The notes under the pieces: generated by a model
The model's input: the letters and a program-made list of their open reading frames with translations, nothing else
What the model was told of the DNA's origin: nothing
The model's database searches: none
Shown: in pieces, positions 1 through 64,000 of the stretch
How positions within the stretch are numbered: the stretch's first letter is position 1
How the letters are laid out: every line of letters starts with the position of its first letter
Assembly: GCA_036275915.1 (NCBI GenBank)
Contig: DASUCV010000015.1
Span: 12,394 to 76,393 of the forward strand
Reading direction: 5' to 3'
Length of the DNA stretch: 64,000 nucleotides
From: Candidatus Polarisedimenticolaceae bacterium
GTDB lineage: Bacteria; Acidobacteriota; Polarisedimenticolia; Polarisedimenticolales; DASRJG01
Position numbers and translations under genes: made by a program

Positions 1-741
1 GGCGGTGAAGAGCGGCGAGAGCCGCGCGGCGACGTGCGCGGCATCATCGAAGCGGTGCTCCGGCCGATCGCCCTGAGGCTGCGGCTCTCGCGGCGCGACC
101 AGGAGCACACGCGGCAGACCCTCATCATCCTTCAACGGATGGTCCCCTGGAAGCCGCTCCGCCGCGGGACGCGTCATACGCTCATGCGGCGGCCGGCGTT
201 CGCCGACGCGCTCGCCATGCTCGACGCCCTGGGCCCGGTCCTGGGAGGGATCTTCGCGGAGTCGGCGACGGCGTGGCGCGAGTCGCTCGACGAGCCCGGC
301 GCGCAGGCGGTGCCCGCGCACGAGGCCGCACACGAGGCCGCACACGAGAGGCCGGCCGAGGGAACGAACGGCGGCGAGCGCCGGCGACGCGGGCGGCGCG
401 GCGGGAGACGCCGGCATCGCGAGCGCGAGGAATCGCCGTCGGCGCCGGCATCGTCTCCCGCACCGGCGCCGGTGCGCGCCGCGACGATGCCGCCGGTGTG
501 GGACGACAACTATTTCTTCGCGGCGCTCCCGTCGGTCCCCAAGCGCCACACCGAATCGAGCGACGGCGACACCGATCGCTACGGCGCAGACGTCGTGGCG
601 GCGAGTCCGACGCCGGTGGAACCGCATACGAATCCGTCCCCACGCAAGGCGAGGCGGCGCCGCGGCGGGCGGGGCCGTCGCAAGCCGGGGCCTATACTCC
701 CTGATGGCGATTCTTCCTCGCCGGATGGAGGCGAATCATGA
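1..741 (+). CDS. Partial CDS (5' end outside window): C-terminal part of an Arg-rich, probably RNA-binding protein; weak resemblance to C-termini of poly(A) polymerase/tRNA nucleotidyltransferase family proteins
   Basis: Frame 1 is open from base 1 to TGA 739-741; track ORF 34..741 is only its GTG-started part. It carries the tracts ERRRRGRRGGRRRHRERE and RKARRRRGGRGRRKPG. Its stop overlaps the next start (ATGA at 738-741). Confidence 0.45.
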   Translation, partial: GGEERREPRGDVRGIIEAVLRPIALRLRLSRRDQEHTRQTLIILQRMVPWKPLRRGTRHTLMRRPAFADALAMLDALGPVLGGIFAESATAWRESLDEPGAQAVPAHEAAHEAAHERPAEGTNGGERRRRGRRGGRRRHREREESPSAPASSPAPAPVRAATMPPVWDDNYFFAALPSVPKRHTESSDGDTDRYGADVVAASPTPVEPHTNPSPRKARRRRGGRGRRKPGPILPDGDSSSPDGGES

Positions 742-1346
742 ACAGCGCGCGCGTGGCGTCTCGCGTCGCTCTCGCCGCTCTCATCACGGGATCCTTGTGG
801 GCCTTGGGGTGCGGCGGAAGCAGCGGCAGCTCCGGTATCGGCGGAGGCTTCACCGCCAGCTCGACCGCGACATCCCCCGGTCTCATCAAGCTCGTCAAGA
901 AGTCGTCGAGCGGCTCGCACGTCGTCGTCTCGGCCGTTCTCTACGGCCCGGTCTCGGCCGATCTCTACTCGTTCGCGTTCGACGTCGTCGTCGGCAACAC
1001 GACGACCGCAAAGTTCGTTCCGAGCTCCGCGTCGCCGGGCGACACGCTGATGGCATCGGGCGGGCAGACGATCCAGGCCGAGGCCGACGTGTCGGGTAGC
1101 GATGCGACGCACGTCGTCGTCGGCGTGTCGAAGCTCGGAGGCGGTACCGGGAACAGCACCACGGCCAACACGACGATCGTCAACCTGACGTTCGCCCTGC
1201 AGGCGGCGGGGACCACCTCGCTCGCGATCGCGACGAGCCCGGCGCCCCAGGCCCTGGACAGCACCGGCACGCCGATCGGCGGCGTCACGTTCGACTCGGC
1301 GGCGGGTTCCCTGAGCGGCACTTCGAGCGGCGGCGGGGGCTATTGA
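738..1346 (+). CDS. Secreted lipoprotein with cohesin-like beta-sandwich domain
   Basis: Signal peptide with lipobox (LWALGC) followed by a Gly/Ser linker. The body resembles bacterial cohesin-domain proteins (VVVSAVLYGPVSADLYSFAFDVVVGNTTTAKF). The start is translationally coupled to the upstream gene. Confidence 0.7.
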   Translation: MNSARVASRVALAALITGSLWALGCGGSSGSSGIGGGFTASSTATSPGLIKLVKKSSSGSHVVVSAVLYGPVSADLYSFAFDVVVGNTTTAKFVPSSASPGDTLMASGGQTIQAEADVSGSDATHVVVGVSKLGGGTGNSTTANTTIVNLTFALQAAGTTSLAIATSPAPQALDSTGTPIGGVTFDSAAGSLSGTSSGGGGY

Positions 1347-1386
1347 CGGTGCGATAAACTGCGGGCTCCTCTTTCGGGGGTCCCCG

Positions 1387-1938
1387 GTGAAAGCGCTCCT
1401 GCCCCTCGCCCTCAAGGTCAACGGAGAGGCGGTCGAGGCGGCCGTCGCTCCGTACAAGACGCTCCTCGAGGTCCTCCGCGAGGACCTCGGCCTGACCGGA
1501 ACGAAGCACGGCTGCGAGCTGGGCGAATGCGGCGCCTGCGCCGTGCTCCTCGACGGCACGCCGGTGCTCTCGTGCCTGGTGGTCGCGGCGGCGTGCGACG
1601 GCCGATCGGTCGAGACGGTCGAGGGGATGGCGGGCCGCGACGGCGCGCTCCACCCCCTGCAGGCGGCGTTCGCGGATCTCGGCGCCGCCCAGTGCGGCTA
1701 TTGCACGCCCGGCTTCCTGCTGACCGCGAAGCATCTCCTCGAGGCGAACCCGAGCCCGACCAGGGACGAGATCGCCGACGCGCTCTCGGGGAACCTCTGC
1801 CGCTGCACCGGCTACAACCAGATCTTCGAGGCGGTCGAGGAAGCGGCGGCGCGCTTGCGGGGCGAGCGCACCGAGGCCGGGTCCGAGCGCTGGGCGAAGA
1901 CCGGCGACCCGCTCGCGGCCGAAGTGCGCAAGCGATGA
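1387..1938 (+). CDS. hcrC: (2Fe-2S)-binding small subunit of a xanthine-dehydrogenase-family molybdoenzyme (HcrC-like)
   Basis: Plant-type and second [2Fe-2S] motifs are present: CELGECGACAVLLDG...SCLV, CGYCTPGF and NLCRCTGYNQI. GTG start. Confidence 0.9.
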   Translation: MKALLPLALKVNGEAVEAAVAPYKTLLEVLREDLGLTGTKHGCELGECGACAVLLDGTPVLSCLVVAAACDGRSVETVEGMAGRDGALHPLQAAFADLGAAQCGYCTPGFLLTAKHLLEANPSPTRDEIADALSGNLCRCTGYNQIFEAVEEAAARLRGERTEAGSERWAKTGDPLAAEVRKR

Positions 1939-4379
1939 GCAACACGATCGGGAAGCCCCGCCGCCGCGTCGATGGGCGCGCGAAGGTGATCGGTGCGACA
2001 CGCTTCGCCGACGACGTCGTGCTCCCTCGCACCGTCGTCTGCAAGCTGCTCCGGTCGAGCGTCCCCCACGCGGTCCTGCGATCGGTCGACGCGTCGCGCG
2101 CCGCGAAGCTGCCGGGCGTCCTGCTCACGCTGACCGGCCGGGACTTTCCGATCTCGTTCGGCATCCTGCCGGTCTCGCAGGACGAAGACCCGCTCTGCCG
2201 CGACCGCGCGCGCTTCGTCGGCGACCCGATCGCCGCCGTCGTCGCGAAGGACGAGGCGACCGCCGCCGAGGCGCTCGGCGCGATCGACATCGACTACGAG
2301 GTCCTCCCCGCGCGCGCGACGCCGGAGGAGGCGTACGCCCACCCGGCTCCGCGCATCCACGAGTACGGCGAGGAAGGCAACGTCCACAAGCGGGTCTCGT
2401 TCCGCTTCGGCGACACCGACGAGGCGTTCGCGTCGTCCGACCGCGTCTTCGAGGACGTCTTCTTCTTCCAGGGCAACACGCACCTGCCGATCGAGCAGCA
2501 CGCCGCGATCGCGGCGCCGGACGGCGACGGCAAGCTCACGATCTGGTCCTCGACGCAGGTGCCGCATTACCTGCACCGCGCGCTCGCGCGCGCGCTCGAC
2601 ATGCCCGCCGCGCACATCCGCGTCATCGCCTGCCCGAACGGCGGCGGGTTCGGCGGGAAGACCGATCCGTTTAGCCACGAGATCGTCGTCGCGAAGGCGG
2701 CGATGATCCTCGGCAGGCCGGTCAAGATCACGCTCACCCGTGAAGAGGTCTTCTACTGCCACCGCGGCCGCCACCCGGTGCTCATGCGATTCAAGACCGG
2801 TGTCAAGAACGACGGCACGATCACCGCGATGCACCTGAAGACGCTCATCGACGGCGGCGCCTACGGCTCGTACGGCGTCGCCTCGACCTTCTACACCGGG
2901 GCCTTGCAGACCGTGACCTACCGGATCCCGCGCTACCGCTTCGAGGCGTGCCGGATGTTCACGAACAAACCGCCGTGCGGGCCGAAGCGCGGCCACGGGA
3001 CGCCGCAGCCGCGGTTCGGACAGGAGGTCCAGCTCGACAAGATCGCGGAGGCGCTCGCGCTCGACCCGGCCGCGCTCCGCCTCAAGATCGTGGAGACCGA
3101 GAACACCGTCACCGCGAACTACATGCACGTCCAGACGATCGGCCTCGCCGATTGCATCAAGTCGGTCGTCAAGCGCTCGGACTGGGCGAACCGGTTCAAG
3201 AAGCTCCCGCACGGCAAGGGGCTGGGGCTCGCCTGCTCGTCCTACCTCTCGGGCGCGGGGCTGCCGATCTACTGGAACAAGCTCCCGCACTCGGGGGTCC
3301 AGCTCAAGCTCGACCGGAGCGGCGGCGTCACCGCCTTCTGCGGCGCGACGGAGGTCGGCCAGGGCTCGGACGACGTGCTCGTCAACATCGTCGCGGAGAT
3401 CCTCGGCATCCATCCGTTCGACGTCCGCTACGTGACCGGCGACACCGATCTCACGCCGGTCGATCTCGGGAGCTATTCGAGCCGCGTCACCTTGATGATG
3501 GGGAACGCGGCGATCCAGGCGGCCGAGCGCGCGCGCGATCTCCTCGCGCAGGCGGTCGCGAAGAAGCTCGAGGTCCCGAAGGAACGTCTCGTCTTCGCCG
3601 AGCGCCGCGTGTTCGACACCGAGAATCCGGACAAGGGAGTCACCTTCCAGGAAGCGGTGATCCTCGCCGAGGCGGAGTTCGGCACGCTCGGGACGACGGG
3701 GTCGTACACGCCGCCGCGGTCGCCGGCGCGCTACAAGGGGGGCGGCGTCGGTCCGTCGCCGACCTACTCGTACACCGCGTGCGTCGTCGAGGTCGACGTC
3801 GACCCGGTGACCGGCTGGATCCACGTCCCGAAGGTCTGGATCGCGCACGACATCGGCCGCGCGCTCAACCCGACGCTCGCGCGCGGCCAGGTCGAAGGAT
3901 CGGTCTACATGGGACTCGGCGAGGCGCTCATGGAGGAGCAGACGTTCCGACGCCTGCCGCCGCGGCTGTCGCACGCGCTCGTCCACAAGTTCCCGTCGAT
4001 CCTCGAGTACAAGTCGCCGACGACGCTCGACATGCCCGACGTCGATACCGAGCTCATCGAGCACCCCGACCCGCGCGGGCCGTTCGGCGCCAAGGAGGTC
4101 GGCCAGGGCCCGCTCCTCCCGATCATGCCGGCGGTCGCGAACGCCGTGTACGACGCGGTCGGCGTGCGGATCGACGAGACGCCGGTCACGCCGGAAAAGA
4201 TCCTGAAAGCGCTCGACGACAAGGCGAAGGGAAAGCCCGGCCGGTTCGGCCCCGACGCGTTCCCCGACATCGCCTACCCCGAGCCTATGATCGTGCCGAC
4301 GCCGTGGGAAGGCGGCGACGGCAACGCCGTCAACGATCCCGATCGCAAGCGCTCGGCCAAGCTCGCCGAGAAGGTCTGA
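1935..4379 (+). CDS. hcrA: Molybdopterin-binding large subunit of a xanthine-dehydrogenase-family enzyme (HcrA-like), 814 aa
   Basis: The in-frame ATG at 1935 overlaps the hcrC stop (ATGA). The product begins MSNTIGKPRRRVDGRAKVIGATRFADD, as XDH/aldehyde-oxidase large subunits do, and continues with GGGFGGKT and a GQGS-containing motif. The 5' part of track ORF 1527..4379 is a frame extension. Confidence 0.9.
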   Translation: MSNTIGKPRRRVDGRAKVIGATRFADDVVLPRTVVCKLLRSSVPHAVLRSVDASRAAKLPGVLLTLTGRDFPISFGILPVSQDEDPLCRDRARFVGDPIAAVVAKDEATAAEALGAIDIDYEVLPARATPEEAYAHPAPRIHEYGEEGNVHKRVSFRFGDTDEAFASSDRVFEDVFFFQGNTHLPIEQHAAIAAPDGDGKLTIWSSTQVPHYLHRALARALDMPAAHIRVIACPNGGGFGGKTDPFSHEIVVAKAAMILGRPVKITLTREEVFYCHRGRHPVLMRFKTGVKNDGTITAMHLKTLIDGGAYGSYGVASTFYTGALQTVTYRIPRYRFEACRMFTNKPPCGPKRGHGTPQPRFGQEVQLDKIAEALALDPAALRLKIVETENTVTANYMHVQTIGLADCIKSVVKRSDWANRFKKLPHGKGLGLACSSYLSGAGLPIYWNKLPHSGVQLKLDRSGGVTAFCGATEVGQGSDDVLVNIVAEILGIHPFDVRYVTGDTDLTPVDLGSYSSRVTLMMGNAAIQAAERARDLLAQAVAKKLEVPKERLVFAERRVFDTENPDKGVTFQEAVILAEAEFGTLGTTGSYTPPRSPARYKGGGVGPSPTYSYTACVVEVDVDPVTGWIHVPKVWIAHDIGRALNPTLARGQVEGSVYMGLGEALMEEQTFRRLPPRLSHALVHKFPSILEYKSPTTLDMPDVDTELIEHPDPRGPFGAKEVGQGPLLPIMPAVANAVYDAVGVRIDETPVTPEKILKALDDKAKGKPGRFGPDAFPDIAYPEPMIVPTPWEGGDGNAVNDPDRKRSAKLAEKV

Positions 4380-4381
4380 CC

Positions 4382-5422
4382 GTGCTGCGCCTCCCGCTCT
4401 TCACGTACATGGCTCCCAAGTCGGCCCACGAGGCCGCCGCGATCCTCGCCGATCACGCGCCCGGCGAGGCGATGCTCATGGCGGGCGGGACCGACCTCCT
4501 TCCCAACATGAAGCGCCGCCAGCAAACGCCGAAGGTCGTCGTCTCGCTCGCGCATGCGGCCGACCTCCGCCACTCCGGAAACGGAAACGGCATGGTCCTC
4601 GGCGCGGGCCTCACGCTCACCGAGATCGCGCACGACGCGCGCGTGAGGGCGCACTACGCCGGCCTCCACCAGGCGGCCGCGCAGATCGCGACGCCGCACC
4701 TCCGCAACATGGGCACGCTCGGCGGCAACCTCTGCCTCGACACACGCTGCAACTACTACGATCAGACGGAAGACTGGCGCCGCGCGATCGGCTTCTGCAT
4801 GAAGAAGGACGGCGATACCTGCTGGGTCGCGACCAGCTCCGACCGCTGCCTCGCCGTCTCCTCGACCGATACCGCCCCGATGCTCATCGCGCTCGGGGCT
4901 TCCGTCACTCTCGTCTCGAAGCAGGAGGGCCCGCGCGAGGTCGCGCTCGCCGACCTCTACGAGAACGACGGCATGCACTACCTCACGCGCCGCCTCGACG
5001 AAGTGCTCACGAACGTCGTCCTGCCGCCGGCCGCGGGATGGCGGAGCGTCTACTGGAAGCTCCGCCGCAGGGGCAGCTTCGACTTCCCGGTCCTCTCGGT
5101 CGCCGCGGCGGTGAAGACCAAGGGCGGCGTCGTCGAGGACGCACGCCTCGTCCTCGGCGCGGTCGCCTCGCGCCCGCTTCTCGCACCCGAAGCCGCGCAG
5201 GCGCTCGTCGGCAAGTCCCTGAAGGACGACGCCGTCATCGCCGCCGCCGCCGACGCCGCCTTCGCCCTCGCGAAGCCGATGGACAACACCGACTTTGTCC
5301 TCCACTGGCGCAAGCGCGTGACGCGCGAGTTCGTCACCTACGCTCTGCGCGAGCTGCGCGGCGACGACCTGCGCGAGACGCGCCGCAAGGTCGCGCGGCA
5401 GGATCTCGTCTGGATCGGCTGA
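4382..5422 (+). CDS. hcrB: FAD-binding medium subunit with extra Cys-rich [4Fe-4S]-type insertion (HcrB-like), 346 aa
   Basis: GTG at 4382, 2 nt after the hcrA stop. It has an FAD_binding_5-type N-terminus (AGGTDLLPNMK). The insertion CNYYDQTEDWRRAIGFCMKKDGDTCWVATSSDRC gives Cys spacings of 16, 8 and 9. Confidence 0.88.
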   Translation: MLRLPLFTYMAPKSAHEAAAILADHAPGEAMLMAGGTDLLPNMKRRQQTPKVVVSLAHAADLRHSGNGNGMVLGAGLTLTEIAHDARVRAHYAGLHQAAAQIATPHLRNMGTLGGNLCLDTRCNYYDQTEDWRRAIGFCMKKDGDTCWVATSSDRCLAVSSTDTAPMLIALGASVTLVSKQEGPREVALADLYENDGMHYLTRRLDEVLTNVVLPPAAGWRSVYWKLRRRGSFDFPVLSVAAAVKTKGGVVEDARLVLGAVASRPLLAPEAAQALVGKSLKDDAVIAAAADAAFALAKPMDNTDFVLHWRKRVTREFVTYALRELRGDDLRETRRKVARQDLVWIG

Positions 5423-5423
5423 C

Positions 5424-6089
5424 GTGAACGTCCTCCTCTTCGGCGCCACCGGCATGATCGGCCGTGCCGCGCTCCTCGAATCGCTCCGCGACGGCCGCGT
5501 ACGCTCGGTGCTCGCGGTCGGGCGCCGTCCCACGGGCGTCACGGACTCGAAGCTCCGCGACGTCGTGGTCGAGGATCTCTTCGACCTCTCCGCCGTGAAG
5601 GACGAGCTTCCGGCGTGCGACGCGTGCTTCTACTGCCTCGGCGCCGCGTCGTACGGCATGACCGAGGCCGAGTACAGCCGGCTGACGTACGACCTCACGC
5701 TCTCCGTCGCGTCGTCGATCGCCGCGGTCAACACGCGCATCGCCTTCTGCTTCATCTCGGGCGACGGCGCGGACCCGAGCGAGCGCGGCCGCACGATGTG
5801 GGCGCGCGTCAAGGGGAAGACCGAGAACGCCCTTCTGCGCATGCCGTTCCGTGCCTTCATCTTCCGGCCGGGCTACATCCAGCCGCTCGACGGGATCAGG
5901 ACGCGCGTGACGCATTACCGCATCCTCTACGCAGCCCTGCGCCCGTTCTACGGACTACTGCGCCGCCTCTCTCCCCGTCACGTCACCGACACGCGCCGCG
6001 TCGGCCGCGCGCTCGTCGCCGTCGGCCTCGCGGGCCACGAGAAGCGCATCCTCGGCTGCGAGGAGATCAACGCGCTGGGCGAGCGGTGA
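5424..6089 (+). CDS. NAD(P)H-binding atypical SDR/epimerase-family protein
   Basis: N-terminal Rossmann motif LLFGATGMIGRA. GTG start 1 nt after the hcrB stop. Confidence 0.8.
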   Translation: MNVLLFGATGMIGRAALLESLRDGRVRSVLAVGRRPTGVTDSKLRDVVVEDLFDLSAVKDELPACDACFYCLGAASYGMTEAEYSRLTYDLTLSVASSIAAVNTRIAFCFISGDGADPSERGRTMWARVKGKTENALLRMPFRAFIFRPGYIQPLDGIRTRVTHYRILYAALRPFYGLLRRLSPRHVTDTRRVGRALVAVGLAGHEKRILGCEEINALGER

Positions 6090-6715
6090 GGATCGTCTCG
6101 GTCAACCTCGGCCGCCCTCGTGAAGTCGAGTACGAGGGCGAGATCGTCCTCACATCGATCTTCAAGACGCCGGTCGAGGGACGTGTCCGCGTCGCCCACC
6201 TCAACATCGACGGCGACGAGCAATCGGACCTCACGGTCCACGGCGGCCGCGACAAGGCGGTCTACGCCTACCCCTCGGAGCACTATCCGTTCTGGCGGAA
6301 GGAACTGCCGAGCGCGGAGCTTCCCTGGGGCGTCTTCGGCGAGAACCTGACGACCGAAGGCTTGACGGAAGATCACGTCGCTCCCGGCGACCGCCTGCGG
6401 ATCGGCGACGTCGAGTTCGCGATCACGACGCCTCGCCTCCCGTGCTTCAAGCTTGGAATCCGATTCGGCCGCCCCGACATCATCAAGCGGTTCATGCGAT
6501 CGCTGAAAAGCGGCTTCTACCTCGCGGTCCTGCGGGAAGGCACGATCGGTGCGGGCGACCCCATCGAGCTCGTTCCCGCCGAAGGCGATCGCGTCACGAT
6601 CCGCGAGATCTTCAGCCTGTTCCTGCCGAATCCGGATCGGAGGATCGCGAAAAGAGCGAGCGTGCTCGCGGGGCTGCCGGAGAATTGGCGAGAGCGGATG
6701 CGGGAGAGTCTCTAG
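6086..6715 (+). CDS. MOSC domain protein (YiiM-like)
   Basis: GTG at 6086 overlaps the previous stop (GTGA). MOSC signatures are present: DGDEQSDLTVHGGRDKAVYAY, FGENLTTEGL and the conserved Cys in TTPRLPCFKLG. Confidence 0.85.
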   Translation: MRIVSVNLGRPREVEYEGEIVLTSIFKTPVEGRVRVAHLNIDGDEQSDLTVHGGRDKAVYAYPSEHYPFWRKELPSAELPWGVFGENLTTEGLTEDHVAPGDRLRIGDVEFAITTPRLPCFKLGIRFGRPDIIKRFMRSLKSGFYLAVLREGTIGAGDPIELVPAEGDRVTIREIFSLFLPNPDRRIAKRASVLAGLPENWRERMRESL

Positions 6716-6720
6716 AGCTA

Positions 6721-7026
6721 TCAGCGAGCCCAGCGGATCTTCTTTCCGGTTACGCGAGAGTGAAGCACGTCGGGATCGAGCTCGACCCCATTCGGCCACG
6801 CAATCGTGCGTGCGGCGCGGCTGACGCGGACTCTCGCGAAATAGTCTGGATCTTCCAGCGCGGCGAAGAGATTGGTGAATGGCTCGAGGAAGGGCTTCAT
6901 GTCGATCTCGCCTTCGTCCCCATTGTCGAAGCGGAGCCACAACCTGTGAGCACCGAGGGCCTTAACCGCCCGCACCGCACGCAACTCGGATTCAATCGAG
7001 CGGGGCAATTTTCTCGAGGCTTTCAT
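6721..7026 (-). CDS. DUF2442-family small protein
   Basis: The 101-aa product matches the DUF2442 pattern: V.AV.ALG.HRLWLRF.NG.EGEIDM.PFL, DP.YF..V.V and I.WPNG.ELDPD.L. Confidence 0.75.
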   Translation of the reverse strand: MKASRKLPRSIESELRAVRAVKALGAHRLWLRFDNGDEGEIDMKPFLEPFTNLFAALEDPDYFARVRVSRAARTIAWPNGVELDPDVLHSRVTGKKIRWAR

Positions 7027-7179
7027 GTCGACTCGCTCGCTCCCAGTTTCGACTGATCTCGGGCAAGGCCAATCCCGCCCGAGGAGGCACTGAGAGAGTC
7101 GCAGATCACTCGACTCCGTGGACCTCTCCCAGCCCCAAAGCCCGTTGCATCCCGTTAACGTTTGACCTTTACAATTTGT

Positions 7180-7446
7180 CCGTTCTGTCTGTGCACTTTA
7201 TGTCGCGCCCAAAACCACTCCGGTATGTAATCCATTCCTCGGTGGTTTAGGTAAACCGGCTATGCACGTGTCCGGAGTTGTTCGTAAGTGATCGCACCCC
7301 GATGGCACTCGGCTTGAAGGACCTCTGAGCGTTCGTCCGTGCTCCGTCACGCGTCTAGGAGTGAACGACTCGCGCCACCCCGATGAGTTGAACACTCCAA
7401 GCCCCGGGTCGCGTACCCCCACGCGCGACCCGGGGCTCATTTTTTA
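7180..7446 (+). ncRNA. Candidate structured 5' leader (riboswitch/attenuator) or small RNA, unclassified
   Basis: Non-coding stretch with clearly lower GC. It has nested helices (7217-7223 pairs with 7272-7278; hairpin 7244-7257) and a 10-nt direct repeat CACCCCGATG (7295-7304 and 7376-7385). It ends in a canonical terminator 24 nt before the SGNH gene start. A possible promoter is TTGCAT (7145-7150) / TACAAT (7170-7175). Confidence 0.35.
7401..7445 (+). terminator. Rho-independent terminator
   Basis: Perfect 13-bp GC-rich stem GCCCCGGGTCGCG (7401-7413) / CGCGACCCGGGGC (7424-7436), a 10-nt loop, then TCATTTTTT (T6 at 7440-7445). Confidence 0.8.
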
Positions 7447-7469
7447 TGTGGACGCGGTAGGGTTACCCC

Positions 7470-8384
7470 GTGGCAACCGATAGGCGCATCGCGAAGGCGC
7501 TCGCGACCGGCAAGACCCAGGCGCGCGAGGTCATGGCGCGGCGGGCCGACGCGTTGAAGCGGCGAGCGAAGGCGGTTCGGGCTCATCAACGACGGGCAGG
7601 TGCGCTGACGGCGCGCGACGCGGCCGGGCCCGGCGTGCTCGTCGCCGAAGGCGATTCGTGGTTCGACTATCCGCTCCTCGACATCCTGCGCGTGCTCGAC
7701 GACGACTACGGGTACGACGTCGAGTCGGTGGCGCACAAGGGAGACCCGATCGAGGCGATGGCGTACGGTGGGACGCAGCTCGACGATTTCGCGCGGCGCC
7801 TCGAAAAGGTGCACGCGCGCGGCGAGGTGCCGCGGGCGGTCCTCGTGTCGGGAGGCGGGAACGACGTCGCGGGGACGGAGTTCGCGATGCTCCTCGACCA
7901 CCAGGCGTCTCCGGTCCCCGGGCTGAACCAGCCGGTCCTCGACGGCGTCATCGATCAACGCATCCGCTTCGCGTACGTCACGATCCTGAGCCGGGTGACC
8001 GCGGTATGCCGCGCGCAGTTCGGCCGGCCGGTGCCGATCCTCGTGCACGGCTACGACTATCCGGTCCCCGATGGGCGCGGGTTCCTCGGCGGGTGGGCGT
8101 TCCTGCCTGGGCCGTGGCTGCAGCCGGGTTTTCGTCAAAAGGGGTTCGGCAACCTCGACACGACGAAGGCGATGACCAAGGCGCTCATCGAGCGGTTCGA
8201 CGCGATGATCGAGAAGATCGTCGCGTTGCCGGACTTCGCGCACGTGACGTTCGTCGATCTCCGCGGATCGCTCCCGACCGGGAGCGACTACAAGACGTGG
8301 TGGGCGAACGAGCTGCACCCCACGCACAAGGGGTTCCGGAAGATCGCGGCCAAGTTCGCGGCGACGCTCGAGGCGCTGCCCTAG
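7470..8384 (+). CDS. SGNH/GDSL-type hydrolase, apparently cytoplasmic, with a basic ~60-aa N-terminal extension
   Basis: SGNH blocks I (AEGDSWFDYP), III (SGGGNDV) and V (NELHPT) are present. No signal peptide is visible. The GTG start at 7470 is uncertain; an alternative ATG lies at 7534. Confidence 0.8.
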   Translation: MATDRRIAKALATGKTQAREVMARRADALKRRAKAVRAHQRRAGALTARDAAGPGVLVAEGDSWFDYPLLDILRVLDDDYGYDVESVAHKGDPIEAMAYGGTQLDDFARRLEKVHARGEVPRAVLVSGGGNDVAGTEFAMLLDHQASPVPGLNQPVLDGVIDQRIRFAYVTILSRVTAVCRAQFGRPVPILVHGYDYPVPDGRGFLGGWAFLPGPWLQPGFRQKGFGNLDTTKAMTKALIERFDAMIEKIVALPDFAHVTFVDLRGSLPTGSDYKTWWANELHPTHKGFRKIAAKFAATLEALP

Positions 8385-9100
8385 GCGCCGCGCCGCTCGG
8401 CGGCGGCGCCGGCGGCCGCGTCGTAGACGGCGATCACCCAGAGCACGAGCGGCGTCGCGAGGAGCGCGGCCGGTCCCCAGCCGTCCTTGATCGCGCCCGG
8501 AAGAGAGAGGCCGAGGCGTTCGAGGAGCTTGATCCCCGTGGGCGTGACGACGAGCCACGCGGTTCCGAGGAGCCAGACCCCGGTCAGGAAGAGCGCCGCG
8601 CGGCGACGGTGCCCGGCGAGGAGCTGGCCCCAGCCTGGAACGGCGATCGAGGCGATTGCCGCGACGATCGGATGAGGTGCGGTTCCGTCCTGATGCGCCG
8701 CGATCGCGTGGGCGTGAAGGACCGCGGCGACGTGCAAGAGCATCGTGAGCCCCGCGAGCGACATGAACGCGACGACGAGGATCGCCGAGGGCACGTCGAG
8801 GAGGCGCAGCGTCGGGACGATCCGCTCGAGCGTGTCGAGGAGCGCCCACAGAATCGCCGCGCAGAAGCCGACGGCGGTGAGATAGAAGAGACCCCACGCG
8901 ATCTCGCCCGCGAGCATATGGCCGAGGCCGGGGACCACCAGAGAGAGGCTGCCCGCGAGCGCGCCCCCGACTCCGGGCGGCGCGGAGCTTCGAAAGCTCG
9001 AGACCGGCGCGCGGTGGTGGCCGGTCGCCGCCGCGCCGAGGACCGGCCGGCGTGCCTTGGGATCGATGTCGCCCAGGTCGTAGATCTCTTCGTGCACCAT
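8381..9100 (-). CDS. Polytopic membrane protein of unknown function
   Basis: 239 aa with about 6 hydrophobic segments and repeated PGLGHMLAG / PGWGQLLAGHRRRA motifs. A GAGG-type RBS lies upstream of the ATG at 9100. Confidence 0.7.
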   Translation of the reverse strand: MVHEEIYDLGDIDPKARRPVLGAAATGHHRAPVSSFRSSAPPGVGGALAGSLSLVVPGLGHMLAGEIAWGLFYLTAVGFCAAILWALLDTLERIVPTLRLLDVPSAILVVAFMSLAGLTMLLHVAAVLHAHAIAAHQDGTAPHPIVAAIASIAVPGWGQLLAGHRRRAALFLTGVWLLGTAWLVVTPTGIKLLERLGLSLPGAIKDGWGPAALLATPLVLWVIAVYDAAAGAAAERRGA

Positions 9101-9247
9101 GCCCGCACCTCGCTCCTGAAGGAGCGCTCAAGCAACCGCGCGGCCATGTGAGATCGGGGCATGCGGGCGGGCTTTTCGAGCGCCGCTGACGACATCGTCA
9201 GGGCCGGATACGGATTTCGGCGGCGCCGGACGCTATGATCCTCCCTC

Positions 9248-10915
9248 ATGTGCGGCATCTTTTGCCTGCTGAACGTTCCCGAAGGGGCCGGCGCGGGCTC
9301 GCGTGACGTCGCCGTCCGGCAAGCACGTTTGCTCCGCCACCGCGGGCCCGACTGGAGCGGGGTCTGGGCCGGCCCGCGCGCCGTCCTCGCGCACGAGCGG
9401 CTCGCGATCGTCGATCTCCTCCACGGCGCGCAGCCGCTGCGCTCGCGCGACGGCGCGCTCGTCCTCGCGGTGAACGGCGAGATCTACAACCACCGGGAGC
9501 TGCGCTCGGAGATCGGGATCAGAGACGCCTTCGGCACAGATTCCGATTGCGAGGTGATCCTGCCGCTCTGGAGGAGCGACGGTCCGCGCCTCGTCGAGCG
9601 CCTGCGCGGGATGTTCGCGTTCGCCCTCTACGACTCCGCCACGAACGACTGGCTCATCGCGCGCGACCCGATCGGCATCGTCCCGCTCTACGTCGGGCGC
9701 CGCCCCGACGGCGCGCTCGCGGTCGCGTCCGAGATGAAGGCGCTCCTCGAGGTCTGCGACAACGTCGAGCCGTTCCCTCCCGGCCACTATCAGACGAGCC
9801 GCGACACCGCTCCGGTGCGCTACTGGAACCGCGATTGGTTCGACTTCGACGCCGTTGCCGACCGCGACGTCCATCCGAAGGAGATCCACGACGCGCTCGC
9901 CGATTCCGTCCACGCGCACCTCATGACCGACGTCCCGTACGGCGTGCTGCTCTCGGGAGGGCTCGACTCGTCGGTCATCGGCGCGCTCGCCGCCGGGTTC
10001 GCGGGGAAGCGCGTCGAGTCGGGCGATCGCGAAGGGGCGTGGTGGCCGCGCCTCCACTCGTTCGCGATCGGCCTCGCCGGCTCGCCCGACCTCGCCGCCG
10101 CCGCGCGCGCCGCCGAGGGAATCGGCACGGTGCACCACGGCTTCGAGTTCACGGTGCAAGAGGGTCTCGACGCCCTCCGCGACGTGATCTGGCACATCGA
10201 GTCGTTCGACACGACGACGGTCCGCGCCTCGACGCCGATGTACCTCATGGCGCGCCGCATCCGCGCGACCGGCGTCAAGATGGTCCTCTCCGGCGAAGGC
10301 TCCGACGAGATCTTCGGCGGCTACCTCTACTTCCACAAGGCGCCGAACCCGCGCGCGTTCCACGAGGAGCTGGTTCGCAAGCTGCAGCTCCTGCACCTCT
10401 ACGATTGCCTGCGCGCGAACAAGTCGATGGCCGCCTGGGGGATCGAAGCGCGCGTTCCGTTCCTCGACACGCGCTTTCTCGACGCCGCGATGCGCGTGCA
10501 CGCGCGTCACAAGATGGTCGAGGCCGGCGGCATCGAGAAGCGGATCGTCCGCGAGGCGTTCGCCGGCATGCTCCCCGAGCCGATCCTGTGGCGGCAGAAG
10601 GAGCAGTTCTCCGACGGCGTCGGCTACTCGTGGATCGACTCGCTCAAGGCCTATGCCGAAGCGCGCGTCTCCGACGCCGACTTCGCCGGCGCCGCCGAGC
10701 GCTTCCCGATCGGCACGCCGCAGACGAAGGAGAGCTTCCTCTACCGGGCGATCTTCGACGAGCTGTTCCCGGGTGAGTGGGCCGCACGCACGATTCCTTC
10801 GGGGCCGAGCGTGGCCTGCTCGTCACCCGCCGCCATCGCGTGGGACCCCAGCTTCGCCGCCAACGCCGACCCGAGCGGCCGCGCCGTGAAAGGTGTCCAC
10901 AAAGAAGCGGTGTAG
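9248..10915 (+). CDS. asnB: Asparagine synthase (glutamine-hydrolysing)
   Basis: MCGIF N-terminus with the Cys2 nucleophile of class-II glutamine amidotransferases. The SGGLDSS pyrophosphatase loop is present and the length (555 aa) is typical of AsnB. Confidence 0.93.
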   Translation: MCGIFCLLNVPEGAGAGSRDVAVRQARLLRHRGPDWSGVWAGPRAVLAHERLAIVDLLHGAQPLRSRDGALVLAVNGEIYNHRELRSEIGIRDAFGTDSDCEVILPLWRSDGPRLVERLRGMFAFALYDSATNDWLIARDPIGIVPLYVGRRPDGALAVASEMKALLEVCDNVEPFPPGHYQTSRDTAPVRYWNRDWFDFDAVADRDVHPKEIHDALADSVHAHLMTDVPYGVLLSGGLDSSVIGALAAGFAGKRVESGDREGAWWPRLHSFAIGLAGSPDLAAAARAAEGIGTVHHGFEFTVQEGLDALRDVIWHIESFDTTTVRASTPMYLMARRIRATGVKMVLSGEGSDEIFGGYLYFHKAPNPRAFHEELVRKLQLLHLYDCLRANKSMAAWGIEARVPFLDTRFLDAAMRVHARHKMVEAGGIEKRIVREAFAGMLPEPILWRQKEQFSDGVGYSWIDSLKAYAEARVSDADFAGAAERFPIGTPQTKESFLYRAIFDELFPGEWAARTIPSGPSVACSSPAAIAWDPSFAANADPSGRAVKGVHKEAV

Positions 10916-10919
10916 GCCT

Positions 10920-13900
10920 CTACGGCGCGCACGTCAGATTCGCCGCCGGCTGCGGCGCGCCTTGCGAGTTGTAGCCGCTCGCGCTTTCCTGGCAGAGATC
11001 GTAGCTCGTCACCAGGTAGTACGACGATCCGGCGGCGGGCGTGATCTGGACGGAGCGGCGGCCGGCCGAAGCGGGGGGCGTCTGCTGGCACGCCTTCGCG
11101 CCGTGCGAGTACCACGCGCCGAGCGACCCTTCGTAGACGTTGTAGCCGCCCACCTGGCCGCCGAGGTCCTGGAACGAGATCGAGAGATCGCTCCCCACCT
11201 TGTCGACGCTGAGCGGTGACGCCGAGGCGGACGACGAGACCTCGGGCGGCGCGGCGCTCGACGTGGGCGGGAGCGCATAGGTGATCGTGAGCACGGGGCC
11301 GAACTGCTTCAGCTCGTCCTCGCTCGCCCGGAACTTCGTCTCCTGCTGAGCACCGGCCGCGAGCTGGAGCGCGTAGCCGTAGTCGTTCGCGGGATGGGCG
11401 AGCCAGAAGCGGAACGCATCGAGGACACCGGCGCCGCCGAGGACCGCCGGACTCACGATCGAGCCCATCGTGACGACGGCGTCCGGATCGAACGCGGTGT
11501 CGCGCGCGCCGAAGTAGTCGGCCGTCGACGTTCCGTTGACGCCGGCGGCGCGCGCGGCGGCGTTCGGCTGGTTCCACGCCTTCACGTTGAACTCGCTGTC
11601 GCGGTACGTCGCGCCGCCGTGCCCGTTCGTCGGGTTCACCGGGTTCTGCGTTTGATCGGGGCCGCCGTAGTCCCACCAGCGCTGGAGCACGCGCCGCGCC
11701 TCGACCGTCTGCGCATCGCCCCAGAACGGCGCCAGCGCGACGCTCGCGGCGGTCAGGCTCGATGGATTCGAGACTCCGGTCGCAGCGAAGGCGTTCTCCC
11801 ATTCGAAGCGGACGAAGTCGGTGTTCCTCTGCGTGCCGCCGTTGTTCGAGCGGAGCCAGACGGAGCCGTTCGCGCCGGCGACGCTGCCGTACACCGTTCC
11901 GGAGTCGTGCACGGGGACGGTGAAGTTCTCGTACCCTGACGCGCCGAAGGTCACGGTGAGCGTGTCGCCGACGACGAATGTCTTCGCGTTCTGCGGATCG
12001 CTGACGTCGAGGAGGTTCGCGACCCCGCCGCTCGCGCGGTCGGCGACATCGGCGATCGGCCCCAGCGGAACGAGCTGATAGGTCGCGGGGCCGCAGTCGT
12101 GATGCAGGCCGGCGACGGTGAACGTGATGCGATCGCCGTTCTGCGGGTCGAGGACCGCGCCGGTGATCGCGACGTCGGCGCCGCCGACCGCGTGCAGGCG
12201 CCACGCGGCCGGGCTCGCGGCGGCGGCATTCACGCTCTCGCTGAGCCACGCGTCGACGCGTGTCAACGACGCCGGCTCGACTCGCACGACGCGCGGCGGC
12301 GCCGTGTCCAGGGCGGCTCTCGCCTCGGCGGCGGTCGTCGTCCCGTCGATCGAGGCGACGAACTCCGCGAGATCGACGAGCTGGCGGTTCGTGAGCCCGC
12401 CGGGCGTTCCATGAGGCTGCGTGCGCCCCGGCGTGCGGAAATCGATCATCGCCTCGAGGAGCGTCTCGGCGTCCTTGGGCTTCGCGACCCCGACGTACGG
12501 CGGCGAATCGAAGGCGCCGAGAAGCGACGGCGTGTTGACGCCCCACAGCGGCGCCCGCGTGTTCAGCTCCGCCTCTCCGGCGTCATGCCGCTGCCCGACG
12601 TCGTGGAACGTGAAGTCGGTCCATCCGGTCTCGGGGACGTGGCAGGTGGCGCACTTGCCGTCGGCCGGCTTCCCGCCATTCCCCATGAAGAAGGTCGCGC
12701 CGCGGATCGCCGCCTCGGAGAGCGTGCCGTCGGGGTTGCGGTGCGGGCTGTGCGCGAGCGCCGGGAGGTTCAGGCAATAGGTCGCGAGGTCGTCGAGGTC
12801 GGCGCTCCGCCCGGCGTTCGGCGGCCCGAGCGGCGGCTGGAGCTGGGCCGCGGGGATGTAGCCGGTTCCTCCCATCTGGATGCCGCGGAAGGTGTGGTCG
12901 AAGTCCTGGACCTCGTCGCGATCGCCCGAGCGGTGGAGCTGGCCGAGGCCGGTCGCCGGGTCGATCCCGCCGAACGACGCGCCGAGGCCGAGGATCGACT
13001 GCGTCTGCCGAGGCCCGTGCGCGCCCGGCAGGAACTGGAGATCCCACTGACGGCCATCCTCTTCTCCGTAGATGTGGCACGAGCCGCACGCCACCTTGCG
13101 ATTCGACGACGCGCGCGGATCGACGGCCCCGTGGAACACGCGCTCGCCGTTCAGGAACGATGCCGAGAGCGGCTCGGGGGTCCCCGGCGTCACCGCGATC
13201 CGCTTCAGCTCGACAGGCGACGACCAGGTCGTGACGTCGACCTTCGAGACGTCGCGCGAGAGGAGGTTCGCGACGTAGGCGATCTGCTTGCCGCCGATCG
13301 CGACCGGAGCCAGCGCAATGCCGGTCGGGCGGCGGCCGACGCCGACGGCGACCGGATGCGGTGCGACGCCGTCGTCGTACGCCGGCGTCGTCGCCGGCAT
13401 GACGAGGAGGTTCTCGCTCAGCTCGCCCACCATGAAGACGGTGGCACCGTCACCGGTGAACGCGAGATCGGCGGGGCCCGAGACCGGCATGTTCCAGCCG
13501 GGGCCGATCCACGCGGAGGTCGCCGGGTCGTGGACCTGCATCGCCGTCACGATGACCTTGTCGGTGATCGTGTTCGGGATGCGCCGCGTCGTGAGGTCGA
13601 TCTGCCGGAAGACCGCCTGGATGATCGAGTCGGGCGTGATCACGGTCTGGTTGCGGTTCGAGTACTGCGTCGCGACCCAGACCCTCGTCGTCCCCGGCCG
13701 CTGCGCCAACCCGCCGCGGAAGTTGAGGTAACCGCCCTCGGCGACGTTGTGCGCGGGGATGGGATCGTGGAGCGAGGCGTTGTCTTGCGGCCCCGCGCCG
13801 TCGGTGCGCTCCTCGGTCGTCACGCGCGGCGTGCCGCCCGAGACGTCGATCCGGCTCACGCGCGGAAGGCGATCCATGACGTGGAGGTGCGTCACCCACG

Positions 13901-14420
13901 CCGAGACGCCGTCCTCCAGCCATGCGATCCCGAGCGGCGTGCGGAAGGTGTCGAGCCGTGCCGTCACCGTGCGCGTCGCGCGGTCGATCACCGCCACCTG
14001 CGCGCCGCGGAGGAGCGTGACGAGCGCCTTCGACTGGTCGCGCGAGAGCGCGACACCGTACGGGCCGCTCCCCCACGGAAGATCGATGCGCGCGAGGACG
14101 GCGCCGGCGCCGCTCAGGACGTAGACGCGGTCCGAGTCGTGGCAGGCGACCCAGACCTCGCTGCCGTCCTCGGCGACCGAGAGGCCGTGCGGCGCGTGGC
14201 GCACCGGCGGACCGACGGGCGGCTGCGGCAACGGGAACTCGACGACCGCATCGGTCGCCGTGTCGATGCGCGAGATGGAATCGTGATCGGGGTTGACGAC
14301 CCAGACCTTCGAGCCGTCGGCGGTGATCTGGATCGGCCCGCTCTTGAACGAGCGCGCGCCCGCCGCCGAGGCGGTATCGAGTGCCAGGAGAAGGAGCGCC
14401 GCCGCGCACAACGGACGCAT
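10920..14420 (-). CDS. Secreted multidomain protein: beta-propeller repeats + di-haem cytochrome c peroxidase-like domain + Ig-like/DNRLRE-like region + C-terminal 'YYLV' module (1166 aa)
   Basis: Start chosen at ATG 14420 (MRPLCAAALLLLALDTASAAG signal peptide). YVTN-like propeller repeats are present, with two CxxCH haem motifs (CGSCH, CATCH). The upstream part of track ORF 10920..15266 is a frame extension overlapping the next gene. Confidence 0.85.
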   Translation of the reverse strand: MRPLCAAALLLLALDTASAAGARSFKSGPIQITADGSKVWVVNPDHDSISRIDTATDAVVEFPLPQPPVGPPVRHAPHGLSVAEDGSEVWVACHDSDRVYVLSGAGAVLARIDLPWGSGPYGVALSRDQSKALVTLLRGAQVAVIDRATRTVTARLDTFRTPLGIAWLEDGVSAWVTHLHVMDRLPRVSRIDVSGGTPRVTTEERTDGAGPQDNASLHDPIPAHNVAEGGYLNFRGGLAQRPGTTRVWVATQYSNRNQTVITPDSIIQAVFRQIDLTTRRIPNTITDKVIVTAMQVHDPATSAWIGPGWNMPVSGPADLAFTGDGATVFMVGELSENLLVMPATTPAYDDGVAPHPVAVGVGRRPTGIALAPVAIGGKQIAYVANLLSRDVSKVDVTTWSSPVELKRIAVTPGTPEPLSASFLNGERVFHGAVDPRASSNRKVACGSCHIYGEEDGRQWDLQFLPGAHGPRQTQSILGLGASFGGIDPATGLGQLHRSGDRDEVQDFDHTFRGIQMGGTGYIPAAQLQPPLGPPNAGRSADLDDLATYCLNLPALAHSPHRNPDGTLSEAAIRGATFFMGNGGKPADGKCATCHVPETGWTDFTFHDVGQRHDAGEAELNTRAPLWGVNTPSLLGAFDSPPYVGVAKPKDAETLLEAMIDFRTPGRTQPHGTPGGLTNRQLVDLAEFVASIDGTTTAAEARAALDTAPPRVVRVEPASLTRVDAWLSESVNAAAASPAAWRLHAVGGADVAITGAVLDPQNGDRITFTVAGLHHDCGPATYQLVPLGPIADVADRASGGVANLLDVSDPQNAKTFVVGDTLTVTFGASGYENFTVPVHDSGTVYGSVAGANGSVWLRSNNGGTQRNTDFVRFEWENAFAATGVSNPSSLTAASVALAPFWGDAQTVEARRVLQRWWDYGGPDQTQNPVNPTNGHGGATYRDSEFNVKAWNQPNAAARAAGVNGTSTADYFGARDTAFDPDAVVTMGSIVSPAVLGGAGVLDAFRFWLAHPANDYGYALQLAAGAQQETKFRASEDELKQFGPVLTITYALPPTSSAAPPEVSSSASASPLSVDKVGSDLSISFQDLGGQVGGYNVYEGSLGAWYSHGAKACQQTPPASAGRRSVQITPAAGSSYYLVTSYDLCQESASGYNSQGAPQPAANLTCAP

Positions 14421-14501
14421 GACGTCCGTGAAGCTACGGGGATCGGCCTGGTTTGTCGAGCGTGGGTGGATTACGCTTCGCGCCATCGCACGGAGGGAGC
14501 C

Positions 14502-16796
14502 GTGATCCGGTGCTTGGTCGGGGCCCTGGCGCTCGCGTCGTCGTGCGCCGCCTTGCAGTCGGCCCGAGCCGTCGAGCCGCCGGCGACGGTGGCGCCTTCG
14601 CTCACGTCGCTCTTGAACGAGTGCGCGGATCCGCAACTGGGCGCCGAGGCGATCCCGATTCGAGGGGCGACGATCGCCGTCGGCAATTTCGAGATGTCGT
14701 TGACCGATGGCTGGCTCGTCCCGGTGATGGGAGGGAGCCGCGTCTTGGGCGCGTACTTCGAAGGCCACGGGCGGTACCTCTACGACGTCCGAGAGCCCGC
14801 CGATCAAGAGGCGCTCGCGCTGAACCTCGCGCGGATGACGAACAGCCTCCGCGTCACGGCAAGCAAGGTCGGCGACGAGCTCACGAGGGCGCTCGTTCTC
14901 ACGAGCGATCCGAGCCTTCTCGGCCTCGACGCCGGACAGGGCGGCGATCATTCGTGGCCGCGATCGATGGACGACGGATTCCGGACCATGCTGACCCGGG
15001 CGCGCGCGACCGCGACGAGCTCCGGTGAGTTCGATTTCCGTCTCGCCTCGGCGCTCCTCAACGGCGGCCGCCGGTGGACGTACGTCGAGCTCTCCGGCGG
15101 CCGCCTCCCGGTGGGCTACGTCTACGACGACGCTCTCGAAGGGTTGGAGCGGCTCCTCGGTTTCCGCAAGCTCGTCCGCTACGACGTGCGCTTCGCTCAG
15201 ACGCTGAGCGAGCACGGACTGCCGGGCTGGGATGCGGGGCGCCGGCTGAACGTGGTGTTGCGCCACGCCGACATCTCCCTCGTCACGATCGACAACCGAT
15301 CGGCGACAATCGACAGCGACGTCACCCTGCGCATCCCCGAGGCGAGGACGCGCGTGATCGACATGATGCTCATGAACAACCGCGACCCGGACTCAGCGAA
15401 CTGGAGCTCGACGCGCCAGCAGCTCCGGGTGATGCACGTCCGCGACGCCGACGGCCGCGACCTCCCGTTCTCGCACAAGTATCACGAATTGATCGTCGAG
15501 ATTCCGACAACCTCCACAGCGGATTCCGAGCTGCACCTGCGGTTCGAGACCGAAGGCGAGATCCTGCTCGATGCCGCCGGACGGCACACCGACGACTACT
15601 TTTCCATCTTGAACTACCCCTGGTACCCGAGTCCCGGCAGCCCTGCGGGTCAGCAGTTCACGTACACGCTCAAGGTCAAGGTCAAGAAGCCGTGGGAGCC
15701 CGTGACCTCCGGACGGGAAGTCGCCCGCATGGACGACGGGACGTTCGTCACGGTGCAGTCGCGGTCCGATCAACCTTCGATGCTGGTCGGCGTGATGGCG
15801 GGAAAATTCTTCAGCAGCAGCGTCACGACCGGGCGCACCACGGTGCGCGTTCACTCGTACGCGTGGGACCGCAAGGACGTGCTCGAGAAGCTGCCGAAGC
15901 TGGCCGGCGCCATGCTGGACCTCTATACGAAGCTTCTTGGACCGTTGCAGTCGGACGAGATCGACATCGTCGAGTACCCGGGCCGGGTGCCACGGCCCGC
16001 GGCGGGGCTGGTCGTCATCGACCCGATGGCGTTCTCGAATGTCCATACCTCGGCCGCGAGCGGGGTGAACGCCCGCCTCGCCCGCGCGCTCGCGTTCCAG
16101 TGGTTCTCGCAGAAGGCGATGCCGATGAACCCCGAGGATCTCTGGCTCGCCAACTCCTTCGCCGATTACTACGCGGGCCTCGCGCTGAGCGCGCTCGACG
16201 TCCACCACGCCGGCACCGTCTACGGCTTCGACGACCTGCTGACCGCCTGGCGCGTCGAGGCGAAGACCTGCGCCGATAGCGGCACCATCGCGACTGCCTT
16301 TTACCTCGGCGGCGAGGACGGCGCGCGAGACCGGGCGTGCTTGCTCGACAGCCGTGGGCCGCTCGTCCTCCACATGCTGCGGACGATGATCGGGAACCAG
16401 AAGTTCTTCGACGCCACACGCAAGTACCTGGATGCGGCGAACTACGGGCCAGGGACGACGGATGGATTCACCGACGCTCTCTCGAGGGTCGCCGGCGAGG
16501 ACATGCGCTGGTACGTCGACCAGTGGGTCCGGCGCCGCGGCGACGCCCAGGTCACGTTCGAGCACCACGTCGACACCGGGCCGCACGGCTACCGCCTGTG
16601 GGGAACGATCCGGCAAGCGCCGGGCGCCGGCTTCAAGAAACTCCTCCTCCCCGTGGTCTGGAACGACGGCGGCAGCGAGGTCGGTAACGTCGTCCTCGTC
16701 GACGAGCCGGAGGAAAAGTTCGAGTTCACCCTAGGGGCGAAGCCGGCCTCGGTCCAGCCGGATCCCCACCATACGAACTTGGCGGTCTACAAGTGA
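14502..16796 (+). CDS. M1-aminopeptidase-like protein, predicted catalytically inactive paralog (764 aa)
   Basis: GTG at 14502 sits 5 nt after GGAGG. It has a signal peptide and is collinear with the downstream M1 peptidase. However, HEIAH is replaced by RALAF (16083-16097), and the distal Zn-ligand Glu is replaced by Asn (WLANSF). Confidence 0.85.
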   Translation: MIRCLVGALALASSCAALQSARAVEPPATVAPSLTSLLNECADPQLGAEAIPIRGATIAVGNFEMSLTDGWLVPVMGGSRVLGAYFEGHGRYLYDVREPADQEALALNLARMTNSLRVTASKVGDELTRALVLTSDPSLLGLDAGQGGDHSWPRSMDDGFRTMLTRARATATSSGEFDFRLASALLNGGRRWTYVELSGGRLPVGYVYDDALEGLERLLGFRKLVRYDVRFAQTLSEHGLPGWDAGRRLNVVLRHADISLVTIDNRSATIDSDVTLRIPEARTRVIDMMLMNNRDPDSANWSSTRQQLRVMHVRDADGRDLPFSHKYHELIVEIPTTSTADSELHLRFETEGEILLDAAGRHTDDYFSILNYPWYPSPGSPAGQQFTYTLKVKVKKPWEPVTSGREVARMDDGTFVTVQSRSDQPSMLVGVMAGKFFSSSVTTGRTTVRVHSYAWDRKDVLEKLPKLAGAMLDLYTKLLGPLQSDEIDIVEYPGRVPRPAAGLVVIDPMAFSNVHTSAASGVNARLARALAFQWFSQKAMPMNPEDLWLANSFADYYAGLALSALDVHHAGTVYGFDDLLTAWRVEAKTCADSGTIATAFYLGGEDGARDRACLLDSRGPLVLHMLRTMIGNQKFFDATRKYLDAANYGPGTTDGFTDALSRVAGEDMRWYVDQWVRRRGDAQVTFEHHVDTGPHGYRLWGTIRQAPGAGFKKLLLPVVWNDGGSEVGNVVLVDEPEEKFEFTLGAKPASVQPDPHHTNLAVYK

Positions 16797-16845
16797 TCGC
16801 GTCGCCCGGTTGCGCTACGCTTCCGGCCATCTTGGGGGGATCGTC

Positions 16846-19146
16846 ATGAGCCGTCGAGGCCGCCTCGCGCTCGTCGTGGGACTCATCGCTCTGGCCTCGG
16901 CCCCTTGCGCGGCCCTCGACGTCAAGCCCGCGCCGGACACCTCTCTGGCCGCCGCGCTCGAGGAGACGGGCACGATGGCCCTCGCGTCGGACGGGGTGAC
17001 GATCAAGAACGAGCGCGTCGATTTCGGGCACATGGAGATCTCGTTCGCCGAAGGGACGCTCGTGCCGGTGCTCGGAAAGTCGGGCGCCACGCTCGGCGTG
17101 TACTTCGAGGGGCGGGGTGGTTACCTCTACACGACGACCGACGTCGCCGATCGCGCCGCCCTCTCGGTCAACGCCGCGCGGGTTGCGAAGTCGATCCGCA
17201 CGATGCAGGGACGCGTCACCGACGACTTCAAGTCGGCGCTCATCCTGTTCAGCGAGCCCCAATTCACCGATCTCTATGCCGACGCGTCGCTGCCCCACGC
17301 GAGCGCATCGGCGATGTCCGGGAGCTTCCAGACGATGCTCGCCGGCGCTCTGAGCACCTACGGAGACTTCGGTTTCTTCACCGCGACCGCACGCCTGAAC
17401 GGCCACGGGCGCTTCGTCTATGCCGAGCTTTCGGGCGGGCTCGAGCGCGTCGGATACGCCTTCGACGACGTCCACAACGGGCGAGAGCGCTTCTTCAACT
17501 TCAGGAAGCTCGCCGATTACAACGTGCGCTTCTCCGAGACGCTGAGCTACCAGTCGATTCCCGGATGGACGGCGGAGCGCCGCAAGACGATCGCGATGAC
17601 GCGGGCGGAGGTCGCCGTCGACACGCCGGACAACCGGTCGGGGACGATCGACAGCGATCTCACCTTCCACGTGCACGACGCCGGCACGCGCGTCCTGCCG
17701 CTCTTGCTCCTCAACAATCGCGACCCCGACTCAGCGGACTGGAGCTCCCCCAAGAACAAGCTGACCGTGAAGCGCGTCGTCGACGCGAACGGTCGCGAGC
17801 TGCCGTTCTCGCACCGGTACGGGATACTCCTCGTCGAGATCCCGCCGACCGCCGCCGCAGATGCCGACGTCAAGATCCGAGTCGAGACCTCGGGCGAGGT
17901 CTTCGTCGACATGAAGGGACATCACGGCGACAACTACTTCAGCCTGAACTATGAGGACTGGTACCCGAGGCCGGTGTCCTGGTCGGCGCGGAGCTTCACC
18001 TTCGCCGTGAAGGTGCGCTGCAAGAAGCCGTGGAGCCCCGTGACTTCGGGGAAGCAGACGTCGAGCCGCGAGGATGGAGATTTCGTCACGGCGGAGGCGC
18101 GCTCGGACGTCAGGGTCGATACGATCGCGGTCTTCGGCGGTAAGTACGTCACGCGCGGCGAAACGGTCGACGGCGTCCTGATCAACATCCACGCGTACGC
18201 CATGGCCCGCAAGAACGTCCTCGACAACATGCCGAAGCTGGCCGGGAGTATCGCGAAGTTCTACGCGTCGCTCCTGGGGCCGATGCCGGTCGACGAGCTC
18301 GACATCGTCGAGGTCCCGGAGTACGGATTCGGGATCTCTCCCCCGGGACTGATCCTGATGACGACCGAGGCGTACAAGCCCCACGAGGAAGAGGCCAACT
18401 ACTTCGTCGAGGGCGTCAACGCGCGCCTGGCGCACGAGATCGCGCACCAGTGGTTCGCGCACAAGGCCGCTCTCGCCGGCCCCGACGACAACTGGCTCTC
18501 CGAGTCGTTCGCCGAGTATTTCGCGGGCCTCGCGATGGGGGCCATGAACGGCGACGACAAGAACGTGTTCGGATTCAACAAGATGATCGCGAACTGGAAG
18601 GGCCAAGACAAGTACTGCACCGACGGCGCCCCGATCGCCGCGGCCGACTACCTGGGCGGAGAGGACGGTGACAAGGATCGCACCTGCCTCCTCTACGCGC
18701 GCGGGCCGCTCGTCCTCCACATGCTCCGGACGTCGATCGGCAACGACCGCTTCGCGGCGGCGGCGAAGAAGTACCTCGACACCGCGAACAACGGCCCCGC
18801 GACGACCGACGACTACGCGAAGGCGCTCTCCGACATCATGCAGATGGACATGCGCTGGTACGTCGACCAGTGGGTGCGCCGCAGCGGCAACGCGCAGGTC
18901 GGCATCGAGCAGCATCTCGATGCCGACGGGCCGGGAGGCTACAAGCTGTGGGGCGTGATCCGGCAGGCGCCGGGCGACGGCTTCAAGAAGCTGCTCGTCC
19001 CCTTCGTCTGGGACAACGGCGGCAAGACCGAAGCGCGCGTCGTGTTCGCGGACGAGCCGGAGAAGAAGTTCGAGTTCAAGCTGGCGTCGAAACCCGGGAC
19101 CGTGAAACCGGATCCTTATCAGAACAACCTGGCGGTGTACAAGTGA
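16846..19146 (+). CDS. M1-family zinc metallopeptidase (766 aa), secreted
   Basis: The HEIAHQWF-X18-E gluzincin motif is intact (HEIAH at 18433-18447; WLSESFAEY). Signal peptide MSRRGRLALVVGLIALASAPCAA. The alternative upstream start at 16810 is less likely. Confidence 0.88.
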   Translation: MSRRGRLALVVGLIALASAPCAALDVKPAPDTSLAAALEETGTMALASDGVTIKNERVDFGHMEISFAEGTLVPVLGKSGATLGVYFEGRGGYLYTTTDVADRAALSVNAARVAKSIRTMQGRVTDDFKSALILFSEPQFTDLYADASLPHASASAMSGSFQTMLAGALSTYGDFGFFTATARLNGHGRFVYAELSGGLERVGYAFDDVHNGRERFFNFRKLADYNVRFSETLSYQSIPGWTAERRKTIAMTRAEVAVDTPDNRSGTIDSDLTFHVHDAGTRVLPLLLLNNRDPDSADWSSPKNKLTVKRVVDANGRELPFSHRYGILLVEIPPTAAADADVKIRVETSGEVFVDMKGHHGDNYFSLNYEDWYPRPVSWSARSFTFAVKVRCKKPWSPVTSGKQTSSREDGDFVTAEARSDVRVDTIAVFGGKYVTRGETVDGVLINIHAYAMARKNVLDNMPKLAGSIAKFYASLLGPMPVDELDIVEVPEYGFGISPPGLILMTTEAYKPHEEEANYFVEGVNARLAHEIAHQWFAHKAALAGPDDNWLSESFAEYFAGLAMGAMNGDDKNVFGFNKMIANWKGQDKYCTDGAPIAAADYLGGEDGDKDRTCLLYARGPLVLHMLRTSIGNDRFAAAAKKYLDTANNGPATTDDYAKALSDIMQMDMRWYVDQWVRRSGNAQVGIEQHLDADGPGGYKLWGVIRQAPGDGFKKLLVPFVWDNGGKTEARVVFADEPEKKFEFKLASKPGTVKPDPYQNNLAVYK

Positions 19147-19185
19147 TGGCGTGACACAAATGCGGTACGCTCTTCGGCAAACCGC

Positions 19186-20421
19186 ATGAGTCACGACACC
19201 GCACCTCGACGCGTCTTCGTCTCCGGGATCGGCGCGATCACGCCCTACGGGCTGGGTGTCGACGCGCTGAAGGACGGCCTCTACGCGGGGCGTTCGGCGA
19301 TCGGCCCCATCACCGCCTTCGACGCGTCGCGCTTCCAGACGCGGTTCGGCGGCGAGCTGCCGGCGACGCCGCTCGCCGAGCACTTCGACGCGCGCGACCT
19401 GCCGTGGCTCTCGTCGCTTACGGCGCACGGGGTCATCGCGGCGCGTCTCGCGCTCGCGGACGCCGGCATCACGAACGGCGCGATGGGCGGCGCGGGGGTG
19501 ATCTTCGGCTCGGGCTTCGGCACGATCGCGGAGGCGGGCCCACATTTCCTGAAGTGGGCGGAGGTCGGCGACACGGCATCGCGGCCGACGACGATTCCCT
19601 CCCTCATGCTGAACGCCCCCGCGGCGCAGATCGCGATCTACCTGGGGCTCACGGGGCCCTCCCTCATGGTGTCGACCGCATGCAGCTCCGGCAGCCACGC
19701 GATCGGCCAGGCGTACCGCGAGATCCGCGAGGGACGGCGCGAAGCGATGGTCGCCGGGGGCGGCGAACACGCGCTCACCGAGCTCATGCTCCTCTCATGG
19801 TCACGCCTGCGCGTGCTCTCTCGGCGGAACGACGAGCCGGCACGCGCGTGCCGTCCGTTCGATACGGACCGCGACGGCCTCGTGCTCGCCGACGCGGTCG
19901 TCCTCCTCGTGCTGGAATCCGAGGCCTCGCTGGCCGCACGCGGCGGGCGCGCGCTCGCCGAGATCGCGGGGTACGCGAGCAACTGCGACGCGTCGCACCT
20001 CACCGCCCCGAACCAGGCGACCGAGGTGCTCGCGATCCGTGAGGCGCTCGTCGACGCCGGGTCCGAGCCGGGCGACGTCGATCTCGTCGTCGCGCACGGC
20101 ACCGCGACGCGCCTCAACGACCGCACGGAAGGCCACGCGCTCCGCGAGGTGTTCGGCGACAACGGCGCTTTCCCGGTCGTCACCGCGCCGAAATCGATGC
20201 TCGGCCACGCCATGGGCGCGTCGGGCGCGCTCGGCGTCGCCGCCGGGGTCTTCGCGCTGCAATCGGGGAAGGTCACCCCGACGACCAATCTCGACCACCT
20301 GGACCCCGACTGCGGCATCCCCATGCCACCGGCGACCGCGGAAGCGATCGACCCCGAGGTCGCCATCGTCGACGCCTTCGCCTTCGGCGGCCACAACGCC
20401 GTCGTCGTGCTGAAGAAATAA
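19186..20421 (+). CDS. fabF: Beta-ketoacyl-ACP synthase II family enzyme
   Basis: Cys-His-His catalytic triad contexts are present: STACSSGSHAIG, VAHGTATRLND and KSMLGHAMGASG. 411 aa. No other fab genes are adjacent. Confidence 0.9.
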   Translation: MSHDTAPRRVFVSGIGAITPYGLGVDALKDGLYAGRSAIGPITAFDASRFQTRFGGELPATPLAEHFDARDLPWLSSLTAHGVIAARLALADAGITNGAMGGAGVIFGSGFGTIAEAGPHFLKWAEVGDTASRPTTIPSLMLNAPAAQIAIYLGLTGPSLMVSTACSSGSHAIGQAYREIREGRREAMVAGGGEHALTELMLLSWSRLRVLSRRNDEPARACRPFDTDRDGLVLADAVVLLVLESEASLAARGGRALAEIAGYASNCDASHLTAPNQATEVLAIREALVDAGSEPGDVDLVVAHGTATRLNDRTEGHALREVFGDNGAFPVVTAPKSMLGHAMGASGALGVAAGVFALQSGKVTPTTNLDHLDPDCGIPMPPATAEAIDPEVAIVDAFAFGGHNAVVVLKK

Positions 20422-20473
20422 GAGGGGACAGCTTCCGAAACTCGAACTGCAGAGTTTCGGAAGCTGTCCCCTC
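20422..20473. repeat. Perfect 22-bp-stem hairpin (GGGGACA-family palindromic element), probable bidirectional terminator
   Basis: GAGGGGACAGCTTCCGAAACTC (20422-20443), an 8-nt loop, then the exact reverse complement (20452-20473). It lies between convergent genes. Confidence 0.8.
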
Positions 20474-20483
20474 TGGTCTCTCC

Positions 20484-21713
20484 TCAGTAGTCGAGCTTGA
20501 GGAAGACGCGGAGGCGATCGTTCGAGCGCCAGACTCCCCAGAACGACGTCGGGCTGCCGCCGATGAGATCGATCTCGGCGCCGGCACGCGCGTGGCCGGC
20601 GAACGGGTACGAGCCGTCGATGCGGACGAACGAGTCCCAGTCGCGCGTCCCGACCGTGGCCGTCACGTCGACGCGCCATTCGGTCGCCTCGCCGTACGTT
20701 CCGCTGAGGAAGATCGCCGGCAGGTAGGCCGCGTCGAGAGAGGTCGCCGCGACCGCGAGGCTGCCGCCGCCCACGGTGTCGCCCCATCCGGCAATTGCGC
20801 GCCACGGACCCTGCGACCACTCCGCTTCGACTTGATAGAGCGCGTAGCCTTCCTGACCTCCCGGGTAGTGGAAGTAGCCCCCCTCGCCGCGCACGATCCA
20901 CGCGCCGAGCAGGACTTCGCCGTCGACGCCGGCGACGTCGAGGCGCGGAAACGTACGGTCGAGCGTCACCGGCACGAGGCCGGTCACGGGATCGGGAAGA
21001 CCGGGAATTGCGGTGATGCGCGGCGCGTCGTCGTACCCGCGGAAGTACGACACGGTGACCTCGCCCCGTGATCCGCGGTAGCCGCCACGCACCGCTCCTT
21101 GAAGCGTGTCCCACGTCACCGGCGGGAACGAGGCGCTGCCCCACTGAAGCTCCGTCCCCGGCGGTGCCGCGAACCATCGCTCGCCGATCTGCGGCAGGCG
21201 CGACGGCGCGTACTGCGGGACGAGCGCGCCCTCGACGTGCCAGCGCTCGTGCTCCCATACCGCGTCCGCCGACCACGGCGAGAGACGCACCTCCGCGAGC
21301 GGATCGGTCCAGTCGCGCGGCGTCAGATTGTCGGTCGCGTTGACGAACGTCGTGCGCCCCCACGTCAGCCGCTGCTTGCCGAGCACCACGGTGACCTCGC
21401 CGGCGCGGAACCCGACGGCGAGGTCGCGGAAACGCAGCGCCGCGCGGGTCAGATCGCGATCGTCGGCGTCGTAGAGGACGTCGCGCGACACGTCGCCGTG
21501 CGACTCGTGCTCGAGGATCGCCGCGACCTTGACAAACACGCTGCGGTTCAGGCGTGCGTCGAGCGCGTAGGTGAGCCGGAACCAACCTTGGACCGACGGC
21601 TCCCCGTCCCGGTACGCGTCGCCCCACGTCTCGACGGTCACGCCCTGATCGACCGCGTGCGCGGGGAGCACCGCCGCGAGCGAAAGCAAGGCGACGGCGA
21701 GACGGCGGCGCAT
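20484..21713 (-). CDS. Putative outer-membrane beta-barrel protein (409 aa)
   Basis: Start at ATG 21713 (MRRRLAVALLSLAAVLPAHA signal peptide). The sequence shows alternating amphipathic beta-strand character and a C-terminal LKLDY aromatic end typical of OMPs. Confidence 0.7.
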   Translation of the reverse strand: MRRRLAVALLSLAAVLPAHAVDQGVTVETWGDAYRDGEPSVQGWFRLTYALDARLNRSVFVKVAAILEHESHGDVSRDVLYDADDRDLTRAALRFRDLAVGFRAGEVTVVLGKQRLTWGRTTFVNATDNLTPRDWTDPLAEVRLSPWSADAVWEHERWHVEGALVPQYAPSRLPQIGERWFAAPPGTELQWGSASFPPVTWDTLQGAVRGGYRGSRGEVTVSYFRGYDDAPRITAIPGLPDPVTGLVPVTLDRTFPRLDVAGVDGEVLLGAWIVRGEGGYFHYPGGQEGYALYQVEAEWSQGPWRAIAGWGDTVGGGSLAVAATSLDAAYLPAIFLSGTYGEATEWRVDVTATVGTRDWDSFVRIDGSYPFAGHARAGAEIDLIGGSPTSFWGVWRSNDRLRVFLKLDY

Positions 21714-21759
21714 CGCGCGTGATAATCTCACAGCGATTCGTGAGGGAAGAGGGCCCACC

Positions 21760-22089
21760 ATGAAGCGATTGCTCACAGTCTCGCTCGTCTTGGCTGCCGT
21801 CCCGACGCTCGCCGCCGCCGGCGAGGTGTTCGGCAAGATCACACTTAACGGCGCCGCCGCCGAGGGCACGACCGTCGCGGCGAAGTGCGGCGACAAGAGC
21901 TACCCCGCCGTCACCGCCGACAAGACCGGGACGTACCACATCGTCATCGCCGGCGCCGGCAAGTGCACCTTCACCGTGACGAGCAAGGGACAGTCGGCCG
22001 ACGTCGCCATCGTCTCCTTCGACGACGCCGCACAGGCCGATCTCGTTCTCGAATCGAAGGACGGCAAGCTCACCGCCCGCCGCAAGTAG
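21760..22089 (+). CDS. Small secreted CarboxypepD_reg-like (transthyretin-like fold) protein
   Basis: Signal peptide followed by GEVFGKITLNG...GTYHIVIAGAGKCTFTV, a pattern typical of carboxypeptidase-regulatory-like domains. Confidence 0.7.
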   Translation: MKRLLTVSLVLAAVPTLAAAGEVFGKITLNGAAAEGTTVAAKCGDKSYPAVTADKTGTYHIVIAGAGKCTFTVTSKGQSADVAIVSFDDAAQADLVLESKDGKLTARRK

Positions 22090-22103
22090 GCCAACCGGTA
22101 CCG

Positions 22104-23036
22104 ATGGCCGACGGAGGGAAAGACCGCTGGGACAAGCTGGGGGTCTTCCTCCATCCGATGGGCGGACTCCTCACGGCGCTGGCCGTGGCCGTCGTCGGGA
22201 TGCGCGGCTCCCAGGTGCTCGACCGGCGGCAGTCGGTCGACACCAACGCGCGCCTCTACTCGGAGCTGATGAGCCGCCGCGAGGAAGCCGACTCGGGCCT
22301 CCGGAAGGACATGTTCGTCTCGATCATCTCGCAGTACCTGCGCCCCTCCGATAACGATCTCGACGCGAAGGTCCTGAACCTCGAGCTGCTCGCCTGCAAC
22401 TTCAACGACGCGCTCGACCTGCGGCCTCTCTTCTTCGACCTCCAGCGCCGCATCAACAAGATGAAGGACTGGAACGAGCGAAGGCAGCTGCTCAACCGCA
22501 TCGAGACCGTCGCCAAGGAGACCACCGCGAAGCAGCTCTTCTCGCTCGAAGGTCACGGCAGGAGCTTCCGCCGCACCGTCGACTTCGAAGAGCTCGCGAA
22601 AGCCGACGGCGGAATGCCGCTCGACGGCGAGGCGATCACCGTGGGCGGCGTGAAGTGCCAGGTCAACCTCCGCGCCCTGAGCATCGATAAGGATCAGGAG
22701 ACGGTCACGCTTCGCCTCGTGGTCAAAGCGCCGCCGGATCGCCCCGATCTCACCGACACGAACGCCAAGTTCGAAGCGAGCTACTTCGACTTCCCCATGA
22801 TCGACAACACGCGCCTCTCGAACGGCCTCCGCTGCGCCGTCACCCTCGCCAACTTCAACGACTTCGCCGCCGAGCTCGTCACCGTCTGCTTCCCCGGCGA
22901 GTACGGCAGCATGAAGGACCGCCCGTACTACGACGAGGTGATCCTGAAGCTGCACGAGACGACGGACAACGACGGCAGCGGCAGCGGGTCCACGGCTGCG
23001 CCTCCGCCGGATAACGCCCAGGGGAATCCCAAGTAG
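22104..23036 (+). CDS. Membrane-anchored protein of unknown function (310 aa)
   Basis: The ATG at 22104 is 14 nt after the previous stop. There is one N-terminal TM helix (GGLLTALAVAVVGM). I recognise no family for the remainder. Confidence 0.65.
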   Translation: MADGGKDRWDKLGVFLHPMGGLLTALAVAVVGMRGSQVLDRRQSVDTNARLYSELMSRREEADSGLRKDMFVSIISQYLRPSDNDLDAKVLNLELLACNFNDALDLRPLFFDLQRRINKMKDWNERRQLLNRIETVAKETTAKQLFSLEGHGRSFRRTVDFEELAKADGGMPLDGEAITVGGVKCQVNLRALSIDKDQETVTLRLVVKAPPDRPDLTDTNAKFEASYFDFPMIDNTRLSNGLRCAVTLANFNDFAAELVTVCFPGEYGSMKDRPYYDEVILKLHETTDNDGSGSGSTAAPPPDNAQGNPK

Positions 23037-23050
23037 GCGTCGAGTATTCC

Positions 23051-23515
23051 GTGGCCTCTCTCATTCAAGCCTCCACTCCGGAACACTGGAGCTCGGCCCG
23101 CCGCCTCATCGAGGCGTACGCCGCGTCGCTCGACGTCGATCTCTGCTTCCAGGGTTTCGACGAGGAGCTGCGTGAGCTGTCGACGCGATACGGCCCTCCG
23201 GAGGGCGCACTGCTCTTGGCACCCGGCGAATCCGCCTACGTCGGTTGCGTCGCCCTCCATCGCTGGTCGGCTGACTCCTGCGAGATGAAGCGCCTCTACG
23301 TCGCACCGGAGGGTCGCGGCCATGGCCTTGGCCGCACCCTCACGGAAGCGGTCATCGCGGAGGCACGGCGGATCGGGTACGCGCGTATGCTGCTCGACAC
23401 GCTGCCGTCGATGAGGGAGGCGCAGGGGTTGTATCGCTCGCTGGGATTCGTTCCCGTGACCGCCTACCGGCCCAATCCGGTGCCCGGGAGTCTCTTCCTG
23501 GAGCTGGCGCTGTGA
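23051..23515 (+). CDS. GNAT family N-acetyltransferase
   Basis: Acetyl-CoA-binding motif RLYVAPEGRGHGLGRTL. 154 aa. Confidence 0.85.
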   Translation: MASLIQASTPEHWSSARRLIEAYAASLDVDLCFQGFDEELRELSTRYGPPEGALLLAPGESAYVGCVALHRWSADSCEMKRLYVAPEGRGHGLGRTLTEAVIAEARRIGYARMLLDTLPSMREAQGLYRSLGFVPVTAYRPNPVPGSLFLELAL

Positions 23516-24156
23516 CCACCGCCCACTGCTGCGCCGCCGATCGCGAGTTCGATCCGAAGATCGCGCGGCGCGAGCTGAAGCGCTACCGGAAGCGCGGACC
23601 GGTCTCCCCGACGAAGGAGATGCTGGAGCTCGTCACGCCGCGCCTGCCGGCGGAGGCGACGCTCCTCGACATCGGCGGCGGCGTCGGGATGATCCATCAC
23701 GAGCTGCTCGACCGTGGAGCGCGATCGGCGGTCCAGGTCGATGCGTCGTCGGCGTATCTTGCGATGTCGGAGGAGGAGTCGAAACGCCGAGGCCACGAGG
23801 GGCGCGTCACGTTTCGCCATGCCGATTTCCGGTCGGTCGCTTCCGAGATCGCGCCCGCCGACGTCGTCACGCTCGATCGCGTCGTCTGCTGCGACCCGGA
23901 CTACGAGAGCCTGCTCGGCCTTGCCGCCGCGCATGCGAAGACGGCGCTGGCGTTCAGCTATCCGCGGGCGCGTTGGGCGGCGCGCATGTTCATCGGCGGG
24001 TTCAACGCGTGGCGCCGGCTCACCGGGCTCCCGTTTCGCGCGCATGTGCATCCGCCGGCAGCGATGGCGGCGGTCGTCGAGCGTGCGGGATTGAAGCGGC
24101 AAGGCTCGGCACAGGGATTCATCTGGGCGGTCGAGGTTTTCGTTCGGGCAAGCTGA
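23512..24156 (+). CDS. Class I SAM-dependent methyltransferase
   Basis: Motif I LLDIGGGVGM. The start overlaps the GNAT stop (GTGA). Confidence 0.8.
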   Translation: MTTAHCCAADREFDPKIARRELKRYRKRGPVSPTKEMLELVTPRLPAEATLLDIGGGVGMIHHELLDRGARSAVQVDASSAYLAMSEEESKRRGHEGRVTFRHADFRSVASEIAPADVVTLDRVVCCDPDYESLLGLAAAHAKTALAFSYPRARWAARMFIGGFNAWRRLTGLPFRAHVHPPAAMAAVVERAGLKRQGSAQGFIWAVEVFVRAS

Positions 24157-24159
24157 CGC

Positions 24160-24666
24160 ATGTTCCGACTCCGATTCGCTCCGTCCCAGTTGAAGGCGCT
24201 CGCCGCGCGATTTCCGGCGCTCGCGGACGATCCGGTGCTGGCAATTGCCGGCCGCGCGCGAGCGCGTGGCTATCTCACGAAGCGCGAGTTCATGGCGCTC
24301 GGCGACTGGAAGACGCCGCGGAGCCGCCCGCGCCGGGCGGGGAACACCGCGGCGGTCGTGCACGAGGCGACACGGCTGGCCCTCGGGGCGACGAGCGTCG
24401 AGCTGAAGATCGGCATCCTGCGGACGCTCGAGGGCGTCGAGTGGCCGACGGCTTCGGTCATCCTGCATCTCTGCGATCGAGCGCCGTTTCCGATCCTCGA
24501 CGTGCGCGCGCTCTGGTCCGCGGGACTACACGGCACGCCGCGGTATACGACGGCGCTGTGGGTCGAGTACGTCACGTTCACGCGCGGGTTGGCGCGCCGC
24601 GCCCGCGTGTCGATGCGCGATGTCGATCGCGCGCTCTGGCAATACTCCAAGGAGAATCAGCGTTGA
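24160..24666 (+). CDS. Hypothetical protein (168 aa)
   Basis: Coding-like codon usage, tightly packed within the operon. L.GVEWPTASVILHL...PILD is reminiscent of helix-hairpin-helix proteins, but I recognise no family with confidence. Confidence 0.65.
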   Translation: MFRLRFAPSQLKALAARFPALADDPVLAIAGRARARGYLTKREFMALGDWKTPRSRPRRAGNTAAVVHEATRLALGATSVELKIGILRTLEGVEWPTASVILHLCDRAPFPILDVRALWSAGLHGTPRYTTALWVEYVTFTRGLARRARVSMRDVDRALWQYSKENQR

Positions 24667-25133
24667 CGGACCTGCGCCCGGCACGACGCGACGACCTCGA
24701 GGCGATGATCGAGACCGCTCGAAGGTCGTGGCTGAGCGCGTTCGCGCAGACGGCGCCCTTCGAATTGATCGCATGGTGGACGGCGACCGATCGCGCGCGC
24801 GCGCTCTACGAGGCGAGCTGGAACGAGATGCACGTCCTCCGCGACGGTGGTCTCGTCGCCGGCATCCTTCACGTCAAGGACGCCGAGATCAACGGGCTGT
24901 GGGTGCATCCCCTACTGCAGGGGCGCGGCATCGGCGCGGCGCTCCTTTGCTCCGGCGAGGGGATGATCCGCGCGGCCGGTCACGATCGCGCGTGGCTCAC
25001 CTGCTCCGGCTTCAACGAGCGCGCGCTCGCTTTCTATCGCCGCCACGGCTACGGCGAGAAGCAACGCGAGCGCACCGTCCATGCGTCGGGCGTGTCGCTC
25101 GAGGACATTCGCATGGAACGCACGCTCGACTAG
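24663..25133 (+). CDS. GNAT family N-acetyltransferase
   Basis: TTG start overlaps the previous stop (TTGA). Motif LWVHPLLQGRGIGAALL. Confidence 0.78.
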   Translation: MTDLRPARRDDLEAMIETARRSWLSAFAQTAPFELIAWWTATDRARALYEASWNEMHVLRDGGLVAGILHVKDAEINGLWVHPLLQGRGIGAALLCSGEGMIRAAGHDRAWLTCSGFNERALAFYRRHGYGEKQRERTVHASGVSLEDIRMERTLD

Positions 25134-25157
25134 GATGATGCCCCGGAAGGAGCCTCC

Positions 25158-25520
25158 ATGAAGATGACGATCGCCGCTCTCTCGCTCGTGACGGCCTTCT
25201 CCGTGCTCGCCGCGACACCGGCCTCGGCGCCGGATCCCGTCCAGGTCAACGCGAAGTACATCCAGGTCAAGCTGGACAACCCGAAGGTGCGGGTCTTCGA
25301 GTCGGTTCTCAAACCCGGCGAGAAGGAGCAGCGCCACGGGCATCCGGCGACGGTCGTTTACGTCGTGTCGGGCGGCAAGGTAAGGAACCACATGGACGAC
25401 GGCACCGTGAAGGAGATCGAGTGGAAGACCGGCGACACGGTCTACCGTGAGCCGCTCGTCCACTGGGCCGAGAACATCGGCGACACGACGCTTCGCGTCC
25501 TCGTCGTGGAGCTGAAATGA
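25158..25520 (+). CDS. Secreted cupin-domain protein
   Basis: Signal peptide followed by a cupin beta-barrel pattern (GEKEQRHGHPATVVYVVSG ... W.ENIG). Confidence 0.8.
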   Translation: MKMTIAALSLVTAFSVLAATPASAPDPVQVNAKYIQVKLDNPKVRVFESVLKPGEKEQRHGHPATVVYVVSGGKVRNHMDDGTVKEIEWKTGDTVYREPLVHWAENIGDTTLRVLVVELK

Positions 25521-26161
25521 GCCGCGTCCGCGTCGCGGCCTTCGGCGTCTCGATCGACGGGTTCGGCGCCGGGCTGAGCCAGAGCCTCGAGAATCCGATG
25601 GGAGTTCACGGCCTCGAGATGTTCGAGTCGTTCTTCGCCACGCGCACGTGGCAGCGCATGCACGGCGGCGAAGGCGGCGAGGCCGGGATCGACGATGCCA
25701 TGGCCGCGAAGAGCTTCGAGGGGATCGGCGCGTGGATCCTCGGGCGGAACATGTTCGGCCCCGTGCGCGGCCCCTGGCTCGACGAGAGCTGGAAGGGCTG
25801 GTGGGGGGACGAGCCGCCCTATCACACGCCGGTCTTCGTGCTCACGCACCACGCGCGCGCGCCGCTGGCCATGCGGGGCGGGACGGAGTTTCGGTTCGTC
25901 ACCGACGGGATCGAGTCGGCGCTGACGCAGGCGAGAGCGGCGGCGAGGGCCCTGGACGTCCGCATCGGCGGGGGCGTCTCCACCGTGCGCCAGTACTTGC
26001 AGGCGCGGCTCATCGACGAGCTGCACCTCGTCCAGGCGCCGGTCGTCCTCGGCGGCGGCGAGCCGCTCTTCGCCGGGCTCGATCTGCGCGCGCTCGGCTA
26101 TCGCTGCACGGATCGCGCGACCGGAGAGCGAGCGACTCATTTCACGCTGACCCGATCATGA
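25517..26161 (+). CDS. Dihydrofolate-reductase-like (RibD C-terminal domain) family protein
   Basis: RibD_C pattern (VSIDGF...; GRNMF; IGGG ... LIDELHLV..PVVLG.GEPLF). ATGA overlap with the cupin gene. Confidence 0.85.
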   Translation: MSRVRVAAFGVSIDGFGAGLSQSLENPMGVHGLEMFESFFATRTWQRMHGGEGGEAGIDDAMAAKSFEGIGAWILGRNMFGPVRGPWLDESWKGWWGDEPPYHTPVFVLTHHARAPLAMRGGTEFRFVTDGIESALTQARAAARALDVRIGGGVSTVRQYLQARLIDELHLVQAPVVLGGGEPLFAGLDLRALGYRCTDRATGERATHFTLTRS

Positions 26162-26685
26162 GGACTTCGGTCTTCTGCGGCGTCAGCGTCGACGGCTATC
26201 TGGCGCGTCCCGACGGAGCGCTGGACTTTCTCGATGAAGGCGGCAACGAGCCCCACGGCTACGAGGAGTTCTTCGCGTCGGTCGACGTGCTCGTCATCGG
26301 CCGCAAGACGTACGAGACCGTGCTCGGATTCGGGACGTGGCCCTACGGCGAGAAGCCGGTCTTCGTCCTCTCCTCCCGGCCGCTCGTTCCACCACCCGCG
26401 GGATCGCTCGTCGAGCGGCTTTCCGGTACCCCTCGCGAAATCGTGGCGACGCTCGCGGCGCGCGGTTCTCGCCACGCGTACGTCGACGGCGGGATCACGA
26501 TCCAGCGGTTTCTCGCCGCGGGCCAGATCCAGCGTCTCACCGTCACACGCGTCCCGGTGTTGATCGGGAGCGGGATTCCCCTCTTCGGCACTCTTCCCGC
26601 AGACATCCGCTTGAAGCACGTGATGACACGCTCGTTCAGGAACGGACTCGTGCAGAGCGAGTACGAGGTCGTCCTCGTCGAATGA
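26158..26685 (+). CDS. Dihydrofolate-reductase-like (RibD C-terminal domain) family protein, second copy
   Basis: The ATG at 26158 overlaps the previous stop. Motifs: VSVDGYLARPDG, VLVIGRKTYE and YVDGG..IQ.FL..G.I..L.VT.VPVLIGSGIPLF. Confidence 0.85.
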   Translation: MRTSVFCGVSVDGYLARPDGALDFLDEGGNEPHGYEEFFASVDVLVIGRKTYETVLGFGTWPYGEKPVFVLSSRPLVPPPAGSLVERLSGTPREIVATLAARGSRHAYVDGGITIQRFLAAGQIQRLTVTRVPVLIGSGIPLFGTLPADIRLKHVMTRSFRNGLVQSEYEVVLVE

Positions 26686-29600
26686 TCAGTGGCAGCTCGA
26701 GGCGACGCGCGCCTTTTGCGCTGAAGGCTCGCCGTACGACGACTCTTTGACACCGTCGAAGTACTGGACGAGGTAGAAGAACACCTGGCCGGGAGCGGGA
26801 ATCGCCTGGTCGGCCTGTCCCGCTGCGCTCAGACCGGTCGCGCCGAGACAGACCGTCGTCCCCAGGTCGACGTTCGACCCTGCGACGCGAAGCTGGTCGA
26901 GGCTTCCGCGCACCACGTCGAAGTGCTGCGCTTGTTGGACCGGATTCCACGTCACCTGCGTCAACGATCGTCCGGAGACGTGCAAGGTGATCGGATCCAC
27001 GACCCCGTTCTGATCGTGCGGAACGTTGACGACATCTCCGGCGGTCGCGGAGTTGCCCGAGGCATCGGTCGCGCGGTACCGGATCGTGTAGTCCCGCCCA
27101 GGGCCGTCTCCGGCGCGCTCCGCGCGCAAGAGCACGTCGAGATCCGTCGTCCCGATCGCAGCGCCCTGGATGTCGTCGGTCGTCTGACCGTCGCCGTTGC
27201 CCGCCGCATCGTCGGGCTCGCTCGAGAGGACCGCATCGAGCGTCAGGCGTGGAGCGGGATCGCAGAGATCGTGAACGGTCACCGTGCTGTGGACCGCCTG
27301 CATGGCGTGATTCGGCGGCCACAATTGGCGCGGGCTCGTGTCGACCGTCAAGACGGGGGCGATCGTGTCCACGACGTCGACGAGGACGTCGTCGGTTCCC
27401 GTCTCGCCGGACCGGTCGGTCACGCGAAGCGTGATGCGGTGGACTCCGAGCGACATCGGAAGATCGAGCGTCACGCCGGTTCCGAGCACGCGTTCCGAGG
27501 GAGAGCCGAGGCCCTCGAGCCACTCGAACGAGACGATGTCGTCGTTCGTCCCGGGGGTCGAGTCGTCGTCGGTCGACGCCAGGCCGCTCAAGTGCACCAC
27601 GCTGCCTCCGGGTCCGGCACACTCCAGCGTCTGATCGGGCCCCGCCTGCGCGACCGGTGCGTGGCACGGGGACCGGCTCTCGATCACGAGGTGCACGTCG
27701 TCGAGGGCGGCCATGATGAAGTTGATCGAGCCCTCCTGTTCGAACACGATCGTGATCGCCTGTCCTTCGAGCGTCTGGAGGAGGCCGGTGACGTCGACCG
27801 AGCGTGCGTTCGGGCCCGGCTGCATCGGTGGATCGCCGGGCCTCGTGACGAAGACGTCCGTGGCAGTTCCTCCAGCAGTGATCTGCACGCGCCATTCCTG
27901 CGATGGGTGCGTGAAATTGGATGCGTAGTTGTACACCCGGTCCGACCAGACGAGCGTCGCACGATCGACCTGCGCCGGAACGGTCACGACCTGACTCAAG
28001 CGGACGGGCCCGAGCCGCAACTGGAAACCCAGAGCGTCGTGGGATCCGGAAATTGGTGGGATCGGGCCGGTCGGCACGGGCGGACGGATCGTCCCGTCGT
28101 TCAGCCGGAAGCTCCCAGCCGGCGAGCTCGGAACCGTCCACCCGGTGAACCCGTTCTCGAACCCGCCGTTCTGCACGAGATCGGTCCTGACCCGATTGGG
28201 GACGTGGGGACACGAATCGCAACGGTCGCCGTACCCGTCGCCATCGAGATCCGATTGGTCCGGGTTCGCCACGTCGGCGCAGTTGTCGCATGCGTCGCCG
28301 ACGCCGTCTCCGTCCCGGTCGGATTGATCTCCGGTCGCGAGCAACGGGCAGTTGTCTGCACCGTCGAGGACGCCGTCGTGGTCGGTGTCCGGATCCCGCG
28401 GATTCGTCCTCGTGACGGCGATCTCGACGCCGTCGCCGAGGCCGTCATCGTCGGTATCGGCGTTGAGCGGGTCGGTGTGCGCGGCCTGTTCGGCTAGGTT
28501 GTCGAGCCCATCGCCATCCGGGTCGGCGTGCTGCTCGCCGGGAACGAGGGGATTGAAGCCGTGAGCGACCTCGAACCCGTCCAGCAAGCCGTCGCCGTCG
28601 GTGTCGGGGTTGTCCGGATCCGTCCCGTGGATCGCTTCGTCGTCGTCGCTGAGTCCATCGCCGTCACGATCTCGCGGCGTGCGGAAACAGATGCCGGTCG
28701 GTTGGATGTCCCCCACGGTTAGCCCGCGAAGCTCGGCGCCGGTCATCGCATCGAAGACGCGGAGCTCGTGATACGACGGGACGTACAGCCGCCGTCCCTC
28801 GTAATCCAAGGCGATGAGATCGTAACCGTACCAGGTATCCACGGTCCGCGTGAACGCGGGCGCCGTCCGGAACTCAGCGGTGACAGGGTCATACACGAAC
28901 GCTTGGACCGAACCAGGGACCGGTGTCGTGGAGCCGCCATCGGACCGCACGTAGTACCGCGTGCCGTCGGTAGAGAAGACGCCCGAATTGCCTCCAGGAC
29001 TGGCGAGAGCCCGTTGGCTGACCGGCGTGATCCCGGGGATACGGAACGAGAGCGCTGCGGCGGAGGTGCTCCCGCTGACGGTCAGGATCGCTACTCCCGA
29101 TCGCGCATCCGGCGCGCAGTTCACGTTCACCGGATACGACGTCGTGCTGAGGACCTCGCCGGTATCGCTCACATGTCCTTGATCGTCGATCGTGAGCCGG
29201 CGGACCTGGTTCGGGGTGAACGTCGTGACCAGGATGGAGCCGTCGCGGCACACGTCCACCGCGTCGCATTGCGCCGTGCCGAGATCGAATGTGCCGATCT
29301 CCGCTCGGGCTGCCGTGTCGACGATCGAGAGCGTTCCCGACGGGTAGTAATAGCTGCAGGTCAAGAGGAAACGGCCATCGGCGGTGGCCGCGAGGTCGCC
29401 GCCCCGGCTCGTGATCGGGATCGGATTGGTTCCCGGGGCGAACGCCGGCGGGTTCGCTGCGGGATCGACGACCCAGATGTGATTCTGTGAGTCGGTCATG
29501 TAACCGAGATGGCCGTCGGGCGCCATGACGCAATCCGCGTTGCCCGAGTTGCCGGCGTAAACCCTTCCCGCGGTCGCGTACGCGTGAGAGTCGACGACCG

Positions 29601-32600
29601 TCGTGTAGAACGTCTCGGCCACCATTCCGTATTCAGGGCGATGGTCGTCGGCGGGATCGAGAGGGTTCGTCCCCTGATAGATCTCGTTTCCGTCGGTGGT
29701 CCCCCCGCCGTCGGTGTCCGGCTTCAACGGATCGGTTCCGTACTGGTGGACCTCGGCACCGTCGTCGATGTCGTCATGATCGGTATCGGGGTCGCGCGGG
29801 TTCGTACCACGCGCCACTTCGTCCGCGTTCGTGAGGCCGTCGCCGTCGATGTCGCCACCGGGGTCGCCGAGAAACTCGATCGTCTTCGCCGCGCCGCGGA
29901 TCGCGAAGTCGTCGAAATACCACCACGCATCGGAACGGAAGGTGTTGACGGTGAAATAGACTTCGATGACCGAGCCGGCGAACGCCGAAAGATCGAGCGA
30001 AACCGGCGTGTAGCCGCCCAAGAGGCCCCGGAACTCCGCGAGCGAAGCTCCCGTCGTCGCATTCGACACGACGATGCTCCCCGACGCGGAAGTCGGTGAG
30101 CCTGAGTACCAGTTATTGAGCTCGAGCCGAGGCGAACTGCCCGCAGCGAGGCCGAATCGCTCGGAGACGAGTGCCGAACTGAAGCCATAGAAGGAATACG
30201 GTGCGTAGATCCCCCAGGCGTTGACGCCGGAAGCCGCTTGGTACGGGCCGCTTGTCGGCGGGCCCCAGGTCCAACCGCTGCTGTCGTCCGCGAGATGAAA
30301 CGGCCCCGGGCTCGATTCGAAATCGTAGACGACGTCGCCGGGAACCCCGATCCCAATCTGCTCGGTGTCCTGGCCACCGCAATGCACGACTTCCGCGGAG
30401 GGGTCGACAACGCTCAACGTGACGAGCCCGTTCACGAACTCGACGAGCGCGCGGTTCGTACCGCCGCCTTGGACGAGAATGCCCTGGCCTGCCGAAGCAC
30501 CGAAAACCGCCGAGCCATCGACCGTCAACGTGACGCGCACTCCGGTCAGCTGATCCAGCAGCCGACCGTTGCGCTGATCCACGAGCCGATAGGTCACCTG
30601 CGACGGCTGTCCCGCGATCGAGAAATTCGACCCGCTCGGCATCGCTTCCAAGGGAAGGTGAGGCGTCGGGTCGCACGCGTCGCCGATCCCATCGCCTTCC
30701 GCGTCGGCCTGATCGGGGTTCGGCACGTCGGGGCAGTTGTCGGTCGCGTCGAACACGCCGTCGTGATCGGGATCATCGCAGGCGTCGCCGATTCCGTTCG
30801 GATGGACGACGTCGGCCTGGTCGGCGTTCACCGTCAACGGGCAGTTGTCGGAGCCGTCGGGGACGCCGTCGCCATCGGAGTCGGCGACGTAGGGATCGGT
30901 TCCTTGTGCGACCTCCTGGGCGTTCGTCGCGCCGTCTCCGTCGGGGTCGTCGCCGGGGACCAGGAACTCGATCGACTTCCCGTTGCCGCGGATCGCGAAG
31001 TCGTCGATGTACCAGCCGGGTGCGGTCTCGCCGTAGTAGCTCCGGAACGCGAATGCGATCTGGATCTCTTGGCCCGCGAAGCCGGCGAGGCTGAGAGACT
31101 TCCTCTGATACCCGCCTTCGGAACCCTGGAGGATGTCGAGATACGTCCAGCCGCTCGAGAAGTCCGCCGACGCCTCGATGTCCCCCTCGTCATTCCCCGC
31201 CGCGCTGAACCAGCTCCGCAACTCGACGCGTGGAGTTCCCAATTGATCGAGGCGGATCCGAGGCGAGGTGAGGCGGGCGTTCATCCCTTGCGGGTAGTCG
31301 CCGGCCAGGTTCGTCGCCCAGACGTTCGTTCCAGAGAAAGCTTGCCCCGGTCCGGACGTCGGCGCGCCGAGCTCCCACGCGTCGTTCGTCCCCGAGTGCG
31401 TAAACGAGCCACCGCCGCTCTCGAAGTCCTCGAAGATGTCGAGCGGAATCGCGATCCCGTTGTGCTCGGTATCTTGTCCGCCGACGACCACGACCTCCGC
31501 GGTGCCGTCGCTCACGGACAGAGTGACGAGCCCGTGGACGAACTCGACGAGCGCCCGGTTCGTGCCGCCTCCGCTCAACAGGATTCCTTGGCTTGCAGCG
31601 TTGCCGAAGGTCGCCGATCGGGCGAGGGTCAACGTGACCCGCACGCCTGCGAGCTGGTCGAGGAGATGACCGTCCGCCGGATCGACGAGCCGGTAGGTCA
31701 CCTGGACAGGCTGACTGGTGAGCGCGAAATCTGCGCCGGTCGGTTTGCATTCGAGCGCAATCGTCGGATAGGGATCGCACGCATCGCCGAGCGAGTCGCC
31801 GTCGGTGTTGACCTGGCTCGGATTCGCCAGGTCCGGGCAATTGTCGGTCGCATCGAAAACGCCGTCGCCGTCGGGGTCGTCGCAAGCATCGCCACGCCCG
31901 TTGGGGTGGACGAGGTCGGCCTGCGTCGGGTTCGCAATCGTCGGGCAGTTATCGCTCCCGTCGAGGACACCGTCGTCGTCGGTGTCGGGAAGCGTGGGAT
32001 CGCTGCCGGTGGTGTGGACCTCCGTCCCGTCGTCGAGGCCGTCGCCATCCGTGTCCGCGTTCGTCGGATCGGTGTGCGCCGCTTGCTCGGCAAGATTGTC
32101 GAGCCCGTCGCCGTCCGGGTCCTGCGCTTGCTCGCCGGGGACGAGGGGATTGAAGCCGTAGCGGATCTCGAACCCATCCAGCAGCCCGTCACCGTCGGTG
32201 TCCGGGTTCGTCGGGTCCGTCCCGTGGTCGAGCTCGTCGACGTCGTCGATGCCGTCGCGGTCCAGATCGGTGTAGGGCCGGAAGCAGATCCCGGTGGACG
32301 CCGAAAGTGGCGCGATGGCGATCGGCGCCTGAGCCTCGCCGGTTGCGGCGTCGAAGACGCTCACCTGCTGGAACTCCGGCACGTAGAGCCTGTTCCCGGT
32401 GTGATCGAGCGCGAGCTGCTGGATGCCGATGTACGAGTTCGTGGCGCCGACGAAGAGGGTGAACTGCGGCGTGTCACCGAGCCGACTGGTCCTTTGATCG
32501 TACGTGTACGCCTCGACGCTCCCGTAATACTCGCGGACATAAAACCTCCGACCGTCGCTCGACATGGCACCTGTTCCGGCGCCGTACTCGGTCAGGGATC

Positions 32601-33300
32601 GGCTTGTCACCTGGCTCAACCCAGGCACGCGGAAGGCCACAATGGAGTCCGCAGATATCGCCACCCCTGAATGCGCGTCCGGCGAGCACTTCACATCATA
32701 AGGAGCGAACAACGACAGGAAATCGGATGTGGGCTGGAGGTGGCCGGAAGCGTCGAGGACCAATCGTTTCACGCCGTAAACATCGGCCAGGAGCACCGTG
32801 CCGTCCGAGCAAACGTCAACCGAGAACGGGCTGCCGCCAGGTGAGTACGTACTGCGCTCGACCCGTGCGGCAGCGTCGACTACGGAGAGCGGTGACGTGC
32901 CGAAGGCGTTGTTGATCACCAAGAACCGCCCGTCCGCGGTCGCCGCGATATCGCCGCTCCTCATCGAGATCGGAATGGGATTCGTACCCGACGCGAGCCG
33001 CGGCGGCGTCGTCGAGAGATCGAGGACCCAAAGGTGAAAGTGACCATCGGTCACATAGCCCAGCCTGCCATCGGGCGAGACGACGCAAGCGCCGGAGGTG
33101 CCGGCATCGAGGATTACGCTTCCTCGCGCCGACGGGGGATTCGCCTCGAGGGCGAACGCCGTCGCCCCGGCGTTCAGAACGATCCCGGGATCGGGCTGCG
33201 AGCTGGGTGTGACCGGCAGCACCTTGCGTTGATTGAGGCCGGCCCGCGCGGCCGTCGCGCAGACGACGCCGGCGATGAGCATGGCGGTGCGACGGTTCAT
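26686..33300 (-). CDS. Giant secreted repeat protein (2204 aa): 2x beta-propeller, multiple thrombospondin type-3 (Ca-binding) repeat clusters, 2x MAM/'choice-of-anchor'-like beta-sandwich, PKD-like domain, C-terminal 'FYLV' module
   Basis: Start at ATG 33300 (MNRRTAMLIAGVVCATAARA signal peptide). DxDxDGxxDxxD repeats occur throughout. The internal duplication is visible at both DNA and protein level. The 316-aa N-terminal extension of track ORF 26686..34248 overlaps opposite-strand genes and was rejected. Confidence 0.9.
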   Translation of the reverse strand: MNRRTAMLIAGVVCATAARAGLNQRKVLPVTPSSQPDPGIVLNAGATAFALEANPPSARGSVILDAGTSGACVVSPDGRLGYVTDGHFHLWVLDLSTTPPRLASGTNPIPISMRSGDIAATADGRFLVINNAFGTSPLSVVDAAARVERSTYSPGGSPFSVDVCSDGTVLLADVYGVKRLVLDASGHLQPTSDFLSLFAPYDVKCSPDAHSGVAISADSIVAFRVPGLSQVTSRSLTEYGAGTGAMSSDGRRFYVREYYGSVEAYTYDQRTSRLGDTPQFTLFVGATNSYIGIQQLALDHTGNRLYVPEFQQVSVFDAATGEAQAPIAIAPLSASTGICFRPYTDLDRDGIDDVDELDHGTDPTNPDTDGDGLLDGFEIRYGFNPLVPGEQAQDPDGDGLDNLAEQAAHTDPTNADTDGDGLDDGTEVHTTGSDPTLPDTDDDGVLDGSDNCPTIANPTQADLVHPNGRGDACDDPDGDGVFDATDNCPDLANPSQVNTDGDSLGDACDPYPTIALECKPTGADFALTSQPVQVTYRLVDPADGHLLDQLAGVRVTLTLARSATFGNAASQGILLSGGGTNRALVEFVHGLVTLSVSDGTAEVVVVGGQDTEHNGIAIPLDIFEDFESGGGSFTHSGTNDAWELGAPTSGPGQAFSGTNVWATNLAGDYPQGMNARLTSPRIRLDQLGTPRVELRSWFSAAGNDEGDIEASADFSSGWTYLDILQGSEGGYQRKSLSLAGFAGQEIQIAFAFRSYYGETAPGWYIDDFAIRGNGKSIEFLVPGDDPDGDGATNAQEVAQGTDPYVADSDGDGVPDGSDNCPLTVNADQADVVHPNGIGDACDDPDHDGVFDATDNCPDVPNPDQADAEGDGIGDACDPTPHLPLEAMPSGSNFSIAGQPSQVTYRLVDQRNGRLLDQLTGVRVTLTVDGSAVFGASAGQGILVQGGGTNRALVEFVNGLVTLSVVDPSAEVVHCGGQDTEQIGIGVPGDVVYDFESSPGPFHLADDSSGWTWGPPTSGPYQAASGVNAWGIYAPYSFYGFSSALVSERFGLAAGSSPRLELNNWYSGSPTSASGSIVVSNATTGASLAEFRGLLGGYTPVSLDLSAFAGSVIEVYFTVNTFRSDAWWYFDDFAIRGAAKTIEFLGDPGGDIDGDGLTNADEVARGTNPRDPDTDHDDIDDGAEVHQYGTDPLKPDTDGGGTTDGNEIYQGTNPLDPADDHRPEYGMVAETFYTTVVDSHAYATAGRVYAGNSGNADCVMAPDGHLGYMTDSQNHIWVVDPAANPPAFAPGTNPIPITSRGGDLAATADGRFLLTCSYYYPSGTLSIVDTAARAEIGTFDLGTAQCDAVDVCRDGSILVTTFTPNQVRRLTIDDQGHVSDTGEVLSTTSYPVNVNCAPDARSGVAILTVSGSTSAAALSFRIPGITPVSQRALASPGGNSGVFSTDGTRYYVRSDGGSTTPVPGSVQAFVYDPVTAEFRTAPAFTRTVDTWYGYDLIALDYEGRRLYVPSYHELRVFDAMTGAELRGLTVGDIQPTGICFRTPRDRDGDGLSDDDEAIHGTDPDNPDTDGDGLLDGFEVAHGFNPLVPGEQHADPDGDGLDNLAEQAAHTDPLNADTDDDGLGDGVEIAVTRTNPRDPDTDHDGVLDGADNCPLLATGDQSDRDGDGVGDACDNCADVANPDQSDLDGDGYGDRCDSCPHVPNRVRTDLVQNGGFENGFTGWTVPSSPAGSFRLNDGTIRPPVPTGPIPPISGSHDALGFQLRLGPVRLSQVVTVPAQVDRATLVWSDRVYNYASNFTHPSQEWRVQITAGGTATDVFVTRPGDPPMQPGPNARSVDVTGLLQTLEGQAITIVFEQEGSINFIMAALDDVHLVIESRSPCHAPVAQAGPDQTLECAGPGGSVVHLSGLASTDDDSTPGTNDDIVSFEWLEGLGSPSERVLGTGVTLDLPMSLGVHRITLRVTDRSGETGTDDVLVDVVDTIAPVLTVDTSPRQLWPPNHAMQAVHSTVTVHDLCDPAPRLTLDAVLSSEPDDAAGNGDGQTTDDIQGAAIGTTDLDVLLRAERAGDGPGRDYTIRYRATDASGNSATAGDVVNVPHDQNGVVDPITLHVSGRSLTQVTWNPVQQAQHFDVVRGSLDQLRVAGSNVDLGTTVCLGATGLSAAGQADQAIPAPGQVFFYLVQYFDGVKESSYGEPSAQKARVASSCH

Positions 33301-33453
33301 CTGCAGTCCCCCCCCCAAGAATGCTGGCAGGAATATACGTTGAGCGGGCGGCGCCGTGGACCCGAATGGTCCTGATGAGGCCCCATCGATTACCCGTTGC
33401 CTTCCGCTCCTCGCCTTCTGCACAATGAACGCCCTCCCCACAGGAGATCGTCC

Positions 33454-33897
33454 ATGCGCCTCGCCCTCGTCCTCGCCGCGGCCTTGTTCCCGGCCGGTCC
33501 GTTCTTCGCCACCGATCAGGCCGACGTGATGGCCGTGGCCCAGAAGTTCGTCGACGGCTTCAACAGCGGCGACACGAAGTCGGCGCTGGCGACGTGCGCC
33601 GAGAACGCGATGATCATCGACGAGTTCCCGCCCCACGCGTGGACCGGGTGCGGCGCGTGGGCCGCCGCGTACGACGCCGATGCGAAGAAGAACGGGATCT
33701 CCGACGGCGTCGTCACGCTCGGAAAGCCGAAACATGTCGACGTCAGCGGCGACCGGGCATACGCCGTCTTTCAGGCCGACTACGCGTACAAGCAGAAGGG
33801 AAAGTCGATCATGGAGTCCGGGTCGATCTACACCTTTGCGTTCCAGAAGAGCCCCAGCGGCTGGCGGATCGTCGGCTGGACCTGGGCGAAGTACTGA
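33454..33897 (+). CDS. SnoaL-like/NTF2-fold (DUF4440-like) secreted protein
   Basis: The ATG at 33454 is preceded by AGGAG. A signal peptide is followed by VAQKFVDGFNSGD...A...F.F.K...GWRIVGW, typical of NTF2-like proteins. Confidence 0.75.
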   Translation: MRLALVLAAALFPAGPFFATDQADVMAVAQKFVDGFNSGDTKSALATCAENAMIIDEFPPHAWTGCGAWAAAYDADAKKNGISDGVVTLGKPKHVDVSGDRAYAVFQADYAYKQKGKSIMESGSIYTFAFQKSPSGWRIVGWTWAKY

Positions 33898-33907
33898 GCC
33901 GCATCTT

Positions 33908-34309
33908 TTGGGTACGCACGGCATCGGCCCGTTCGAAGGCGACGACGCGGCGGACTGGGCCGCCGGTCTCGTCGAATCCGACACCATCGACTCGGTGGCG
34001 GAGGCGCTCATGTCCCTTCTCTTGAAGAAGGATGAGCCGCCCGAGGCCCCCGCCTGCGCGCGGGCGATCGCGGCCGCCGAGATCGTCGCCGCCCTCTCGG
34101 GCCGCGGTGCCGACGATCTTCCGGAAGAGATCCGGCGCTGGGCGGCGTACCGCCTGGGGACCGCCGACCCCGAGCTGGTGTCGGCCGCTGCCCGCGCCAT
34201 CGACGCCGTCCTCATCGGCTCCGAGCTCGACGAGCTGTGGAAGGACACCGATCACTACGCCGCCTGGCGGGCGCGGCTCGCCGACCTGTCGCGGCGGCTC
34301 CAACCGTGA
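33908..34309 (+). CDS. DUF4259-family protein
   Basis: The N-terminus G.HGIGPFEGDDAADWA matches the DUF4259 consensus (GTWG.GPFDND.A.D). The TTG start is inferred. Confidence 0.62.
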   Translation: MGTHGIGPFEGDDAADWAAGLVESDTIDSVAEALMSLLLKKDEPPEAPACARAIAAAEIVAALSGRGADDLPEEIRRWAAYRLGTADPELVSAAARAIDAVLIGSELDELWKDTDHYAAWRARLADLSRRLQP

Positions 34310-35268
34310 TCCTCGCGGCCGTTCTCGCCACGGCCGCCCTCGCAAGGGAGCCGGTGGGCACGACGCCTCACTTCGCCTTCTACAGCGACTTCCAGACGAA
34401 TCTCAACGACGCCCTCGTGGCGGCAGGTCTCGCAAGGAAGCGGCACGAGCCCGAGGCGTTCCAGAAGGGCGACGAGGCGGCATGCTTCGCGAAGCTCTCG
34501 ACGCAGGAGCGCGCGGCGTGGGACGCGGCGGTCTCGTACTACGAGACGGCGGTGTCCTCGTCGTCGTGGGACGCGCGCGAGCAATACCTGATCCGGATGC
34601 AGCTCGCCGGCTACGACGGCGAGATCAAGACCGGCGACGACGCGCGCCTCGTCGGGCTCGCCCGCTCCATGCGCGAATCCGCAGCTCCCGCCTACGAGGC
34701 GTGCCGGTGGAAGGCGCAACAGGCGGCGAACCACGGGTGGATCGATGCGCTGCGAGCGCAGCTCACGAAGGACGAAGCGCGAATCGCGGCGCGGCTCGAG
34801 AAGCTCTACGGGAAGACGTGGCCGAAGCTGCCGATCCCGGTCGACGTCGTCCAGGTCGTCAACTTCGCGGGCGCGAACTCGATCATCGATCCGCCGCACC
34901 TCCTCGTCGCGGTCGAGAACGAGGGCCTATCGGGACTCGAGGTCGTCTTCCACGAGGCGTCGCACATCCTGATGGCGCGCGGCGATCCGGTGCAGAAGGC
35001 GCTCGCCGATGCCGCCGCGGCGTCGGGCAAGCGGCTCCCGCCGGACCTCTGGCACGCCGTCCTCTTCTTCACGACCGGCGAGGCGGTGCGCGCCGTTCTC
35101 GCGGAAGACGGCGTCGCATACACACCGATGGTCGAAGCGCTCTACAAGCGCGGCTCATGGGCCGAGGACAAGGACGCGATCGAGAAGGCGTGGCGCCCCT
35201 ACGTCGAGGGGAAGCGCGACCTGGCATCCGCCGCGTCGGCGCTCCTCGCGGAGATGCCGGCGAAATGA
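34306..35268 (+). CDS. Putative secreted HExxH-motif protein (possible zinc metalloprotease), unknown family
   Basis: The GTG at 34306 overlaps the previous stop (GTGA); an alternative ATG lies at 34237. Signal-like N-terminus VILAAVLATAALA. Motif VVFHEASHIL. Confidence 0.68.
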   Translation: MILAAVLATAALAREPVGTTPHFAFYSDFQTNLNDALVAAGLARKRHEPEAFQKGDEAACFAKLSTQERAAWDAAVSYYETAVSSSSWDAREQYLIRMQLAGYDGEIKTGDDARLVGLARSMRESAAPAYEACRWKAQQAANHGWIDALRAQLTKDEARIAARLEKLYGKTWPKLPIPVDVVQVVNFAGANSIIDPPHLLVAVENEGLSGLEVVFHEASHILMARGDPVQKALADAAAASGKRLPPDLWHAVLFFTTGEAVRAVLAEDGVAYTPMVEALYKRGSWAEDKDAIEKAWRPYVEGKRDLASAASALLAEMPAK

Positions 35269-35335
35269 AGTAGAAGCGTGTGGTCGCAACTCTCGACGCC
35301 GGAGCCCGTAAGAAGATAGTGACGGAGGCACACCG

Positions 35336-35677
35336 ATGCGTAGATCCTGGCAGGGGCTCGTTCCGGCGTTGGTGATCGGGTTCGGAATCGTCGCCGCGAC
35401 GTTCGTGGCGAAGCACGCCGCCGACTGGGGGATCACCGTTCTCGTGGCGCCGGCGGTCCTCGGTACCATCACCCTGATCGCGGACGCGCTCGCGGGGCGC
35501 CGCCGCCCATCGCTCGGCGCGTGGATTCTCGCCGCCACGTGCATCTTCGTGAGCTTGATCGTCGGGCCCGAGGCACCTCGTGTGGCGGAGTCGATGCCGC
35601 TCATCGGCACCGTCACCTGGCTCACCCTCCTCCTGCCGAACAGCCGCCCGCAGCCGTGCTCACCGCCGCGCTCCTGA
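35336..35677 (+). CDS. Small membrane protein (3-4 TM), hypothetical
   Basis: Hydrophobic segments throughout. There is no family recognition, and the C-terminus overlaps the next predicted gene. Confidence 0.5.
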   Translation: MRRSWQGLVPALVIGFGIVAATFVAKHAADWGITVLVAPAVLGTITLIADALAGRRRPSLGAWILAATCIFVSLIVGPEAPRVAESMPLIGTVTWLTLLLPNSRPQPCSPPRS

Positions 35678-36117
35678 TCGCGGCGGCCGCCCTTCCCGTC
35701 CAGACGCTCGACGGCGTTCTGCGCGCGTATCCCGCCGACGCGGCAGCGCCGAGGTCGATCTTCGTGGTCTCGTATTCGAAGGCCGGCTCGAAGCAGGCAT
35801 CGGCCTGGACGAAGCGCCTCATGGACGAGCGGGCGGGAATCGCGGCCTCGCTCTTCCAGGTCGCGGTGATGGACGACGTCCCGAAGCTCTTTCGCTCCAT
35901 GGCGATCTCCGGGATGTCTCACGACGTCCCGATAGCGATGCACGATCACTTCTGGATCGTCTCGACCGGTGGTGCCGATTGGCGGGCCCTGGCCGAGCCG
36001 CCCTCCACGAAGGAGGCCTCGGTCTTCGTCGTCGAAGGACGCGAGAAGGTCGTGTGGAAGGGTCACGGTGAGCCGAGCGAGGCGGCGGTTCGAGAGCTTC
36101 TCGGGCTCTTCCCTTAG
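35656..36117 (+). CDS. Hypothetical secreted protein (153 aa)
   Basis: GTG start with a signal-like N-terminus VLTAALLIAAAALPVQT. Coding-like composition. Confidence 0.55.
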   Translation: MLTAALLIAAAALPVQTLDGVLRAYPADAAAPRSIFVVSYSKAGSKQASAWTKRLMDERAGIAASLFQVAVMDDVPKLFRSMAISGMSHDVPIAMHDHFWIVSTGGADWRALAEPPSTKEASVFVVEGREKVVWKGHGEPSEAAVRELLGLFP

Positions 36118-36122
36118 GTCCG

Positions 36123-36650
36123 ATGCGCATCCGGCTCGCCGAGACCTCGGACATCCCCGCTCTCGCGTCGGTCATCGAGGCCTCGGCGCGCGGGCTCAGC
36201 GACGGCTTCTACACGCCGCGGCAGGTCGAGTCCGCGATCAGGTACGTCTTCGGCGTCGATTCGCAGCTCATCGCCGACGGGACCTACTTCGCCGCGATGA
36301 ACGGCGAAGAGATCGCCGGCTGCGGCGGGTGGAGCAAGAGGGCGACGCTCTACGGCGGCGACCAGGCGGGAACGCGGTCGGCACGGCTCCTCGATCCGTC
36401 CCACGAGGCCGCGAGGATCCGCGCCTTCTTCGTGGCCCCGTCGCATGCGCGCGCCGGTGTCGGCACCCTGCTCCTCGAGGCGTCCGAGGACGCGGCGCGC
36501 ACCGCCGGGTTCCGCCGCATGGAGTTGATGGCGACCCTTCCCGGCGTACCCTTCTACGCGGCGCGCGGGTACGCCGCCTCGCCGCCGACGCGCGACACAC
36601 TTCCCGACGGCACGACGATCGCGTTCGTGCGGATGGAGCGCCTCCTGTGA
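36123..36650 (+). CDS. GNAT family N-acetyltransferase
   Basis: MRIRLAETSDIPAL... followed by the FFVAPSHARAGVGTLLL acetyl-CoA-binding motif. Confidence 0.85.
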   Translation: MRIRLAETSDIPALASVIEASARGLSDGFYTPRQVESAIRYVFGVDSQLIADGTYFAAMNGEEIAGCGGWSKRATLYGGDQAGTRSARLLDPSHEAARIRAFFVAPSHARAGVGTLLLEASEDAARTAGFRRMELMATLPGVPFYAARGYAASPPTRDTLPDGTTIAFVRMERLL

Positions 36651-37702
36651 GCCGAGACCGGATCGACCAAGCCCGCACACGGATCGCCGAGATCGACCGC
36701 GAGCTGATCGCGCGCGCCGCCGAGCGCCTCCGCCTGGGACGGACGATCGGCGAGCTGAAGCGCGGCCTCGACCTTCCCACGGTCGACTACACGCAGGAGC
36801 GCGCCGTCCTCGATCGCGCGCGCGCCGTCGCGGCGGAGCACGGGGTCGATCCCGAGATCGCGGTCGACCTGTGCGCCGTCCTCATCCGCGCCGCCGTGTC
36901 GGCGCAGGACGAGGACCGCGTGCGCTCGTCCGCGACCGGCAAGGGGCAGCGCGCGGTCGTCCTCGGGGGCGCCGGACGGATGGGGCGCTGGTTCATGAGA
37001 TTCCTCTCGGCCGAGGGGTTCAGAACGGCGTCGATCGATCCCGCCGGTCCACCCGACGACGCCGATGCGGCCACCGCGGACCTCGTCCTCTGCGCCACAC
37101 CGCCGGCGGCGACCGCCGCGCTGTATCGCGAGTGGTCGAGCTCTCCGCCCTCCGGCGTGATCGTCGACATCGCGAGCATCAAGTCCCCTCTCCTCGAGCC
37201 GATCGCCGCGCTTCGGCGCGCGGGGGCGCGCGTCGCCTCGATGCATCCGATGTTCGGGCCGTCGGTCGTGCTCTTGCGCGACGCCGACGTCGTCGTGTGC
37301 GACACCGGCGACGCTGAGGCCGGTGCGGCCGTCGAGCGCCTGTTCGCGCCGACGACCGCGCGTCTCGTGCGGATGCCGCTGGCCGAGCACGACCGGATCA
37401 TGGCCGATCTCTTGAGCCTCGCCCACGCGACGGCGATCGCCTTCGCGTACGCGCTCCCCGGGGTCGATCCGCCGGTGCGCAGCACGACTTTCCAGGCGCT
37501 CGAGGCGCTCGCCGCGCGCGTCGTGCGCGAGAGTCCCGACGTCTACTTCGAGATCCAGGCCGACAACCCGCACTCGGAGCGTGCGCTGGCGCGCCTGCGC
37601 GATGCGCTGGATCGGCTCTCGAACGCGGTCGCATCGCGGAATGCGGAAGCGTTCAAGTCCGTGATGGCGCAGGGTCGGCGGCGCACGGAAGGCGGCTCAT
37701 GA
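36647..37702 (+). CDS. tyrA: Bifunctional chorismate mutase / prephenate dehydrogenase
   Basis: The GTG at 36647 overlaps the previous stop. An N-terminal AroQ-type CM helix region (IDQARTRIAEIDRELIARAAERLRLGRTIGELK) is followed by a Rossmann motif (VVLGGAGRMGRWF) and the PDH core (DIASIKSP...HPMFGP). Confidence 0.85.
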   Translation: MSRDRIDQARTRIAEIDRELIARAAERLRLGRTIGELKRGLDLPTVDYTQERAVLDRARAVAAEHGVDPEIAVDLCAVLIRAAVSAQDEDRVRSSATGKGQRAVVLGGAGRMGRWFMRFLSAEGFRTASIDPAGPPDDADAATADLVLCATPPAATAALYREWSSSPPSGVIVDIASIKSPLLEPIAALRRAGARVASMHPMFGPSVVLLRDADVVVCDTGDAEAGAAVERLFAPTTARLVRMPLAEHDRIMADLLSLAHATAIAFAYALPGVDPPVRSTTFQALEALAARVVRESPDVYFEIQADNPHSERALARLRDALDRLSNAVASRNAEAFKSVMAQGRRRTEGGS

Positions 37703-38052
37703 AGCCGGCACCGATCAAGCCTCTCGTTGGGATCGCCGACGTCGCGAATCTCGACGTCCGTGTGGGAACGATCGTGGCCGTCGAAGATGTGGCGAGCTCG
37801 TCGAAGCTCGTGCGCCTGCGCGTCGACTTCGGCGACCACACGCGGACGATCCTCGCCGGGATGAAACAGGAGCGTGCGAACCCGAAGGAGATCGAGGGCA
37901 AGCAGGCGCTCTTCGTCGTCAACCTCGAGCCGAAGAAGATGGCCGGCGAGATTTCGGAGGGGATGCTCTTCGACATCGGCTACGAGGACGGGATCACGCC
38001 GGTTCTAGGGGTCCCGGAGAAGCCGGTCCCGAACGGTTCGAGGGCCGGATAG
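37699..38052 (+). CDS. csaA: tRNA-binding domain protein (CsaA/EMAP-like)
   Basis: LDVRVGTIVAVEDV..SSKLVRLRVDFGD...ILAG ... FVVNLEPKKMAGEISEGML is the classical tRNA_bind OB-fold pattern. ATGA overlap with tyrA. Confidence 0.85.
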   Translation: MKPAPIKPLVGIADVANLDVRVGTIVAVEDVASSSKLVRLRVDFGDHTRTILAGMKQERANPKEIEGKQALFVVNLEPKKMAGEISEGMLFDIGYEDGITPVLGVPEKPVPNGSRAG

Positions 38053-38121
38053 AAGAGCTTTTGGCGCCCTTCTGGTCTCCCTTCGCCGCGGAACCTACGT
38101 TCTTGGGACGGAGGAACCGCC

Positions 38122-38577
38122 ATGAAGGGACACCGGATCGCCTGCGCCCTCGCCATCGTCGCCGTCACCGCCAGCACGCGCTCGTGGGCCGGGCCCTACG
38201 CCGACGATCTCGCGAAGTGCCTCGTCAAGTCGACGACCGCCGCGGACAAGAGCAAGCTCGTGCAGTGGATGTTCGCGATGTCGTCCTTGCATCCGGACGT
38301 CAAGCAGCTGAGCGCGGTCTCCCCCGAGAAGCGCACCGAGCTGAACAAGCAGTTCGCCGGCATGCTCACCACGCTGCTCACGCAGTCGTGCTTGAACGAG
38401 ACGCGCGACGCGCTGAACAACGAGGGGCCGCAGACGCTCGCCCAGGGGTTCACCGTCCTCGGACAGGTCGCCGGGCGCGAGCTGTTCTCGAACCCCGAGG
38501 TCGCCGCCGGGATGAACGATCTCGAGGGCATGTTCGACAACGACAAGCTCGAGGCTGCGCTCAAAACGAAGAAGTGA
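38122..38577 (+). CDS. Hypothetical secreted protein (151 aa)
   Basis: Signal peptide, GGAGGAA RBS and coding-like composition. No family recognised. Confidence 0.65.
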   Translation: MKGHRIACALAIVAVTASTRSWAGPYADDLAKCLVKSTTAADKSKLVQWMFAMSSLHPDVKQLSAVSPEKRTELNKQFAGMLTTLLTQSCLNETRDALNNEGPQTLAQGFTVLGQVAGRELFSNPEVAAGMNDLEGMFDNDKLEAALKTKK

Positions 38578-38591
38578 GCTAACCTGCCTGC

Positions 38592-38900
38592 ATGCCGGGC
38601 GAGTTACTGCCGATCGTTTGCAATCTTGACTCCCTCACCGATGCCGAGCGCGCGAGGCGCGCCGAGCTCGCGGCGCTCGTGCGCGCGGGCACCCTGCGCG
38701 TCGTCGAGAACGAGACGGGTTATTCGATCCACCTCCGGCCGGGGAACGACGTTCTCGAACGCGCCGAAGAGCTGATCGCGCTCGAGCGGCGGTGCTGCGG
38801 CTTCATGTCGTTGACGCTCAGGCGCGACGATGCCGTCCTCGAGCTCTCCGGCCGCGAGGGGACGAAGGCGTTCATCGCCGCGGAACTCGACCTCCTGTGA
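38592..38900 (+). CDS. Hypothetical small protein with ERRCCGF motif
   Basis: 102 aa with a conserved-looking vicinal Cys pair (LERRCCGFMSL). No family recognised with confidence. Confidence 0.6.
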   Translation: MPGELLPIVCNLDSLTDAERARRAELAALVRAGTLRVVENETGYSIHLRPGNDVLERAEELIALERRCCGFMSLTLRRDDAVLELSGREGTKAFIAAELDLL

Positions 38901-39280
38901 TCCGCGTCGTGCGCCTCGGCACGGCGCGCGGGACCGGCGAGGGGGTCCGCGTCGGCACCGTACGCCACCCGCCCCGCGGGGTCAGGAAAGAAGAGCTCGC
39001 GCTCAGGAACTTCTATGACGTCTGGTTTCCGAACCTCGCGCCGAGCGCGAAGCTCGTCTCGAAGGGACGCGGCGCCGCGACCGAGCGCGCGTGGAAGGCG
39101 TTCGCGCGCGCGTACCGTACGGAGATGAAGAGCCCGGAGGCGCGGCGCACTCTCGATCTCCTCGCCGCGCTCTCCCACGAGTCCGAGTTCTCGATCGGCT
39201 GCTACTGCGAGGACGAGAGCCGCTGCCACCGCTCGATCCTGCGGGAGCTGCTCGCGGAGCGAGGCGCCGAGATCCGTTGA
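38897..39280 (+). CDS. DUF488-family protein
   Basis: GTG overlaps the previous stop. W...LAPS..L and the CYCEDESRCHRSIL end are hallmark DUF488 features. Confidence 0.8.
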   Translation: MIRVVRLGTARGTGEGVRVGTVRHPPRGVRKEELALRNFYDVWFPNLAPSAKLVSKGRGAATERAWKAFARAYRTEMKSPEARRTLDLLAALSHESEFSIGCYCEDESRCHRSILRELLAERGAEIR

Positions 39281-39294
39281 TCGCGCGCCGCACG

Positions 39295-39894
39295 ATGACC
39301 GTGCTCGCGTGGATCGTCGTGATCTACGCGCTCGCCCTCATCGTCGTGCCGGGGGTGCGTCCGCCGTTCCTGCGCGACCGCATCGCGATCGTGCCGGTGG
39401 CGGTCATCGCGCATCTTGCTGGAGCCGCGATCGCGCTCGCGCTCGGTCCGTTTCAATTCGATCCCGACCGTAGGGCGCGCGCGATCGCCCGCCATCGCTG
39501 GACCGGCCGCGCGTACCTGATCGGCGTCGCCATCGGCGGCATCTCCGGCCTCGTCCTTGCGCGCATCTCACAGGGCGGCGTCGTCGCTCACCTCGGCTTC
39601 GGGGCGCTCGGAATCCTCTGGCTCACGACCGCCGGCATGGCGTACGTGCGGATCCGAGCCGGGGATCGTGCGGCGCATCGCCGGTGGATGATCCGCAACT
39701 ACGCGCTGACATTCGCCGCGGTGACGCTGCGGATCTACCTGCCGGCATCGCTCCTTGCGGGCATCCCGTTCGACGCGGGTTATCCGGCGATCTCATGGCT
39801 GTGCTGGGTCCCGAACCTCGTCTTCGCGGAGGCATGGATCGCAAGACGCCCCGAAGCGGAAGTAACCGTTGCATCGGAATCGTCTCCGGCGTAA
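39295..39894 (+). CDS. DUF2306-family membrane protein
   Basis: Multi-TM protein with HRWTGR.Y and HRRWMIRNYALTFAAVTLR motifs typical of DUF2306. An alternative TTG start lies at 39277. Confidence 0.75.
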   Translation: MTVLAWIVVIYALALIVVPGVRPPFLRDRIAIVPVAVIAHLAGAAIALALGPFQFDPDRRARAIARHRWTGRAYLIGVAIGGISGLVLARISQGGVVAHLGFGALGILWLTTAGMAYVRIRAGDRAAHRRWMIRNYALTFAAVTLRIYLPASLLAGIPFDAGYPAISWLCWVPNLVFAEAWIARRPEAEVTVASESSPA

Positions 39895-39931
39895 GAACAG
39901 GCCAACGTCCGATCAGGGGGAGGTCTCGCTC

Positions 39932-40639
39932 ATGCTCACCGCCATCCTTTTCGCCGCGATGTCCGCCACACTCTCGGTTCCCGCGGACTCGATCGCCCGT
40001 CCTGCGGATCCGGTGATCGCGGCCAGAAAGTTCAAACCGCAGATCTTCACCGAGGAGTTCACCGGCGGAAGCAACGAGGGCGGCTGGAGCTGGGACGGCG
40101 GCTTCCCATCGATTCCACAGAAGGGCGGGAACCCGAAGTGGTACCTGCGCACGCACAACGACGACACCTACGCACCGCAGGTCGCGACCGCGTTCGGAAT
40201 CGACTCGGAATTCACGGGGAACTACCGGGCCAAAGGTGTCTTCCGGATGGGAGCCGATTTCCTCACCGAGCGGGTCGACTTCAGCGCTGCCGATCGGCCG
40301 ATCTCGCTTCTCCTGACCTCCGATCCGGGCACGCCCGACGATCCTTCGGACGACTGCACGATCTACACCGTCGGCACGGCGTTCGCCCCCGTGCCTGGCG
40401 AGGGCTGGCGTCACTACGAGTTCACGCTCGATCGCCCGGATTCCCATGTGCTTCCGGGGAACTGGCAAGTGCTCGACTGCAACGAACCGACACCCGATGC
40501 GGCGTGGAACCGTGTCTTTGAGGACGTCGACCAGGCGAAATTCTTCTACGGCGACCCTACATACTTCTTCGAGTTCCAGAACTTCACGGTGGGCGTCGAC
40601 AACATCTTCTGGTTGAAGTTCAGCGAGGATCTTCCGTAG
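39932..40639 (+). CDS. Hypothetical secreted protein (235 aa)
   Basis: The ATG at 39932 follows GGGGGAGG. It has a signal peptide. No family recognised. Confidence 0.65.
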   Translation: MLTAILFAAMSATLSVPADSIARPADPVIAARKFKPQIFTEEFTGGSNEGGWSWDGGFPSIPQKGGNPKWYLRTHNDDTYAPQVATAFGIDSEFTGNYRAKGVFRMGADFLTERVDFSAADRPISLLLTSDPGTPDDPSDDCTIYTVGTAFAPVPGEGWRHYEFTLDRPDSHVLPGNWQVLDCNEPTPDAAWNRVFEDVDQAKFFYGDPTYFFEFQNFTVGVDNIFWLKFSEDLP

Positions 40640-40651
40640 CGATTTCGTCCC

Positions 40652-41407
40652 TCAGTGGATCACACGCATCCCCTGGACCGTGAAGATCGGAGGATCGACG
40701 GCGGGGTTGATCTTCACGTTCGCGAGCGTGAGCTTGGTCGTGCCCTCTCGCTTCGCGTCGGTGAGCGTCCACGAGTGGACGATCGGGATCCCCGAGACGT
40801 CGCGCACGTCGGCGCCGATGAACGTGCGGCGCTTCTCGCCGCCGACGTACGCCTCGATGCGGATCGTGACGTAGCGGTCCTCGAGGACCCAGAAGACGAG
40901 CTTCGAGTACTGAGATTCCTTGCCGGGTGCCGGCACCGCCGTGACCTTGAAGCACGACGCACCGTCCTGCGCCTCCTCGCCATCGAGCGTGTAGGTGTAG
41001 GCGTCGACGTCTCGCTCTTCCATGTCCTCGTAGGTGAAGTGCGTGCCGAGGAAGCGCGTCGTTTTTTCCTGCTTGGCGACGCGGCGGTCGCGATCGATCG
41101 CGGGCGCGTAGAACCACTGCTCGGCGGGAAGCCCGGTGTGGGAGACGGTCAGCAGGCCGACGCCCTTCACCTCCGCGGGCTCGAGGAACTGGATGAGGCC
41201 CTTTGCGTCCGCGCCCCAGCCGAGATGCCACGAGCGCCACGACTTCGACTTCGTCTTCCCTTTCTCCTCGACGACGATCAGCCCTTCCGAGTACTCGCTC
41301 TTCGTCTTGCGCCTCTTGTCGACTTCGTCCATGACGGCGCGGCCGTCGGCGGGCTTCGGCGCGGGCACCGCGAGAAGGAGGAGCGCGAGGAGGGGCGCGA
41401 GTTTCAT
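40652..41407 (-). CDS. Outer-membrane lipoprotein-sorting (LolA-like) protein
   Basis: Signal peptide MKLAPLLALLLLAVPA. The body matches LolA-like 'outer membrane lipoprotein-sorting protein' family members found next to MacB-type transporters. ATGA overlap with the permease gene. Confidence 0.8.
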   Translation of the reverse strand: MKLAPLLALLLLAVPAPKPADGRAVMDEVDKRRKTKSEYSEGLIVVEEKGKTKSKSWRSWHLGWGADAKGLIQFLEPAEVKGVGLLTVSHTGLPAEQWFYAPAIDRDRRVAKQEKTTRFLGTHFTYEDMEERDVDAYTYTLDGEEAQDGASCFKVTAVPAPGKESQYSKLVFWVLEDRYVTIRIEAYVGGEKRRTFIGADVRDVSGIPIVHSWTLTDAKREGTTKLTLANVKINPAVDPPIFTVQGMRVIH

Positions 41408-43962
41408 TCGAACTCCAGCGCCTCGGCCGGCGAGACCGAGAGCGCGAGCTTGGCGGGATAGAGCGCCGCGACGATCGTCACGACGACGAGGAGAGGCAGG
41501 AGCGCCGACGCGATCCCCCACGGAAAGGTGTACGGGAGCGTCCAGCCGGTGTTCGCGGCGCCGATCGACTCCGAGGCGTACTTGATGAGATACGTCCCGA
41601 GCGCGTAACCGATGAGGCTGCCCGTCACCGAGATCCCGAGCGCCTCGAGCACGATGAGGGCCGCGACCTGGCGCCGCTCCGTCCCGAGCGCTTTCAGGAT
41701 CCCCAGCTCGCGCCGGCGCTCGGCGACCGAGATGACGAGCGTGTTCGTGATCCCGAGCACCGCGACGAAGAGCGCGATCACGAGCTGGATGTACGAGAGC
41801 GCGAAGAACTGGTCGAGGAGGCGATGGATGTTCTCCTTCATCTCGGACGCGGTCATCACGAAGAGCCGGTCGGTCTTCCCGGCGAGACGGCTGCGGATCT
41901 CGCGCGCGACGGCGTCCCGTGAGGCGGCGGGCTCGAGGAGGATGTCGATCGTGTCGACGCCGGTGTCCTTCCAGTACTTCAGGTAGACGCTTCGGTCCAT
42001 CCAGACCGTTCCCTGGTCCGACGAGTAGTCCATGACGATCGCCGCGATCGGCAGGGTGAGAGGGCCGCTCGGCGTGTCGATCGTCACCGGATCGCCGAGC
42101 TTCTTCTTGAAGATCGCGGCGAAGTTGTCGGACACGGCGAGGCCGCGTCCCGCGGGAACCTCGGTCACGAGGCGGTCGCGCGTTCCCTGGACGAGCGGCA
42201 TCTGGAGGCGCTTGAACGTGCGCGCGAGTGGGAGCGTGGCGAGGAACGGTCGCTTCTCGCCGTACTTCAAGTGGATCCCGCGGAACTCCTCCACCCAGCG
42301 GACGCCGGGGATCTCCGCGATCGTCTCGGCGAACTCCGGCGGCAGGCGGTAGGCCTTCGCGAAGAAGCGCTGGGAGGCCGTCACGTAGAAGTCGGCGTTC
42401 AGGACGCCGTTCATCCAGGTCGTGTAGGACACGCGGAAGGCGTGCGTGAGACCGGCGAGCGTGAGCACGAACCCGAGCGAGATCATGAGCGCGAGCACCG
42501 TCGCCGACGTGCGCCGCGGAGCCTGGAGGAGCGTGTCGGTCGCGATGCGGCCTTCGGCACCGAACAGGCGCTCCATGATCGGGCGGCCGAGACGGACGAT
42601 CGGGCCGATGAGCGTCGGCGCCAGGAGCACCGCCGCGCCGTTGATGAGGAGGAGGCCGAAGACCGCCCACGCGAAGCTTCTGGTCGAGAGCAGAACGACG
42701 ACTGCCACCGCCGCCGCGGTCATTCCGATTCCGGCGAGAACGCGCAGCCGTTCGGAGATCGGATCGAACCGCTGGAAAGTCCCGCGGGCGAGCGCCTCGA
42801 CCGGCTGGAGCCTCGACGCGGCGAGCGCGGGAAAGAAGGCGGCGGCGATCGCACTCAGGAGGCCGAGCGCGCCGCCGATGACGAGGACGCGCGGATCGAC
42901 GACGACCGTCGAAGCCGAGTGCGTCAGTCCGTAGGCGACTTCGGTGAGCCCCGCGATGAACCGCGTCGTCCCGCGCGCGAGGATCATCCCCGCGCCGAGA
43001 CCGATCGCCGAGCCGACGAGGCCGATGATCGCGCCCTCGACGAGGAAAAGCGCGAGGATCGTCCCCCGCGCGACGCCGAGCGAGCGCAGGATCCCGATCT
43101 CGCGGCGCCGGCGCGCCGCCGCGACGGCGAAGACGTTGAAGATGAGAAAGACGGCGATGAACATCGCCTGCCACGACCCGAGCGTCAGCGTCCGCCCGAA
43201 GTTCTCGATCAAGACCTCCATCTCGGCGCCGCGGCGCGACGGCGGATCGATCGCATAGCCGGGGCCGAGCGCCTCGGCGAGCCGCTGGGTCCCTTCGGCG
43301 ACCGGGAGGCTCGCGTCGAGCATGACGTCGACGCGGTCGACGAGGCGCCCGCGCGCGAAGACGAACTGCGCGGCGTAGAGATCCATGAGCGCGATGTTCC
43401 CGCCGAACGCGGTCGCCGGCCCCTCGGGCTTGATCAGGCCGCGCACGGTGAACGTCTTGTAGCCGTGGCCGGTCTCGAGCCGGAGCGTGTCGTCGATCTT
43501 CAGGTGCTTGCGCGCCGCGAACTCTTGCGTCACGCAGATCGAGTCGGGCTGCGCCAGGAAGACGAGCGGATCGTCGAGGACGTCCTGGTCGCCGAAGTCC
43601 CAGTCGCGGATCGCGCGGTCGCCGAGGAAATCGACGCCGAGCACCATGAGCGACTGCTCGCCTTCGCCCTCCGGCTTGACGACCGCCTCGATGATCGGCT
43701 GCGCCGCCGCGACACCCGGCACGGCGCGCACCGCATCGACCGTGGTCTCGGGAACTCCGGCCTCGCTCGACGAGACCTCGAGCTGCGCCTTTCCCGCGAT
43801 CTTGTCGACCGTGCGCCTCAAGGACACGCGCAGGGACGCCGACGACAGCTCGATCGCGACGTAGACACCGACGCCGAGCGCGACGCCCGTGAGCGTGAGG
43901 AGCGTGATGACCCAGTGCTTTTTGAAGTACGGCCAGGTGACGCCGCGGAGAAGGAAGAGCAT
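41404..43962 (-). CDS. ABC transporter permease with two FtsX/MacB-type domains (852 aa)
   Basis: Start at ATG 43962 (MLFLLRGVTWPYFKKHW...). It contains duplicated TM1, periplasmic-domain and 3-TM FtsX modules. The 85-aa extension in the track ORF was rejected. Confidence 0.88.
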   Translation of the reverse strand: MLFLLRGVTWPYFKKHWVITLLTLTGVALGVGVYVAIELSSASLRVSLRRTVDKIAGKAQLEVSSSEAGVPETTVDAVRAVPGVAAAQPIIEAVVKPEGEGEQSLMVLGVDFLGDRAIRDWDFGDQDVLDDPLVFLAQPDSICVTQEFAARKHLKIDDTLRLETGHGYKTFTVRGLIKPEGPATAFGGNIALMDLYAAQFVFARGRLVDRVDVMLDASLPVAEGTQRLAEALGPGYAIDPPSRRGAEMEVLIENFGRTLTLGSWQAMFIAVFLIFNVFAVAAARRRREIGILRSLGVARGTILALFLVEGAIIGLVGSAIGLGAGMILARGTTRFIAGLTEVAYGLTHSASTVVVDPRVLVIGGALGLLSAIAAAFFPALAASRLQPVEALARGTFQRFDPISERLRVLAGIGMTAAAVAVVVLLSTRSFAWAVFGLLLINGAAVLLAPTLIGPIVRLGRPIMERLFGAEGRIATDTLLQAPRRTSATVLALMISLGFVLTLAGLTHAFRVSYTTWMNGVLNADFYVTASQRFFAKAYRLPPEFAETIAEIPGVRWVEEFRGIHLKYGEKRPFLATLPLARTFKRLQMPLVQGTRDRLVTEVPAGRGLAVSDNFAAIFKKKLGDPVTIDTPSGPLTLPIAAIVMDYSSDQGTVWMDRSVYLKYWKDTGVDTIDILLEPAASRDAVAREIRSRLAGKTDRLFVMTASEMKENIHRLLDQFFALSYIQLVIALFVAVLGITNTLVISVAERRRELGILKALGTERRQVAALIVLEALGISVTGSLIGYALGTYLIKYASESIGAANTGWTLPYTFPWGIASALLPLLVVVTIVAALYPAKLALSVSPAEALEFE

Positions 43963-43964
43963 CG

Positions 43965-44651
<687 letters not shown>

Positions 44652-44655
44652 GGGA

Positions 44656-44725
44656 AGTTCACAGTTTACAGTTCACGGTCGACAGTTTCAGAACTGTGAA
44701 CTGTTGACTGTCGACTGTGAACTCT
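44656..44725. repeat. Heptamer array: ~5 direct AGTTCAC-like units followed by ~5 inverted units (GAACTGT), forming a ~70-bp imperfect palindrome
   Basis: Read directly: AGTTCAC AGTTTAC AGTTCAC GGTCGAC AGTTTCA | GAACTGT GAACTGT TGACTGT CGACTGT GAACTCT. It lies in the divergent promoter region between the ABC operon and the VWA gene. Confidence 0.85.
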
Positions 44726-44784
44726 CCGCAAGAAGCGTCCCCTTCGGGGATGCGGAGCCCACACCCTCGCGGTAACTTCCCACA

Positions 44785-47022
44785 GTGAGCCGGATGCGGG
44801 CGCCTCGATGGGCCTTAGCGACCGCCCTCGTGATCGCGGCGTGCACGTGCGCCATCGCCGGGTCCGACGAGCCGCTCCGTCCGCTCAACGCGCCCGAGGA
44901 GCGAATCGAGGCCGAGCGCCAGATTGTGATTCTCCGCCTCGATCCGCGAGGGGGCGCAAAGCTCGGCGAATGCGATTCCCTGGAGGCCGCGGACCTCTCG
45001 ATCGCAATCGGCGCGGCGCGCGTGCCGGCGAAGGTCGTGGCGGTCGAGCGCGTTCCCCGCCCGGAGAAGCACTGGCTGCTCGTGGACAGCAGCGAAAGCG
45101 CGGAGGATCGGCGGCAAGCCGCGATGAACTCGGCTCTTCAGTATGTCCAGAGCGTCATGATCCCCGGCGAAGACACCGCAGCCCTCGTCACCGTGGACGA
45201 GGATCCGATCCTGATTGACGGGCCCACGACCGATACCAAGGAGCTCGTCTCGAAGCTCCACGACGTGGCCTCGGGAAGCTGGAGCGCCCTCCGCGACGGC
45301 CTCGATGCCGTTCTCCGGCAGATTCAAGGCGACAGGCACGAGCACGTCGTCCTCTTCTGGACCGACGGCGAGGACCAAACATCGTCGACTCGGGAGGCTG
45401 ATCTCCTCGCGACGCTCGCGCGCACGCCGAACGCGACCGTGTTTCCGATCTGCCTCCTGCCCAAGGGATCGAAGTACCCACCGCCGCCGATGGCCGGGGC
45501 GATTTTCACCGGGGTCGCCCGGCGTTCTGGGGGCGAGGTGTTCAGCGCCTCGGACCCACGATGGCTCGATCGTGTCCGCGGTTGGCTTGGACGTCGCTTC
45601 ACCGTGACCTATATGCCGCCGCCCGGAAATACCGGTCAGGAAGCGGTCATCACCGTGCCGTGGAAGCGCTGCGACGTCACCCAGCTCGCCGACCCGTTCG
45701 CGACGCCCGACCCGATCGCGGGCGAGGCGGCGCCGCCGCCCGAAACGTGGATGAAGCTGCATTCTCAAATGCGGAACGGGGACGACCGGAGTTGCGCGAC
45801 CCCGAAGGGGACGCTGGCATGGGCGTGGCCGCTCTCCGCCGACGCGGCCTTCCTTTCGGGGTGCATCCTCGACGTCGTACGTGCCACCGGTCCCGTGGTG
45901 CGCGACCACGACGGTGTTCCCGACTACCGGTTTCAGTCGCCTCGCTTCGCCGCGCGCACGATTCGGATCGAGCTGCCCGCGTTCGACGAGCTGCCGGCCG
46001 ATCTCGTCTCGGCGATCTTGCCGCTGCTCCAAGACGCTGATGCCGGCGGCGAGACTTCTGCGTCGTTCATCGATGGGAGCGCGTTTCTGGCGCAGCGCGC
46101 GCAGATCGCCGCGGCGCTCTTCGCCGGCCGCGCGGATTTTCACAAGTTTGCCCAGGCACGGCTCGCCCAGATTGCCGACGCGGAGCTGCAGGCGATCGGT
46201 CACAACTTCGCCCGCGATTTCCCCAAGCTCTCGGCGGAGGAGATCGCCCTCGTCGCGCGGTCGTCGCGTGCCGGCTCGCGCTCCCTCGCCTCGGCGACGC
46301 ACCCGACTGATGCCGATCTCGCCCGGGTGCTCTCGGCGTGGATCGATGACGTCTCCGCCGTCGAGCTGTTCCGAGCGATCGAGCGGCACTTCATCGATGC
46401 CTCGATCGTCCGCGGACCCGACGACGACCTGGACGCGCTCTGGAACGCCGCGCTCGCGCGGTTCGCGATGCCCTCGCGCGTGCGCATCGAAACCCCGCTC
46501 GCGCTGATCCACGACCCGGTGCAGGACGTGGTCGGCTTCGTGCGCATCGTGCTACCCCGCCCCGAAGGATTTCGCTCGCACGACCGCCGCCTGCCGAAAG
46601 CGGGCGATCCGCTGAGCGCGCGCCTCATGCGGCGTCCGCTCGCCGTGGGACTCTTCGAGAACGTCGCCGACGATGCGGCGGTACGGTCGGCCCTCCGGTC
46701 CGGCGGGTACCGCGCGACGTCGATCGATTACAAGGCGCTCGCGGTGCCGTTCCACCACGACCCGGGCAAGCCCTACGAGGAGGCGCGCGTCACCGTGACG
46801 CTCGAGGGCCACGACGGGGCTCGCGCCGTCTTGGAGGCGAACGTGAGGGGACAGAACGACGGGGTCTTCATTGTCGACCGCCTCGTGAAGCAGGTGACCG
46901 GGGACCCTTCGCTCGACGCGATCCTCAACGGGGTTCGGGCCACACTCCGACGGAGGAGCCGACCCAGTCGAGGCCCTTGTTGTGGTCGACGCCGTGGATC
47001 TTCCCGCGCGAGAGGCGTGTGA
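44785..47022 (+). CDS. VWA-domain lipoprotein with large uncharacterised C-terminal region (745 aa)
   Basis: Lipobox VIAAC. MIDAS-type DSSES (LLVDSSESAED) and downstream WTDGEDQ are present. The last ~98 nt overlap the convergent gene. Confidence 0.75.
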   Translation: MSRMRAPRWALATALVIAACTCAIAGSDEPLRPLNAPEERIEAERQIVILRLDPRGGAKLGECDSLEAADLSIAIGAARVPAKVVAVERVPRPEKHWLLVDSSESAEDRRQAAMNSALQYVQSVMIPGEDTAALVTVDEDPILIDGPTTDTKELVSKLHDVASGSWSALRDGLDAVLRQIQGDRHEHVVLFWTDGEDQTSSTREADLLATLARTPNATVFPICLLPKGSKYPPPPMAGAIFTGVARRSGGEVFSASDPRWLDRVRGWLGRRFTVTYMPPPGNTGQEAVITVPWKRCDVTQLADPFATPDPIAGEAAPPPETWMKLHSQMRNGDDRSCATPKGTLAWAWPLSADAAFLSGCILDVVRATGPVVRDHDGVPDYRFQSPRFAARTIRIELPAFDELPADLVSAILPLLQDADAGGETSASFIDGSAFLAQRAQIAAALFAGRADFHKFAQARLAQIADAELQAIGHNFARDFPKLSAEEIALVARSSRAGSRSLASATHPTDADLARVLSAWIDDVSAVELFRAIERHFIDASIVRGPDDDLDALWNAALARFAMPSRVRIETPLALIHDPVQDVVGFVRIVLPRPEGFRSHDRRLPKAGDPLSARLMRRPLAVGLFENVADDAAVRSALRSGGYRATSIDYKALAVPFHHDPGKPYEEARVTVTLEGHDGARAVLEANVRGQNDGVFIVDRLVKQVTGDPSLDAILNGVRATLRRRSRPSRGPCCGRRRGSSRARGV

Positions 47023-48145
47023 GGTTGATCGCGAGCGTGTAGTCGCCGCCCTGGGGCTTGAGGAACATCATCCGGATCTCCGCCTTGACGCCGGTGCCGT
47101 CCGGCGCCAGCAGGGCGGGCGCGTAATCGACCTTCTCCTGCAAGATCCACTGCGATCGCTCGGCGGCGGGGATCGCGGCGAGCGCGTCCTCGGTGAGATC
47201 CGGGTTGACGCCGGTCCCCGCAAACGAGAAGAGCGGCTTCAGGATGTAGTTCCCGCAGTCGCGCGGAAGCGTGTCGACCTCGGAGAGGATCCGCGTCCAG
47301 GGAGCGGCCGGATGCTCGATCCGCGGGAGCGTGTGCTTCGACCAGATCCAGTACCAGTCCGGGTGGCAGACCCAGCGAACGTCGAGATCGTCGCGCCAGT
47401 CGAACGGGAGATGGACCGCCTTGCGCTCGAGCTCGTCGAAGACGATCCGGTTGTAGATCCGCTGCACCGGCACGAGCTTGCCGTCCTTCGGCGCCAGGAG
47501 CGTGCGGCCGTCCTTGACGATCGTCGCCGCGTCGACGGTGCGCACGCCGAGCAGGCGCCGCGTCGCATGGAAATCGGGGCGCGTCTTCTGCTGCTCGGGG
47601 TGGAGATCGAGGAGAATCGTCCCGTCGAGATCGCCGTCGCCGACGATCGTGCGCTTCAGCAGGTCGAGGTAGCCGGCGCGGTCGAGGCCGGAGAAGAGCG
47701 GCGTGAAACGCTCCGGCATCCCGGGGAGGCCGGCGAGGACCTCGCCCCAGATCTCCCCCTGCACGAGCTGCATGGCGTAGAGCGAGGGAAACCCTTGGAG
47801 CTCGATCAGGCGCGGCACGAGCTCGCCGCCCTCGCCGCGCGCGACCGCGAAGTCGATCGCGACGAACTCGGGCTCGTCCTCGATCTTCAGGCCGCGCACG
47901 CGGTAACGCCCGGGCACGGCGAGGAGGCCGGCGGCCAGGTTCTCCGGCCGGCGGATGATCGCGAGGATCTCCTCCGCCGCGACGGCGAGCTTCTTCAGCA
48001 GGTCGCCGGGAACGATGAACGGCACCTCGGCGAGGCGGAAGCCGAAGTGCGGCTCGTCGAGGCGCTCCTCCATGAGGGAGCAGACGCGCCGGTAGAGCGT
48101 CTCCGAGTAGTGGGCCGTGAAGATGTCGCGGAGGGTCTTGTCCAA
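46925..48145 (-). CDS. Uncharacterised ATP-grasp-like amide ligase (circularly permuted ATP-grasp / glutathionylspermidine-synthase-like), 406 aa
   Basis: C-terminal ILKPLFSFAGTGV ... WILQEKVDY ... NLTRLSRGKIHGVDHNKG resembles ATP-grasp nucleotide-binding segments. N-terminal FVAIDFAV...PRLIELQGFPS resembles the pre-ATP-grasp part. The TTG start at 48145 is inferred, 2 nt after the upstream stop. Confidence 0.72.
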   Translation of the reverse strand: MDKTLRDIFTAHYSETLYRRVCSLMEERLDEPHFGFRLAEVPFIVPGDLLKKLAVAAEEILAIIRRPENLAAGLLAVPGRYRVRGLKIEDEPEFVAIDFAVARGEGGELVPRLIELQGFPSLYAMQLVQGEIWGEVLAGLPGMPERFTPLFSGLDRAGYLDLLKRTIVGDGDLDGTILLDLHPEQQKTRPDFHATRRLLGVRTVDAATIVKDGRTLLAPKDGKLVPVQRIYNRIVFDELERKAVHLPFDWRDDLDVRWVCHPDWYWIWSKHTLPRIEHPAAPWTRILSEVDTLPRDCGNYILKPLFSFAGTGVNPDLTEDALAAIPAAERSQWILQEKVDYAPALLAPDGTGVKAEIRMMFLKPQGGDYTLAINLTRLSRGKIHGVDHNKGLDWVGSSVGVWPEPR

Positions 48146-48147
48146 GG

Positions 48148-49260
48148 TCAGGCGAGTCCGCGCTCGGTCTCGTCGGCGACGTAGTCCATGACCGCGCGCA
48201 GGTCGTTCGTCGCCTTGTACACCTGGAGCTGCCTCTCGGCCCCGGTGCCCTCGGCGACCATCTGCCGGACGTGGCGCACCTGCTCGCGCGTCCCGAGCTC
48301 GTCCACGACGTCGTCGATGAACTCGAGCAGCTCCTCGAGCAGCGACACGAAGGGAACCTCCTCCTGCCGCCCGAAGTCGATGAGGAGCCCGCGGATTCCC
48401 CACCGTGCCGCGCGCCACTTGTTCTCCATGATCAGCGAGCGCCGGTACTGACGGAAGGTGAGGTTGCGCGAGCGCAGGAGCCACAGCTTCGCCGTGATCG
48501 CCTGGAAGAGCGCGGCGATCGTGATCGTCTCCTCCGCGCGGAGCGGGATGTCGCAGATCCGGTACTCGAGCGTCTCGTACTTGTGATGCGGCCTCACGTC
48601 CCACCAGATCTGGCCGCCGTCGATGACGCAGTTCGTCTTGACGAGGAGCGACACGAACTCCTGGAACTCGCCGTACGAGCCGAACACGTCGGGGATGTTC
48701 GTGCGCGGGAACTTGTCGAACACCTTGCACCGGTACGACATCCAGCCGGTCTCGCGCCCGAGCCAGAACGGCGAGTTCACGGAGAGCGCCAGGATGTGCG
48801 GCAGGAAGTACCGCGCCTGGTTCATGATCGTGATCTGATCTTCGCGGTCCTCGACGCCGATGTGGACGTGGAGGCCGAAGATCAGGTTGGCGCGCGCGAC
48901 CATCTGCAGGTCGGCGATGAGGCGCTCATAGCGCGTGTTGCCGCCGCTGATCGCGACGTTGCCCCAGTGCGTGAACGGGTGGGTGCCGGCGGCGGCGATC
49001 CGGAGGCCGCTCTCGCGGGCGAGCCCGGCGAGCGACGCGCGGAGTTGGATCACCTCGCGCTTGGCCGCCGCGATGTCCTTGCAGATCTCGGTCCCGACCT
49101 CGACGACCGGCTGGTGCAGCTCGGCCTTGAGCTTCCCGCCGAGGACGCCGTGCCCCTTCTCGAAGATCGGGGCGACGTGCGAGCGCAGCTCCCGCGACGC
49201 CGGGTCGATGACCTGGAACTCCTCCTCGATCCCGACCGTCAGGCTGGGACGCCGCGCCAA
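48148..49260 (-). CDS. ybdK: Carboxylate-amine ligase, YbdK / glutamate-cysteine ligase family 2 (GCS2)
   Basis: LTVGIEEEFQVID N-terminus, plus HVHIGV and WWDVRPH motifs typical of the GCS2 family. The TTG start at 49260 is inferred. Confidence 0.88.
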   Translation of the reverse strand: MARRPSLTVGIEEEFQVIDPASRELRSHVAPIFEKGHGVLGGKLKAELHQPVVEVGTEICKDIAAAKREVIQLRASLAGLARESGLRIAAAGTHPFTHWGNVAISGGNTRYERLIADLQMVARANLIFGLHVHIGVEDREDQITIMNQARYFLPHILALSVNSPFWLGRETGWMSYRCKVFDKFPRTNIPDVFGSYGEFQEFVSLLVKTNCVIDGGQIWWDVRPHHKYETLEYRICDIPLRAEETITIAALFQAITAKLWLLRSRNLTFRQYRRSLIMENKWRAARWGIRGLLIDFGRQEEVPFVSLLEELLEFIDDVVDELGTREQVRHVRQMVAEGTGAERQLQVYKATNDLRAVMDYVADETERGLA

Positions 49261-49262
49261 CG

Positions 49263-50213
49263 CTAGACCTTGAGCGCCGCGCCCTTGAGCTTCTCCGGCC
49301 AGTTGCCGGTCAGCTCGAGCGGCTTCGGATTCTCGGCGCGGTCGATGAGCATCTCGGCGACGGTCTTCAAGACCCAGTCGAAGTTCTCCCGGCCGACCGA
49401 GAACAGGTCGCAGTCCGGCGCCGGGTTCATGAAGTCGATCGCGATCGGGACCCCGTCGCGAACGGCGAATTCGATCGTGTTGAGGTCGTACCCGAGGGCG
49501 CGGCAGAGCGCGAGAGCGTCGGCCTCGATCCGCCGCAGGAGCTTCGGCTCGGTGGGCGGCGCGTCCTTGACGTACCGGTTCTCGAAGGGGGCCTTCGGGT
49601 CGTAGCGCATGACCCGCACGTGGCGCCGGCCCACGCCATAGCACCGGTAGTACTCGGCGAAGGCGATCGCCTCCTGGGCCATCATCGAGAGCGACCGCGT
49701 CTGGTCGTACGCCTCGAAGAACTCCTTGCGATCGTCGACCTTGTAGACGTCCCGCCAGCCGCCGCCGTCGGCCGGCTTCATGTAGATCGGAAAATCGAGA
49801 TAAGAGAAGACCGCCTCCCAATCGACCGGGAACGCCAGGTTGGAGAAGGACTCGGCCTTCGTGTTGGGCGGGTGCTGCTTGTGCGGCAGGAGCACCGTCC
49901 GGGGCACCGCGACGCCGCACGCCTGGGCGACGACGTTATTGAAGTACTTGTCGTCGCAGCTCCACCAGAACGGGTTGTTGACGACCTGGACGCCGCTCGC
50001 GGCGGCCTGCTTGAGATAGGTCCGGTAGAACGGGACCTCGTGGCTGATCCGGTCGAGGATGACGTCGTAGTCGGCGGGGATGTCCTGGACGAGCGGTCCG
50101 ACGCGGCAGGCCTCGGCGACGACCTTGCCGGCACCCCTCTTGTTGATCTCGTCGACGAGCGCGGGCGGGAACGAGCGTTCCTGACCGAAGAGCAGTCCGA
50201 TCTTCTTGGGCAA
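49263..50213 (-). CDS. ATP-grasp family ligase (RimK/glutathione-synthetase-like fold), 316 aa
   Basis: Features FPIYMKPADGGGWRDVYKV (Gly-rich loop region), EYYRCYGVG, and NTIEFAVRDGVPIAIDFMNPAPD (Mg/ATP-binding end of the ATP-grasp). Confidence 0.85.
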   Translation of the reverse strand: MPKKIGLLFGQERSFPPALVDEINKRGAGKVVAEACRVGPLVQDIPADYDVILDRISHEVPFYRTYLKQAAASGVQVVNNPFWWSCDDKYFNNVVAQACGVAVPRTVLLPHKQHPPNTKAESFSNLAFPVDWEAVFSYLDFPIYMKPADGGGWRDVYKVDDRKEFFEAYDQTRSLSMMAQEAIAFAEYYRCYGVGRRHVRVMRYDPKAPFENRYVKDAPPTEPKLLRRIEADALALCRALGYDLNTIEFAVRDGVPIAIDFMNPAPDCDLFSVGRENFDWVLKTVAEMLIDRAENPKPLELTGNWPEKLKGAALKV

Positions 50214-50308
50214 TGCGAAGGTCTCCCGTAGAATGGCCGATCACTGTAGCCGAACCTCCGTCCCGCCGTAAAGGCGGCGGGGGGACGAACCGGGGGACCT
50301 GAAGCACG

Positions 50309-51019
50309 ATGCATCGCGAATATCACCGCTGGCACTCGCCCTCGCTCGGGCGCGACATGGAGCTGCTCTGGTACGGAAACTGGGGGCGGCCCCTCCTCGC
50401 CTTCCCCACCTCGCTCGGGAGCTGCTCGCAGAATGAGGACAACGGCCTCATCGGCGCCCTGGCCGACAAGATCGAGGGCGGCGAGCTCCAGATCTGCTGC
50501 GTCGACGCGATCGACTCCGAGTGCTGGTACAACGACAACGCCCACCCGGGATGGAAGATCCACCGGTACATGCAATACGACCGGTATCTCACGACCGAGG
50601 TCGTCCCTCTCATCCACAAGAAGGCCGAGCGCGACGACCTCATGACCTTCGGCGCCTCCTTCGGCGGCTATCACGCCATGAACTTCGCAGGGCGCCATCC
50701 CGAGCTCGTCTCGCGCGTCATCTCGTTCTCGGGGATCTACGGCATTCACCGCTTCCTCCACGGCTTCTGGAACGACGACTGCTATTTCAACTGCCCCGAC
50801 GCCTACTACCCGAACCTGCCGCTCGACCAGGTCGACCGCATGCGCCACATCGGCTTCGTCGTCGCGACCGGCGAGCAGGACCATCTCGTCCAGGAGAACC
50901 GCTGGTTCTCCGAGATGCTGCGCGGGAAGGGATTGAACGTGTACGCCGAATTCTGGCCCGGCGTCTTCGGCCACGACTGGCCGTACTGGCGAGAGAACCT
51001 GAAGCGATTCGTGCCTTAG
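50309..51019 (+). CDS. Alpha/beta-hydrolase 'putative esterase' family protein (esterase D / enterochelin-esterase-type fold)
   Basis: Nucleophile elbow GASFGGYHA, with a downstream Asp/His context (GEQDH...; GHDW). 236 aa. Confidence 0.85.
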   Translation: MHREYHRWHSPSLGRDMELLWYGNWGRPLLAFPTSLGSCSQNEDNGLIGALADKIEGGELQICCVDAIDSECWYNDNAHPGWKIHRYMQYDRYLTTEVVPLIHKKAERDDLMTFGASFGGYHAMNFAGRHPELVSRVISFSGIYGIHRFLHGFWNDDCYFNCPDAYYPNLPLDQVDRMRHIGFVVATGEQDHLVQENRWFSEMLRGKGLNVYAEFWPGVFGHDWPYWRENLKRFVP

Positions 51020-51020
51020 A

Positions 51021-51055
51021 AGTTCACAGTTCACAGTTCACAGTTAACAGTTGGC
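51021..51055 (+). repeat. Tandem heptamer array (AGTTCAC)3-AGTTAAC-AGTTGGC immediately upstream of the ferritin RBS
   Basis: Read directly from the sequence, between the esterase stop (51017-51019) and GGAGG (51056-51060). The unit is the same as in the array at 44656-44725. Confidence 0.85.
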
Positions 51056-51067
51056 GGAGGCGAGGCG

Positions 51068-51580
51068 ATGACCGAGACGATGACCAAGGCGATCAACGAT
51101 CAGATCCACTCCGAGCTGTCGGCGTACTACAGCTATCTCGCGATGTCCGCGCACTGCGACCGTGCGGGCTTCCCCGGCGCCGCGAAGTGGCTCCGCCTCC
51201 AGAGCAGCGAGGAGCAGACGCACGCGATGAAGCTCCTCGACTTCCTCCTGGCGCGTCACGCGAAGGTCGGTCTCCGCGAGCTCGGCGCCCCGCGTATCGA
51301 GTACAAGTCGCTCCTCGACGTCTTCGAGACCGCCTTCAAGCAGGAGCAATCGGTCAGCGCCCAGATCGAGGCGCTCTACGAGCTCGCGTTCAAGGAGAAG
51401 GCGTACCCCGCCGTCGTCCAGCTCGAGTGGTTCCTCACCGAGCAGGTCGAGGAAGAGAAGACCTGCCGCGAGATCGTCGCCAAGCTCAAGATGGTCGGCG
51501 ACGACCCCGCGTCGCTCCTCGAGATCGACCGCGAGCTGGGCGCGCGGAGCATGGCGGGAGTCGGCAAGAACGCGGAATGA
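51068..51580 (+). CDS. ftn: Ferritin (non-haem, Ftn-type)
   Basis: The ferroxidase-centre ligand pattern of ferritin-like four-helix bundles is present: E..SAYYSYLAMS, SSEEQTHAMKL, QEQ, and EWFLTEQVEEE. Confidence 0.92.
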   Translation: MTETMTKAINDQIHSELSAYYSYLAMSAHCDRAGFPGAAKWLRLQSSEEQTHAMKLLDFLLARHAKVGLRELGAPRIEYKSLLDVFETAFKQEQSVSAQIEALYELAFKEKAYPAVVQLEWFLTEQVEEEKTCREIVAKLKMVGDDPASLLEIDRELGARSMAGVGKNAE

Positions 51581-51616
51581 TACGGGCGTAGAATCCGCGA
51601 ACGGAGGAGGAACGTC

Positions 51617-51823
51617 ATGAAGAAGCTCAAGCTCGTGGTCGGTGCCCTTGTGATCTTCGCCGCCGGCTGGGGCACGTGGTGTCTTGCCAAGCCGCCGGGC
51701 GGCGGTGGTGGCGGTGGCGGCACGCAGAACTGCAACCGCGTCGTCTGTGCCCAGTGCCCCGAAGGGTACGTGCTTCAGAAGGGTGCGTGGCCGGATTGCT
51801 GCGTCTGCGTTCCGGCCCCCTAG
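51617..51823 (+). CDS. Small exported Cys-rich peptide (68 aa precursor; Gly8 linker; 6 Cys in the last 29 residues)
   Basis: A strong RBS GGAGGAGG sits 6 nt before the ATG. Signal peptide MKKLKLVVGALVIFAAGWGTWCLA, then KPPGGGGGGGGTQNCNRVVCAQCPEGYVLQKGAWPDCCVCVPAP. A hairpin terminator follows directly. Confidence 0.7.
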   Translation: MKKLKLVVGALVIFAAGWGTWCLAKPPGGGGGGGGTQNCNRVVCAQCPEGYVLQKGAWPDCCVCVPAP

Positions 51824-51829
51824 ATTCAA

Positions 51830-51858
51830 GGAGAGGCACTCTCACGGAGTGCCTCTCC
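51830..51858. terminator. Hairpin terminator (12-bp stem), usable by both convergent transcripts
   Basis: GGAGAGGCACTC (51830-51841) / GAGTGCCTCTCC (51847-51858) with a 5-nt loop. There is no clear T-tract. Confidence 0.6.
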
Positions 51859-51935
51859 CCTTCCTCTCGCGTGGGAGCAGACCTCGGGGACGCGCGTGAC
51901 GCTGCGGTTCAGGCCGGAGGCGGAGTGACTCTCTT

Positions 51936-52841
51936 CTAGGATCCCGCCTTCTGCATCGCGGCGTGCATGACCGGCTCGGGGATCCCCGCCTTCTTCCACG
52001 CGACGAGATCGTCGGCCGAGAAGCCGGTCGCGATCGTCTGCTGCGACACATAGTCGACGAGGAGGTCGGTTCCCATCTGCTGCTTGCGCAGGCGCGTCAC
52101 GTCGGTGAGGAGCTGGGCCGGCGTCTTCGGAAGCGACGCCGGCGCGGTCTTGGAGTGGACGCGCGACGGCGGCACCGCCATCACCACCGGCTTGAGCGGC
52201 GCGGCAGACTTCGTCTCCGCGACGGCGCCGGCTTCCGGCTTCGAGGCGATCCAGGCTTCCTGAAGCTTGGAGTCGCTCATGAGAACCGCCCCGGCCTGCT
52301 GGAGCGCGTCCGAGAGGACCTCCTCGCAGTTCACCGGATTGCGCCAGCGGCCCTTCGTCTTGCCGTTCCCCATCGCGGTCCCTTCGGCGAAGACGTGCCC
52401 GGCGCGGTCGGCGAGCGTGTAGGGAAGCTGGACCTCGGCCGTGAAGGTCGAGTTCATGAACGAGTGCGTCTCCAAGACGTGGAACCGCGTCACGCGGATC
52501 GTGAGGACGAGGTTCGACTTGTCGTCGAAGAGGACGCCCCATGCGTTGAAGCGATCGGTGATCGTCGTCTTGAGGTAGCCGGGCAGATGGCCCGCGAAGC
52601 GGATGCGGAACGTGTCGTCGCCGCTGCCGGTGCCCTCGCCGATGATGTCGCGGCTGCCGACGGTCCGCGCGTCCTGCACGTCGAGCGCGATCGACTTGCC
52701 GGACACCCCTTCCTGGAGCGTCGCGTGCACGGCGCCGGGCTTCGTGGTCGGAATGAACTTGAGCGGGATGATGAGATCTTCACCGGCGAGAAGCGGGCTG
52801 ACCGCGACGACGGCGGCGATCGCGAAACGAATCGAGCGCAT
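51936..52841 (-). CDS. Hypothetical secreted protein (301 aa)
   Basis: The ATG at 52841 is preceded by GAAGGAGGGG. Signal peptide MRSIRFAIAAVVAVSPLLAG. No family recognised. Confidence 0.7.
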   Translation of the reverse strand: MRSIRFAIAAVVAVSPLLAGEDLIIPLKFIPTTKPGAVHATLQEGVSGKSIALDVQDARTVGSRDIIGEGTGSGDDTFRIRFAGHLPGYLKTTITDRFNAWGVLFDDKSNLVLTIRVTRFHVLETHSFMNSTFTAEVQLPYTLADRAGHVFAEGTAMGNGKTKGRWRNPVNCEEVLSDALQQAGAVLMSDSKLQEAWIASKPEAGAVAETKSAAPLKPVVMAVPPSRVHSKTAPASLPKTPAQLLTDVTRLRKQQMGTDLLVDYVSQQTIATGFSADDLVAWKKAGIPEPVMHAAMQKAGS

Positions 52842-52879
52842 GGGAACCCCTCCTTCTTCGAGGCCCCTGCGTTGCAAGA

Positions 52880-52953
52880 ATGGGGACATTCTGCTTTTTC
52901 CTTCAGAGCTTCTGCGGCGTGAAACTCCGAAGGAAAAAGCAGAATGTCCCCAT
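52880..52953. repeat. Perfect 25-bp-stem hairpin (GGGGACA-family palindromic element)
   Basis: ATGGGGACATTCTGCTTTTTCCTTC (52880-52904) and its exact reverse complement (52929-52953), with a 24-nt loop. It lies downstream of the debranching-enzyme gene. Confidence 0.8.
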
Positions 52954-52958
52954 CGTTT

Positions 52959-54992
52959 CTAGGCGTCGAGCGACTTGCTGCGCGTCTTGCGGCCCGACGA
53001 AACCGTGGTCGGGGTTACGACCTTGTAAGGCTTCTTCTTGGTGGTCGCGACCGCCGGGGCGCCGAGCCAGCGCCAGACCCGGAGAACTTCGCCGACGCTC
53101 CAGGCCTGCGCCGGGCAGCCTCGCGGCGCATGCGGCGCGTCGCCGTCGAAGATCTCCGAGATCGTTCCGAGGCCGGCCTCGTGCAGATGGGGCGCGATCC
53201 CTTCGAGCGCCTTGCGCGCCCTTGCCTTCCCCGTGACGCCGAGCGTGCGCACGAGCGCCTCGGCGTAGGGGCCGAGGAGCCACGACCACACCGTGCCCTG
53301 GTGATAGGCGGCGTCGCGCTCGCCGGGCCCGCCCAGATAGCGACCGCGGTACGAGGGATCGTCCGCGGCGAGGCTCCGGAGTCCGTACGGCGTGAGGAGC
53401 TTCTCCTCGACGACGGCGAGGACCGCCTTCGCCTTGTCCTTCGGAAGGAGCGGGTGCGGGAGCGCCAGCGCGAAGATCTGGTTCGGACGGATCGACGCAT
53501 CGCGCCGCTCGCCGTCGACGACGTCGAAGAGGCAGCCGGCCTCGTCGTTCCAGAACGTCGCGACGAAGCGATCCTTCACCGCTTTCGCACGCTGGGCGAG
53601 GCTCGCGTCCTTCTTGAGCTCGCCCAGGATCGTCAGCGCGTTGTACCAGAGCGCCTGGATCTCGACCGGCTTCCCCCAACGCGGCGTGACCACCCACTCG
53701 CCCACCTTCGCGTCCATCCAGGTGAGCTGGGTCCCGGGATCGCCCGCGCGGAGCAGGCCGTCGTCGTCGACGCGGATGCCGAACTTCGTTCCGGCTTCGT
53801 GGCGCGCGACGATCTCCTCGAGGACCGGCAACAGCTCGCCGGTGACGAAGGCGGCGTCGTTCGTCGCCTCGAGATAGCGGTGCGCGGCGACGAAGAACCA
53901 GAGGCTCGCATCGGCGGTGTTGTACTCGGCCGGCCCGCCCGCGTCGGGGAACCGGTTCGGGACGAGACCGTCTTCCACCCCTGCCGCGAACGCGCGGAGG
54001 ATCTTCCTCGCGTCGTCGTGGCGGCCGGTCGCGAGGCAGAGACCGGGGAGCGCGATCATCGTGTCGCGGCCCCAGTCGGTGAACCACGGGTAGCCGGCGA
54101 TGATCGTGCGCAGGTCCTCGCCGCGACGCACGACGAACGCGTCGGCGGCGAGGGCGAGCGCCCGCGCGAGCGGATCGTCCGGACCCGCGAGCTCCGCCGC
54201 GACCTTCCGGCGGGCGCGCTGGCGCTCGAGCAGATCGAAGGCGTCACGGCCTGCGACCGATGCGGTCGAGATGACGATGCCCAGCCGCTCGCCGGGCCTC
54301 AGGGTGCGGCGGAAGACGCCGTAGCAGAAGAGGTCTTCGTGGGAGTCGAGGCCGCGCTCGGCTTCGAGCGGGTACTCGAACCGGAAGTACCAGTCCGGGT
54401 GCGCTTCGAAGGTCGCGCCCGGCACCGCCACGTGCAGCTCGGGCGCCCCGTCGTAGGGGCGCGCCGTGAAGAGACCCTCGTCGAAGGTCGTGTTCGCGAA
54501 CGCGACGGCGTCGTTCGCGCGCTGGAGCGCGTGGTAATCGCGGTAGGCGATGAGCGGGCGCAGCTCGAGGGTGACCGGGCCCGGAGCCTCGGCCAGCTCG
54601 TACGTGACGAGCGTCGTGTTCTCGCCGTGAACGGCAGCGATCGTCTTCACGCACCGGATACCGCCGGCGGCGTAGGTGAACGTGGGGAACGGGTCGAGGC
54701 GGAACGATTCCAGCGTCTCGAATCCGCGTGGGTGCACGGCACCCGGATAGAAATTCGCGTCGAGCTCGTGACGCGTGCCGTCGACGACGAGCGTATCGGC
54801 GAGCTTGGAGAGGAGGACCATGCGGCCGACCGGCGGCTTCGTCGCCGCGACGAGCAGGCCGTGATAGCGGCGTGTGTGGCAGCCGGCGACTGTTCCCGAG
54901 GCCCAGCCTCCGAGGCCGTTGGCTTCGATCCATTCCCTGGACGACGCGGCGTCGAGATCGTGCGTGACCGTGGCGTCGAGCGAGAGCGACAT
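52959..54992 (-). CDS. Glycogen debranching enzyme (amylo-alpha-1,6-glucosidase, archaeal/bacterial GDE type), 677 aa
   Basis: GDE_N / GDE_C pattern: REWIEANGLGGWASGTV.G..TRRYHGLL, then AGYPWFTDWGRDTMIALPGL, and QAWSVGEVLR at the end. ATG 54992 overlaps the upstream stop. Confidence 0.9.
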   Translation of the reverse strand: MSLSLDATVTHDLDAASSREWIEANGLGGWASGTVAGCHTRRYHGLLVAATKPPVGRMVLLSKLADTLVVDGTRHELDANFYPGAVHPRGFETLESFRLDPFPTFTYAAGGIRCVKTIAAVHGENTTLVTYELAEAPGPVTLELRPLIAYRDYHALQRANDAVAFANTTFDEGLFTARPYDGAPELHVAVPGATFEAHPDWYFRFEYPLEAERGLDSHEDLFCYGVFRRTLRPGERLGIVISTASVAGRDAFDLLERQRARRKVAAELAGPDDPLARALALAADAFVVRRGEDLRTIIAGYPWFTDWGRDTMIALPGLCLATGRHDDARKILRAFAAGVEDGLVPNRFPDAGGPAEYNTADASLWFFVAAHRYLEATNDAAFVTGELLPVLEEIVARHEAGTKFGIRVDDDGLLRAGDPGTQLTWMDAKVGEWVVTPRWGKPVEIQALWYNALTILGELKKDASLAQRAKAVKDRFVATFWNDEAGCLFDVVDGERRDASIRPNQIFALALPHPLLPKDKAKAVLAVVEEKLLTPYGLRSLAADDPSYRGRYLGGPGERDAAYHQGTVWSWLLGPYAEALVRTLGVTGKARARKALEGIAPHLHEAGLGTISEIFDGDAPHAPRGCPAQAWSVGEVLRVWRWLGAPAVATTKKKPYKVVTPTTVSSGRKTRSKSLDA

Positions 54993-57712
54993 CAGCTTCC
55001 TTTCGCACCGCCCTTCTTGGCGGTCGCGAAGGAATAGCCGACTCCGCGCGACTTCGCCAGGTCCTCGATGAACTTCGTCACGGTGGCGGTCCATCCCGTC
55101 TGATGGGATGCGCCGACGCCGCGCCCGGTTTCGCCGTGGAAGTACTCGTAGAAGAGAACGAGGTCCTTCCAGTGAGGATCCGTGGCATAGCGGTGGTCGC
55201 CGTCGTGCACGGGGCGCGAGCCGTCCGGCGCGGCGAGGAAGATGCGCGCGAGACGCGCCGCGAGCTCGGCGGCGACTTCCTCGAGCGTTTTCGTCGTGCC
55301 GGAGCCGGTGGGGAACTCGACCTTGAGGCCGTCGCCGTAGAAGTGGTGGTAGCGCTCGAGCGCTTCGACGATGAGGAAGTTGATCGGGAACCAGATCGGC
55401 CCGCGCCAGTTCGAGTTGCCGCCGAAGAGGCCGGTCGTCGACTCCGCCGGGTCGTAATCGACGCGGAACTCCTGGCCTTGCACCTGGATGACGTAGGGGT
55501 GGTCCTTGTGGACCCGCGAGACCGAGCGCAGGCCGTACGGCGAGAGGAACTCGTTCTCGTCGAGCAGGTAGCGGAGGACGCGGACGAGCCGCTCCTTCGT
55601 CGGCAGGGCGAGGAGCATCTTCACGTCGTGCCCCTCGAGCATGAAGCTGCACTGCCTCGCGAGGTCGGGCCGGTTGTCGAGGAACCACTGGAGGCGCTTC
55701 TTGAAGCCGGGGAGCTTGTCGATCACTCCGGAGTCCAAGACCTCGGCGGCGAACAGGGGGATCGCGCCGACGAGCGAGCGCACGCGGAGGGGAACGGTCG
55801 CCCCGTCGACGTGGAGCTGGTCGTAGTAGAACCCGTCCTCCTCGTCCCAAAGGCCGGTCCCGCCGAGGCGGTTCATCGCGTCGCTGATTGCGATGAAGTG
55901 CTCGAAGAACTTCGAGGCGACGTCCTCGGTGGCCGGGTTCTCGTGCGCCAGCTCGAGCGCCATCGACATCATCGTCGAGGCGTAGAACGCCATCCACGCC
56001 GTTCCGTCGGCCTGCTCGAGCTTCCCGCCCGTGGGGAGCGGCTTGCTGCGGTCGAAGACGCCGATGTTGTCGAGCCCGAGGAAGCCGCCCGCGAAGATGT
56101 GGTTCCCCTCTTCGTCCTTCCGGTTGACCCACCACGTGAAATTGATGATGAGCTTCTGGAACACCCGCGAGAGGAAGACACGGTCGCGCAGGCCCCGCTC
56201 CCCGGTCATCTTGTAGATGCGCCACGCCGCCCATGCGTGCACCGGCGGGTTGACGTCGCCGAACGCGAACTCGTACGCGGGGATCTGGCCGTTCGGGTGC
56301 ATGTACCACTCGCGCAGCAGCAGGACGAGCTGCTCCTTCGCGAACTGCGGATCGATGCGCGCGAACGGGATCATGTGGAACGCGAGGTCCCACGCCGCGT
56401 ACCACGGGTACTCCCACGTGTCGGGCATGGAGATCACGTCGCGGTTGTAGAGGTGCCTCCAGTCGGCGTTCCTCCCGTGGAGACGCTCGGGCGGGGGCGG
56501 CGGCTGGCCGGGGTCGCCGTCGAGCCACGCGGCGACGACGTAGTGGTAGAACTGCTTCGACCAGAGCAGGCCGGCGTACGCCTGACGGAGCACGCGGCGC
56601 TCGTCGGGCGTCGCACCCTTCGGGAGGAGCCAGTCGTACGCCTCGTCGGCCTCGCGGATCCTCGTCGCGAACACGTCGTCGAAGCCGGAGCCGAGCGCGC
56701 CGTCCCGATGCTCGCCTTCCGCGGTGAGGCGGAGCTTCAGCACCGACGTGCCGCCCGCCGGCAGATCGAGCACGTAGACGGGCGCGGCCTTCGTTCCCGT
56801 GCGGGCCGGATTCACCGCGCCCTTCTTCCCTTCGACGACGTAGGCGTGGAAGGCGTCCTTCACCCACGGTGAGCGCGGCGGAACGCCGAAGAGGCGCTCC
56901 GTGTTCGTCTCGTTCTCGGTGAAGAGGACCTCGGGCGCGGCGTCGAACGCAAGCAGGAACTTGCCGAGGGACGGATGGCTCGCGCGGAGGAGCCCCGGCG
57001 ACGCGAGGTCGAGCGTGGGCTTCGCCTCGCCGTCCCAGCTCCACGTGTTCCGCGCCCACAGCGTCGGGAGGAGATGGAGCCGCGCCGCCTCGGGGCCGCG
57101 GTTCGCCACCGTGATCCGGATGAGCACGTCGTCGGGGCTCGCCTTCGCGTACTCGACGAAGACGTCGAAGTAGCGGCCATCGTCGAAGATCCCGGTATCG
57201 ATGAGCTCGTACTCGCGGTCGTGCCGGCTGCGCTCCCGGTTCGTCCTGACGAGATCGTCGTAGGGAAACGCGCGCTGCGGGTACTTGTAGAGCGCCTTCA
57301 TGTAGGCGTGCGTCGGCAGGCCCTCGAGGAAGAAATAGCACTCCTTCACGTCCTCGCCGTGGTTCCCTTCGGGCCCGGTGAGCCCGAACAGGCGCTCCTT
57401 GAGGATCGGGTCCCGGCCGTTCCAGAGCGCGATCGCGAACGAAAGGCGGCACTCGCGGTCGGTCAGGCCGAGGAGCCCGTCCTCGCCCCAGCGGTAGGCG
57501 CGCGAGCGGGCGTGATCGTGCGGGAAGTAGCTCCAGCACTCGCCGGTCGCGGAGTAGTCCTCGCGGACCGTGCCCCACTGGCGCGCGGAGAGGTAAGGGC
57601 CCCAGCGCTTCCAGTTCTTCTCGCGCTTGGCGTCCTCGAGGAGACGCGCGTGCTCGGCGATCGTGCTCTCGAGGACTTGGAGACGTGACGCGAGAGGGTC
57701 GAGATCGGCCAT
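54992..57712 (-). CDS. GH63-family glucosidase (MGH1/YgjK-like), 906 aa
   Basis: [22 protein letters not shown]-terminus and the (alpha/alpha)6 catalytic region with [11 protein letters not shown], typical of bacterial GH63 / mannosylglycerate-hydrolase-like enzymes. Confidence 0.88.
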
Positions 57713-57715
57713 CGT

Positions 57716-59230
57716 CTACGGGTTGCGCCACGCCCGGCGGTCGCGCTTCATCAGGTCGTCGGCGGTCGCCGGGCCCCATGAGCCCGCGGCGTAGTTCGGG
57801 AAGTCGCGCGGCGGGATCGATTTCCAGACGTCGAGGATCGGCGTCGCGATCCGCCACGCCGCCTCGACCATGTCGGCGCGGTGATAGAGCGTCGTGTCAC
57901 CGATCATCGCGTCGTAGAGGAGCCGCTCGTAACCGGTCGCCTTGTCCGACGGACCGAAATCGGAGTAACTGAAATCGAGGTTGACCCGAGTGAGGTTCAT
58001 CGCCGAGCCCGGCTTCTTCGCCTTGATCTCGATCTTGATCCCCTCTTCCGGCTGGATCTGCAGAATGAGGCGATTCGGCTCGAGGTCCTGGATCTGGATC
58101 TTCCCGAAGGCGAGGAGCGGCGGCCGCCGGAACTCGATGACGATCTCGGTCGACTGCTTCGCCAGGCGCTTCCCGGAGCGGAGGTAGAACGGCACACCGG
58201 CCCAGCGCCAGTTTTCAACGTCGAGCTTGATCGCACCGAACGTCTCGGTGGTCGATTTCGGATCGACCGACGGCTCCGCCCGGTAGGCCGGCAGCTTGTG
58301 GCCGTCGACGTAACCCTCGCCGTACTGGCCGCGCACCGTGCGCTGGAGGATATCCTCCGGCGTCATCGGCCGGATCGCGTTCAGGACCTTGACCTTCTCG
58401 TCGCGCACCGGCGTCCCGTCGAACGACCACGGCGGCTCCATCGCGACGAGTGCCAAGAGCTGGAACATGTGGTTCTGCATCATGTCGCGGAGGACGCCCG
58501 CGGTCTCGTAGTAGCCGCCGCGCCCTTCGACCCCGAGCGTCTCGGCCACCGTGATCTGGACGTGGTCGATGTAGCGCCGGTTCCACACCGGCTCGAAGAT
58601 CCCGTTCGCGAATCGGAACGCCAGGATGTTCTGGACCGTCTCCTTGCCGAGGTAGTGATCGATCCGGAAGATCTGGCTCTCGGAGAGAACGGCGCGGAGA
58701 TCCCGGTTGAGCTGCTGGGCGGACTCGAGATCGTGACCGAACGGCTTCTCGATGACGAAGCGTCGCCACCCGGCCTTGTCGTCGGCGAGCCCCGCTTCGG
58801 CACACTTGGTGACGATCGTCGAGAAGAACTGCGGCGGCGTCGCAAGATAGAAGAGGACGTTGCCGCCGGTGCGATGGCGTCCGTCGATCTCGGTGAGCGC
58901 GTCCTTGAGCCACTGATAGCCCTGCGCGTCGTTGAACTCGAAGCCGACGTAGTAGATGCGGTCTTCGAAGTCCTTCCAGACGGCCTGGTCGACGGCGGTC
59001 GTCGCGTACTCGGTGATGTCCTTCGTCATCTCCGCGACGAAGTCGCCGCGCTCGAGCTTCTTCCTGCCGACGCCGACGATCGCGAAATCGGAAGGCAGGA
59101 TGCCGTTGTGGCGGAGGTTGTACAGCGCCGGAAGGAGCTTGCGCCGCGTCAGATCGCCGCTCGATCCGAAGATGACGATGATGCAGGGGTCGCCGGGGCG
59201 CTCCCCGTTCTTCTGCTTCTCTTCGCTCAC
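57716..59230 (-). CDS. zwf: Glucose-6-phosphate 1-dehydrogenase
   Basis: NADP-binding motif FGSSGDLTRRKLLPALY and active-site motif RIDHYLGKE. 504 aa. Confidence 0.95.
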   Translation of the reverse strand: MSEEKQKNGERPGDPCIIVIFGSSGDLTRRKLLPALYNLRHNGILPSDFAIVGVGRKKLERGDFVAEMTKDITEYATTAVDQAVWKDFEDRIYYVGFEFNDAQGYQWLKDALTEIDGRHRTGGNVLFYLATPPQFFSTIVTKCAEAGLADDKAGWRRFVIEKPFGHDLESAQQLNRDLRAVLSESQIFRIDHYLGKETVQNILAFRFANGIFEPVWNRRYIDHVQITVAETLGVEGRGGYYETAGVLRDMMQNHMFQLLALVAMEPPWSFDGTPVRDEKVKVLNAIRPMTPEDILQRTVRGQYGEGYVDGHKLPAYRAEPSVDPKSTTETFGAIKLDVENWRWAGVPFYLRSGKRLAKQSTEIVIEFRRPPLLAFGKIQIQDLEPNRLILQIQPEEGIKIEIKAKKPGSAMNLTRVNLDFSYSDFGPSDKATGYERLLYDAMIGDTTLYHRADMVEAAWRIATPILDVWKSIPPRDFPNYAAGSWGPATADDLMKRDRRAWRNP

Positions 59231-59263
59231 AGGATCCTCGTGGTGGGGAGTCTACAAGAGCGG

Positions 59264-59343
59264 GAAACAATAAGGGGACAGCTACCGAATTCTCACCCAA
59301 AGTTGGAGGGGTGAGAATTCGGTAGCTGTCCCCTTATTGTTTC
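59264..59343. repeat. Perfect 35-bp-stem hairpin (GGGGACA-family palindromic element)
   Basis: GAAACAATAAGGGGACAGCTACCGAATTCTCACCC (59264-59298), a 10-nt loop, then the exact reverse complement (59309-59343). It abuts the stop of the TPR gene, upstream of zwf. Confidence 0.85.
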
Positions 59344-60399
59344 CTAGGAGCCGCTGCGCTCGCGCCCCTCGACCTCGGAATAGTGGACCGACCACCGCTC
59401 GGACCAGTTGCGGAACCGCTCGACCTTGTCGGTGTTCTGGTTGAGCCAGCGCGCGACGTCGGGGTCGCCGCTCGAGCGCCGTACCTCGTAGGCGAGGGTC
59501 TCCATGAGGCCCGCCGCGCGCACCTCGTCGAAGTAGTCGAGGATGAACGGTCCCCAGAACTCGCTCTGCGTCTTCTTGCCGTGGAGCGCCGACACGAGCT
59601 GGAGCGAGGTGTCGAGCGCGTAGGCGAAGAACCGCGCGTCGCTCTGCGCGGCCCACTTGTCGTCGCGCCTCAGCGCCGCGACGAGCGCCAAGCCCTTCGC
59701 CTCGGCCTTCTCGCCCGCGTCCCCTGTCTGGCCGGCCGCACCGCGGAAGAGAACCGACCAGAGGCTGGCCGCGATGTCCTTCGCGTGGGCGTCGTCGCTC
59801 CCGAGCGTCAGCGCGCGCACGTACGCCGCGAACGCACGCCCCGGAGCGCCGGTCACCGAGAGCGCGTCGCCGAGCGCGCGCCAGAGCGCGGGGTCGTAGG
59901 GCGAGTGCTGCAAGCACGCCTCGAGCTCGGCGACCGCCTCGTCCATCCGCCCCAGTCCTTCGAGGGTGATCGCGTGCTGCACCTTGAGCGCCTGATCGTC
60001 GGGCCATCGCGTCATTCCCTGGGAGAGCGTTTTCTCCGACTCCTCCCAGGCGTTGAGCCGTCCGTACGCGCTGCCGACGATGAGGTAGATCTGCGCCGAT
60101 CCCGATGCGGCGTCGTTCGCCTCCGCGAGGAGCGTGGCGCCGACGTGCGCGGCCTCGCGGTAATTGCCCACCGCGTAGAGCGAGATCGCGAGCCCGTAGA
60201 GCACCTGCTTGTTGTCGGGCTCGATCTCGCGGATCTGCTCCAGGAGCTCGATCGCCGCCTGGTGGTCCCCCGCCTCTTGAAGATGCGATGCGGCGAGGAG
60301 TCGTGCGGATGGGCCGTCATCCGCGAAGAGCGGCGAGCTCAGCAGCAGTGCCGCCAAGGCGATCGCAGGGCCGGGCCGCGTGAGTTTCATCATTGACAT
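59344..60399 (-). CDS. Secreted TPR-repeat protein
   Basis: Signal peptide followed by several TPR-like helical pairs (GDHQAAIELLEQIREIEPDN, GRMDEAVAELEACLQHSPYD). Confidence 0.8.
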   Translation of the reverse strand: MSMMKLTRPGPAIALAALLLSSPLFADDGPSARLLAASHLQEAGDHQAAIELLEQIREIEPDNKQVLYGLAISLYAVGNYREAAHVGATLLAEANDAASGSAQIYLIVGSAYGRLNAWEESEKTLSQGMTRWPDDQALKVQHAITLEGLGRMDEAVAELEACLQHSPYDPALWRALGDALSVTGAPGRAFAAYVRALTLGSDDAHAKDIAASLWSVLFRGAAGQTGDAGEKAEAKGLALVAALRRDDKWAAQSDARFFAYALDTSLQLVSALHGKKTQSEFWGPFILDYFDEVRAAGLMETLAYEVRRSSGDPDVARWLNQNTDKVERFRNWSERWSVHYSEVEGRERSGS

Positions 60400-60547
60400 C
60401 GACTACCTCCGTACACCCAAGAAATCTGGAGTGCAAACGGCCGAAATACCAGTCCACCTATAATTCGCCGAGAGGTGTCGACGATCCGATGAAACGGCGC
60501 GCTTTCTTACGTGCGGTGAATATGCCGTCGTCAATTCTCTCCGCCGG

Positions 60548-61882
60548 ATGGACCTCCGGGCGATGATCGGCGCCGCTCTCCTCCTTTTCGCTGCCGCGTC
60601 GTCCGCGGAGCAGATTCGCGGTCTCATCGACCAGGACCGGTGGAAGGAAGCGGTCGACGCGGCGACGACCCTCGCGCGGGAGGCGCCGGGGCCCGACGCC
60701 GCGGGCGTCCTCGGCGAGGCGCTCTATCGGGCCGGAAGGATCGACGAGGCGGGCGAAGCGCTCGCGCCGGTCGCGTCCGGCGAGAACGCGCCGGCCCGCG
60801 TTTTGGCACAGCTCGGTCTCATTCGCGCCGCTCAGGGGAAGGACGAGGAGGCGGCGGCCCTTCTCGGACGCGCGGCGGCGACTGCCCCCGACGACCCGTG
60901 GGTCCTCTGGCGAGCGGCCGGAGGCGCCGCGACGCGGGCGAAGGCGACCGAGCTCCTGAATGCCTACATCGCCCACGGCACTGCTGAGAATCCGGACCGC
61001 CTCGAGGGGGCGCGCGGCACCCTGCGTCTCTACGCCGCGCTCGGCGAGCGGAAGATCTGGGTCCCGGTGACGCGTCCCGAGCGCCTCGAGATCCCGCTCA
61101 AGCCGATCCCGGACGGCAGCGGCTACTTCATCGAGGCCAATGCCGGGGGTAAGAAGATCCGCCTCCTCCTCGACACCGGCAGCACCGGCCTCTTCGTCGT
61201 CGAGCGCGCCGTCAAGAAGGGCGGCCTCGTCCCGCTCTCCGAGGAGACGGTCTTCGCGGGCGGCGGCAGCGGGCGCGCCTCCTCCTCGCGAGGTCTTCTC
61301 GCCAAGCTCGACTTCGGCGGCCTCGTCTACGCCGACGCGCTCGTCACCACGACGAAGGACGAGTTCGACAAGACCGGCCGCGTGCACGGCGTCGTGGGCC
61401 TCTCCGCCTTCTCCGGCTACCGCGTGACGCTCGACCTCCCCAAGGGGCGCATGATCCTCGAGCCTTCGGGCGACCTCCCCCAGGGAACGCCGTACTGGAA
61501 CGTGGAAGGGCAGCTCCTCGTGCGCGCGCGGGGTGGCGAGAGCGCGGACGGGCTCTTCCTCTTCGACACGGGCGCCACGCAGTCGATGATCGACACCAAG
61601 CTCGCCGCGACGATCCCGGGGGCCGCCGTCGACAAGCCGGCGGAGATCCGCACGTACGGCGGTAACGTGCAGGGTGCCACGATGGTCCGGGGCGCGTCGC
61701 TCGCGTTCCAGACGCTCCACCGGTCGGGGGTGTTCAACGCCGCCGACCTCACGATGCGCAGCCGCCTCGGCGGCGTCGAGGTCTCGGGCTATCTCGGCCT
61801 GGACCTTCTGAGCGGGTGCACGATCGTGCTCGACACCGGGTCGCACCGGGTCGTCGTGACGCCGCCCCCGGGAAGGCGCTGA
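60548..61882 (+). CDS. Secreted TPR + retropepsin-like aspartic protease with two DTG motifs in one chain
   Basis: Signal peptide and an N-terminal TPR-like region. LLLDTGSTG (Asp codon 61172-61174) and FLFDTGATQ (Asp codon 61565-61567). Confidence 0.8.
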   Translation: MDLRAMIGAALLLFAAASSAEQIRGLIDQDRWKEAVDAATTLAREAPGPDAAGVLGEALYRAGRIDEAGEALAPVASGENAPARVLAQLGLIRAAQGKDEEAAALLGRAAATAPDDPWVLWRAAGGAATRAKATELLNAYIAHGTAENPDRLEGARGTLRLYAALGERKIWVPVTRPERLEIPLKPIPDGSGYFIEANAGGKKIRLLLDTGSTGLFVVERAVKKGGLVPLSEETVFAGGGSGRASSSRGLLAKLDFGGLVYADALVTTTKDEFDKTGRVHGVVGLSAFSGYRVTLDLPKGRMILEPSGDLPQGTPYWNVEGQLLVRARGGESADGLFLFDTGATQSMIDTKLAATIPGAAVDKPAEIRTYGGNVQGATMVRGASLAFQTLHRSGVFNAADLTMRSRLGGVEVSGYLGLDLLSGCTIVLDTGSHRVVVTPPPGRR

Positions 61883-61884
61883 CC

Positions 61885-63360
61885 GTGCACCTGCCGCTCG
61901 ACGACGACGTCCTCCGCGTCGTCCGGGCGATCCGCGCGACCGCGGCCGCGCGCGACGACGCTCCGCCGCGCGCGCTCCTCGTGGGGGGCGTCGTGCGCGA
62001 CGCGCTCCTCGGGCGGCCGGTCTTCGATGCGGACCTCGAGGTCTTCGGCGTTCCCGCGGCGGCGCTCGAGCGCTTGCTCGCCGCCGAGTTCCCCGGCCGC
62101 GTCAACACCGTCGGCCGCTCGTTCGGCATCTTCAAGGTGCACCGGCCGGGAGCGGCCGACATCGACGTCTCGCTGCCGCGCACGGAATCGAAGAGCGGGC
62201 CCGGCCACCGGGGGTTCGACGTGCGGGGGGATCCGTTCCTCCCGTTCGCGGAGGCGGCGCGCCGCCGTGACTTCACCGTCAACGCGCTCGCCTACGACCC
62301 GCTCACCGGCGAGCTGCTCGACGCGCACGGCGGCCGCGGCGACCTCGACGCCCGCATGCTCCGGGCGGTCGACGCGCGCACCTTCCCCGAAGATCCTTTG
62401 CGCGTCTGGCGCGCGTTCCAGCTCGCGGCACGGCTCGGCTTCACGGTCGAGGCCGGGACGTTCGCCCTGCTCGAGGACGTCGTCCGGAGCGGCGCGCTCG
62501 CCGAGCTGTCGCCGGAGCGCGTCACCGACGAGATCCGGAAGCTGCTCTTCGCCGAGCGGCCGTCGGCCGGCTGGGAGCCGGCCCGCGCGACCGGTGCGCT
62601 CGCCGCCACGTTCCCGGAGCTCGACCTCCTCGCCGCGACGCCGCAAGATCCCGAGTGGCATCCCGAAGGGAACGTCTGGACCCACACGCTCCTCGTCGTC
62701 GACGCGGCCGCGGCGATCGTGCGGCAGAACGCCTGGGAACTCGAGGCACCGGAGCCGCTCCACGTCCTCCTGGGCGCGCTCCTCCACGACGTCGGCAAGG
62801 CGACGACGACCGGCCGCGCGGAGAAGGACGGCCGCTGGCGCATCGTCTCGCCGCGCCACGAGGCGGAGGGCGAGGCCCCCGCGCGAGCGGTCCTCTCGAG
62901 GCTCGCGTTCGGCGAGGCGGCCGAGCGCGCGGTGGCCGCGATCGTCCGCTGGCACCTCTCGCCGGGCGCGCTCTACTACGGGCGGGAGCGCGGCGAGATG
63001 GACGAGCGCGCTTACACGAACGCCGTGCGGAAAGTGCTCAAGCGCATCCACCCGGTGCGGTGGCAGGTCCTGCTCGCCGCGTGCGAAGCCGACTGGCGGG
63101 GACGCGGCCTCCCGGGGATCGCCTCGCTCCCGTTCGACCCCGGGACGACGTTCGCGGACGCGGTCACGAGCGAGAATCTCGACGTCGAGCCGGCGAAGCC
63201 GCTCGTCCTGGGCCGGGACGTGCTGGCGCTCGGCGTCGCGCCGGGGCCGGAAGTCGGGCGCCTGATCGCGCTCGTCGAGGAGGCCAGGGACCGCGGGGAG
63301 ATCCGCGAGCGGGACGAGGCTCTCCGCCTGCTCGAACGGCTCGTTTCACCGGGAGAATGA
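61885..63360 (+). CDS. cca: CCA-adding tRNA nucleotidyltransferase with HD domain
   Basis: GTG at 61885. LVGGVVRDALLGRP..DADLEV, RRDFTVNALAY, and an HD-domain region LGALLHDVGK. Confidence 0.88.
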   Translation: MHLPLDDDVLRVVRAIRATAAARDDAPPRALLVGGVVRDALLGRPVFDADLEVFGVPAAALERLLAAEFPGRVNTVGRSFGIFKVHRPGAADIDVSLPRTESKSGPGHRGFDVRGDPFLPFAEAARRRDFTVNALAYDPLTGELLDAHGGRGDLDARMLRAVDARTFPEDPLRVWRAFQLAARLGFTVEAGTFALLEDVVRSGALAELSPERVTDEIRKLLFAERPSAGWEPARATGALAATFPELDLLAATPQDPEWHPEGNVWTHTLLVVDAAAAIVRQNAWELEAPEPLHVLLGALLHDVGKATTTGRAEKDGRWRIVSPRHEAEGEAPARAVLSRLAFGEAAERAVAAIVRWHLSPGALYYGRERGEMDERAYTNAVRKVLKRIHPVRWQVLLAACEADWRGRGLPGIASLPFDPGTTFADAVTSENLDVEPAKPLVLGRDVLALGVAPGPEVGRLIALVEEARDRGEIRERDEALRLLERLVSPGE

Positions 63361-63361
63361 T

Positions 63362-63393
63362 GGGCCGCCAACACCATGGTGAGTTGGCGGCCC
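63362..63393 (+). terminator. Hairpin downstream of cca (11-bp stem)
   Basis: GGGCCGCCAAC (63362-63372) / GTTGGCGGCCC (63383-63393). There is no T-tract. Confidence 0.5.
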
Positions 63394-63521
63394 GGGCGGG
63401 GAAAACTCCGTTCTCGACTCGATCCCAAACAGTTCCCGGCCGGCCGGGACTTCAGTACCAAGAGGAATACCGGCGGGGCCCCGATCGGTCCATACCCCAA
63501 ATGGGCTAAGAGTGATTTTAT

Positions 63522-64000
63522 TTAGTCGTGCTGCCCCGGCTCGTCGAACGTGAGCACACGTCGCACCAGGTCCGATTGCCGTTTAGCACCGGTTTTCACG
63601 AAGATCCGCTTGAGATGGCTCCGGGCGGTGCTCGGACGGATCCCGGCCGCCACGGCCGCCTGCTTCACCGTCATGCCTCCGACGAGGCGCGCCGTGAGCG
63701 AGGCTTCCGCCGGGCTGAGGCCGTAATTCACCGTGAACGCGTCGAATGGGACGACCTCGCGCCGCACCGGCTCCTCGACGAGGACGACGACCGACGCGAG
63801 GCGGGAGGCCGGGAAGAGCCCGGTCACACCGGTCGGCGCGACCATGACCGACAGCGGGCGCCGTCCGCCGTCGCGCGTGAGCGAGAAGGCGCCCCCGCGC
63901 GGAAGCAATCGGCCGGTCTCGGCGGTCGCCGCGCCGAACATCAGCCGCTGGAGCTGCACCTCGGCGTGCGGGTCGACCGCGATCAGGGCGCCGCGATCGA
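63522..64000 (-). CDS. LuxR/GerE-family transcriptional regulator, partial (N-terminus outside window)
   Basis: C-terminal HTH LSPAEASLTARLVGGMTVKQAAVAAGIRPSTARSHLKRIFVKTG. The reading frame stays open upstream of the GTG at 63959 to the window edge. Confidence 0.8.
   Translation of the reverse strand, partial: DRGALIAVDPHAEVQLQRLMFGAATAETGRLLPRGGAFSLTRDGGRRPLSVMVAPTGVTGLFPASRLASVVVLVEEPVRREVVPFDAFTVNYGLSPAEASLTARLVGGMTVKQAAVAAGIRPSTARSHLKRIFVKTGAKRQSDLVRRVLTFDEPGQHD

Follow-up and report, generated by a model that had tools for sequence, protein, structure and literature searches.

A predicted sigma-54-dependent small-RNA gene immediately upstream of an SGNH hydrolase gene in the Polarisedimenticolaceae

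Upstream of an SGNH hydrolase gene in a 64,000-nucleotide stretch of DNA from a Candidatus Polarisedimenticolaceae bacterium (the whole stretch is termed the window below), positions 7225-7445 appear, at somewhat better than even odds (roughly 0.55), to be a small-RNA gene with its own control region, which would depend on sigma-54 (RpoN), act in trans and supply the SGNH gene by read-through. On this reading the element is a small-RNA family new to Rfam whose sigma-54 dependence is predicted from sequence. In the proposed mechanism, an enhancer-binding activator would sit on upstream blocks with rigid spacing at about -104 and -61/-51, a sigma-54 (RpoN) promoter would lie at 7303-7317, and the resulting RNA of about 117 nt (7329-7445) would start near 7329 and end at a 15-bp terminator. 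The RNA would consist of a 29-nt near-invariant and mainly unpaired 5' segment, a hairpin (P4) and the terminator hairpin, and its 5' segment, its C-rich loops or both would base-pair in trans with mRNAs at G-rich ribosome-binding regions. Since there is no space for a promoter of its own, the SGNH gene would depend on the fraction of polymerases that pass the terminator and would therefore be co-regulated with the small RNA. To our knowledge, the Acidobacteriota, a major and poorly cultured phylum, have so far yielded hardly any regulatory RNAs. If the reading is correct, the element provides a clean testable case with a defined promoter type, upstream blocks, predicted transcript ends and two covarying hairpins, gives a handle on a sigma-54 activator circuit in the family Polarisedimenticolaceae and illustrates how a promoterless neighbour gene can be tied to the terminator of a small RNA. 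All features given below lie on the plus strand unless stated otherwise.

An earlier note on this DNA had described the region as a structured, low-GC leader without a credible open reading frame, acting as a riboswitch or attenuator for the SGNH gene or, alternatively, as a stand-alone small RNA of about 265 nt. The low GC was borne out, with values of 0.46-0.63 over 7100-7450 against about 0.67-0.75 in the flanks. The stand-alone small RNA is the better of the two readings, albeit with a predicted length of about 117 nt rather than 265 nt and a start at the predicted sigma-54 promoter. Because the RNA would start from the promoter at 7303-7317, most of the supposed leader would be promoter and upstream-activator DNA. 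For genome scanning the lesson would be that a low-GC structured leader can be mainly promoter and enhancer DNA ending in a short RNA gene. An 80-aa open reading frame on the minus strand (7198-7440) and one of 40 aa (7361-7483) do exist, and several lineages have frames of 40-90 codons here, but such frames are expected at this GC. Homologs carry indels of +1, +1 and -3 nt inside the most conserved blocks and the changes in the stems are compensatory, which supports the absence of a credible coding frame. That the element is a small-protein gene or a decayed gene, such as a remnant of a cassette encoding DUF4160, is therefore hardly credible; a DUF4160 deletion does lie directly upstream, but what is left of the cassette stops near 7050, and lineages free of it retain the element. 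Crude GC3-based gene calling was too noisy for use.

Analysis of the predicted RNA indicated that its structure is confined to the 3' part. The conserved 5' segment GCGUUCGUCCGUGCUCCGUCACGCGUCUA (7329-7357) is predicted to be largely unpaired and is a candidate seed; its 29 nt are 93% conserved, with 17 of 29 columns invariant against 1 of 11 just upstream. It is followed by P4 (7358-7398), which carries an invariant C-rich loop region (GCGCCACCCCGAUG) with the hexaloop CCACCC at 7375-7380; the invariant C-rich loop itself reads CCACCCCGA, and all loop columns (9/9) are invariant. Both the 5' 29 nt and the P4 loop are conserved and, in the folding models, accessible, as expected of a seed. The intrinsic terminator (7400-7445) was found to be stronger than the 13-bp stem described before, having a 15-bp stem (7400-7437), the loop GUACCCCC and T6 (7440-7445). 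The terminator loop is C-rich too (ACCCCCAC). This terminator had been called the only textbook terminator of the window; it is the best in positions 1-60000, the range scanned, but a second candidate exists on the minus strand, a 20-bp hairpin at 20424-20471 with a broken T-tract. As a putative discrete transcript, the RNA combines an evident terminator with a promoter predicted from sequence.

The earlier note had proposed covariation in homologs as a check on its helices, and P4 and the terminator do covary across six related lineages. P4 by itself has 3 pairs changed on both sides, with 92-94% of cells paired. For P4 and the terminator together, 96% of cells are paired and 7 pairs are changed on both sides, with none of 500 shuffles as good and slid controls at about 26-43% paired; these statistics are thin because they derive from six related lineages only. 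In the related sequence L090, the terminator has four compensatory pairs and retains the loop A-CCCC-AC. Folding energy agrees, with z = -10.6 against shuffles for 7355-7446 (P4 and terminator) and z = -4.2 to -6.7 for the whole predicted RNA. Four of five lineages are predicted to adopt the three-part fold, while single-sequence folding of L090 recovers the terminator only. The 3' module is 86-94% identical to that of the relatives (65% in L090); for comparison, four-fold degenerate sites of the SGNH gene are 50-61% identical and the 5' part of the element 47-69%. The alignment thus points to selection concentrated on the 3' module. A search of the window for targets returned an ORF at 35336 whose Shine-Dalgarno region matches over 9+4 nt, which places it within the top 6% of window sites and no higher, and duplex energies are uninformative in this GC-rich window, averaging -21.8 kcal/mol everywhere. 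The window contains no second copy of the element.

The region upstream of the predicted RNA behaves quite differently from the 3' module. The description "structured" applies to 7355-7446 but not to 7180-7357, a 178-nt stretch that folds like its shuffles (z = +0.70). The whole region reaches z = -3.2 because the 3' hairpins alone supply the signal. RNAalifold found no consistent 5' helices across the homologs. The 7-bp helix reported at 7217-7223/7272-7278 is present in the window, but five homolog sequences from four lineages pair there no better than their shuffles, and a three-way 5' domain was also dropped as unconserved. The enclosed hairpin GGTTT-AGGT-AAACC (7244-7257) is likewise present, but its sequence differs between lineages, which carry a different palindrome at the same position; the palindrome covaries and its per-sequence fold z is about 0. 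Of the reported 10-nt direct repeat, the copy at 7376-7385 in the P4 loop is conserved whereas the copy at 7295-7304 is specific to the window. A type III toxin-antitoxin locus (repeat RNA, terminator and toxin) was considered and rejected, as the region lacks tandem repeats and conservation of the 10-nt repeat does not extend to its first copy. A cis pairing between GUAAUCC (7228-7234) and the SGNH ribosome-binding sequence GGGUUAC would comprise 7 bp in both the window and L083; it was also dropped after inspection by eye, since L089, L090 and L082 have uncompensated mismatches.

These observations bear on the reading as a metabolite-binding riboswitch or attenuator, in which an RNA of about 265-290 nt would run from a sigma-70-like promoter at 7145-7175 and control the SGNH gene through a terminator/antiterminator switch. 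The position of the terminator right before the start codon and the fold of the whole region would suit such a device, but the putative aptamer region is unstructured, its closing helix is unconserved and the element is confined to a single locus, gene and synteny within one bacterial family. The sigma-70-like pair TTGCAT (7145-7150) and TACAAT (7170-7175) is indeed present, with a 19-nt spacer containing the palindrome CGTTAACG, but it is weak and was not called by the promoter scanner. It is missing in four of the six lineages and confined to the relatives that carry the cassette (L089, L094 and L095), in which the -10 reads TGAAAT or TGAAAC; it probably belongs to the divergent control region of the DUF4160/DUF2442 cassette, outside the conserved element. 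When terminator and antiterminator alternatives were folded, the partner of the terminator was inconsistent, and the fraction of shuffled 5' segments at or below the observed value was 0.47-0.91. An antiterminator formed by the 5' segment and the terminator 5' arm was plausible in local folds and inconsistent in full-length nascent folds, and was rejected. The earlier note had recognized no known riboswitch class, and a search of Rfam 15 agrees: nothing in the window or in seven homolog loci reached the gathering score, and at E<=10 the only hits in these sequences were partial matches to the terminator stem. We regard a riboswitch or attenuator as very improbable.

The case for sigma-54 dependence of the small RNA rests on the sequence TGGCAC-TCGGC-TTGA (7303-7317), which has a -24 GG element and, at -12, GA instead of GC. 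It is the sole match to a sigma-54 core in the 64-kb window. In every homolog covering the site, from five related lineages (L082, L083-L086, L089, L090/L091, L094, L095 and L097), this position holds a perfect TGGCAC-N5-TTGC whose N5 varies, and the 92 remaining loci contain one other perfect copy. The window copy therefore differs from its relatives by one -12 mismatch, A for C (TTGA rather than TTGC). Among the sigma-54 sites bound in Salmonella ChIP data, one (STM0649.S) also has TTGA at -12 and lies upstream of a predicted sigma-54-dependent operon that is induced 11-fold (PMC3844500). On a position-weight score of the core, the window reaches 14.7 and the homologs 17.6, in comparison to 11.8-18.2 for experimentally bound Salmonella sites, and a score of at least 17 is found at 2 of 1.26 million background positions. 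With the full 18-mer Salmonella matrix, which is enterobacterial, the element sites reach -2.8 to 11.8, whereas known sites score at least 16.4, because the flanks of the core depart from the enterobacterial pattern: C or T replaces G after TGGCAC, and G or C replaces A or T after TTGC. This flank mismatch may reflect the 70% GC genome, as the matrix is not calibrated on acidobacterial promoters, and it was set aside as not transferring to a genome of such composition. RpoN is encoded in 3/3 Acidobacteria genomes surveyed (PMC3372290); neither an rpoN gene nor an RpoN-box nor a GAFTGA/enhancer-binding-protein motif was detected in the window or the compared loci.

Conservation around the core is consistent with a promoter of this type. 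Invariant columns number 6/6 in the -24 element, 0/5 in the spacer, 3/4 in the -12 element and 1/11 from -11 to -1, before rising to the level of the 5' segment at +1. Over the larger region conservation comes in islands (0.91, 0.54, 0.91, 0.65, 1.00, 0.67, 0.96 and 0.56, then 0.93 from +1). In six lineages exactly 13 nt, of varying sequence, separate TTGC from the conserved block GTTCG. The predicted transcription start, at about 7329 (+/-2), falls 12 nt past the -12 position, where the near-invariant sequence begins. As judged from the alignment, two elements thus appear to be under purifying selection, with a free spacer between them and a fixed geometry to the predicted start.

Two further blocks are conserved upstream of the core. 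Block A, TGTAATCCATTCC (7226-7238), is a candidate site for an activator of the enhancer-binding type at about -104 from the predicted start; 8 of its 13 columns are invariant in six lineages, and it lies 77-78 nt from TGGCAC (75 in L090). Block B, TGTCCG-N4-TGTTCG (7269-7284), is a direct repeat with a period of one helical turn at about -61/-51 and a candidate regulator or IHF-region site. Its invariant columns number 12 of 16, and the spacing of its two repeats to TGGCAC is fixed at 35 and 25 nt, the window having 34/24 and L090 33/23. The upstream signature of the promoter region can be written as TGTAATCC...TGTCCG-N4-TGTTCG. The upstream blocks are direct repeats and not dyads, whereas the sites of enhancer-binding proteins are typically dyads.

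The genomic context also leaves room for a different origin of the same sequence. In L082, L083, L090 and L097 the element lies 40-90 nt past the stop codon of a MOSC gene on the same strand, with no terminator between; that no sigma-70 promoter is visible in so short an interval speaks for the sigma-54 reading. The element might nevertheless be the 3' UTR and terminator of a dehydrogenase-MOSC operon, perhaps processed to a small RNA, with TGGCAC-N5-TTGC acting as RNA; the covarying palindromes upstream of the proposed promoter would suggest transcription there too. Against this, the window and L089/L094 have a minus-strand cassette between the MOSC gene and the element, and the element remains intact. 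In addition, the blocks spell the sigma-54 -24/-12 elements with exact spacing, for which chance is estimated at roughly 1e-5, and conservation falls to background between blocks whose separations are nevertheless fixed. We judge the 3' UTR reading quite improbable.

On its other side the element has a constant neighbour. The SGNH/GDSL hydrolase gene (7470-8384, 304 aa, Pfam PF13472 and PF00657) begins with a GTG that aligns with ATG in the relatives. The Shine-Dalgarno-like UAGGGU and this GTG span 7458-7472, and TAGGGT is kept in all homologs. The distance from the U-tract to the start codon is 24 nt in the window, up to the GTG at 7470, and 23-36 nt in every lineage. The observation of the earlier note that the terminator abuts the gene thus stands: as no promoter fits into this gap, the SGNH gene must be fed by read-through, whether regulated or not, and expression by terminator read-through is probable from this layout. 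The 3' neighbour is always SGNH, while the 5' neighbour switches between MOSC and the DUF cassette. The same layout would also fit a sigma-54 transcript serving chiefly as a leader that acts in cis on the SGNH gene, in which an RNA-binding protein on the 5' segment or the P4 loop would decide whether polymerase passes the terminator. The RNA is always directly upstream of SGNH, and the invariant loops could serve as protein-binding sites.

Several results make a mainly cis-acting leader doubtful, even if it is the alternative that we take most seriously. Searches with nhmmer and a covariance model found the element in none of 90 other loci (best E = 0.15), most of which have SGNH homologs, the set being made up of 80 loci of distant SGNH homologs from many phyla and 10 others. 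The loci without it include L092, L102, L103 and L104, of which L102 is syntenic with a 111-nt spacer. The partner of the terminator 5' arm varies by lineage with pairing equal to shuffles, leaving no conserved antiterminator; the loops fall outside the ANTAR hexaloop pattern and match nothing in Rfam; and regulated terminators seldom have a stem as strong as a perfect 15-bp GC helix. The conserved neighbours of SGNH genes across phyla have none in common with the window, PADLOC and NCBIfam assigned no family to SGNH and its neighbours, and viral contigs and plasmids gave no match.

Comparison with known systems offers precedents for the individual parts of the predicted small-RNA gene. The glmY and glmZ genes are sigma-54-dependent small-RNA genes with the sites TGGCACAATTACTGCATA and TGGCACGTTATGTGCAAT (PMC3844500). 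Like these genes of the Enterobacteriaceae, which are activated by GlrR, the element combines a (predicted) sigma-54 promoter, upstream activator sites and an intrinsic terminator. It differs in lacking sequence or structure homology to them and any Rfam match, in its acidobacterial host and in its upstream blocks, which by eye fall outside the GlrR consensus TGTC-N10-GACA. GlmY is a protein decoy, a function not indicated for the RNA of the element. Other sigma-54-dependent small RNAs are Qrr1-5 (Vibrio, LuxO), CrcZ (Pseudomonas, CbrB) and NrsZ (Pseudomonas, NtrC), RNAs of about 100-400 nt that are made only when the enhancer-binding protein is active. The predicted RNA resembles Qrr in having a conserved 5'-proximal region as a potential seed followed by a terminator hairpin; unlike Qrr, CrcZ and NrsZ, to which its sequence is unrelated, it ends 24 nt before a promoterless gene.

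In RsaE/RoxS, duplicated C-rich motifs pair with Shine-Dalgarno or G-rich regions (PMC6158497). The element shares with these RNAs of the Firmicutes the repeated C-rich loops, CCACCCC in P4 and ACCCCCAC in the terminator, for which a similar pairing role may be proposed, and differs from them in phylum, promoter type and sequence. The nasF leader of Klebsiella is sigma-54-dependent and has a terminator controlled by NasR that needs no alternative antiterminator helix. It presents the same order as the element, namely a sigma-54 promoter, a leader hairpin, a factor-independent terminator and then the structural gene, but the loops of the element do not follow the ANTAR pattern and its linkage to the SGNH family does not extend beyond one clade. 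A dual role, in which a sigma-54-gated RNA would act in trans while a protein or signal acting on its terminator gated the promoterless SGNH hydrolase, seems unlikely to us; were it true, a lineage-specific control module would have domesticated a mobile hydrolase. The SGNH family is otherwise found in many phyla, with caspase-like genes sometimes alongside.

The conserved region examined here (the element) lies between two divergent genes, a minus-strand DUF2442 gene (6721-7026) and a plus-strand SGNH/GDSL hydrolase gene with a GTG start (7470-8384). The observation made in the earlier note is real, but it is centred on the last 120 nt of the region. The low GC content reported there is evident (0.46-0.63 over 7100-7450 versus approximately 0.67-0.75 elsewhere in the window), and the textbook terminator is stronger than was described, with 15 pairs (7400-7437) and T6 (7440-7445) located 24 nt before the GTG codon. 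A scan of positions 1-60000 ranked the 7400-7445 terminator as the best in that range. A second terminator-like site, a perfect 20-bp minus-strand hairpin at 20424-20471 (GGGGACAGCTTCCGAAACTC...GAGTTTCGGAAGCTGTCCCC, then TCTTATTTCT), has an interrupted T-run and sits between two ORFs whose ends fall near 20421 and 20484.

Full-length homologs of the SGNH protein occur in many phyla at 50-60% identity. Eighty loci of these distant homologs contained nothing resembling the intergenic region by nhmmer and shared no neighbour genes with the window; a T-run upstream of the gene was present in few of the 40 best-matching loci checked. A protein database search recovered closer homologs (63-83% identity) on syntenic contigs, which carry dehydrogenase subunits, MOSC, a gap of about 300 nt, SGNH, an opposite-strand membrane protein and asparagine synthase, and in which the element is clearly kept. 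One scan of a metagenome collection with two invariant blocks as query returned three further true copies together with six chance matches in coding sequence, and the element is therefore rare. Viral contigs and plasmids gave no match. A covariance model built on the 3' module (hairpin P4 plus terminator, 7355-7446) failed to detect another copy in the window and had no significant hit among 90 further loci. The comparisons below rest on six lineages: the window, L089/L094/L095, L083, L082, L090 and L097 (partial). Three non-syntenic loci (L092, L103 and L104) lack the element, as does the syntenic L102 (SGNH identity 63%), where the same genes flank SGNH, DUF4160/DUF2442 on its upstream side and the membrane gene on its downstream side, but the spacer is only 111 nt. 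Its loss or absence in this relative shows that the SGNH gene is able to do without it.

Conservation and structure are concentrated in the 3' module. Its identity to the window is 86-94% (65% in L090), versus 47-69% for the 5' part and 50-61% for SGNH four-fold degenerate sites. Paired cells make up 96% in the two 3' hairpins, and both sides have changed in seven pairs, values reached by none of 500 shuffles; shifting the partners by 1-3 columns as a control lowers pairing to 26-43%. The L090 terminator stem carries four compensatory pairs and still retains the loop A-CCCC-AC. These compensatory substitutions, together with indels that shift the frame inside the best-conserved blocks (+1 in L083, +1 in L097 and -3 in L090), make it scarcely credible that the region encodes a small protein. 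For the 3' 92 nt the fold z-score is -10.6, with 75% of the ensemble in a single structure, versus z = +0.70 for the 5' 178 nt, and no consistent secondary structure could be derived for the 5' or central part. The proposed 7-bp closing helix (7217-7223/7272-7278) is present in the sequence, but the homologs tested show no counterpart better than shuffles; the 10-nt direct repeat is likewise present, but its first copy was found in this window alone. At the position of the hairpin 7244-7257 other lineages carry different palindromes, with fold z-scores near zero. Rfam 15 gave no match at gathering score across the whole window, only partial matches to the terminator stem at E<=10 within 6900-7700, and nothing relevant in seven homologous loci. 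The riboswitch reading is consequently unsupported, given the 5' z-score, the closing helix and the lack of an Rfam match.

Within the poorly conserved part lies an invariant block, CTGGCACC-N4-CTTGCG, which is the sigma-54 promoter consensus TGGCAC-N5-TTGC and marks a predicted promoter. The consensus is perfect in every element-bearing homolog reaching the site, with N5 spacers that differ (CACGA, CGCGC, CCTGC, CGGGC, CCTAC), and occurs once among 92 loci lacking the block. In the window the sequence is TGGCAC-TCGGC-TTGA (7303-7317), with no further such site on the two strands; TTGA at -12 is also found in the Salmonella bound site STM0649.S, which precedes a predicted sigma-54-dependent operon induced 11-fold (PMC3844500). 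With a ten-position core matrix built from the Salmonella sites of that study, homolog sites score 17.6, the window site 14.7 and known Salmonella sites 11.8-18.2; only two background positions in 1.26 million score 17 or more, and within the window 7303-7317 alone scores at least 12. Scores from the full 18-mer matrix are low, owing to G/C-rich bases at the non-core positions, and a Salmonella matrix may not suit a 70% GC acidobacterium. RpoN is encoded in all three Acidobacteria genomes surveyed (PMC3372290); neither rpoN nor an activator gene was found in the window or the homologous loci.

The promoter geometry is rigid. All six lineages have exactly 13 nt between TTGC and the conserved block GTTCGTCCGTG, a stretch that is otherwise variable, and counting 12 nt on from the -12 position puts the predicted start at 7329, the onset of near-invariant sequence. 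Expressed as mean majority fraction, conservation alternates along the element: block A (7226-7238) 0.91, variable palindrome 0.54, block B (7269-7284, TGTCCG-N4-TGTTCG) 0.91, the following variable segment 0.65, -24 element 1.00, N5 spacer 0.67, -12 element 0.96, -11 to -1 0.56, +1 to +29 0.93 and P4 loop 1.00. Distances to TGGCAC are 77-78 nt from TGTAA, 35 from TGTCCG and 25 from TGTTCG (34 and 24 for the latter two in the window; 2-3 nt less for the L090 upstream blocks). Conserved islands whose spacing is constant, with unconstrained stretches of unvarying length between them, look like a promoter with activator sites, unlike a folded aptamer. Between blocks A and B (7239-7268) the window, L082, L083, L089, L090 and L097 each carry a lineage-specific palindrome of differing sequence and constant overall length, a covariation-like pattern that is unexpected for promoter DNA. 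Four copies of the pentamer GTYCG are present in 7269-7284 and 7331-7339 (TGTCCG, TGTTCG and, where the transcript would start, GTTCG-TCCG; about -61, -51, +3 and +7), and they may represent a common protein-binding motif or coincidence.

The sigma-70-like pair named in the earlier note, TTGCAT (7145-7150) and TACAAT (7170-7175), exists, but its spacer is 19 nt and a promoter scanner did not report it. It is confined to lineages with an inserted DUF4160/DUF2442 cassette alongside, as would be expected if the element uses the predicted sigma-54 promoter. The same promoter would explain why no sigma-70 promoter was seen in four lineages where the element lies 40-90 nt after the MOSC stop codon. 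Those four lineages would also fit a conserved RNA that is the 3' UTR of the MOSC operon; the element nevertheless stays intact where the minus-strand cassette parts it from MOSC, and a chance origin of the promoter consensus would be left without explanation, so that we consider this reading improbable. Within the cassette itself, DUF4160 precedes DUF2442 in L089, L094 and L102 and is deleted in the window, where 186 nt of L089 (compare L089 236-496) are absent at a junction near 7049/7050 and the 101-aa 'DUF2442' ORF extends into the remnant (7027-7050). An 8-bp palindrome, CGTTAACG (7153-7160), lies in the spacer of the sigma-70-like pair, is kept with TTGCAT in L089, L094 and L095, possibly as an operator of the cassette.

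The best-supported reading is a new, lineage-restricted small-RNA gene with a sigma-54 promoter, upstream control blocks and an SGNH gene reached by read-through. The promoter and its short transcript, taken as one prediction, seem to us quite probable; the full trans-acting model we place at roughly 0.55. The stand-alone small RNA suggested earlier is the better reading, but its size from the sigma-54 start would be about 117 nt (7329-7445), not about 265 nt. The predicted RNA has one three-part fold in common in the window, L089, L083 and L082: a 5' segment with little pairing (GCGUUCGUCCGUGCUCCGUCACGCGUCUA), P4 (7358-7398) with hexaloop CCACCC inside invariant GCGCCACCCCGAUG, and the terminator with loop GUACCCCC. 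Single-sequence folding of L090 recovered the terminator and not the other two parts; fold z-scores range from -4.2 to -6.7. In its conserved 5' end, its C-rich loops and its strong U-tailed terminator, the predicted RNA has the build of base-pairing small RNAs. RsaE/RoxS use duplicated C-rich motifs to pair with G-rich or Shine-Dalgarno regions (PMC6158497), and glmY/glmZ are documented sigma-54-dependent small-RNA genes (PMC3844500). A target search in the GC-rich window singled out no target, duplex energies being high everywhere. The ribosome-binding region 35319-35338 of a 113-aa membrane-protein ORF (ATG 35336) is complementary to the 5' segment, with GUGACGGAG + GCAC against GUGC-UCCGUCAC (a 9+4-nt match), a duplex that is statistically unexceptional (top 6% of window sites). 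The main import is that Acidobacteriota regulatory RNAs and sigma-54 circuits are, to our knowledge, almost unexplored.

In the proposed small-RNA gene the promoter and control blocks would yield a short RNA ending at the terminator, and the fraction passing it would transcribe SGNH. The U-tract lies only 23-36 nt from the SGNH start codon in every lineage, a gap that contains a conserved UAGGGU; because it is too short for a promoter, SGNH is probably fed by read-through. Nascent folds from the start proposed earlier pair the terminator 5' arm with partners that vary between lineages, and when folding begins at the sigma-54 start the 5' segment is an available partner for that arm, but its pairing does not surpass that of shuffled segments; neither set gave any sign of a conserved antiterminator. 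Protein-dependent control of SGNH read-through would need no such helix and is the main rival, which we regard as possible but rather unlikely.

The SGNH family, including its basic N-terminal extension of about 60 aa, is scattered across many phyla at 50-60% identity (L001-L080), and a protein of about 515 aa lies near SGNH in 14 of these 80 loci. In L103 (132-3638) SGNH is third, after a caspase-like Peptidase_C14 and a 512-aa protein, with HTH and AAA_13 genes adjoining. SGNH and the 512-aa protein have no family in PADLOC or NCBIfam, the caspase-like protein being the sole PADLOC match. These surroundings look like a mobile or conflict-type module.

Follow-up and report, generated by a model that had tools for sequence, protein, structure and literature searches.

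Gene organization of the locus

The window, i.e. the whole stretch of 64,000 nt analyzed in this study, belongs to a soil acidobacterium with a genomic G+C content of 68%. The window is itself G+C-rich and contains very long spurious open reading frames (ORFs). Two neighboring genes of the M1 peptidase family, here called copy 1 and copy 2, were analyzed together with their surroundings:

10920..14420, minus strand: divergent neighbor, 1166 aa, with weak CCP_MauG and cytochrome c matches (CCP-like gene), used as synteny marker
14421..14501, plus strand: divergent intergenic region 5′ of copy 1, 81 nt, with a −10-like TACGCT (14472-14477) and the ribosome binding site (RBS) GGAGGGAG
14502..16796, plus strand: copy 1, predicted secreted, catalytically dead M1-fold protein (pseudopeptidase), 764 aa (translation, Pfam, AF2)
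16797..16845, plus strand: spacer between the copies, 49 nt, with TACGCT (16816-16821) and a G-rich RBS
16846..19146, plus strand: copy 2, predicted secreted M1-like zinc metallopeptidase, 766 aa, with a complete catalytic set (translation, Pfam, AF2)
19186..20421, plus strand: FabF-like β-ketoacyl synthase (KAS; Pfam), 39 nt 3′ of copy 2
20424..20471, no strand assigned: terminator-like hairpin with a 20-bp stem between the convergent KAS and OMP-like genes

Both genes were recovered with the coordinates and sequences given in an earlier note on this DNA. Copy 1 starts with GTG, 3′ of the RBS mentioned above, and copy 2 with ATG. The GC3 of copy 1 (0.89) is like that of the adjoining genes. 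By BLASTP, the two proteins align end to end over 774 columns (48% identity, 64% positives), and both pass the cut-off of 27.7 bits for Pfam PF01433 (Peptidase_M1), copy 1 with 35.1 and copy 2 with 64.8 bits. This agrees with their earlier description as collinear M1-peptidase paralogs. The C-terminal ends, which had been called near-identical, share only ~61–63% identity, and the ending NNLAVYK does not apply to copy 1, which ends with TNLAVYK. For the signal peptides reported for both copies, a positive N-region, a hydrophobic core and an AxA-like site were seen by eye only, accompanied by low pLDDT at the N-terminus (residues 1–28 in copy 1, 1–23 in copy 2). A Tat signal restricted to the live copy was considered, since copy 2 begins with MSRRGRL, but was rejected because the N-termini of the family show no consistent twin-arginine split between live and dead members.

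The region upstream of copy 1 (14421..14501) aligns with that upstream of the single M1-like gene in the relatives L086 and L001. In at least nine family loci, a TAnnnT box (TAGGCT, TACGCT or TAATCT) lies ~30 nt 5′ of the start codon and may serve as promoter element. Sequence of the proximal upstream region of copy 1 recurs in the 49-nt spacer, where no terminator-like site was found. The KAS gene adjoins the M1-like gene across the family (L001, L003, L086, L088, L099, and the contigs of P0002 and P0014) and probably shares one transcription unit with the M1-like genes; the hairpin at 20424..20471 likely marks the 3′ end of this copy 1-copy 2-KAS unit. The two copies lie only 49 nt apart without a terminator, with KAS and a single strong hairpin behind them, so that co-expression and export of both are probable. 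Only the window, L001/L002 and L086/L087 have the CCP-like gene next to the M1-like gene; the window gene and its counterpart in L001 are 81% identical. Scans of the window for tRNAs and Rfam families were both empty.

Catalytic residues of copy 1 and copy 2

The active-site elements of both copies are located on the plus strand at the following positions:

15981..16007: copy 1, substrate-binding strand at the GAMEN position, degenerate (GRVPRPAAG versus GFGISPxG in live members)
16083..16097: copy 1, degenerate HExxH, R528-A-L-A-F532 (RALAF)
16143..16166: copy 1, degenerate distal zinc-ligand motif WLANSFAD (E551N, second-shell E555D)
16347..16349: copy 1, Asp616 at the catalytic Tyr position (CLLDSRGP versus CLLYxRGP)
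18433..18447: copy 2, HEIAH
18493..18516: copy 2, WLSESFAE
18694..18696: copy 2, catalytic Tyr617

Copy 2 has the complete zinc motif HExxH-18 residues-E (HEIAH-E), and its Tyr617 aligns with the tyrosine in GITYAKGA of 7V9O. This catalytic tyrosine is invariant across 55 live members of the family. The corresponding motif of copy 1 is RALAF-18 residues-N with identical spacing, and its substitutions comprise H528R, E529A, H532F, E551N, E555D and Y616D. The absence of every catalytic and zinc residue from the upstream copy, described before from RALAF versus HEIAH and WLANSF versus WLSESF at 18 residues each, is therefore correct, and three further losses add to it: Y616D (CLLYARGP in copy 2, CLLDSRGP in copy 1), the second-shell glutamate (E555D; WLSESFAE to WLANSFAD), and the GAMEN-aligned loop, which changed from GFGISPPG to GRVPRPAAG. 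For the first histidine, the codon is CAC in copy 2 and CGC in copy 1, so that His to Arg takes a single transition.

For a comparison with the whole family, positions conserved in at least 95% of the 55 live members were regarded as family-conserved, which gave 67 positions. Copy 1 keeps 58 of these and differs at nine, which include the complete catalytic and second-shell set of six (hypergeometric P = 8e-7). Outside the catalytic set, just three of 61 conserved positions are changed. Judged from these residues, copy 1 is a protein that kept the M1 fold and would be unable to bind zinc or catalyze hydrolysis. By sequence it is a pseudoenzyme, i.e. a homolog of enzymes in which the residues required for catalysis are missing.

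The glutamate of the GxMEN motif binds the amino terminus of the substrate (PMC10343166). This exopeptidase motif is absent from both copies, live members having GFGISP at the aligned position, and the name aminopeptidase is therefore not established even for copy 2. In the public record, copy 1 is named "M1 family aminopeptidase". For copy 1 this is an annotation error, as a zinc peptidase is impossible and even live family members are without the exopeptidase motif.

Predicted structure

The approximate regions of copy 1 are:

aa 1–23: signal peptide (putative)
aa 30–190: extra N-terminal α/β domain
aa 191–455: M1 domain I
aa 456–680: thermolysin-like domain
aa 681–764: β-sandwich domain III

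The AF2 model of copy 1 reached a pLDDT of 85.9 and a pTM of 0.86. The model of copy 2 (pLDDT 89.6) has the same order of secondary-structure elements. Foldseek matched copy 1 to IRAP and ERAP1/2 (E ~1e-27, ~560 columns) and copy 2 to the same PDB entries, with E values of ~1e-27 to 1e-28 for the pair. By PF01433 score and predicted fold, both copies are thus members of the M1 family. A helical (ARM-like) domain IV, which is typical of this family without being universal, was not found: there is no Pfam match to ERAP1_C or Leuk-A4-hydro_C, and the models end in the β-sandwich (~residue 764).

Distribution of dead and live genes in relatives

The tandem pair recurs in the close relative L088. 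In L086 and L087, the live ortholog (87% identical) occurs alone and adjoins the same divergent CCP-like gene; the contigs of L086, L087 and L088 end near the gene, and the adjacency of CCP-like and live genes in L086/L087 is read from ~97 nt. L001 and L002 have the dead ortholog alone at the same locus (± 8 kb). Within the DNA available, a dead gene alone is also present in L084 and L101, and the dead members P0011 and P0207 have no live neighbor. Some 60 further members of the family occur as single live genes. Dead and live genes are thus not consistently found together across relatives in the DNA available.

Adjacent co-directional genes for an active and an inactive homolog occur in the window and L088 and, independently, in an unrelated subfamily, where an arrangement with the dead gene upstream and the live gene downstream arose in L100 and L102/L103 (gap of 88 nt in L102/L103). 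Neighboring family genes in the loci examined are always one dead and one live gene, never two live ones. In the wider family, degenerate sites were found in 13 of ~195 representative clusters (~7%). Another dead lineage, P0009/P0011, still shares 64% identity with a live member (dN/dS 0.19). A metagenome search with the family-specific N-terminal alignment yielded ten loci and no new tandem pair. In a background set of 80 loci listed, obtained by a full-length-alignment search of genome contigs with patterns that captured generic M1 motifs and were biased toward intact sites and with no close relatives among the matches listed, all 81 M1 genes (20–30% identical) have intact HExxH, E and Y, and two genes occur at one locus only.

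Selection on copy 1

An intact, full-length dead ortholog of copy 1, P0003, occupies the syntenic site in two samples (L001, L002). Its identity to copy 1 is 54%, compared with 66–81% for the flanking genes. In a substitution-only neutral simulation without indels, none of 300 sequences retained an open frame at P0003-level divergence (mean of 5.8 stops). The dN/dS estimate proposed in the earlier note was carried out by NG86 with bootstrap, a method which is unreliable at GC3 ~0.9 and at saturation, and gave values below 1 for both comparisons: 0.40 (0.34–0.47) for copy 1/P0003 and 0.24 (0.12–0.41) for the ortholog in L088, a C-terminal fragment of 82 aa. The copy 1 lineage is represented by only two full-length sequences and this fragment. 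For copy 2, the orthologs are 87–88% identical with a dN/dS of 0.18. Values thus exceed that of the live gene by two-fold or more (0.40 for the P0003 pair versus 0.18), and the second pair reached 0.55 (0.40–0.81), so that constraint is clearly relaxed.

Intact P0003, dN/dS values of 0.40 and 0.24, the simulation, and losses confined to the catalytic set nevertheless speak for a maintained dead paralog, as proposed before, and against decay. Of the feared signs of a pseudogene, frameshifts are not seen in P0003, and copy 1 is missing from L086/L087, yet present as ortholog in L001/L002 and L088. Copy 1 can be regarded as maintained by selection, bearing in mind that NG86 was applied to saturated, G+C-biased codons of few orthologs. 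As far as can be read from the sequences, it is a gene retained for a long time by purifying selection, not a decaying one. As an example of a plain pseudogene, L094 with several frameshifts was considered and set aside; neighboring genes of that contig also look broken, which makes indel errors of the assembly likely.

Origin of the pair

In neighbor-joining trees, the only kind calculated, copy 1 joined P0003 in all 100 bootstraps and copy 2 in not a single one, with copy 1 and P0003 both being long branches. Copy 1 belongs to clade A and carries the short loop NVH[ST]..ASG of this clade, whereas copy 2 belongs to clade B; as the copies fall in different clades, the duplication is old. A recent or degraded duplicate of copy 2 was rejected as origin of copy 1 on the basis of this 0/100 bootstrap result, of the differing loop types before HExxH, and of the identities (87–88% for copy 2 orthologs versus 48% for copy 1). 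Nor was a single origin supported for the four dead members within the close family (0/100 bootstraps); P0009/P0011 group with the live P0006, P0008 and P0031, with long-branch effects possible in neighbor-joining.

According to the proposed scenario, an old duplication of the single M1-like gene found between the genes for asparagine synthase and the FabF-like KAS in this group of Acidobacteriota would have given rise to clades A and B. In the common lineage of the window genome and L001, the clade A copy would have lost the catalytic set, with the clade B copy (copy 2) staying active. Relatives may later have lost one copy or the other.

Alternative explanations

Copy 1 could be a non-functional duplicate that has not been disrupted yet, stop codons being rare at 68% G+C. 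The very long spurious ORFs of the window fit this explanation, as do the faster evolution of copy 1 compared with copy 2, its raised dN/dS and its lack in the close relative L086/L087. However, its frame of 764 codons is collinear with all homologs with few gaps, P0003 is intact at a divergence at which no simulated sequence stayed open, dN/dS lies significantly below 1, the codon bias and 58 of 67 conserved positions are retained, and start codon, RBS and signal peptide all appear to be present still. Decay is thereby largely refuted and in our opinion highly improbable. Just as improbable is a copy 1 that is still an enzyme and uses substituted residues such as Arg528 and Asp616 for metal-independent chemistry. 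The substitutions do recur: within the close family, each of the four dead members has Arg at the position of the first histidine and three of four have Asp at that of the tyrosine, and the Arg is found again in P0139, P0204, P0207 and P0208. But His to Arg is a matter of one transition, and the other substituted positions vary among dead lineages (A/E/G; F/L/Y; N/D/E), unlike a new catalytic constellation. To our knowledge, there is no precedent for this.

Two further explanations concern the relation between the copies. Copy 1 could be the non-catalytic subunit of an obligate heterodimer with copy 2 and supply substrate-binding elements, as in the M16B α/β processing peptidases encoded by two-gene operons. 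The tandem on one strand with 49 nt and no terminator in between, its recurrence in L088, the independent pairs of the same order in L102/L103 (88-nt gap) and L100, and the M16B precedent (PMC11266112) would fit, but the lone live orthologs in L086/L087, the lone dead orthologs in L001/L002 and dead P0011 and P0207 without live neighbor do not, and ~60 single live genes indicate that the enzyme can do without a dead partner. We therefore think an obligate heterodimer unlikely. The same low probability is given to a horizontal origin of copy 1, by which a dead clade A gene from an L001-like lineage would have been inserted beside the native clade B gene in the ancestor of the window and L088, the adjacency being an accident of homologous integration. 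The copies do belong to different clades, every other genome carries just one of the two at this locus, and copy 1 is missing from L086, although L086 and L088 are equally close to the window. Against this, copy 1 has the composition and codon usage of its neighbors, the common CCP-like gene shows that the window, L001 and L086 are related, differential loss from a tandem ancestor takes just two deletions, and a 49-nt spacer repeating the proximal upstream region is expected of a tandem duplication unit. This question bears on origin alone and leaves the conclusion of a maintained pseudoenzyme unaffected.

Possible function of copy 1

We consider it probable that copy 1 is a genuine secreted pseudopeptidase, long kept by purifying selection, which would act as a non-catalytic M1 binding module and facultative companion of its active paralog. 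With one −10-like box each, both copies would be expressed and exported, and the binding partner of copy 1, in the periplasm or at the cell surface, would be a peptide, some other ligand or a protein. In all dead members, the groove is degenerate at its GAMEN-equivalent strand, so that the conserved feature may not be the ancestral substrate groove. The partner role suggested in the earlier note, with copy 1 as a putative substrate receptor, inhibitor or heterodimer subunit, has partial support: it gains from the tandem with its 49-nt terminator-free spacer and from the pairs in L088 and, independently, L100 and L102/L103, and loses its obligate form, each gene being found alone in relatives. 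From gene content, the partnership looks facultative: copy 1 would be a companion of copy 2 and not an obligate subunit.

A more far-reaching, speculative reading, which we hold only tentatively, would be that dead paralogs of secreted M1-like proteins arose repeatedly in Acidobacteriota and work with the live paralog immediately downstream as a non-catalytic subunit for substrate capture or regulation. Such pairs would form an M1 counterpart of M16B α/β with at least two independent origins and the first bacterial M1 pseudopeptidase system.

Comparison with known systems

Pseudoenzymes are well documented in eukaryotes. A bacterial or secreted M1 pseudopeptidase was not found in a literature search, and the pair would offer a new setting for pseudoenzymes, namely a bacterial, secreted M1 protein. 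Also, relatives provide a comparison set at one syntenic locus with dead and live, live only, or dead only, as well as an independent pair in another subfamily, which makes the role of a dead peptidase directly testable.

With the M1 family (MEROPS M1/PF01433; IRAP, ERAP1/2, PepN, tricorn factor F3), both copies share β-domain I, the thermolysin-like domain II and the β-sandwich domain III, and copy 2 also shares HExxH-18 residues-E and the catalytic tyrosine. Both differ by the missing GAMEN glutamate and helical domain IV, by the extra N-terminal domain of ~160 aa and by the putative signal peptide, and copy 1 in addition by the lack of any zinc ligand, general base and tyrosine. TAF2 of TFIID is a non-catalytic M1 homolog. 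Like Tma108 of yeast, it is an M1 scaffold reused for binding instead of hydrolysis, but both proteins come from eukaryotes and are intracellular. In Tma108, the sole M1 entry in a review of metallopeptidase pseudoenzymes (PMC11266112), HExxH-18 residues-E is retained. The two-domain M1dr of Deinococcus radiodurans (PDB 6A8Z/6IFG) resembles the pair as a bacterial M1 enzyme working without the C-terminal helical domain (PMC10343166). It differs in being cytosolic and catalytically intact and in lacking domain III and the extra N-terminal domain, and its sequence match is weak (E = 2.5e-8) and covers the catalytic core only.

In the α/β mitochondrial processing peptidase of M16B and its bacterial homologs encoded by two-gene operons, one of two adjacent genes codes for the active subunit and the other for an inactive homolog that has lost its zinc ligands (PMC11266112). 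M16B is an inverzincin (HxxEH) of another fold and clan, whereas the pair has the gluzincin motif HExxH. The M16B heterodimer is obligate, whereas each of the putative partners described here occurs alone in relatives. By analogy of gene arrangement and of an inactive homolog next to an active one, M16B α/β would be the closest functional parallel to copy 1 and copy 2.

Materials and methods

Relatives were collected with copy 1 and copy 2 as queries in a search of 5.8 billion clusters, and by searching 1.84 billion representatives with a profile, which gave 232 relatives at E ≤ 1e-30. About 68 close family members were aligned and the catalytic columns were marked; members are called live or dead according to whether the catalytic residues are present or lost. 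At 67 positions, conservation reached at least 95% across 55 full-length live members; these formed the conserved set. Trees were calculated by neighbour-joining with 100 bootstraps. dN/dS was determined by NG86, with bootstrap intervals for three of the four pairs listed below. The neutral simulation was substitution-only, conservative, and run to the protein divergence between copy 1 and its ortholog P0003.

Results

Two M1-like genes in tandem

The earlier note had described two collinear paralogs of which the upstream one lost its zinc-binding motif. Both genes are real at the coordinates below and align end to end (48% identity, 64% positives, 25 gaps in 774 columns), and the described motif differences with the common 18-residue spacing were exactly reproduced.

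Features of the locus
10920-14420 (-), CCP_MauG-like gene for a secreted protein of 1166 aa; all matches (CCP_MauG, cytochrome c, beta-propeller/lactonase) are weak
14472-14477, TAnnnT box TACGCT, ~30 nt ahead of the copy 1 start
14502..16796 (+), copy 1, dead, 764 aa, GTG start 5-12 nt after GGAGGGAG
16083-16097 (+), RALAF at the HExxH site of copy 1; distal zinc-ligand site WLANSF
16816-16821, TAnnnT box TACGCT, ~30 nt ahead of the copy 2 start
16846..19146 (+), copy 2, live, 766 aa, ATG start
18433-18447 (+), HEIAH at the HExxH site of copy 2; distal zinc-ligand site WLSESF
19186-20421, FabF-like beta-ketoacyl synthase (KAS), cytosolic
20424-20471, hairpin after KAS and before the convergent OMP-like gene; 20-bp stem, 12 G-C pairs, 8-nt loop

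Both proteins passed the Pfam Peptidase_M1 cut-off, copy 2 with 64.8 bits and copy 1 with 35.1 bits in a weak match starting at profile position 66. An NCBIfam search found no specific model fitting either copy, and the public record, whose source is a MAG, gives both the same name. Because sequence with the G+C content of the window (~68%) is stop-poor, it contains very long spurious ORFs: those called mechanically at 12099-16796 (+; 1565 aa) and 10920-15266 (-; 1448 aa) overlap, and the true genes start at 14502 (+) and 14420 (-).

The copy 1/copy 2 and copy 2/KAS spacers lack terminator-like sites, and a standard scan found no sigma-70 consensus promoter. A TAnnnT box (TACGCT, TAGGCT or TAATCT) is conserved ~30 nt ahead of the start codon of family genes, with a G-rich ribosome-binding site after it, at no fewer than nine loci and before both window copies (outside the window at L001, L003, L084, L085, L086, L088, L090 and L091, loci of relatives); it could be either a -10 element or a signal of the 5'-UTR. 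We infer that copy 1 and copy 2 are co-transcribed, with or without an internal promoter; copy 1 and its live paralog probably form one operon. The hairpin has a terminator-qualifying T-run on the minus strand and could end transcripts from both directions.

Specific loss of the catalytic residues

HExxH, WLxESFAE and CLLYxRGP are present in every live member of the alignment, and the catalytic Tyr of a solved aminopeptidase aligns with the Tyr of CLLYxRGP. The catalytic columns of copy 1 read R-A-x-x-F, then N; beyond the losses in the earlier note, the second Glu and the catalytic Tyr are each replaced by D. The GAMEN-aligned strand reads GRVPRPAAG, compared with GFGISPxG in live members. 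Copy 1 deviates at 9/67 conserved positions, six of which are catalytic or second-shell residues (P = 8e-7), and the other 58 are intact; judged from these columns, the catalytic loss is specific.

AF2 models were confident for copy 1 (pLDDT 85.9, pTM 0.86) and copy 2 (pLDDT 89.6, pTM 0.88), with identical order of secondary structure elements and common matches to IRAP, ERAP1/2, PSA and factor F3 (E ~1e-27, ~560 columns). Both copies share one architecture: signal peptide, additional alpha/beta domain of ~160 residues at the N-terminus, and M1 domains I, II and III; helical domain IV is absent from both models. Copy 1 has the M1 fold but none of the zinc-binding or catalytic residues. According to the alignment, both copies also lack the GAMEN Glu, a defining feature of M1 aminopeptidases (PMC10343166), and copy 2 is therefore called only an 'M1-like zinc metallopeptidase' and not an aminopeptidase.

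The first zinc-ligand His is replaced by Arg in several separate dead lineages (family proteins P0139, P0204, P0207, P0208, P0003, P0009 and P0011, and copy 1). A single transition separates the copy 2 codon (CAC) from that of copy 1 (CGC), so mutational ease may underlie this recurrence; alternatively, Arg might structurally fill the empty metal site.

Relatives and states of the locus

The close family is small, with 26 matches to copy 1 and 57 to copy 2; the named matches among these are Acidobacteriota. The ancestral order is Asn synthase, one M1-like gene, KAS and, in opposite orientation, an OMP-like gene of 410 aa; L003, L085 and the P0014 and P0002 contigs show it, each with one live gene. 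Immediately upstream, the window, L001/L002 and L086/L087 also have in common a large divergent CCP_MauG-like gene. It is inserted between the Asn synthase and M1-like genes and is absent there in L003 and L085; L003 has a DUF748/AsmA-like gene at this place. KAS identity to the window is 91% for L086 and L088, 80% for L001 and 67% for L003, and by flank identity L086 and L088 are nearest to the window, followed by L001 and then L003. For L001, identities are 81% (CCP-like gene), 80.5% (Asn synthase) and 66% (OMP-like gene). KAS always follows the secreted M1-like gene by 17-40 nt (window, L001, L003, L086, L088, L099), a synteny persisting down to 67% KAS identity.

Dead and live genes occur together in L088, where the 3'-terminal 82 codons of a further family gene, 68% identical to the copy 1 C-terminus, stand ahead of the live gene (88% identical to copy 2) at the same 50-nt distance. 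In L086/L087 the intergenic region found ahead of copy 1 in the window leads directly into a live gene with 87% identity to copy 2, so that no dead copy is present. In L001/L002 the dead P0003 (RELAL, WLGDSF, CLLWSRGP) stands alone between the CCP-like gene and KAS. The assemblies L086:1-100 and L087:1-103 (JGI 3300006854 and ENA ERZ27257700, independent) break ≤3 nt apart, barely within the 5' end of the CCP-like gene that lies upstream of the live gene. These breaks may stem from variation between strains at the site where the dead copy is either carried or missing.

Selection on dead copies

Copy 1 and P0003 are both full length and collinear, with 54% identity compared with 66-81% for flanking genes. 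In the neutral simulation the frame stayed open in 0/300 sequences (mean 5.8 stops).

dN/dS of family gene pairs, with bootstrap interval
Copy 1 vs P0003: 0.40 (0.34-0.47)
Copy 1 C-terminus vs L088 fragment: 0.24 (0.12-0.41)
Copy 2 vs L088 ortholog: 0.18 (0.14-0.24)
P0011 (dead, L084) vs P0007 (live, L003): 0.19 (point value)

A second dead lineage of the close family, P0009/P0011, has RGIAY and CLLDSRGP, and dead P0011 retains 64% identity to live P0007. On a 78-kb ENA contig (L094:5150-7455) a family member is split into about 6 frames; a genuine pseudogene is less likely here than assembly indel errors, since nearby genes seem interrupted too.

Recurrence of dead members

Catalytic sites are degenerate, in varied ways, in 13 of about 195 relatives with the motif columns present, as is their GAMEN-equivalent strand. 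One of these, P0204, belongs to a separate subfamily.

Clusters of the ~680-aa subfamily
L100:948-7183; L102:1-4580; L103:1-4502, M14 carboxypeptidase gene, dead P0204/P0208, live M1-like gene

P0204 (ARGLAE, WVPRAF, LVAARGP) lies downstream of the M14 gene in L100 and is followed after ~0.6 kb, with one small antisense gene between, by a live paralog (HEIAH; 46% identity). Its ortholog P0208 (86-88% identical) has a live paralog 88 nt further on in two independent assemblies (L102/L103). With P0204 and copy 1 sharing just 26% identity, this dead-upstream/live-downstream pair is of independent origin. The dead orthologs of these clusters have a dN/dS of 0.55, while identity between the live neighbours is only 63-65%; replacement or faster evolution of the live gene might account for this. 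No live neighbour of dead P0003, P0011 or P0207 was found in the DNA available at those loci. Among all family loci examined, neighbouring family genes were dead + live only, never live + live.

Discussion

Copy 1 and P0003 grouped in 100/100 replicates within clade A, marked by a short loop (NVH[ST]..ASG) ahead of the HExxH helix, and copy 2 fell with P0028 and P0029 in clade B, whose loop is long (KPH.EE...). Copy 1 and copy 2 never grouped in 100 bootstraps; copy 1 as a recently degraded duplicate of copy 2 is therefore ruled out. In the simplest reading, an old tandem duplication was followed by loss of catalysis in the clade-A copy before the divergence of the window and L001 lineages, both of which carry the His to Arg exchange at the first zinc ligand; the live copy would later have been dropped in L001 and the dead copy in L086. 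This reading is supported by the 49-nt spacer, which repeats the proximal upstream region; TACGCT stands ~30 nt ahead of both start codons. Copy 1 might instead have been acquired horizontally as a dead gene, although its codon usage and GC3 (0.89) are no different from those of neighbouring genes.

The earlier note had argued against simple decay, and the intact full-length P0003, its dN/dS to copy 1 and the simulation bear this out: copy 1 is old and under purifying selection, and a plain pseudogene is very unlikely. Constraint is relaxed roughly twofold, yet clearly present. The inferred role of copy 1 is that of a non-catalytic binding module. The partner idea of that note holds in part. 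M16B alpha/beta peptidases are products of two-gene operons (PMC11266112), and an obligate heterodimer, modelled on them by analogy, would agree with recurring tandem pairs (L088; L100, L102/L103), but the live-only L086/L087 and dead-only L001/L002 contradict it and make it rather unlikely. A facultative relationship is therefore favoured. The main value of the system is its natural presence/absence series, together with independent recurrence, which makes the function of the dead copy testable.

Searches of the literature yielded neither an M1 pseudopeptidase that is bacterial or secreted nor a dead/live gene pair of family M1. Pseudopeptidases are already a known kind, and TAF2 is one M1-derived non-enzyme. 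Another, yeast Tma108, is the only M1 entry in a review of metallopeptidase pseudoenzymes and keeps the HExxH-18 residues-E motif (PMC11266112).

Follow-up and report, generated by a model that had tools for sequence, protein, structure and literature searches.

Taken together, our results lead us to lean towards a reading in which the locus set out in Table 1, part of a 64,000-nucleotide stretch of Candidatus Polarisedimenticolaceae DNA (the whole of which we call the window), is a reduced local form of an operon that is both ancient and widely conserved, and that makes and turns over a small cytoplasmic compound, either a non-ribosomal peptide or a peptide-amine conjugate, through three ATP-dependent ligations. 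A preliminary description of this DNA had proposed three different ATP-dependent amide ligases, and profiles, predicted structures and conserved residues now support that proposal; as judged from sequence and models, the three enzymes represent three distinct kinds of ATP-dependent carboxylate-amine ligase, with their catalytic residues intact.

Table 1. Features of the ligase locus (positions are those of the window).
Feature	Position	Strand	Remarks
Classical ATP-grasp ligase, 316 aa	49263..50213	-	First operon gene; TTG start; GGGAGA Shine-Dalgarno
YbdK/GCS2-family carboxylate-amine ligase, 370 aa	48148..49260	-	TTG start; PF04107
P3, predicted glutathione-synthetase/GspS (circularly permuted ATP-grasp) type ligase, 406 aa	46925..48145	-	Predicted fold and weak profiles
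Alpha/beta serine hydrolase ('putative esterase'), 236 aa	50309..51019	+	Divergently transcribed; PF00756
Divergent intergenic (promoter) region, 95 bp	50214..50308	.	Between ATP-grasp and esterase starts

The genes for the ATP-grasp, GCS2 and P3 proteins form one operon, served by a single upstream region: all three begin with TTG (at 50213, 49260 and 48145), and their junctions, TAG-cg-TTG and TGA-cc-TTG, leave a spacer of 2 nt each. The N-termini of the three ligases agree with the homologue consensus (MPKxIG..., ...GIEEEF... and MDxxLRxxFN...), and an independent gene call on a Logan contig yielded the same four genes. The reading frames and coordinates originally given, with the esterase on the opposite strand across a 95-bp gap, are borne out, and every motif listed at the time was found again (ILKPLFSFAGTGV, WILQEKVDY, NLTRLSRGKIHGVDHNKG, FVAIDFAV...PRLIELQGFPS and GASFGG). 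The gap itself holds a hairpin with 10-nt arms (50259-50268 / 50278-50287) and one sigma-70-like site, TGGGCA-16-TAGAAT, oriented toward the esterase; an Rfam search of these 95 bp returned no family match, and a block upstream of the ATP-grasp start, ...GATAAAGTG.CCCG.CATTCTACGGGAGA, is kept in seven relatives.

AGTTCAC occurs 17 times in the window, against 3.2 copies expected, and the two arrays said to bracket the locus are indeed present (44656-44723 and 51021-51041); ‘bracketed’ is only loosely true, however, because 2.2 kb, including a VWA gene, separate the left array from P3. Likewise, the ferritin gene (51068-51580, PF00210) is a true neighbour in the window, but elsewhere it adjoins the cluster in close relatives alone (L005, L075) and is not a conserved feature. 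Both the arrays and ferritin fall outside the conserved unit.

The first ligase, already described as a classical ATP-grasp, has no Pfam match and scores weakly against RimK/LysX models, far under cut-off (TIGR00768, 30.6 bits vs 143.4). In a Foldseek search its AlphaFold2 model (pLDDT 87) found its lowest E-values with Ddl/VanA (2e-13) and its top TM-scores with LysX (3vpd), ArgX and RimK (0.68/0.79), matches in keeping with that description; residues K146, E181, E248, D260 and N263 are kept in 35 homologues (51-84% identity). Assignment of the second gene to the YbdK/GCS2 carboxylate-amine ligases likewise stands, its product matching PF04107 (E 6e-58), passing the NCBIfam ‘carboxylate-amine ligase’ model NF010039 (506.6 bits, cut-off 371) and the generic YbdK-family subfamily model TIGR02050, and having E. 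coli YbdK (1r8g, E 9e-44) as its closest solved structure; the metal-binding Glu/His residues are invariant across 32 homologues.

P3 had no match among Pfam or NCBIfam models. Its homologues number more than 4271 (924 clusters at 50% identity) and, among the matches listed, all the named ones are called ‘hypothetical protein’. The AlphaFold2 model (pLDDT 89, pTM 0.90) nonetheless matches human, yeast and plant glutathione synthetases, 3n6x and Cp1B in Foldseek (E 2e-12 to 1e-9, TM 0.5-0.59), whilst the family profile reaches YgiC at E 0.0017, its only significant sequence link to a solved structure, and 3n6x at E 0.16. Weak Pfam matches to GSP_synth and CP_ATPgrasp_2 appear in 11/35 and 4/35 family members respectively, and D98, E115, K270, K303, E356, R358 and R377 are invariant in the family alignment. 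From the Foldseek matches and the profile link to YgiC, described in PMC12568646 (citing Pederick 2023) as a peptide-spermidine ligase, we infer that P3 is a real ligase of the glutathione-synthetase/GspS type, as the earlier suggestion of a circularly permuted, GspS-type ATP-grasp had anticipated. The fourth protein, named ‘esterase/lipase superfamily enzyme’ by JGI, passes PF00756 (48.4 bits, cut-off 22), and its G115-x-S117-x-G119, D191 and H222 do not vary among 30 homologues (33-78% identity).

Co-occurrence across genomes, the check that the preliminary description had itself put forward, is seen. Among the 62 P3 loci whose upstream sequence extends to 4.4 kb or more, ATP-grasp and GCS2 genes lie directly upstream of P3 in 29, and the esterase adjoins the ATP-grasp gene in 24 of these complete clusters. 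The 29 come from at least six bacterial phyla, with members in Acidobacteriota, Gemmatimonadota, Planctomycetota, Vulcanimicrobiota, Ignavibacteria and Bacteroidota (the cultured Pedobacter cryoconitis included), and every deep branch of the P3 tree carries the full cluster (Bacteroidota/Ignavibacteria, Acidobacteriota, Gemmatimonadota, Planctomycetota, Vulcanimicrobiota). Look-ups centred on the esterase returned the same neighbours in 3/3 cases. The order ATP-grasp, GCS2, (hydrolase), P3 is thus conserved over several phyla, and is not a chance juxtaposition. A further 28 of the 62 loci (Thermoanaerobaculia, Myxococcota) have no partner gene within 7 kb, so P3 can work without the cluster around it, or else its partners are dispersed in those genomes. 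The absence first noted for the block, of any gene for an NRPS, a precursor peptide, alpha-E, a transglutaminase or a GNAT, holds for the whole window and for the conserved cluster too. The literature searched, which did not extend to the Iyer et al. 2009 catalogue, contained no description of the cluster.

In most complete clusters the slot between GCS2 and P3 is filled by an extra hydrolase gene, which is M29-like in 16 loci and class-I-GATase-like in 9. As the same slot is used, and each variant is present on both deep branches of the P3 tree, this swap suggests non-orthologous displacement. The window's clade has lost this gene, so that the window holds a reduced version of the cluster and this hydrolase is either dispensable or encoded elsewhere; in one lineage, an M3 oligopeptidase takes the usual esterase position. 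The M29-like protein may not be a peptidase, because it also matches Pfam NicX, a dioxygenase with the same fold, and the GATase-like protein may supply ammonia rather than act as a hydrolase.

Our best reading is that the gene set would make, step by step, and turn over a small compound of gamma-glutamyl type, be it a peptide or a peptide-amine conjugate. The full operon would comprise ATP-grasp, GCS2, the M29-like or class-I-GATase-like hydrolase and P3, with the small alpha/beta serine hydrolase alongside, and three successive ATP-dependent amide ligations, each via an acyl-phosphate, would build the cytoplasmic product. By analogy with characterised relatives, GCS2 would activate a side-chain (gamma-glutamyl-type) carboxylate and join it to an amine; the RimK/LysX/Ddl-like ATP-grasp would form or extend an alpha-peptide bond; and P3 would take the small acid or peptide so formed, activate its C-terminal carboxylate and join it to an amino acid or polyamine, as glutathione synthetase, GspS/YgiC and Cp1B do. 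The serine hydrolase, or elsewhere the M29-like/GATase-like protein, might then trim or recycle the product, much as the amidase half of bifunctional GspS does. Step order, substrates and hydrolase roles are all put forward by such analogy. We favour a peptide because hydrolases (the M29-like/GATase-like slot, the M3 oligopeptidase) accompany the ligases, and a small molecule over a protein substrate because compact low-GC clusters contain no conserved small ORF and because P3 is joined to transporters, in a MatE-P3 operon (14 loci) and a single SSF symporter-P3 fusion.

The preliminary description had tentatively read the block as a pathway for a low-molecular-weight thiol derived from gamma-Glu-Cys. 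In such a route, akin to that of glutathione or trypanothione, GCS2 would make gamma-Glu-Cys, the ATP-grasp would be GshB-like, a GspS-like P3 would add an amine and the esterase would serve as an S-acyl thioesterase. The three families do map one to one onto GshA-, GshB- and GspS-like roles, the cluster hydrolases parallel the amidase domain of GspS, and PF00756 includes S-formylglutathione hydrolases (with a weak 7yvt match, E 0.002), yet we found no positive evidence for a thiol and consider it unlikely. GCS2 falls under the cut-off of every NCBIfam glutamate--cysteine ligase model (318/409, 293/332, 221/395 and 61/249 bits; 16 bits vs 371 for EgtA), the NCBIfam models that it does pass both being generic; the accessory PLP enzyme of two loci (L082, L009) is dehydratase-like rather than a cysteine synthase (best 263 and 257 bits, with threonine-ammonia-lyase and serine/threonine-dehydratase models, all under cut-offs, against 65-69 bits for cysK models); the conserved neighbours in the examined loci include no thiol-dependent enzyme such as a glutaredoxin, thiol reductase or S-transferase; and bacillithiol genes have been reported in several of these phyla. 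Protein tagging, in which the ligases would extend or tag a protein post-translationally (in the manner of RimK, LysX/LysW or TTL) and the hydrolases erase the mark, seems to us rather improbable. That the relatives closest to the ATP-grasp by TM-score all act on protein C-termini counts against a small-molecule product, and ligase-peptidase pairs (RimK with RimB, PafA with Dop) are typical of tag/eraser systems; against this, neither the cluster nor its flanks hold a conserved small gene for a carrier or substrate, characterised GCS2 and P3 relatives use small molecules, and both the transporter links of P3 and the low RimK-family score argue otherwise.

We attach little credence to a catabolic or detoxifying gamma-glutamylation of the Puu kind, in which glutamate would be ligated onto an amine, which is then processed and finally released by a GATase-like (PuuD-type) or M29-like hydrolase. 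PuuA/PuuD indeed pair a GS-fold ligase with a class-I-GATase-like hydrolase, recalling the nine loci with a GATase-like gene directly between GCS2 and P3, but the cluster has no conserved oxidase or dehydrogenase, three ligases exceed the need of such a route, and the window's clade lacks that hydrolase. A role in the cell wall, with a Ddl-like ATP-grasp making an alternative dipeptide for MurF and the remaining cluster modifying or recycling stem peptides, is highly improbable. It would account for the bona fide murF (TIGR01143, 400 bits vs cut-off 289) directly 3' of the ATP-grasp gene in six Thermoanaerobaculia-type loci (L026, L027, L028, L030, L034, L062), overlapping it by 16 nt in L026, L027 and L034 and lying without dcw-cluster context in L027, as well as for the Ddl and VanA E-values; the pairing is confined to one lineage, however, no Ddl model of Pfam or NCBIfam is above threshold for the ATP-grasp, and in all other phyla GCS2, not a Mur ligase, holds that position.

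Among known systems, the glutathione/glutathionylspermidine (trypanothione-type) route of GshA, GshB and GspS resembles the cluster in having three successive ATP-dependent ligations, shared out among a GS-fold gamma-carboxylate ligase, an ATP-grasp and a circularly permuted ATP-grasp of GspS/GS type, and in a dedicated turnover hydrolase (the GspS amidase domain). It differs in that the cluster's GCS2 belongs to the YbdK type and does not pass the Glu-Cys ligase models, its ATP-grasp is not a GshB, P3 lacks a CHAP amidase domain and stays under the Pfam GSP_synth threshold, and all its genes share one operon with an alpha/beta hydrolase. The E. coli peptide-spermidine ligases YgiC/YjfC and 3n6x (Mfla_0391, CP_ATPgrasp_1) have the fold predicted for P3, and a KPxFSxxG nucleotide-loop motif is common to YgiC (YVVKPIFSREGANV) and P3 (YILKPLFSFAGTGV), but the sequence link is marginal and the genomic partners are unlike, the cluster being without an alpha-E or transglutaminase module. 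Iyer, Abhiman, Burroughs and Aravind reportedly catalogued multi-amidoligase and peptidase gene neighbourhoods (Mol Biosyst 5:1636, 2009) of the same general design, with ATP-grasp and GS-like ligases beside peptidases of unrelated fold, predicted to make or modify peptides. The NAGGN osmoprotectant cluster (asnO-ngg plus an M42 peptidase) is likewise a single-operon pathway to a small peptide that unites an ATP-grasp ligase with an amidotransferase and an aminopeptidase, but it uses a GNAT-ATP-grasp fusion, a class II amidotransferase and M42, and no GCS2 or GspS-like ligase. Finally, the predicted structure of P3 resembles Cp1B (PDB 9cjn), a ligase of the fungal E-64 pathway with ~15% identity to P3, which is eukaryotic and clustered with an oxygenase and an ANL ligase; Cp1B was once annotated as a ‘hypothetical protein’, without recognisable sequence identity to any other ATP-grasp enzyme that had been characterised, and turned out to be an ATP-grasp of glutathione-synthetase fold that couples an amino acid to a small acid (PMC12568646).

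The preliminary description of this locus had proposed an operon of three ligase genes divergent from an esterase, and this arrangement stands: the open reading frames are as it listed them, all of the motifs it quoted are found, and the same genes were called independently on a Logan contig. The ligase genes are separated by spacers of 2 nt, with junctions reading TAG-cg-TTG and TGA-cc-TTG, in a window whose G+C content lies between 65 and 73% (2-kb bins). The divergent intergenic region contains a hairpin, a similar GC-rich hairpin being carried there by the closest relatives, and a block 5′ of the ATP-grasp start, GATAAAGTG.CCCG.CATTCTACGGGAGA, is conserved in seven loci; a riboswitch or other known RNA was considered for this region and rejected, as the only Rfam matches at E<=1 were to miRNAs and due to chance. 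At the far end of the operon, the 3′ end of the third ligase gene overlaps a convergent ORF encoding a VWA domain. That ORF ends in ~30 low-complexity, Arg-rich residues, and its real stop may therefore lie earlier, or the reading may include a frameshift.

Features of the operon, its surroundings and selected related loci (L-numbers denote loci from the genome scan that encode the third ligase, P3)
Feature	Location	Strand	Remark
ATP-grasp-like ligase, 316 aa	49263-50213	-	start TTG
GCS2 ligase, 370 aa	48148-49260	-	start TTG
P3 ligase, 406 aa	46925-48145	-	start TTG
Esterase, 236 aa	50309-51019	+	PF00756
Divergent intergenic region	50214-50308
Hairpin	50259-50268 / 50278-50287		10-nt arms
VWA-domain ORF	44785-47022		convergent with P3
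P3/VWA overlap	46925-47022		98 nt
Left heptamer array	44655-44723
Right heptamer array	51021-51055
Small ORF, 68 aa	51617-51823	+
M3 locus	L069 170-2026
M3 locus	L070 1-1563
M3 locus	L072 153-2708
Extended cluster variant	L082 5663-7776
Extended cluster variant	L009 2708-3676
ATP-grasp/murF locus	L027 3476-5883

The first protein of the operon has no match in Pfam, and is placed in the ATP-grasp superfamily by its fold and conserved residues. Its AlphaFold model (AF2, pLDDT 87) shows the three-domain classical ATP-grasp fold, and a Foldseek search against the PDB gave more than 500 matches at E<=1e-3, the best 50 listed all being ATP-grasp ligases (Ddl, VanA, LysX, ArgX and RimK). The best E-values belong to Ddl and VanA (about 2e-13), and the best TM-scores to LysX, ArgX and RimK (up to 0.68/0.79, rmsd 3.4 Å). 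Lys146, Glu181, Glu248, Asp260 and Asn263 are invariant among 35 homologues and, judged from motif position, would be the ATP-binding Lys and the Mg-binding acidic/Asn residues. At the level of individual families, the RimK family alpha-L-glutamate ligase model TIGR00768 gives the protein 30.6 bits (cut-off 143.4), the NCBIfam RimK and LysX matches in general fall far under threshold, no Ddl model of Pfam or NCBIfam exceeds its cut-off, and the NCBIfam VanG and D-Ala-D-Ser models reach 16-17 bits against cut-offs of 495-520.

The second protein is unambiguously a YbdK/GCS2 enzyme, as it matches PF04107 at E 6e-58 (196.9 bits; Pfam cut-off 21), the NCBIfam ‘carboxylate-amine ligase’ model NF010039 at 506.6 bits (cut-off 371), and the YbdK structure 1r8g at E 9e-44. 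It stays below the cut-off of every Glu-Cys ligase model searched (PRK13517 variants, PRK13518, gshA_cyano and EgtA). The divergently encoded hydrolase scores 48.4 bits against PF00756 (Pfam cut-off 22), which places it in that family, with an invariant triad of Ser117, Asp191 and His222. This putative esterase has no specific likeness to S-formylglutathione hydrolase (SFGH): NCBIfam gives no SFGH match, and PDB entry 7yvt is matched only weakly (E 0.002), the generic esterases 5vol, 4rgy and 6vh9 being better matches.

P3 itself is matched by no model in Pfam or NCBIfam, and GSP_synth, CP_ATPgrasp_1/2 and GSH_synth_ATP (Pfam) leave the window protein unmatched even at E<=5; among 35 relatives, 11 weakly match GSP_synth (best E 1e-4) and four weakly match CP_ATPgrasp_2. 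The AlphaFold model (pLDDT 89, pTM 0.90) matches human, yeast and plant glutathione synthetase (GS), 3n6x (named a ‘putative glutathionylspermidine synthase’) and Cp1B at E 2e-12 to 1e-9, and the top 21 Foldseek matches in the PDB are all of the GS/CP_ATPgrasp/GspS class (E 2e-12 to 5e-6, TM 0.36-0.59). A profile of relatives with 29-51% identity finds E. coli YgiC at E 0.0017 and 3n6x at E 0.16, with KPLFSFAG of P3 (Lys303-Pro304) aligning with KPIFSREG of YgiC. P3 carries the nucleotide-loop and metal-binding motifs of a GS/GspS-type circularly permuted ATP-grasp, and Glu115, Gln117, Glu356, Arg358 and Arg377 are invariant or nearly so among these same relatives; the roles of the conserved residues we take, presumptively, from the human GS motifs. 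The suggestion in the preliminary description that this protein is a circularly permuted, GspS-type ATP-grasp was right, since the structural matches, the profile link to YgiC and the weak GSP_synth and CP_ATPgrasp_2 matches all agree. P3 defines an unmodelled family inside a known fold, with more than 4271 homologues (924 clusters at 50% identity), every named one among the matches listed being a ‘hypothetical protein’. The window copy has the same sequence as a hypothetical protein encoded in a Candidatus Polarisedimenticolaceae (Acidobacteriota) MAG. Cp1B (E-64 ligase), a GS-fold enzyme, was also formerly annotated as hypothetical, and YgiC and YjfC are reported peptide-spermidine ligases (PMC12568646).

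To assess conservation of the gene set, each GTDB species was scanned through a single genome; the best 80 of 569 P3-encoding stretches were kept, and neighbourhoods were counted in the 62 loci where 4.4 kb or more precedes P3. The ATP-grasp and GCS2 genes lie directly upstream of P3, in the same order and orientation, in 29 of these 62, and the esterase is also present in 24 of the 29, so that the grouping of ligases and esterase made in the preliminary description holds across several phyla (Acidobacteriota, Gemmatimonadota, Planctomycetota, Vulcanimicrobiota, Ignavibacteria/Chlorobi-like MAGs and Bacteroidota); look-ups starting from esterase homologues recovered the same neighbours in three out of three. 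Such cross-phylum conservation rules out chance adjacency. All partner genes are absent from 28 of the 62 loci. Since the full cluster occurs on every deep branch of the neighbour-joining P3 tree, it is ancestral, and it broke up in Thermoanaerobaculia and Myxococcota. Conserved flanks beyond the core (MutS, alpha-amylase, GSDH, kinases and YchF) were set aside as lineage-specific synteny.

Further hydrolases accompany the core. GCS2 and P3 are separated by an extra gene in 25 of the 29 complete clusters; this gene is M29-peptidase-like in 16 loci (PF02073, E 5e-15; a precomputed match also labels the protein Pfam NicX) and class-I glutamine amidotransferase (GATase)-like in nine (PF00117, with visible Cys-His-Glu motifs). 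Both variants are found on both deep branches of the P3 tree, which suggests repeated non-orthologous displacement. The clade of the window is nested among M29-bearing relatives in this tree and has lost the intervening hydrolase, with tblastn finding no M29-like or GATase-like homologue elsewhere in the 64-kb window. Esterase-free Chlorobi/Bacteroidota-like clusters have, upstream and in divergent orientation, a gene for an M3 oligoendopeptidase-F-like protein, which in L070 and L072 lies directly at the usual esterase position. In two extended variants (L009 and L082), the esterase and ATP-grasp genes are separated by one for a PLP enzyme resembling serine/threonine dehydratases or racemases, a cysteine synthase having been rejected here given the dehydratase-like character of the enzyme; L082 additionally has a gene for an Asparaginase_2 (beta-aspartyl-peptidase-like) protein that carries a Tat-type signal.

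Some features beside the window copy deserve mention in their own right. The right array, directly 3′ of the stop codon of the esterase and 13 nt short of the ferritin start, consists of three perfect tandem copies of AGTTCAC followed by AGTTAAC and AGTTGGC, whilst the left array, between divergent ABC-ATPase and VWA genes, has AGTTCAC, AGTTTAC and GGTCGAC heptamers arranged palindromically on both arms. AGTTCAC occurs 17 times in the window (3.2 expected); the tandem array is present in none of the 80 related loci and hence lies outside the conserved cluster, and may act as an operator of ferritin or of neighbouring genes. The 68-aa ORF, which the Logan contig gene call also includes, begins with what resembles a signal peptide, contains eight consecutive glycines and ends in a Cys-rich stretch (CNRVVCAQCPEGY...CCVCVPAP).

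Synthesising these observations, three ATP-dependent ligases from three families, each predicted to be catalytically intact, are shown to be encoded in one ancient operon with at least one hydrolase. By analogy with characterised relatives, GCS2 would activate the gamma-carboxylate of glutamate; the RimK/LysX/Ddl-type ATP-grasp would form an alpha-peptide bond or extend a C-terminal Glu; and P3, in the manner of GS, GspS, YgiC and Cp1B, would couple an amino acid or polyamine to a small acid or peptide whose terminal carboxylate it has activated, with the hydrolases trimming or recycling the product. The most economical reading, and one that we consider somewhat probable, is that a gamma-glutamyl-type peptide or peptide-amine conjugate of three to four units is built up step by step. 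We speculate further, and more doubtfully, that the three-ligase operon, with P3 as a new family, could make an undescribed glutathione/trypanothione-like metabolite in at least six phyla: a gamma-glutamyl peptide, possibly capped by a polyamine or unusual amino acid, held in a hydrolase-regulated pool and transported by MATE/SSF proteins in some lineages.

Transport comes into this picture through P3. A MATE efflux transporter forms an operon with P3 in 14 loci (including L019, L023, L036, L038, L039, L051, L055, L056, L059 and L061), an arrangement frequent where P3 stands apart from the cluster, and the sole convincing P3 fusion, P0127 (870 aa), joins a sodium:solute symporter (SSF) in frame to P3; the N-terminal extensions of other relatives (P0122, P0123, P0136 and others) are domain-free and resemble over-long ORF calls or low-complexity leaders. 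The MATE-P3 operons and the SSF-P3 fusion indicate that the substrate or product is a small molecule subject to transport. Compact low-GC clusters contain no conserved small ORF, for which reason a RiPP or carrier-protein system was rejected, and this, together with the transporter links, favours a small-molecule product over a protein substrate. Tagging of a protein by the ligases, to which the resemblance of the ATP-grasp to LysX/RimK would lend itself, is accordingly quite unlikely in our view.

A thiol, the product put forward in the preliminary description, is formally a special case of the gamma-glutamyl conjugate and a neat fit to the enzyme families, but nothing found speaks positively for it, and the failure of GCS2 against Glu-Cys ligase models, along with an accessory PLP enzyme that is not CysK, counts mildly against; we regard it as unlikely. 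Puu-like catabolism through gamma-glutamylation, which would suit a GCS2 paired with a GATase-like protein, is a role we hold to be very unlikely. Least probable of all is a link to the cell wall, suggested by six Thermoanaerobaculia-type loci (L026, L027, L028, L030, L034 and L062) in which murF follows directly 3′ of the ATP-grasp, with a 16-nt overlap in L026, L027 and L034. This murF is bona fide (TIGR01143, 400 bits), and in L027 has no dcw-cluster context; the loci are without GCS2 and have P3 0.6-5 kb downstream, and esterase, ATP-grasp and murF occur together in five of the 62 loci counted.

Should the operon make a defined small peptide or peptide-amine conjugate, as we favour, this would be a widespread, unrecognised metabolite of abundant yet biochemically little-studied soil and sediment phyla, and could serve as a redox buffer, osmolyte, metal ligand or signal; the interest would be wide if it turned out to be a new metabolite akin to glutathione in major soil phyla. 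For the P3 family, with its thousands of members, a function and a family model would follow, and stand-alone ATP-dependent amide ligases, such as Cp1B and YgiC, are wanted as biocatalysts. The question is directly testable, because a cultured organism, Pedobacter cryoconitis (L078, cluster at 3220-8185), has the complete five-gene version.

With respect to known systems, no alpha-E or transglutaminase-like gene occurs in the window or among the conserved neighbours, which sets the cluster apart from the CP-ATP-grasp/alpha-E/transglutaminase system. P3 differs from bifunctional GspS (synthetase plus CHAP amidase) in having no CHAP domain, its N-terminus matching no Pfam domain and the ligase fold spanning its whole length. 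Neighbourhoods combining multiple amidoligases with peptidases are reportedly covered by the 2009 amidoligase survey of Iyer et al., and the locus belongs to this general class; a full-text literature search, outside which that survey lay, returned no description of the cluster. Its proteins fall outside the Glu-Cys ligase, GshB, GspS and SFGH families and within the corresponding superfamilies, such that the locus works like the glutathione/glutathionylspermidine pathway, yet is not a member of it: the cluster is a conserved, uncharacterised operon, with its third enzyme in an unmodelled family.
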